Shown here: in pieces, positions 1 through 24,694 of the stretch
Numbering within the stretch: the first letter of the stretch is position 1
How the letters are laid out: each line of letters starts with the position of its first letter
Assembly: GCF_006345805.1 (NCBI RefSeq)
Contig: NW_021836324.1
Location: 1-24,694, forward strand
Direction: 5' to 3'
Length of the DNA stretch: 24,694 bases
Source of the DNA: Octopus sinensis
Taxonomy: Eukaryota
Made by a program: the position numbers and the translations under genes
Notes under the pieces: model-generated
Databases searched by the model: none
Told to the model about the DNA's origin: nothing
What the model saw: the letters and a program-made list of their open reading frames with translations, nothing else

Positions 1-23
1 ATGTATATATATATATGTATATG

Positions 24-56
<33 letters not shown>

Positions 57-190
57 GTATGTATATATACGTATATATGTATATAATATATATATATATA
101 TAATATATATATATATACATATATATATACATATATATATACATATCTATACATATATATATGTGTATATATATATATATTATATATAGT
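1..190. repeat. Interrupted (TA)n/(TG) microsatellite
   Basis: Direct reading; accounts for the YI-repeat ORF 1..189. Confidence 0.95.
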
Positions 191-989
191 GCGCGCGATT
201 GTGTATGTATGGTTCGTTTGTGTGTATTTATCTATATTTATATATATCTACATGTATGTATATATATATGAATTTACATATTAGAAGAAATGAGGTACTC
301 AGAAACCCGGATGGTTTTATATTTATAGATATTTCGTAGTATATTACATGTTTATATATATCACATATCATATACTAGCACTTTCGTCCACTCGAGTGGA
401 GTTATCAAATTTCCATTTATATATGTGTGTCATGCACCTGTCCGCGTGACTATTTGTTGAATATGTTCCTAATATAAATCTTTGTTGTGGTAAAAAGCAT
501 ATACACGATTGCACACACACACAGACAATCACACATAGTTATGTATGCATATGTGTATGTGTGTGTGTGTGTGTGTGTGCGTGTGTTTGCGTGTGTGTGT
601 AGTTGCGTTTATATATATTCTATATTTTCGTAATCACTGAATCTCGACTATGCTGAGGTGCCGTCATCAAAGACTTAATTTAGATCATATCCACAAATGC
701 ACTTCAGCGAAGCACATACTGTATCGTTCTCTCTCTCTCACTCTCTCTCTCTCATATATATATAATGTTAATTTGGTCTAGCAGCTAAACATAGGCACAT
801 GCACACATTAGTGTGTGTGTGTGTGCGTGCCAAAAATAGAAATGTCGAATTCATTCCTAAATGTTTCCGTGCTATAAACATGCGGTCATGTGGTTAAATG
901 AATTTACATACATCTACTTATATTCTATTATCACCGTTGTATCTATTCGCTATGTATAAATAAATAATGCATCTACCTACATACACAAA

Positions 990-1196
990 CAAGTACACCC
1001 ACATATATATGTGTATATATAGATATATATATATTTCATATATATATATATTATATATATATATATTGTATATATATATTTCATATATATTATATTGTAT
1101 ATATATATTTCATTTATATATATATTGTATATATATATTTCATATATATACTTTATATATATATGTATTTTATATATATATTATTTATATATATAT

Positions 1197-1257
<61 letters not shown>

Positions 1258-1376
1258 GTATATATATATTTCATATATATATATATTGTATATATATATT
1301 TCATATATATACTTTATATATATATATGTATTTTATATATATATTATTTTATATATATATTATATATATATATTTC

Positions 1377-1407
<31 letters not shown>

Positions 1408-1510
1408 ATTTCATATATATACTTTATATATATATTATTTTATATACTACATATATATCATATATATATATTGTGTATATATATTTCATATATATACTTT
1501 ATATATATAT

Positions 1511-1575
<65 letters not shown>

Positions 1576-1599
1576 TATATATATATATATTTATATATA

Positions 1600-1645
<46 letters not shown>

Positions 1646-1690
1646 ATAAATATGTATACATATTTTATATTTACATATATCTATGTGTGT
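990..1690. repeat. Long (TA)n-derived complex satellite with recurring TTCATA / TTGTATA / CTTTATA interruptions
   Basis: Direct reading; about 700 bp, almost entirely A/T, immediately upstream of the exon A acceptor. Confidence 0.93.
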
Positions 1691-1776
1691 GTGTCTTTCT
1701 TTCACACACACACACACTGCATTTTCTAGCATTGCTTTTTTATATTTCATCATTAACCGTTTTTCTTCTTTTGCAG

Positions 1777-1944
1777 GGAATCATTTGCAAAGACTGCGAA
1801 GAAGTGGTCAGTTTAAGACCATCAACATGTACCAGTGCCATTTGTCATCAGTGCCATACTACAAGAATTGAAAGACGGGAAACTATTTTGGAAATATTCC
1901 AAACGGAATTGAATTATGGACGTGACTTGAAGATTCTATTAGTG
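1777..1944 (+). CDS. RhoGEF exon A (Cys-rich motif + DH helix 1): [56 protein letters not shown]
   Basis: Acceptor ttttcttcttttgcAG (1775-1776); donor GTaagg (1945); phase 0/0; DH CR1 motif E..TE.NY..DL. Confidence 0.93.
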
Positions 1945-2073
1945 GTAAGGAATGAATGACAATATTTGATGCCATTTTTCTTTGCTATCTCTAAGCACAT
2001 TTTCGTTCTAAAGATACAACACGAAGATAGACGCCTTACATATACTTACATATATATGTATATGCGTGTGTGA

Positions 2074-2109
<36 letters not shown>

Positions 2110-2113
2110 CCGC

Positions 2114-2178
<65 letters not shown>

Positions 2179-2270
2179 ATATATATAATATATATATATA
2201 TTGTATATATTTGTGTGTATATATATATACATATATATACACACAAATATATACAAATATATATATATAT

Positions 2271-2309
<39 letters not shown>

Positions 2310-2324
2310 CACACGCGGGCGCAT

Positions 2325-2369
<45 letters not shown>

Positions 2370-3371
2370 TCACACACGCATATACATATATATGTAAGTA
2401 TATGTAAGGCGTCTATCTTCGTGTTGTATCTTTAGAACGAAATGTGCATTTCCTTACTACTTTCCCTATACATTTCCACGTGTAGCTTCTACTTTCATTT
2501 TGTAACATATTTCTATTATATCTATATATCTATATATATATAGGCATAACCCAATGGGCATAAAACGTTGCCCTAAAATTATAAATATGACTAACCGACT
2601 TTGTCAAAAACAATGAGACTGAAGACTGATAAGTCATATACTCTTCTTTCTCAAGTATTACCTATTAATTTACTGTTTCACCGGCCGGCAACACTTAAGT
2701 TACAGGCTGGGTTGTCCTTTATGTTCTATCAATTCTCCTTCGCCAAGTATTGATTATGCGAGGCACTTTATTGAACTGTAGCAAACAACCGTTTCCAACA
2801 CGTGCTTTTTTACTGTTGAATAAATATAACCTCACACATCCTACAGTAAAGACTTGTTTTCACTTTGAGTGGACATTTGCTCTACTCCCAATGGAAACGA
2901 GTTTACTGAGTTACCAAACGATTCTACTTCGCTGTATTTATTTATCACATTATATAAGTTGTCTGTTTGTCCAGGCAATTCCTACCTGCTCTCAATATAT
3001 CTAGATGACTGTATGCTCTATCTATCTAGTAATAGTACACACATTAAATGTGACTTAGTTTCCTTCAGTTTAGACCCCGCCTCTCCTAATCATATATCTC
3101 TTTAACCAATTCTCTTTATTATCTATTTCTCAGGAATTCTATGGTCCAATCAAAGAAGCTGGTCTTATCAATAACCAACAACTGACAGAATTGTTTTTGA
3201 ACTTGGAAGAGCTGGTGGACGTTAACGAGAACTTCATTGAACAGTTGAACCGTGTCTTGAACAGTTCACCTCTCCATAATGATAAGGTAAGAACAACATT
3301 TTATTACATCACATCTCTTGCTCTTTCTCTTTCTCTCACGCTCCTAACACTCACTTTATATACATACATAC

Positions 3372-3402
<31 letters not shown>

Positions 3403-3404
3403 CA

Positions 3405-3435
<31 letters not shown>

Positions 3436-6400
3436 GCGTGCTTACATATGTTTGTGTATATACATATGTAGGGGTAGCTGTGGGCGTAGATGTGTGATGG
3501 CGCATGGCTTATATATATATATTATTTTCTGCTCTATCTCCTATATTGGTTTAGTTCAGTGTGCCATGTGCCAGTATCAACATTTTACTGTTATAACCTA
3601 CTGTTAAAATACAGTATTCCACAGACTCCTACTTCAAGGAAAGTTAAATATTGGTCGCAGAATACCTTAAGATGTAGTAGAATTTTTTGCACTTAAGTTT
3701 GGAGTAAATTCTGGGTGCAAAACGCAGTGCAGTGGGACAAAAATATTGTTTATCTTTACAACTGTATTTGCGAGAAAAACATTCACTAGCTTCAATGATT
3801 ATATTTTCCCAGTTTATTCTATCAATTTAGAACACGCTTAACGACATATATTACATGCTAATGTTGTTCTTTTCAATAAATTTATGTTATCGTCTGCTCT
3901 ATTTTACAGGAGGTCGACTGTGTTAATATTGGTCAATTGTTCCAAGAATCAATCCATATGTTCAAAGCCTTTGAAAAATATTGCGTCAAACAGGTTGGTA
4001 ATCTCCATTTCCTTCTTTTTCCTTCTTTTTTTTTCACTTTTACATTCTAACGTTCTATCTCCATCTTTTTCTTTGTCTTCACTCTTACACTATATCGGTC
4101 TATCTCTCTTTCTGTCTATCTCACTCTTACACCGTTTCTGTCTTTTCTACTCCATCACTATATCCTATATTTCATTCCCATATTAGATCTATCACTATTA
4201 GATCTCCTTCCCACACTACATCTGTCTGTCTATCCCCTTCCCACACTATTTCTGTCTATCTCACTCCCACACTTTATTCGTTCAGTTCCCACCACCACCA
4301 CCTACGCTAGATCTCTTTGTCTCTATCCTTCCCACATTTAATATATTCACTTCTTTCCCATACTACATCTGTCTGTCCATCTCCGTCCCACACTATTTCA
4401 ATCTATCTCACTTCCCACACTATATCTGTCTATCTTCCTCCCACACAATCATCCTGTCTCCTTCCCACATCATACCTCTCTATTTCCATCTATTTTGTTA
4501 TCACATATCAATTCTCTACACCTCTCTCTCTCCCTCTCTCTCTCTCCCTCTCTCTCTCTCTCACAGACAGACGCATACTATCACCACACTACCACCACTA
4601 CCCTTCAACTACATTCTCCACTTCCGTATTTTCTCTACCATTTCAACACAGTGTAATATTTTTTAAACCCTTTTATTTCGCCAGAGTGACGCCATGGACC
4701 TACTAGAGAAATTAGAGACAGAGAATGACATTCTGCGAGCGTTCCTGCAAGTAACACAGGCTGAGAACACCACAGTTCGTCGCATGAGTCTAAAGTCATT
4801 CCTTATGGTTCCTGTTCAAAGAGTTATGAAGTAAGTAAATTGATATGACAAACTACTTATAAACTGGGGGTTCATTTTGATTTTGATCGTTCCGGGTTTT
4901 ATAAAATAGCAACCAGTTATACGTCTGAGAAAATGAGTAAGAAAGTAAAGTAAAGGGTTATTTAAATCTTATCTGTATAACTCTAACGAAATAGAGATTA
5001 ACTACTTAGACCCTTGGTTTCTTTTGACTTTTAGAAACATTAATTAATAAAATAAAGTTAATTGCTTAAGTTCCCTGCTCCATCGATAGATGCTGTCGTT
5101 AAAAAAAAACTTGATTATGAATTTCTGATTAATGAGTTTTTTCTTTTTTCTCCTCACCAGGTATCCTTTATTGTTGAATCGATTGTACAAGTCAACCCCT
5201 CAGCACCACCGGGATTCAATTCCGCTTCACGAATCATTAGTTGGCTTAGAACGAATTTTGGAAGAGATTAATGCTGTAAGTAATTCTTCATCTCTCCATC
5301 GCTGATTTTACATTTATTTTTTTATAATTCTTTTTTTTTTTTTTCAAAATTAAGATAAACACAAAGTTCTTTTTTTTTAATCTAAAATATACTCTCCTTC
5401 ATTTTCTACAATGCTCTTTCATCTATCTGGTAGACTTCCAAGGCCCCTCTTCCAATATTCACTTATCCAGTACTGTTCTGACCTCGTCTACAGAATTCAT
5501 ATTTTTTACCGTCCAAATGATTTTGAAGACTACGAAATAAATTATAATCAGATGGGGCAATGTCTGGTGAATATGGTGGGTGGAACATCGTTTCCTATTC
5601 AAACTGTTCCAGCCTTTAAAATGTCATCCGCGCTGAATGTGGCCGAACATTTTCCTGATGGAAGAACACCTTTCATCTTGAAACCAATGATAGTCGTTTC
5701 TCTCCTAGCACTGACTTAAGCCGCTCAAGCTGCTTGCAGTAGATCGCTTTTGTTATCGTTTGGTTTGGGTTTAGAAGTTCAAAGTGGACTAAACCTTTCA
5801 TAACCCGCCAAACAGGTGGGTGAAGACTTTCTTTATCCTGGGGTGCCGGTGATATTCCTTTCGCTATCCACTGTCTTCAGCGCTTGACATTTTTATAGGG
5901 AACCCATTTCTTGTCACCAGTCTCTATTCGGTCCAAAAAAGGTCCATTCGTGAGACTTGACAGCAAAGAAGAGCATACTTTTACTCTTTGTATGCGATTA
6001 CTACCTGCTTTTATAGCAAGTTGATGCAGGTAGTTTATCCCGTCCCCCTCCGACTTTTAGTTCATGCAATTGAAAAAACCGCATTATTTATGGGATAACC
6101 CAATATTTTACGAGCATGAAACTTAGTACACTTCCTTTCTCTATTTTTCTCATTTTCTATATCCGTGTATTTATTTTTGTTTCTGTCTCATATATTTCAG
6201 AAAATCCAAGGAACTAATACTCTGCGATTAACTCGCAAACGGTCGGAGCTCAGACGACACAGTTCTTCTGACAAGTTCGAGCTCATCAAGGTAAAAATCA
6301 TTCTGACTTTCTCAAATTTCTATAGTGACAAATACTTTGCTGCTCTTTAACGATTACGTTTGTAACATTGTATATTGTCATAGTCTCTCTCAGCTTAAAG

Positions 6401-9043
6401 TAACACATTCTCTATGTCATCACCATGACACACGCTTGTATGTTCTACTGTAACACAGCCCACTTGCTCTCTCATACATTATGATATTAATACTCGATTG
6501 CAATATATTCCATATTGTTACAATATGATACAGAAGCTATTGCTCTGTAAAAACTCTGGTTATATTATGTCAGCCTTTGATAAACTAGTATCAATGTCCT
6601 CATGGTTTTATGGTGACATATGCCCAGCTATTCAACAAAGGGACGGATTTTAATTGTTCTGGGGTATAAAATGTCCTATTGCTCTATAATGTATTGGAGT
6701 TTGTATTATTCTACAGACGTTTTTAGTCTGTTATGACACAAATACGTGAGTGCCTGTATGAGTCTACATGCATACAGCAAAAAAGGATCAAAGGTCCTTT
6801 CCGAGCTGTAGGCCCATAAGGCCGATTTTCTGAATTCTGTGTCGTACATATTATACAAACACCCTCCTGGACGGGACGCCAGTCCGGTGAATGGTTACTC
6901 ACTTTTGCCGGCTGAGTGGACTGGAACAGCGTGAATTGAAATGCTTTGCTCAAGAACACAATGCATTGACCAGCCCAGGAATTGAAACCACAATCTTACA
7001 ATCATAAGTGCATTGCCCTTAACCATTAAACCACACGCCTTCACAAGTTTCCTTGTGTTTTAATAAATGTATGATCGTTGTCACGTTCCTGAATATAAGT
7101 TTCCTGTGAAGGTTCCCAACTTTTGCTTAGAACTAATAACATCCGTTGTGTAAAGCCTAGGCATTTGGTTCAAATAGTATACTTTGTGTAGGTTTTATAA
7201 GTATAATTAGATTTATGTTTTGTATATTAACAGCGCATATGAACAACACTTTAATGTATTTCCCCTTTTTTTCTTCGTGCTTTCAGACTGCTCTCGGTCA
7301 TTTGAATTGGAGCCAAGAGGAGATTCATGACATACTGGTCAGTTCTTTATTGACCACTCAGCCACAAGATCATTTTTGGACTGGGAAAAAAGTCAGCAAC
7401 TTAAAGTTTTCTCAGATACACGCTGTCCTTTTAACACGTGGAGAGGTATGTATTATTTAACACTTGAGATGGATCTACATGTTTTTATTAGATTGTCTGC
7501 GTGTCTGTGGAAGTTTGTTATTCATCAAAAATGAGAGAAATGATTGGTTTACCTAAAGCTTTTTATAACAATATAGGCAGTACCTTTTACATGACACGGA
7601 GCTATGTTTAATAGATGTCCTACTAAACAAAAAGTGTGAGATTGGCAGAATCGGTACAGCGGCGAAAAATGTTTTCTTGTATTTTTCTCCCCAAAACTTG
7701 CCGTGGTCTACTTTGCCTTTTATGCTTCCGGGGTCATTAACATAAGTACCATTAGAGTACTGTACACTTTCCAGAAAATTCATGAGTTTTTACCCATGGA
7801 TACGATTGGTGATCTCCGTTTTATTGCAAGCCAGGCAAATTCCCGATTTTAGGATGCTTCATCGCTTCCATCAGTTTCGGGAGCCTTGAGATCAAAAAAA
7901 ATTTTAGTTAGTTTAGAAGACACTTTTACTTTTTGAACTTTATCATTGAAACAATCAATTTGTGACCTTTAAAAATATATTATAAATATGTTGTTCTCTT
8001 CCTTTCAGCCTCAGCCAAAAAGTAGCATTACTAAGAAGCTGCTTTTTACTCAGCAGTCTCCCATTCAACAAGCAGCCTTGGTCACCCTTCGCTGCAAAGG
8101 CAGTAGATACCAACTAGTCAGGGTAAGTTTTCATCATGTGACTTTCTAGATTGTTAATAGGCTTTTACGGGGGTCATGTTATTTAAAGGCATCAACAGTT
8201 TCTTCAGGGCGGAACATAAAATGACACACGCATAAGGAGGTCTCTTTACTTCTTATGAATAGTAGCTAAATTTCACTCAATTAAAACGATATAGGAAATA
8301 TAGGAAGGACTCCTCGTTACAAAATTTAATCTTAGATATCTCTTAAAAAGGTGGGATTGTCATAGCTAGAATAGTTTTGATCACAGGTTTCTCGGGTCAG
8401 GACTGATCTGATGCTAAGACGCGCAGATGAACAGCAACACTACACGCATACATATGTAATGCAGTTTGTTCAAAAACTTTGATTAACTAAGCTTATCCAT
8501 GAAATTAGTACACAAAAACTCCCTCGAGATGATTCTTTATATCAGATACATTAGCTGTATACGCACGCACAGACAGACAGACATACAGACAGACAGACAG
8601 ACAGACAGATAGATAGACTGGTAAACAACCAGCCCAGCCAGAGAACGGAATCTGTACACGGACTGGGTTCTTACTTGAGCTCTTTAACATGCTTTCCAAA
8701 CTTCCGATTATTGGGCACAGTCCTAACCAAGAAGATGGGAATCTGACTTGCTTCGGTATCGTACTCAAAAGCGGTGTCTCCGATTTATAGTATATCAATA
8801 GATGTTGGGGTGAACAGATAAAGGAGTAGTAGGATAGAATTGTGTATGAGTGAAATGTTGAGTATTTCAGAAGTTTTAATTTTATTTTGTTTATATTTTC
8901 TTTCAGGAACCCCTGTTTTTGGACAAATGTGTCATAACTTTAAATTCAGAATTGTCTGAAAATATATTTGAGGTCCAAGATTGGAATAAAGAAACTTACT
9001 TGTTTAAGGTAAATATCACTCTATCTATCAATCTATCTACATA

Positions 9044-9093
<50 letters not shown>

Positions 9094-10008
9094 TACGTAT
9101 CCTACCTCTATCTTTTTCCTACGTCTCTCTCTCTCTCTCTCTCTCTCTTCCTACATTTCTCTCTTTCTCTTATTTATTATACAATTATAGATTGTAACTT
9201 ACCAAATATACTCGTGAGTAAGAAATGAACAAGTAAACCCAAAGATCACTGTTCCATATCTCACCAGAACAATATAGATACTCTACACATTTATACAAAT
9301 CTACGTCTCTGTATCAAATGAATATAATTTCCTTTAAATCTCATTTAAAAGCTTCATTCCTTACTTTTCATCATTTCATAACTTTCACTAACACGCACCA
9401 TCCACACGCAATCTGTACACCACACGCCAAAATGACATCGGCTCTATACGATTCCAATGAGATCCAAAATGGTTATAGTTGACACATAAATCTGCTTGAC
9501 AGGAACTTCATTTATAAACCTAATATACAAGTATATAACCGTTTTCAAACCTACCGCAAAGGGAACTCTAAGTCTCTTTCGAAACACATTTCGCAAATGA
9601 ATACGAGCGAGAGAACAGAAATGTCGCTGTCCATTTTGAAAAAAACCCACTCCATATAACAATAGTTCAAATCGGAGCAATTATTTTGAACTAGAACTTA
9701 TCACATTCTTAACCATCCCACATCAATAATGAACCGAAAAACAGAGATTCTGTATACCTGCATACACTATATGAAATATTTGCTGTCTCTTTTTCAAGAA
9801 ACAAACAAAGTGATTTGTAGCATCTGAAACATGTCACCATCTTTTCTTTGCTTCAATAACTACGGGGTTTATCTATCTATGTCTGTCTAACTTTCTCACT
9901 CTCTCCTACTATATATATATGTATATATATATGTGTGTGTGTGTGTGTATGTATATATATATATATTTATATATATATTTGTATATATATATGTATATAT
10001 ATATATAG

Positions 10009-10046
<38 letters not shown>

Positions 10047-10375
10047 TTATATATATATTTATATATATATGTATATATATATATATGTATATATATGTAT
10101 ATGTATATATATATGTATATATATATGAGAGAGAGAGAGAGAGACATAGGTAGACGGGTAGATTGTAAAATTTAGCTTCTTTATTGCATAAATTATCTAT
10201 GATTGATTCGTTTCTTACTTGATGTCTAAATTTGACTTCTTTGTATTTACAGGGAGAAGACGACAAAGAAACCAAACGATGGGTTGAACACTTGAAGAGA
10301 TTGAGTCGAAACCTTGGTGTGTTTTGGAGGCGTCGAAACGCCCTCCCAGACATTAATAGCAACAGCAAAGGATAG
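1777..10375 (+). CDS. PsGEF: 5'-incomplete spliced CDS of a Dbl-family DH-PH RhoGEF, probable PsGEF (protostome-specific GEF) ortholog; join(1777..1944,3134..3286,3910..3993,4685..4830,5161..5275,6201..6290,7287..7445,8009..8122,8907..9008,10253..10375)
   Basis: Seen: ten exons with AG/GT boundaries join into a 1254-nt open frame ending at TAG 10373-10375. DH hallmarks are [28 protein letters not shown] and [25 protein letters not shown]; a PH-like C-terminal helix follows ([12 protein letters not shown]). The RhoGEF call is secure. The PsGEF orthology rests on recalled similarity to arthropod PsGEF and needs reciprocal BLAST or a phylogeny. Confidence 0.8.
1995..2447. repeat. ~450-bp near-perfect inverted repeat (palindrome) in the intron after exon A
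   Basis: Left arm GCACATTTTCGTTCTAAAGATACAACACGAAGATAGACGCCTTACATATACTTACA... is the reverse complement of the right arm ending ...CTTTAGAACGAAATGTGC (2447). Inner markers GCGCCCGCGTGTG / CACACGCGGGCGC also pair. The stem closes at 2226/2231 around a 4-nt loop. Confidence 0.95.
3134..3286 (+). CDS. RhoGEF exon B: [51 protein letters not shown]
   Basis: Acceptor atttctcAG (3132-3133); donor GTaaga (3287); 153 nt; DH motif LF.NLEEL..VN..F. Confidence 0.95.
3360..3435. repeat. (TACA)n tetranucleotide repeat
   Basis: Direct reading. Confidence 0.9.
3910..3993 (+). CDS. RhoGEF exon C: [28 protein letters not shown]
   Basis: Acceptor ttttacAG (3908-3909); donor GTtggt (3994); 84 nt; DH motif IG.LF.......F..YC. 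Confidence 0.93.
4195..4480. repeat. Degenerate ~27-bp minisatellite, consensus about TCTGTCTATCTCACTTCCCACACTA
   Basis: TCCCACACTA-like cores recur about nine times, separated by TCTGTCTATCTC-like linkers. Confidence 0.75.
4685..4830 (+). CDS. RhoGEF exon D: [48 protein letters not shown](K)
   Basis: Acceptor ttttatttcgccAG (4683-4684); donor GTaagt (4831); ends in phase 2; DH CR3 motif L.SFL..PVQR. Confidence 0.95.
5161..5275 (+). CDS. RhoGEF exon E: (K)[38 protein letters not shown]
   Basis: Acceptor ttttctcctcaccAG (5159-5160); donor GTaagt (5276); completes the AA|G Lys codon; YPLLL..L.K.TP motif. Confidence 0.95.
5377..6105 (-). mobile_element. Internally deleted, decayed mariner (Tc1/mariner DD34D) element in the intron between exons E and F
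   Basis: Minus-strand translation of 5999->5377: ..[80 protein letters not shown]. It has at least four stops and a frameshift. One TIR TTGGGTTATCCCATAAATAATGCGGTTTTTTC (minus strand, ends at 6103) is followed by TA at 6104-6105. The other TIR and the N-terminal HTH region were not found. Confidence 0.93.
6201..6290 (+). CDS. RhoGEF exon F (basic DH-PH linker): [30 protein letters not shown]
   Basis: Acceptor tatatttcAG (6199-6200); donor GTaaaa (6291); 90 nt; phase 0/0 and frame-consistent. Confidence 0.85.
6779..7044 (-). mobile_element. tRNA-derived SINE (type B) with a CTTGAGCAA...CCAGTCCACTCAGC central core
   Basis: Minus strand: tRNA-like head GGCGTGTGGTTTAATGGTTAAG...GGTTTCAATTCC (A/B boxes), then a 65-bp core shared with 24103-24167, then GACTGGCGTCCCGTCCAGG. 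The core resembles Deu/V-type SINE domains, but the family was not assigned. Confidence 0.75.
7287..7445 (+). CDS. RhoGEF exon G (PH region): [53 protein letters not shown]
   Basis: Long polypyrimidine tract then tttcAG (7285-7286); donor GTatgt (7446); 159 nt open. Confidence 0.88.
7636..7762 (+). mobile_element. Old, deleted copy of the type C SINE seen at 21080-21307
   Basis: GTGAGATTGGCAGAA...GCCGTGGTCTACTTTGCCTTTTATGCTTCCGGGGTCATTAACATAAGTACCA aligns by eye with GTGAGCTGGCAGAA...GCCGAGGTCGACTTTGCCGTTCATCCTTTCGGGGTCGATAAATTAAGTACCA. Confidence 0.65.
8009..8122 (+). CDS. RhoGEF exon H (PH region): [38 protein letters not shown]
   Basis: Acceptor ttctcttcctttcAG (8007-8008); donor GTaagt (8123); 114 nt open. 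Confidence 0.87.
8907..9008 (+). CDS. RhoGEF exon I (PH region): [34 protein letters not shown]
   Basis: Acceptor ttttctttcAG (8905-8906); donor GTaaat (9009); 102 nt; beta-strand pattern FEV...E.YLFK. Confidence 0.9.
9908..10145. repeat. Complex (TA)n/(TG)n/(GA)n microsatellite in the last intron
   Basis: Direct reading. Confidence 0.92.
10253..10375 (+). CDS. RhoGEF terminal coding exon J: [40 protein letters not shown]
   Basis: Acceptor ttctttgtatttacAG (10251-10252); PH C-terminal helix with conserved Trp; stop TAG 10373-10375. Confidence 0.9.
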
Positions 10376-12199
10376 TTGTTCGTGATGAAATATTTTCCAA
10401 ACGCTAAAAAGAATATTTCCAATTCTTTGTTATGTTTGTTCGCTGCTTCCGAGCAGAAAACATCATTCAACCATATTCCCTGTACGGACAGTCGCTTGCT
10501 GGCAGTTAAACGAAGCGGGCCGCTGCCTTCAAACTGAAAGACAAAAGAGAGAAAAAAAAAATCAGAAAATATTTCTGTAGTGTCGGATTTAGTCGACGTT
10601 AACGAGATTTTGACACTAAATCTACGCTGGTTTCTATTTGTTTTTTATGATTTGCTCTGAACTAGCCATTCGATTAACAGCTTTGTTGATACGAAGGAAG
10701 TCGCCCTCGGCGTCCAGCTTCAACGACACGGCACGAGGAATACACGCAGCCGGCACAAATACGAGATCAGTTATATTTTCTGATATTTAAAACGGCGTTG
10801 TTATTTACAGTTGTGATATCCAGCATTGGGGATATACAATACGTAGACATCTCATCTGAGATTATTAGAACATTGAAATCATTTTAAATTACAAAATGGA
10901 GGAACTATTTTCAAAAGGATGAAACGTGGAGAGAATTTGAACTTTTGATGAAAAAACATTCGGAAAGAAGAATCTATATTGGTTAAATATATGTTAACCA
11001 CCTCATACGTACACATTTTATACTTCTACTCCCTCCTCAGGGAATCTTTTAAAAATCCTACATAGGTTTGGTTGTGGAAAAAAAAAACAAATTGACTCGT
11101 AAAATTCAATTTATATAAACTAGTGTAGCAAAGAAATGTGTGAATTTCTTTCTGGAGCCTTCTTTCTGGTTTTTTGTTTTTAAATTCGTTATATCAAACG
11201 AAAAACCATATTTTGAGTTGACGTTATTGAAGATAGCGGAGGAAGTTAAATCTTGACCGATTTGTGGCCGAAGAAACTTCCACGGATGATATTTATTATA
11301 TATTATTTTGTTTCACCTTATGCCACTGCCACAGACCTCTGATCCCTGACCTCGACAATTTGGCTTCTGATTTCAGTTGCAAAGAGGATACTTCGCACAT
11401 CTTTAACATACCTGTACTCTTTTGTTTTTTTTGTGACTGCATAATTGCATAAATAACTTGCCTCTAGTTACAATCCACTGATTTAAGGTGAGAGGGGAGA
11501 GATTTGAGGTGGAAGCGTCAATGTTTTTATTGGCTTTTATTATTAATTTCAATTCAGTAATTTTTTTTTTCATTTCTTTTTTTACTGCAATTCTTTATCT
11601 CCACCTTACCTTAATTAATTTTCAAGAGGTTGGATTTTTTTCAAGCTTCAATGTCTTGCCTGACAATTTTCTACCGATGTGCTGTTATGTTGGATGTGCG
11701 GGAGCGAGGAGTGGGATGCGGTGGGGGGAAGGAATCGCACAATGTTATGATGGAAGTGAATAATGAAATCAGAGACAGAAATTTGATGGAGAATGTGGGA
11801 GAAACAGCCACAATACGCCATTTTCTGTGATGATAAAAAAAAACTTATTGGTTATGAGGGACGAGTAAAAGATGATAACGAAATCGATGATGAAATAATT
11901 TACATTTGTTTTATGATACCAAAATCAATATCGCACATTATATTTCTTATTATATGTATTTCGAGTGGAGTTCATGTTATTGTTTTTGTTTGTTTGATTG
12001 TTTGTTTTTTTTTTTAGTTTTTTGCAGTTTTTTTTTTTAAATGCTAATATGCTTGCACAGATACGTAATATATCTAGAAGAACGATACAACTTCAGACAT
12101 CTATAAACCATAGAAGACTATACAACAATACACAATGCGCAACAATTATATACAAACACGCTTGTATATTTACAAATAGACACGCGCACACGAACTTAT

Positions 12200-12300
12200 A
12201 TATGTACATTATATATATACTGTGTATATATATCATATATGTATATGTGTATATATATATATACAAATATGTGTATATGTATATGTATATATGTATATAT

Positions 12301-12332
<32 letters not shown>

Positions 12333-12464
12333 CTGTATATATATATGTACATATATATATGTGTGTGTATATATGTATATGTGTATATATATATATATAT
12401 GTATATATATATGTATATATATATACACATATATATGTATGTATGTATGTATGTATATATATAT

Positions 12465-12514
<50 letters not shown>

Positions 12515-12527
12515 ATATATATATATG
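12200..12527. repeat. Complex (TA)n/(TATG)n microsatellite
   Basis: Direct reading. Confidence 0.92.
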
Positions 12528-13126
12528 ATATTGTTCACAGACTCACTCACATTTGTAAACATATTTGTTACGTTAAACGGATCAGTTCTTTAAAAATTGC
12601 TGTTAAATTCCGAGGCTGCGTCGAAACTGTGACCACGTGACTATGACTGTAGAAAAAGATGATGGGAGTGTTGCTGACGTTTAGAAAACCTAATCATTGA
12701 ATTGACAACGAGTTCACGATGTAGTCATACCAACGATGTTATGTAGTCAAAAGCCCGGGACCAGGCTGAGCTCTTCCAGGCTGATTTTTAATTAAATAGT
12801 GACATTGTCATCTGTGTTGACTCAGCGACCTGTTTAAACTTTTCTAACGACATGAAAATGGTATTGATTTTATCTTCGACCAATATTCGAGTAGATTTTG
12901 CCAGGATTTAGCTCAAAATTGTTTTAAAAAAAAACAAAAAAACTAAAATCCTTAGAAAAACTTCCGAGAAAAATCTAAGCATGTATTTGTAAAAATGCTT
13001 TTTGAGATTCGACTGATAAAATTGACACAAATATTCCAGGTTCAAACTCTATGTATATATCGTGCCTTCCTGGGTCGGTCGATCGATCGGTGGTCGGTTT
13101 GTTGATGTTTTGTTCAGAGTGGCTTG

Positions 13127-13180
13127 TAGTAGTAATAGTAGTAGTAGTAGTAGTAGTAGTAGTAGCAGCAGCAGCAGCAG
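13127..13180. repeat. Compound trinucleotide repeat (AGT)n(AGC)n
   Basis: Direct reading. Confidence 0.9.
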
Positions 13181-13330
13181 TGGTAGCAACAACAGCATCA
13201 CTGGCTATGTGAGGGAGAATTCCTAACGGTGCTATATCGTCACCCATCAACTAAGACAATGATGATTCCACGTTACAAGTAGAATTCTTTTTTTTTTCTT
13301 CTAAGAGCTACAGTTTCCGCACAACTTTTA

Positions 13331-13563
13331 CCCTTTAGTGTGTTCGCATTATCCTGCCAAAACTAATGCTTTTTTTAATCCACATTGTTTTTGAACTAAT
13401 CATGCATTAATCTTGTAGTTATGAGATTTTGATGAGGTGGCTGTTAATTTTTAAGATGACATTAAGATGACAGGGTTGGTGTGAGAGACCAGTTATGGCC
13501 AGTTTGAACATAAAACAGGCAGAATACTTTTGGCCGGATATGACCGGTTTAAATACTAAAGGG
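13331..13563. mobile_element. piggyBac-like non-autonomous element (MITE), 233 bp
   Basis: Terminal inverted repeats CCCTTTAG (13331-13338) and CTAAAGGG (13556-13563), flanked by TTTA (13327-13330) and TTAA (13564-13567). CCC termini with a TTAA target are characteristic of piggyBac. Confidence 0.7.
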
Positions 13564-13999
13564 TTAAACACGCGCATGCGTCAACATATACACCCATATA
13601 CACACACACACATACACAATCACGCAGTGCATAACATTAATTCATTTAAGTAATGCTGACACAGCACTTATCGTTTAAACTCCACCCAAGAAATATATAA
13701 CTCTTAAACTGTAGAAGCACAATTTAATGTCATTTGCGCATTCCTGGCCATTCTTGTCAGATATTCCAATGTGCTTTCTTTACAATGTATACCTGGATCA
13801 TGAGATGAATGTATGTACAAGAGTGTGTTTGCAAGTATATCTATCAAAATATATAGATATATATATATATCCGTTAATATCGAATAGTGAGAATGAGTAC
13901 TCAACACCACATTGGTGTATAAATATTCTTTATTTCTGGGTTAACCAGGCTACCATTGGTTTCATGTTGTACGTGTGCGCGTATGTATGTATGCATATA

Positions 14000-14259
14000 T
14001 ATATATACACATTCATATATATTATATATACATATATAGTGTGTTAAGGTATATATATATACACACAGTATGTTATGGTATATATATATATACAATGCTA
14101 TGGTATATATATATATACATATGTATACATACATATATATATATATATATACAGTGTGTTATGGTGTGTATATATATAGAGTGTATGTTATGGTATATGT
14201 ATATACATAATATATACTGTGTTATGGGATATATTATATATATAATATATATAATATAT

Positions 14260-14314
<55 letters not shown>

Positions 14315-14340
14315 TATATATACATACATACGATATATAT
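14000..14340. repeat. AT-rich minisatellite with about seven GTGTTATGGTATATATA-like units, running into (TA)n
   Basis: TGTTATGG-like cores recur between about 14038 and 14230. Confidence 0.75.
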
Positions 14341-14894
14341 TAGAATGTATACATGGAGGCTGAGTAAAGTGCATGTTTGCGTTCGTGTGTTTACTTTTCA
14401 TACATTTCATGTATGTGTTTATATATACAATATATACATATATGTGTGATGCGTATATTATCTTTCTAGATTGCTCCCTAAGTGAGCTCCTAACGATGGT
14501 GTATGTACTTCTTAAGTATGTATACCTATGCGTATGTGACTATATTTACATGCCATCGAACTGTACACACGCACTTTTGATGCCATGATTATCTTTGCCG
14601 TCAATATAAAATATATTTTTACAATTCTGGACTATTTTTCATTGAGAACCATTTATTTCAATAAACAGTCAAATCTTGCTGTGACTTCAGACAACACAAA
14701 AGTATCCAACGAACTCTTAAAACTGGATATCATTCCATTGTTAGGAATTCCTTGTTTGTGTGTTCCAATATACCTGTGTGTAAGCATGTATGTATGCATG
14801 TATGTATGTATTATCACGTATATATATGTGTGTGTGTGTGTGTGTATTTACGTGTGTGTCTTTATATATATGATACACACCACACACACACATA

Positions 14895-14895
14895 A

Positions 14896-14969
<74 letters not shown>

Positions 14970-15251
14970 TATATATGTATATATTATATACATATATATA
15001 ATATATATATCTATATATATATACAGATATATATATACATATATATACATATATATATACAATATATATATATTTTATAATATAAAATATATATATATAT
15101 ATTATATATATATATATATAATATATATATAATATATACATATATTATAAGTATATACATATATATACATATATATATACATAATATATAATATAATACA
15201 TATATAACATAGTATACATATATATATACATATATATATGTATATACATAT

Positions 15252-15312
<61 letters not shown>
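14895..15312. repeat. Long interrupted (TA)n microsatellite
   Basis: Direct reading. Confidence 0.92.
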
Positions 15313-15313
<1 letters not shown>

Positions 15314-15679
15314 CTTGTATACAATTATGATATGCGTGCATGTACGTTTGCAAGGTCAATATGACATAAATAAATATTATGTAAATACTGGAACCAAATA
15401 CATAATGTCCACCATTCATTTTTATACTTTTTCTTAAAGGGGCATTATTATATTTCGTACAGCTGCCATATGTACAGATCCCTCCCATACTCTCCCTACT
15501 GATCCCTGAAATATTACTAATCCCTGGTGTATGGATTCATTACATGATGGATTCATTACCCTTGATTTTTTCACCATCCACACCAAACTATCTCCCTTTG
15601 TTATCCCTTCATACATATGCTTCTTCTGTCACGATATGTTTCAGAGGTGTATATGTCTAGTTCCATCTACTCTGCTAGT

Positions 15680-16050
15680 TTTAATACTACAGATGCTGTA
15701 TTAACACTTAATCCGGGTTTATAACCCAGTGACATCTGTTGTATTAACACTTCGAGTAGGTGATATTTTTTTTAGTGTTATCCGATGTCTTAACACTCCA
15801 GATATCTAATATCAGAAATATCATCTGTTGTATTAATATATCAGATACGTAATATTTCCTATGGCACATTTGTTAACTCTCCAGATGTGTAAAATTTCTA
15901 AAGCCACATTCCGTATTAATACACCAGATGTATAATATTTCTAGTATCGTCTTAACATTCTAGAAGTATAATATTTTAGTGTCAACTGCTGTATTAAGAC
16001 ATCAGATTTGTAATATTCCAATATTCCATTGCGGTTTAATGTCTTAACAA
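15680..16050. repeat. Degenerate ~42-bp minisatellite (about 8 units), consensus about TTAACACTCCAGATGTATAATATTTCTAGTGTCACATCTGTTGTA
   Basis: TTAA(C/T)AC..CAGAT..TAATATT motifs recur at about 36-45 bp spacing; aligned by eye. Confidence 0.7.
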
Positions 16051-16519
16051 TATATATATATATATAAAAATATATTAATATATATATATTTTATATATTA
16101 TATATAATATGTATATATATATAATATATAATATTATATATAATTGTATAATATATATATATATATATTATATATAATATAATATGTAGTATGTATGTAT
16201 TTGTAATGTTATCTGTTATGTACCATCTATGTGGTGCAAGATTTTACCGTTGTATCAGTATTAAAACTGGAAGCTGTTAAACATCATTCTCATTCCACAG
16301 CTTCACTCACAATTTATGTCCACCCAGAGCCTGTTGCCGCCCAAACAGACGTCGAAGGGAAATTTTTTCAAATGAATAAATAAAGATTTTAAATTTACTC
16401 CTGCATTCTGTTGTATTGCTGCTATTGTATCGTTTCTGTGTTCAAATATCGCCAGGGACAACATTGCCTTCTTCCAAGCGGAATCGATAAAGTACAAGCC
16501 ACGTATTGCAGCTGATTAT

Positions 16520-16575
16520 CTCTCACTCTTTCTCTCTCTTCTCTCTACCTATCTATCTATCTATCTATCTACCTA

Positions 16576-16611
<36 letters not shown>

Positions 16612-16688
16612 ATATATATATATATATAGCTCTCTCTCTCTCTCTCTCTTATATATATATATATATAATATTATTTATCTATCTAGCT

Positions 16689-16733
<45 letters not shown>
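16520..16733. repeat. Compound (CT)n/(CTAT)n/(TA)n microsatellite
   Basis: Direct reading. Confidence 0.9.
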
Positions 16734-16736
<3 letters not shown>

Positions 16737-17163
16737 CAGCTACAAAGTACTCTAAGGCGAGTCCGATTCTACAGAAATGGAAAAGCATTGAGCGAGGCTT
16801 TGCAAAGTCTTCGCACAGAAAAACTGACAAGCCACTTGAACATCCAAGGACAGACCGATAAATACTAATTAATGGAAAATAAATAAAGATAGAAATAAGA
16901 TTAGTAGGTTACTAAAGTAACTGGAACAAAAGCTTGTCGGAAGAAATATCATACTGTGTTTTTCCAAGTCGTTTTATATTTTGAAGGCAAATCTTTCAGA
17001 AGCTGGCTTTGTCTTCCAATTTTTCTGGACTAATAAATGATAGAGTGGCGGTGTATAAATTTTCAATTCTTGTTCGACTATAAACCAAAGATTAGCCACT
17101 TCAAATACATCAAAGTGTAAGTATACGTGTGTGCTCGTGTGCATACGCTTAAACTTATACATT

Positions 17164-17730
17164 GACAAGAAGGTTCTAGCTAAAACAATGATCCAGTCAG
17201 TACCAGAGAATATGACACCACACTTCCATTATGGTTTCCGCAGGTACCAAAGCACAGTACACAAGATCTTTGTTATAAGGCAGCTACATGAGAAATAAGG
17301 AACCAGCATTACGACATGATCACTGCATTTTATGATCTATAAAAAGCTTTTGAAATAATAAGCAATTTTACAAGGTTTGGTTTCCTGCTGCTCAAATTTG
17401 TGAATCCCCCAGACCAAGTCCATCTAGGAATAGCAGTCCAGATCTATATAGAAGGGTTGAAATCTGAAACCATCATTATAAAGGAAACAGCGAGATGTTT
17501 GCATGCTGGTTCCTGCATTTTTTATTATTTTCTTAATCTATGTGACAACACTTTTGCACTGAAGAATGGAAAGCTGGGAGTCATCTATAAACTTTCAACT
17601 CAACATCTGAAAGACAGTTAGTCACCTCAGACAGCGAAAGTCCTACGATATTCTATCTCACCCGCTATTACAGCTTGTTAAAGAATACAGCATGACAGTT
17701 AACCTCCAGAACGCTTAGGTCATCAGTCAA
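17164..17730 (+). mobile_element. Heavily decayed non-LTR retrotransposon reverse-transcriptase remnant, RTE-like
   Basis: Frameshifted translation gives KVLAKT..GFRRYQSTVHKIFVIRQLHEK..QHYDMITAFYDL*KAFEII..RFG..KFVN..YSMTVNLQNA*VISQ. This follows the RTE RT pattern GFR..RST.D.IF..RQL.EK..AF.DL.KAFD..GL.I..KKT.V. Confidence 0.75.
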
Positions 17731-17806
17731 TATCATTCAACTAATCTGTCCACTTTCTTAGTACAGCAGCCACAACTAATCCCGCCCCACCCGATTCAGA
17801 CTCGTA

Positions 17807-18007
17807 GCTTAATTTAAAGGTAATGCGAAAGGCCTGATTTGAGGTTCAACTTTTCGAGTCTTTTTATAGGGCTTAGAAAAACTGAAGGATCGCTGCAATA
17901 AGTGTGTGAATCTTGGACGGGAATGTGATGAATAAAATCATAATTAACTGATCCTCCTCTCTATTTTCTTTTACCCAAAGCCAGGAACTTTTCAGCACCC
18001 TTTCGTA
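17807..18007 (+). mobile_element. Short non-autonomous mariner remnant (transposase C-terminus + right TIR)
   Basis: GLEKLKDRCNKCVNLGRECDE* from 17870 matches the mariner C-terminal G..KL..RW.KC....G.Y.E pattern. TIR GCCAGGAACTTTTCAGCACCCTTTCG (17980-18005) is followed by TA. The TIR differs from that of the 5377-6105 element, and the left TIR is missing. Confidence 0.75.
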
Positions 18008-18337
18008 TGTACTTGTATAGAGCTAAGCAAGCAAAAGTTTTCTCGTGTGTCCGGAAATTTTTGAGACTGAAGTCAAATCAGTATATGCTCTTGAAGCAGC
18101 TCTACGAGGTGCCCTTGCATATCACAGTAGCTACCCAAGGTTATTATCATTCCCAGATGTACACTTCAAGTAGCAAATCTGGTCCAAATTTCCATAAATA
18201 TGCCAGAAATGACATTTTCTTTCTTCATCAAACAGGAACGTGTCTGTTCGTACATTGCTTTGACTCGCTTTTGCGAATATCAGTGAGAATATCTAGTGCC
18301 AGCCAATTCAGACGCAACAGATCACGTTACCAAATCA

Positions 18338-18785
18338 TTACTCTTTTACTCTTTTACTCTTTTACTCTTTTACTTGTTTCAGTCATTTGACTGCGGCCAT
18401 GCTGGAGCACCGCCTTTAGTCGAGCAAATCGACCCCGGGACTTATTCTTTGTAAGCCCAGTACTTATTCCATCGTCTCTTTGGCCGAACCGCTTATGTGA
18501 CGGGGACGTAAACACACCAGCATCGGTTGTCAAGCAATGCTGGGGGGACAAACACACACACACCACACACACACAAACACACACCACATAACACACACAT
18601 ATATATACATATATACGACAGGCTTCTTTCAGTTTCCGTCTACCAAATCCACTCACAAGGCATTGGTCGGCCGGGGGGCTATAGCAGAAGACACTTGCCC
18701 AAGGTGCCATGCCACGCAGTGGGACTGAACCCGGAACCATGTGGTTGGTTAGCAAGCTACTTACCACACAGCCACTCCTGCGCCT
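18338..18785 (-). mobile_element. Full-length tRNA-derived SINE (type A, CORE-like centre)
   Basis: Minus strand: A box TGGCTGTGTGG (18764-18774), B box GGTTCAGTCCC (18721-18731), CCTTGGGCAAGTG CORE-like motif, internal (GT)n tract and (AGTAAAAG)n tail. Octopus tRNA-derived SINE families (OK/OR1/OR2) are known; exact assignment needs an alignment. Confidence 0.88.
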
Positions 18786-19036
18786 ATTACACAGATTTTA
18801 AAACGAAAGCAATAACAAAAATGACTCATCTGAACTTCTTTAACTTTAATCGATTTTTTTGCCGACTTAAAATATGAAAACTACTTGGAAATGAAGTTCA
18901 ACATTTGAGTGAAGTCGTAGCTCTCTAAATGTCAAGAAAATGAATTTATCTGTTTCCGAACAAATATTATCGGCTGTTTACTTAAACAAAGAGCATTTGT
19001 GGCTGTGTGGTCAGAAGCTTTTTTTTTTATGTTGAT

Positions 19037-19284
19037 GTAGTTAGTTAGTTAATTAGTTAATTTGGCTCAAAAGCAAATAGCAAGGCCATGTAGCGGGATA
19101 TGGAGTTAAGTACAGGGTGGTGTTCATGTAAAGAGTTCAGGCCACTTGAGGTCCAGGGAGGCTTTGAACAAAGCGGTCGTCGGCATCTTTACCATCTCGT
19201 CTGGCAGCTTGTTCCACGGATCCGCAACCTGTACTTGACTCAAAAGGTCTCCTCAAGCACAGGGTCGAAACGGTGTTTCTTTAC
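19037..19284 (-). mobile_element. 5'-truncated 3' end of a CR1/L2-type LINE
   Basis: Minus strand: VADPWNKLPDEMVKMPTTALFKASLDLKWPELFT* (stop 19124-19126) matches the CR1/L2 C-terminal WN.LP..V.......FK..LD motif. A short 3' UTR and a (CTAA)n-like tail follow. Confidence 0.8.
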
Positions 19285-19455
19285 AATTCATCATTGGTAG
19301 TACACAGTATTATGAAGGTTGTGTGTGAAGGTGAGAATGACCGTGCTAATATTTTTATAAGTTTCCATAATTTTTATTACCCAGAACATTTGCATTTACG
19401 TATATACAACAATAAAACAATATACATGAGAGGGTGAATGTGATAATTAAAAGTT

Positions 19456-19880
19456 TTTATTCTTTACTCTTTTACTTTTTTACTTGTTTCAGTCATTTGA
19501 CTGCGGCCATGCTGGAGCACCGCCTTTAATCGAGCAACTCGACCCCGGGACTTATTCTTTTGTAAGCCCAGTACTTATTCTATCGGTCTCTTTTTGCCGA
19601 ACCGCTAAGTAACAGGGACATAAACACACCAGCATCGGTTGTCAAGCAATGCTAGGGCGACAAACACGGACACACAAACACACACACACATACATATACA
19701 TATATGTACATATATACGACAGGCTTCTTTCAGTTTCCGTCTACCAAATCCACTCACAAGGCTTTGGTTGGCCCGAGGCTATAGTAGAAGACACTTGCCC
19801 CAGGTACCACGCAGTGGGACTGAACCCGGAACCATGTGGTTGGTAAACAAGCTACTTACCACACAGCCACTCCTGTGCCT
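19456..19880 (-). mobile_element. Full-length type A SINE
   Basis: High similarity by eye to 18338-18785 across head, core, body and tail. Confidence 0.88.
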
Positions 19881-19971
19881 ATTAAATATTTTAAACATTT
19901 TAAATATATTAAATATATTAAATATTTTTAAATATTCTATTAAATATTTTAGTTATTTATTTGAAAATTAT

Positions 19972-20122
19972 TAGGCGCAGGAGTGGCAGTATGGTAAGTC
20001 GCTTGCTTACCAGCCACATGGTTCCAGGTTCAGTCCCACTGCGTGGCACCTTAGGTAAGTGTCTCCTACTATAGCCTCGCGCCGACCAAAGCCTTGTGAG
20101 TAGATTTGGCAGACGGAAACCG
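19972..20122 (+). mobile_element. 3'-truncated type A SINE (head + core), opposite orientation to its neighbours
   Basis: TAGGCGCAGGAGTGGCAGTATGG...GGTTCAGTCCCACTGCGTGGCACCTTAGGTAAGTGTC...AGACGGAAAC. Confidence 0.85.
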
Positions 20123-20225
20123 ACCCAATTGTGAAATTAAATAAATGACATAAGAACAGCTAATGGAGCTGATGGCGTAATTCCTGCACCCTTGTCATTT
20201 ATAGAATATACACATGCATGCGTAT

Positions 20226-20471
20226 ATTCCTTTATCTTTTTGCTTGTTTCGGTCATTTAATTGCGGCCACGCTGGAGCACCACATTAAAGGGGGTTTTTA
20301 ACCGAAGCAACTGACCCCAGAACTTACTCTTTGTAAGCTTAGTACTTATTCTATCGGGCTTTTTGCCGAACCGCTAAGTTACACGAACATAAACACACCA
20401 ACAACGGTTGTCAAGTGATAGTGGGAGAACAAACACAGACACAAAGACACGCACACATACACACACACACA

Positions 20472-20531
<60 letters not shown>

Positions 20532-20718
20532 ATATATATACATACATATATATTATATATATATACGACGGGCTTCTTTCAGTTTCCGTCTACAAAATCC
20601 ACTCACAAAGCTTTGGTCGATCTGGGGCTATAGAAGACACTTGCCCAAGGTGCCACACAGTGGGACTGAACTCGGAACCATGTGGTTAGGAAGCCAGCTT
20701 CCTACTACAGTCACAACC
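20226..20718 (-). mobile_element. More diverged type A SINE with an expanded internal (CA)n tract
   Basis: Same body blocks (GCGGCCACGCTGGAGCACC, TTTCAGTTTCCGTCTAC, GACACTTGCCCAAGGTGCC, GGGACTGAAC) with more substitutions. Confidence 0.82.
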
Positions 20719-20925
20719 GCGGTTACCTGATATCATCAGCAGTATGGAAATAAATGCCACTGGATCTACCTCAGGAATTCCTCAGTGTCCGTCAAGTATC
20801 TACCAAATGGAGGAAAGAAAAAATGGAATTCACAATATTCTTTATTAATGACGACGATCGTTTCGACCCATCTTGCATCGGTCCCTCATGAATTCCATTT
20901 TCTCTTTCTCTCATTTGTTAGATAC

Positions 20926-20944
20926 ATGTGTGTGTGTGCGTGCA

Positions 20945-21016
<72 letters not shown>
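20926..21016. repeat. (GT)n microsatellite
   Basis: Direct reading. Confidence 0.92.
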
Positions 21017-21022
<6 letters not shown>

Positions 21023-21079
21023 GCTTTAGAAAACGCGTCACAATTTATCCTACCTTATGCAAACATGGCGTTATTATCT

Positions 21080-21307
21080 ATTTCTTTATTACCCACAAGG
21101 GGCTAAACACAGAGGGGACAAACAAGGACAGACATAGGTATTAAGTCGATTACATCGACCCCAGTGCGTAACTGGTACTTAATTTATCGACCCCGAAAGG
21201 ATGAACGGCAAAGTCGACCTCGGCGGAATTTGAACTCAGAACGTTACGGCAGACGAAATACCGCAAAGCATTTCGCCCGGCGTGCTAACGTTTCTGCCAG
21301 CTCACCG
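21080..21307 (-). mobile_element. tRNA-derived SINE (type C, Meta-domain-like centre) with a perfect 9-bp target-site duplication
   Basis: Minus strand: TGGCAGAAACGTTAGC / GAGTTCAAATTCC boxes and central GACTTTGCCGTTCATCCTTTCGGGGTCGATAAATTAAGTACCAG (recalled MetaSINE-like motif). Flanking direct repeat TTATTATCT at 21071-21079 and 21308-21316. Confidence 0.85.
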
Positions 21308-22839
21308 TTATTATCTGTTCACTTTTGAAAACATTTTCCACTTCTCAATACGATTCTCAAAATACCAGAAAGAAGCGCCTCTTACTGGTGAAGTCCCGAT
21401 CATAAACATAAGAGAGTTTTTGAAATATCATGCCATCTTTTCACGGCGTATTCGTTGTGTAGAAATAAGGTTTGGTAGCTGAACATTCATATTACAGGAA
21501 AAGTCTGCACGAATTTACCAATTCAGATTTTTTGTTCAAAGTTGAAAAATGCTGTATCAAAATGTTAAATTTTTTAGACAGAGGCAACGAAAGAGAAAGA
21601 GAGAGAAAGATAAGAGAGAAAAGAGAGAGATCGCACTTTCTAGAAACATAAATCAAGGAAAACAAACGTTTGTTCTAAAACGAATCGGTTGATTTTATCC
21701 TTTAATAGCAAACTAGTAGGACGTCTTTCTAGGTTTCTGAATTTATAAATATGCTACGATAGCCTATCTTTAAAGGTTTTTCAGAGAGCCTTATATACCA
21801 TTTTATTTCACTGTCATCAGCAAGGAAGTATTTCACCCAATAAACTATTGCTTTAGAAAGAGATATACTGTTAAAATACTGATATTAGCGTTATCCCTGT
21901 TACATGATAGGAAAGCTTTTGAATATTCGCACTGGAAATATTTCTTATGTTAACGCTGCCTGCCGATAAAATCAGTGAAATCTATTGTACGATTGTATTT
22001 CCCTTTAATGGTATTTTTATTTACGATCTTATATCTCTCAATGAAGAAATGCTTATTTAGAAGGTTTAGAGAAATCCTGGAGGCATTAAAATAAGCATTT
22101 ACACAATGTGGAGATTGTTCGATATGATCTTTCGTTCTCTATTTTTGCGTTTATGAATATTAGCGTTGTTCTGTGATGTATTCTATCTTCAATGTGCCGT
22201 TGTATTAACGAGCGGTGCCATTAAAGAATTCCTCATCAAAGGATTTGCTGGATATGAGCCTACTGATGTTACAAAGACTTTTAAGAGACATTGTGGAAAG
22301 GTTAGTATTAATATGAATGTATAGAAAAGTTTCGTTGTTTGCTATAAGGGGCAGGATTTAGCAGTACCTAAACGCGAAGTCACATCTAAGAAATTAACTA
22401 CGCTTAGATTCGTGTTCGCTGTATTCTTTCAGTCGAATTCGTTAAACATATTCGCAAATTCGATCCTAATAGCATCCGTTGTATGGCCATTTACCCCACA
22501 TAGAATGAACAGACTTTTATTAGAGAAAAGTAAAACTAAACTGTATGGAGTGTTATCCCCCAGAATAAACCTCAAAATATACAATTTATTCACAAAGCTA
22601 ATATTCATTGGGGAATCCCAATGTTACATCAGACAATACAAGGTCATTGCTATTAAGCCAAGAAGTATTATTGTGGAATAGAAAAGGTTTCCTTGTATGC
22701 TACGTAATAATATCCATATATCAATGTCAGAGTGTTAATTAGAATAAAACCATTACCGAATTCTAAAGCTTTTACAGAAACGGAGAGAAAAAGAAGACAA
22801 TAAAAAGTGGATGTTTCATAGTCACATGATCGGGAATGC

Positions 22840-22975
22840 ACACACACACAGACACACACACACACACATAAACACACACATATACACACACATACACACA
22901 CACATACATATACACATACACACACATATACACACACACACACACATACGCACACGCGCGTGCACATACATATAT
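22840..22975. repeat. (CA)n/(CATA)n microsatellite
   Basis: Direct reading. Confidence 0.9.
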
Positions 22976-23280
22976 ATTCTTTTATTCTTTTATTCTTTTA
23001 CTTGTTTCAGTCGCTTAACTGCGGCCATGCTGGAGCATCGCCTTAATGGGTTTTAGGCGCAGAAATCGACCCCAGGACTTATTCTTTGTAAGCCTAGTTC
23101 TTATTTTATCGGTCTCTTTTGCCGACCCGTTAAGTTACGGGGACAAACACACATGCAGACACACACACACATACACAATCGGCGGGCTTCTTTCAGTTTC
23201 CGTCAGCCAAATCTACTCACAAAGTACTACACAGTGGAACTAAACCCGTAAACATGTGGTTGGGAAGCAAACTGCGCCTA
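22976..23280 (-). mobile_element. Type A SINE with several internal deletions
   Basis: Tail, 3' body and B-box region are present, but the CORE-like block (GGCTATAG...CACTTGCCCAAG), a body block and most of the A box are missing relative to 19456-19880. Confidence 0.8.
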
Positions 23281-23517
23281 TTGTGTGTGTGTGTGTGTGT
23301 GTGTGTGTATCTTAGGGCTTAGAAGTTAGATATTTAGATATTTAGGCCGGTCCAATAACCTGTTACACCGAAGACTTAATTCTATGGCAATTAACAGACT
23401 GAGCAACATAGGCACACTTATCATAAATAACGACAAGTAGAAAACCATAATCTTGAAGATATCGCGTTTTGGTTCATGGCAGAATCCTAAGATAAGAGAA
23501 TTGGGATTAGGTATTTT

Positions 23518-23788
23518 GTGAGGGATCACCGTGTATAGGCTCTTAATGTCGAGAGTGAAGATAAGTTTAGAGGGTCCAGGAGGGAAGGAGAAAGAGTTGA
23601 ACAAATGAAGGACATGGTTGGTGTCATGGATGTGAGAGGAGAGGGAAGCCACTAGGGGCAAAGAAACGGTCAAGACATCTGGAGATGAGTTCGGTGGGGC
23701 AGTTGCAGGCGGAGACAATGGGGCGGCTAGGCTTGTGGATTTGGGGAGGAAGTAAATTGTGGGGGTGCGAGGGGTGCGGACAATGAGG
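23518..23788 (-). mobile_element. Penelope-like element (PLE) reverse-transcriptase fragment
   Basis: Minus strand, with two small frameshifts: LIVRTPRTPTIYFLPK(I)HKPSRPIVSACNCPTELISRCLDRFFAP/LVASLSSHIHDTNHVLHLFNSFSFPPGPSKLIFTLDIKSLYTVIPH. This contains the PLE RT motifs LPKIHK, RPIVS and D..SLYT.IPH. Confidence 0.88.
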
Positions 23789-23914
23789 ACAACATAGGCA
23801 CATTTACCATAAATAACGGCGAGTAGAAAACCATAATCTTGAAGACATCGCGCTTTGGTTCATTGCAGAATCCTAAGATAAAAGAATTGAGATTAGGTAT
23901 TTTGTGAGGGATCA

Positions 23915-24167
23915 AGAAGGAGCACTCCGTCGGTTACGACGACGAGGGTCCCAGCTGATACGATCAACGGAACAGCTTGCTCGTGGAATTAACGTGCAAG
24001 TGACTGAGCAATCCACAGACACGAGTACCCTTAACGTAGTTCTCAGGGAGATTCAGTGTGACACAGAGTGTGACAAGGCCGGCCCTTTGAAATACAGGTA
24101 CAACTCATTTTTGCCAGCTGAGTGGACTGGAGCAACGTGAAATAAAGTGTCTTGCTCAAGGACACAA
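23915..24167 (-). mobile_element. 5'-truncated SINE (type B core, different 3' body) inserted into the duplicated PLE fragment
   Basis: Starts at TTGTGTCCTTGAGCAAGACAC...CCAGTCCACTCAGCTGGCAAAAATGAGT. It splits the sequence GATCA^CCGTG, which is contiguous in copy 1 (23524-23533). No clear TSD. Confidence 0.8.
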
Positions 24168-24255
24168 CCGTGTATAGGCTCTTGATGTCGAGAGTGAAGA
24201 GAAGTTTAGAGGGTCCACATACTCGAAATTAACGTTACTGTGTGCATACACACAC

Positions 24256-24287
<32 letters not shown>

Positions 24288-24694
24288 AAGAGAGTGTATA
24301 TAGTTTGTGTGTGTGTGGATGCGTGTGTATTTGCATATATGTGCATGCGATTTCTTATTTATTTATTACAGTTATTTTCATTTTGTTTTCGTCCTTGTCT
24401 GTTTTTATTTTTGCCTGATATTTTGTTGTTGTTTTCTTTATTATTATTCTTGCCCATTTTGACAATCTAGTCAAACACAAACACAAACAACAAAGTTGAC
24501 AAAAATACCGATGCACAAATATATTTTTTTTCTTGACGCATCATTTTCAGGGGAAAAACAAACAAACAAAACATTCGAAGACAACAAATATTTCATCCAA
24601 GAGAAAAACAAACTGCAGAGAATGTGAAATGTAAACAGTTTCAGTGACAATATTATCTGGAGTAGAGAGAAAAGAAAAAGACTGTACTGAAACT

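What the first reader, a model, noticed from the sequence alone, without database searches (positions are those of the whole stretch)
10325..10354. RhoGEF C-terminus carries a PKI-like PKA pseudosubstrate motif ([10 protein letters not shown]): a possible PKA-catalytic-subunit-binding GEF
Seen: right after the PH C-terminal helix the protein ends ..[21 protein letters not shown]. Established: the heat-stable PKA inhibitors block the catalytic subunit with R-R-N-A-hydrophobic (PKI-alpha GRTGRRNAIHD). As I recall it, PKI-beta reads [12 protein letters not shown], an 8-residue identity (RRNALPDI) with this tail. PKI-like pseudosubstrate motifs are known in ARHGAP36 and the Smoothened C-tail, but I know of no report for a Dbl-family GEF or PsGEF. 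Inference: the GEF could sequester, inhibit or be recruited by active PKA-C, coupling cAMP to Rac/Rho signalling; the linker PKA sites at 6234-6263 fit this. Caveat: the PKI high-affinity determinants Phe at P-11 and Arg at P-6 are absent (here Arg and Phe), so affinity may be low.
Basis: partly seen in the sequence, partly recalled or inferred. Interest (0 to 1): 0.75.

Follow-up and report, generated by a model that had tools for sequence, protein, structure and literature searches.

The report
Conserved PKA-decoy motif ending a RhoGEF
The last exon of this mollusc gene, an ortholog of the fly Rho activator GEF64C (fish "arhgef49"), ends in a short sequence that looks like a substrate of protein kinase A that cannot be phosphorylated, and because the same sequence sits at the end of this protein in animals from bryozoans to marsupials, it is a strong but untested candidate link between cAMP signalling and Rho signalling.

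Summary
Bases 10325-10354 (+) encode [10 protein letters not shown], 7 codons before the stop of the last of ten clean exons of a DH-PH Rho[11 protein letters not shown] is identical to human PKI-beta.

The gene is not PsGEF. It is an ortholog of Drosophila GEF64C/RhoGEF64C, called "arhgef49" or si:dkey-91i10.2 in vertebrates.

In 89 distinct ortholog tails (insects, chelicerates, crustaceans, molluscs, bryozoan, crinoid, hemichordate, amphioxus, lamprey, fish, frog, marsupial):
- P-3 is Arg in 89 of 89 and P-2 in 87 of 89.
- P-1 varies.
- P0 is Ala (70) or Gly (17), never Ser or Thr.
- P+1 is hydrophobic in 85.

This is the published PKA-C substrate/inhibitor consensus R-R-x-(A/G)-hydrophobic. 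The likeness to PKI-alpha continues at P+3 to P+6.

AlphaFold2 gives confident DH-PH folds but low confidence (pLDDT below 50) for the tail, both here and in a fly-type ortholog. That pattern suits an exposed linear motif.

The DH-PH linker often carries RRxS sites. I found no paper reporting the motif.

Binding to PKA-C is not shown. Another basophilic kinase, or a membrane-binding or autoinhibitory role, remains possible. By Pfam score the tail is not a PKI family member.

The parts
10325..10354 (+). The finding: codons for [11 protein letters not shown]-3 Arg is at 10331-10333, P-2 Arg at 10334-10336, P-1 Asn at 10337-10339, P0 Ala at 10340-10342 and P+1 Leu at 10343-10345.
   Evidence: Direct reading and translation. 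The residues align to the invariant RR-x-A/G-hydrophobic block of 89 ortholog tails.
10253..10375 (+). Exon 10, the terminal exon. It encodes [40 protein letters not shown] and the stop (TAG 10373-10375), that is, the PH C-terminal helix plus the tail.
   Evidence: AG acceptor, phase 0, tblastn matches to spider and crinoid orthologs. AF2 gives a helix at 381-398, a strand at 400-403, and pLDDT below 50 from residue 405. Many short metagenomic gene calls end '...FIFK' followed by V (e.g. VS), which I read as read-through of an intron at the same place as the exon 9/10 border.
8907..9008 (+). Exon 9, PH domain beta strands ([34 protein letters not shown]).
   Evidence: AG..GT borders, in frame. 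tblastn match to orthologs.
8009..8122 (+). Exon 8, PH domain (PQPKSS...[17 protein letters not shown]).
   Evidence: AG..GT borders, in frame. By eye it matches the ortholog stretch ...ATLLLVKEKNGRYSLAR (sequence).
7287..7445 (+). Exon 7, start of the PH domain ([12 protein letters not shown]...AVLLTRGE).
6201..6290 (+). Exon 6, the DH-PH linker, with basophilic-kinase consensus sites RKRS and RRHS ([10 protein letters not shown] is at 6234-6263).
   Evidence: 17 of 30 aligned orthologs have RRx[S/T] in the same linker: arthropods WRRIS, gastropod RRYS, vertebrates FRR[E/D]S. AF2 pLDDT is below 50 for residues 231-241.
1777..5275 (+). Exons 1-5 (1777-1944, 3134-3286, 3910-3993, 4685-4830, 5161-5275). 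They encode a Cys-rich stretch (CxxC...CxxC) and the DH (RhoGEF) domain. The N-terminal part of the gene lies upstream of the window.
   Evidence: AG..GT borders, one frame. Pfam RhoGEF PF00621 E=2.2e-39. Foldseek matches DH/PH tandems at E about 1e-15.

Best explanation
The window holds the 3' part of a mollusc gene. From the genome's repeat style I infer, but did not test, that the animal is a cephalopod. The gene is an ortholog of GEF64C/RhoGEF64C, called 'arhgef49' in vertebrates. In Drosophila this protein is a Dbl-type DH-PH exchange factor that acts on RhoA.

Directly after the PH domain's last helix, the protein ends in a short tail that AlphaFold2 predicts with low confidence. The core of that tail, R-R-N-A-L, is the local form of a motif kept at the C-terminus of the whole family: LG-x-W-[R/K]-x-R-R-x-[A/G]-hydrophobic-x-N-I-M-hydrophobic.

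The most likely function is a pseudosubstrate (decoy substrate) for the catalytic subunit of cAMP-dependent protein kinase. In that model the two arginines dock in the acidic P-3/P-2 pockets, Ala or Gly occupies the phospho-acceptor site without being phosphorylated, and Leu fills the P+1 pocket. Free PKA-C would then be held on the GEF and locally blocked, as it is by PKI, RI subunits, ARHGAP36 and Smoothened. Alternatively, the kinase could be positioned to phosphorylate the RRxS sites in the GEF's own DH-PH linker.

Shown: the sequence, the gene model, the orthology, the conservation pattern, and the low-confidence (probably flexible) tail. Inferred: every step that involves the kinase.
For: 1. 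Orthology. The window protein is 46-47% identical over about 410 residues to molluscan family members (E about 1e-120). One family member is named 'rho guanine nucleotide exchange factor at 64C' (Musca) and another 'arhgef49' (a teleost). Fort and Blangy 2017 place GEF64C in protostomes and deuterostomes, with loss in placentals and nematodes (PMC5499878).

2. Position at the protein's end. A profile of the PH domain plus tail found 312 proteins (E<=0.001). In 88 of the 105 motif-bearing tails the protein ends 8-13 residues after P0.

3. Conservation pattern in 89 distinct tails aligned without reference to the motif:
- P-3: R in 89 of 89.
- P-2: R in 87 of 89. The two exceptions are gene models that diverge right after WRKR.
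- P-1: ten different residues.
- P0: A 70, G 17, no S or T.
- P+1: L 73, M 7, V 3, F 2.
- P+3: N 84, D 3.
- P+4: I 82.
This equals the consensus R-R-X-S/(A/G)-hydrophobic that Eccles et al. give for PKAC substrates and inhibitors (PMC5059767). It also meets the sequence hallmarks listed for the Smoothened PKI motif: P-site Ala, Arg at P-2 and P-3, a hydrophobic P+1, and a helix upstream; the upstream aromatic of that list is not at the PKI or Smoothened position.

4. R404 and R405 are among only 28 invariant positions of 417 in a 30-species DH-PH-tail alignment. The others lie mostly in the DH core.

5. Divergent lineages lose different flanks but keep the core. The window tail loses NIMI. The bryozoan tail (GGRKQMRRGALSNILL) loses the Trp. 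P0140 reads HHQHRRHAVPNLI.

6. The likeness to PKI goes beyond the core. PKI-alpha in PDB 3wyg_D reads RRNAIHDILV against the family's RRNALANIMI. PKI-beta reads RRNALPDI against RRNALPDI in this window.

7. AF2 gives confident DH-PH folds (mean pLDDT 84 and 80) but pLDDT below 50 for the tail, both here (residues 405-417) and in a fly-type ortholog (406-425). The segment is strongly conserved yet not predicted to pack on the domains, as expected of a partner-binding linear motif.

8. RRx[S/T] sites sit in the DH-PH linker of 17 of 30 orthologs.

9. [quoted passage not shown] The text does not give the residue.
Against: - No binding, inhibition or co-complex data exist. I could not run a kinase-peptide complex prediction.
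- The PKI high-affinity determinants (Phe at P-11, Arg at P-6) are absent. The family has Trp at P-6, and Lys or Gln most often at P-11.
- The Pfam PKI model scores the tail at 14.4 bits against a threshold of 25, and finds nothing in 8 canonical tails.
- R-R-x-A-hydrophobic also fits other basophilic kinases.
- The conserved block (about 16 residues, including Trp and N-I-M-hydrophobic) is longer than a minimal PKA pseudosubstrate. It may therefore serve another partner or contact that AF2 monomer models with 20-30 sequences would miss.
- No paper in the library links RhoGEF64C with PKA.
Confidence: 0.45

Rival explanations
1. The tail is a structural or regulatory element of the GEF itself. 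It would be a basic-plus-hydrophobic segment (Trp, four basic residues, then L..IMI). It either binds acidic membrane lipids next to the weak PH domain, or folds back on the DH-PH unit to autoinhibit exchange. No kinase is involved.
For: - The conserved block is longer than a kinase consensus and is amphipathic: W at P-6 in 84 of 89, a basic P-5, N at P+3, and I, M, I at P+4 to P+6.
- It directly follows the PH C-terminal helix.
- AF2 draws a short strand (400-403, VFWR) here and a short helix (405-409) in the fly-type protein.
- The PH domain scores weakly in Pfam, so an extra membrane anchor is plausible.
- A C-terminal missense allele kills the Drosophila gain-of-function effect. That fits any essential role of the tail.
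Against: - The tail has pLDDT below 50 in both models.
- P-1 is free to vary while P0 is limited to Ala or Gly, with Ser, Thr, Cys and Val never seen. Small-residue packing would normally tolerate Ser, and a membrane anchor would not fix these positions.
- The window lineage has lost the hydrophobic IMI and the bryozoan has lost the Trp, yet both keep RR-x-A-L.
Confidence: 0.25
2. The motif is a pseudosubstrate or docking site, but for another basophilic kinase rather than PKA. Candidates are PKG, a PKC, or a Rho-effector kinase such as ROCK, PKN or PAK, which would make a feedback loop with the GEF's own product.
For: - The evidence is the same conservation pattern.
- From established knowledge, Arg at P-3 and P-2 is shared by several AGC and CAMK kinases, and PKC pseudosubstrates read R-K-G-A-L.
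- The PKA-selective determinants of PKI (P-11 Phe, P-6 Arg) are missing.
Against: - The best literal matches are PKA inhibitors: RRNAL[P/A][D/N]I against PKI-beta RRNALPDI and PKI-alpha RRNAIHDI.
- From my own knowledge, the minority forms RRGAL and RRGG- match the RI-alpha and RI-beta inhibitor sites.
- There are no basic residues at P+2 or P+3, which PKC prefers.
Confidence: 0.2
3. The basic cluster (R/K-R/K-R-R) is a nuclear localisation signal or another generic basic patch, and the likeness to PKI is a coincidence.
For: - Four consecutive basic residues are present in most orthologs.
- A PKI-like 8-mer pattern, RRNA-hydrophobic-x-[D/N]-I, is expected about 0.2 times per 10-million-residue proteome by chance. 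One coincidence is therefore not impossible.
Against: - P-4 is often not basic (Q, H, T, S, A, C or L). The bryozoan and related tails keep only RR.
- A basic patch does not explain the invariant A/G at P0, the hydrophobic P+1, or N-I at P+3 and P+4.
Confidence: 0.05

Closest known systems
PKI (heat-stable cAMP-dependent protein kinase inhibitors alpha, beta, gamma; Pfam PF02827)
   Same: - The core R-R-N-A-[I/L/V] carries a non-phosphorylatable Ala at the P-site.
- Asp or Asn at P+3 and Ile at P+4 follow.
- The window tail shares 8 consecutive residues (RRNALPDI) with human PKI-beta.
- The family consensus RRNALANIMI parallels PKI-alpha RRNAIHDILV.
   Different: - This is not a small free inhibitor. 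The motif is the C-terminal tail of a large DH-PH exchange factor.
- The PKI N-terminal helix with Phe at P-11, the Arg at P-6 and the nuclear export signal are absent.
- Pfam PKI scores below threshold.
ARHGAP36 (a RhoGAP-family protein with an RRGAV PKA-C pseudosubstrate; Eccles et al. 2016, PMC5059767)
   Same: A regulator of the Rho GTPase cycle that carries an R-R-x-A-hydrophobic decoy motif in a region outside its catalytic domain.
   Different: - ARHGAP36 is vertebrate-specific (my own knowledge; not checked here).
- Its motif is N-terminal and binding is proven. It also sends PKA-C to lysosomal degradation.
- Here the protein is a GEF, the motif is C-terminal and is found across distant bilaterian phyla, and binding is untested.
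Smoothened 'PKI motif' (Happ/Arveseth et al.; bioRxiv 10.1101/2021.07.05.451193)
   Same: A pseudosubstrate embedded in a signalling protein's cytoplasmic tail. It has Ala at the P-site, Arg at P-2 and P-3, a hydrophobic P+1, and a helix upstream.
   Different: - Smoothened uses an aromatic residue at P-13 and needs GRK phosphorylation. Its affinity is about 0.8 micromolar.
- Here the upstream helix is the PH domain's own last helix, and the nearest aromatic residue is at P-6 (P-5 and P-6 in this window).
PKA regulatory subunit RI inhibitor site (RRRRGAI and RRRRGGV; sequences from my own knowledge)
   Same: A run of arginines from P-5 to P-2 followed by Gly or Asn, then Ala or Gly, then a hydrophobic residue. 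Family variants RRRRGALPNIM and RRRRGGQANIM resemble these sites closely.
   Different: There are no cAMP-binding domains, so any release of the kinase would not be driven by cAMP.
AKAP13 / AKAP-Lbc
   Same: A Dbl-family RhoA exchange factor physically coupled to PKA. Its DH/PH structure is among the fold matches (4d0n).
   Different: From established knowledge, AKAP-Lbc anchors the holoenzyme through an amphipathic helix that binds RII. It does not bind the catalytic subunit through a pseudosubstrate.

Membership tests
Dbl-family RhoGEF (DH-PH tandem) | DH (RhoGEF) domain | tested here: met
   Pfam PF00621 E=2.2e-39, residues 37-221, against a threshold of 27.6 bits. PDB sequence matches to intersectin, NET1 and ARHGEF11 at about 1e-20 to 1e-17.
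Dbl-family RhoGEF (DH-PH tandem) | PH domain directly after the DH domain | tested here: met
   The AF2 model shows beta strands and a C-terminal helix. Foldseek aligns about 390-400 columns to solved DH/PH tandems (p115-RhoGEF, PDZ-RhoGEF, Vav1, Dbs) at E about 1e-15. The Pfam PH models score below threshold (PH_13 25.2 bits against 27), as was also reported for fly GEF64C.
GEF64C / RhoGEF64C / arhgef49 orthologous group | Closest similarity over the whole DH-PH unit to named family members rather than to other RhoGEFs | tested here: met
   46-47% identity over about 410 residues to molluscan members, and 38-42% to dipteran (fly) members. Members are named RhoGEF64C (Musca), arhgef49 (Aplochiton) and si:dkey-91i10.2 (Pristis).
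GEF64C / RhoGEF64C / arhgef49 orthologous group | DH-PH at the extreme C-terminus, ending in LG-x-W-basic-RR-x-A/G-hydrophobic | tested here: met
   The window tail has the motif with P0 10 residues from the end.
GEF64C / RhoGEF64C / arhgef49 orthologous group | Exchange activity on RhoA | not testable with these tools
   Reported for the fly protein only (PMC2199320).
PKA-C pseudosubstrate motif class (PKI, RI, ARHGAP36, Smoothened) | Arg at P-3 and P-2 | tested here: met
   R404 and R405 in the window. 89 of 89 and 87 of 89 in orthologs.
PKA-C pseudosubstrate motif class (PKI, RI, ARHGAP36, Smoothened) | Non-phosphorylatable small residue (Ala or Gly) at the P-site | tested here: met
   Ala in the window. 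A 70, G 17, no Ser or Thr in orthologs.
PKA-C pseudosubstrate motif class (PKI, RI, ARHGAP36, Smoothened) | Hydrophobic residue at P+1 | tested here: met
   Leu in the window. L, M, V or F in 85 of 89 orthologs.
PKA-C pseudosubstrate motif class (PKI, RI, ARHGAP36, Smoothened) | Motif exposed and able to enter a kinase cleft | tested here: inconclusive
   AF2 pLDDT is below 50 for the tail in two orthologs. This is consistent with a flexible tail, but low confidence is not proof of disorder.
PKA-C pseudosubstrate motif class (PKI, RI, ARHGAP36, Smoothened) | ATP-dependent binding to PKA-C and inhibition of its activity | not testable with these tools
   No complex prediction or assay was available.
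PKI protein family (Pfam PF02827) | Score above the Pfam gathering threshold | tested here: not met
   14.4 bits (E=0.048) against a threshold of 25 for the window tail. Nothing for 8 canonical tails.
PKI protein family (Pfam PF02827) | N-terminal helix with Phe at P-11 and Arg at P-6; a small free protein with a nuclear export signal | tested here: not met
   The window has Arg at P-11 and Phe at P-6. The family has Trp at P-6. The motif ends a large multidomain protein.
PsGEF (protostome-specific GEF) | DH domain of PsGEF type | tested here: not met
   21% identity over 214 residues to Lottia PsGEF, E=2.8e-9, DH only. The published PsGEF sequences lack any RRNA motif.
PsGEF (protostome-specific GEF) | C2 and PDZ domains N-terminal of the DH domain | not testable with these tools
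   The N-terminal part of the gene lies outside the window.

The most novel reading that the evidence does not exclude
GEF64C/arhgef49 is an ancient bilaterian RhoA exchange factor whose C-terminal tail is a true PKI-like pseudosubstrate. It would capture and silence free PKA catalytic subunit wherever the GEF acts. That would give animals a direct, cAMP-independent brake on PKA at sites of Rho activation. It could also explain how a Rho GEF promotes axon attraction in flies. The extended match with PKI (R-R-N-A-hydrophobic-x-D/N-I-hydrophobic) might even reflect common descent of PKI and this tail.
Probability: 0.35. Interest if true: 0.8.

Novelty: new member of a known kind. Interest (0 to 1): 0.66.

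Why it matters
PKA and Rho signalling oppose each other in cell shape, migration and growth-cone steering. The known physical links are few: AKAP-Lbc acts through the R subunit, and ARHGAP36 through a pseudosubstrate.

If the GEF64C/arhgef49 tail binds PKA-C, it would be a third embedded pseudosubstrate after ARHGAP36 and Smoothened. It would also be the first in an exchange factor, and apparently the most widely distributed, since it is present across distant bilaterian phyla.

It would give a concrete, mutable handle (RR-to-AA, Ala-to-Ser) on a poorly understood GEF in Drosophila, zebrafish and Xenopus. It could also bear on the old question of how cAMP/PKA levels switch axon attraction and repulsion.

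If it does not bind PKA, the family still has an unexplained and almost invariant C-terminal motif. Its strict conservation argues that it matters for function.

Tried and rejected
1. PsGEF identity. Rejected. The published PsGEF sequences (supplement of PMC2684095) have no such tail, and BLAST gives only 21% identity, over the DH domain.

2. PKI family membership. Rejected. Pfam PKI scores below threshold, and only the two tails with 'PDI' score at all.

3. PDB sequence search with the 40-residue tail. It gave only chance-level hits, a photosystem I subunit and a small heat-shock protein, and no PKI peptide.

4. First homology search with a spliced DH query. It gave only 4 hits. The wide ortholog set came from the profile search of PH domain plus tail.

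5. Literature.
- No paper in the library holds the strings [30 protein letters not shown] or KRRNAL, and the two hits for RRRNAL were unrelated papers.
- None links RhoGEF64C with Pka-C1.
- The one paper holding pseudosubstrate, PKA catalytic subunit and RhoGEF together looks unrelated by its title and abstract, and I did not open it.
- 'arhgef49' occurs in one paper that looks unrelated by its title and abstract.

6. Chance. Rejected by the background count of 15 observed against 15.8 expected outside the tails, compared with 104 in the tails.

7. A mis-called terminal exon. Rejected by the splice borders, the frame, and homology across the exon.

8. The residue changed in the fly C-terminal missense allele. 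It could not be read, because it is only in a figure.

9. A kinase-peptide complex prediction.
Full report
**What is in the sequence**

Bases 10325-10354 on the + strand read TGG AGG CGT CGA AAC GCC CTC CCA GAC ATT, which is [10 protein letters not shown]. The frame continues NSNSKG and stops at TAG 10373-10375.

The window is AT-rich (34% G+C), full of TA and CA microsatellites, and clearly eukaryotic. Using spider, crinoid and other relatives as guides, I built a gene model of ten + strand exons:
- E1 1777-1944
- E2 3134-3286
- E3 3910-3993
- E4 4685-4830
- E5 5161-5275
- E6 6201-6290
- E7 7287-7445
- E8 8009-8122
- E9 8907-9008
- E10 10253-10375

Every exon is bordered by AG and GT. Together they give one open frame of 417 residues that ends at the stop. 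The N-terminal part of the gene lies upstream of the window.

Pfam finds a RhoGEF (DH) domain at E=2.2e-39, and PH models just below threshold. An AlphaFold2 model (mean pLDDT 84) matches solved DH/PH tandems over about 390-400 columns at E about 1e-15.

**The PKI comparison**

RRNALPDI is therefore a true 8-residue identity. PKI-alpha in PDB entry 3wyg reads [13 protein letters not shown].

The Pfam PKI model aligns tail residues 27-39 to its positions 18-30, but at only 14.4 bits against a threshold of 25. The tail resembles the PKI inhibitor site. It is not a PKI family member.

**Which gene it is**

It is not PsGEF. The PsGEF sequences published by Higuchi et al. carry no RRNA motif. Lottia PsGEF is only 21% identical, over the DH domain alone.

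A profile of the PH domain plus tail, searched against 1.84 billion representative proteins, found 312 relatives, 72 of them at E<=1e-30.

Source names identify the family:
- 'rho guanine nucleotide exchange factor at 64C' in Musca
- 'arhgef49' in a teleost
- 'si:dkey-91i10.2' in a sawfish
- Unnamed loci in Xenopus, a caecilian, a marsupial, lampreys, amphioxus, a hemichordate, a crinoid, a horseshoe crab, a shrimp, gastropods, bivalves and a bryozoan

This agrees with Fort and Blangy 2017. They found GEF64C in protostomes and in deuterostomes including non-placental vertebrates, with loss in placentals and nematodes. The window protein is closest to the molluscan members, at 46-47% identity over about 410 residues.

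**The conservation test**

I aligned all collected proteins to the profile with HMMER, so that the motif itself played no part in the extraction. I then read off the columns. Among 89 distinct tails:

| Position | Residues seen |
|---|---|
| P-20 | W in all (PH helix) |
| P-9 | L 75 |
| P-8 | G 86 |
| P-6 | W 84 |
| P-5 | R 74, K 11 |
| P-4 | mixed (K 37, R 35, Q, H, T and others) |
| P-3 | R 89 |
| P-2 | R 87 |
| P-1 | N 70, plus G, S, K, H, R, F, T, Y, Q |
| P0 | A 70, G 17, never S or T |
| P+1 | L 73, M 7, V 3, F 2 |
| P+2 | A or P |
| P+3 | N 84, D 3 |
| P+4 | I 82 |

The two exceptions at P-2 are gene models that diverge right after WRKR and look mis-predicted.

Three further points:
- In 88 of the 105 motif-bearing tails the protein ends 8-13 residues after P0.
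- In a 30-species alignment of the whole DH-PH-tail unit, only 28 of 417 positions are invariant. Two of them are R404 and R405, and the rest lie mostly in the DH core.
- RRx[A/G]-hydrophobic occurs 104 times in tails, but only 15 times (15.8 expected) in the other 118,000 residues of the same proteins.

**Why this points to a kinase pseudosubstrate**

The pattern has two invariant arginines, then a free position, then a small residue that is never phosphorylatable, then a hydrophobic residue. Eccles et al. give exactly this consensus for PKA-C substrates and inhibitors (R-R-X-S/(A/G)-hydrophobic). They state that all R subunits and PKIs share it, and they used it to find the ARHGAP36 pseudosubstrate RRGAV. 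The pattern also meets the sequence hallmarks listed for the Smoothened PKI motif: P-site Ala, P-2 and P-3 Arg, a hydrophobic P+1, and an upstream helix. The aromatic residue that the same list places far upstream (P-13 in Smoothened, P-11 in PKI) has no counterpart at those positions.

Ala commonly exchanges with Ser in evolution. Yet by my reading of the tail variants, at least seven lineages changed Ala to Gly and none to Ser or Thr. This fits selection against phosphorylation better than selection for small size alone.

The lineages that have drifted furthest lose different flanks but keep the core:
- The window tail has lost the hydrophobic N-I-M-I (it reads PDINSNSKG).
- The bryozoan tail has lost the Trp and two basic residues (GGRKQMRRGALSNILLHT).
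- Others read RRNATHNLML, RRSALPNFLL and RRHAVPNLI.

The likeness to PKI runs past the core. The family's RRNAL-A-N-I-M-I compares with PKI-alpha RRNAI-H-D-I-L-V and PKI-beta RRNAL-P-D-I.

AlphaFold2 gives pLDDT below 50 to the tail here (residues 405-417). It does the same in a fly-type ortholog with the canonical tail (406-425), while the domains are confident. A segment this conserved that is not predicted to pack on its own protein is typical of a partner-binding linear motif.

The DH-PH linker, also predicted flexible, carries RRx[S/T] sites in 17 of 30 orthologs. This window has RKRS and RRHS at 6234-6263. That fits a protein handled by a basophilic kinase.

**What is not shown**

Nothing here demonstrates binding to PKA-C.
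- The R-R-x-A-hydrophobic core could serve PKG, a PKC or a Rho-effector kinase.
- The conserved block is about 16 residues long and amphipathic, so a membrane-binding or autoinhibitory role is a serious rival. Monomer models built on 20-30 sequences could miss such a contact.

I put the PKA-C pseudosubstrate reading at about 0.45, the intramolecular or membrane reading at 0.25, another kinase at 0.2, and a generic basic patch or NLS at 0.05. Pure coincidence without function is excluded by the conservation.

**Literature**

- Bashaw et al. 2001 describe GEF64C as a RhoA exchange factor that promotes axon attraction to the fly midline. They report that one of three EMS alleles abolishing its gain-of-function effect is a missense change 'at the COOH terminus'. 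The residue appears only in a figure.
- No paper in the searched library contains the motif strings apart from two unrelated hits for RRRNAL, links RhoGEF64C with Pka-C1, or describes a pseudosubstrate in a Dbl GEF.
- 'arhgef49' appears once, in a paper that looks unrelated by its title and abstract.
- The library omits most subscription journals, so this absence is suggestive rather than proof.

**Verdict**

The motif is real and identical to PKI-beta over eight residues. Far more importantly, it is the local form of an almost invariant C-terminal motif of the GEF64C/arhgef49 family, and its substitution pattern is that of a PKA pseudosubstrate.

It is best filed as a new candidate member of the known class of embedded PKA-C pseudosubstrates. 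It is cheap to test with peptides and with fly, fish or frog genetics.

Noticed in passing
window 5463-6056, - strand (inside intron 5 of the GEF gene): Remnant of a mariner-type DNA transposon. Bases 5676-5876 (-) hit Pfam Transposase_1 (PF01359) at E=1.6e-11. The neighbouring - strand open pieces at 5463-5623 and 5880-6056 look like parts of the same broken transposase, but they do not score on their own.
   Followed up: partly
window about 18287-18451, 19451-19609 and 22990-23050, + strand: Three copies of a short interspersed repeat whose + frame reads '...LLLFYLFQSFDCGHAGAPPL...'. Each lies next to CA/TG microsatellite. It is probably a SINE-like element of this genome.
   Followed up: no
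window 6201-6290 (exon 6) and the same linker in orthologs: The DH-PH linker is predicted flexible (pLDDT below 50 for residues 231-241). It carries basophilic-kinase consensus sites that recur across phyla: WRRIS plus RR[A/L/P]S in arthropods, RKRS..RRYS in a gastropod, FRR[E/D]S in vertebrates. 17 of 30 orthologs have RRx[S/T].
   Followed up: partly
window 1777-1860 (start of exon 1) and orthologs: A conserved Cys-rich stretch, C-x2-C ... C-x2-C (ICKDCEE...AICHQCH), lies directly before the DH domain. The second pair of Cys is nearly invariant in the 30-species alignment. It might be a small zinc-binding element. AF2 draws two short beta hairpin-like strands there.
   Followed up: no
orthologs P0044, P0046, P0049, P0052, P0059, P0062, P0063, P0065, P0069, P0074: One clade of unidentified taxon has a low-complexity insertion of several hundred residues inside the PH domain, before the last strands. 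It still ends in W-R-x-R-R-x-[A/G]-[L/F]-A-N-I-M-M-M, so the tail is kept even where the PH domain is split.
   Followed up: no
orthologs P0053 and P0081: Two gene models end '...WRKRH' followed by unrelated residues instead of the motif. They may be mis-predicted 3' ends or alternative isoforms that drop the pseudosubstrate core.
   Followed up: no
window 23329-23859 and 24046-24228, - strand: Two long open stretches share the peptide 'LIFTLDIKSLYTV' / 'LLFTLDIKSLYTV', which suggests two copies of a decayed retroelement. Neither hit any Pfam family at E<=0.1.
   Followed up: partly
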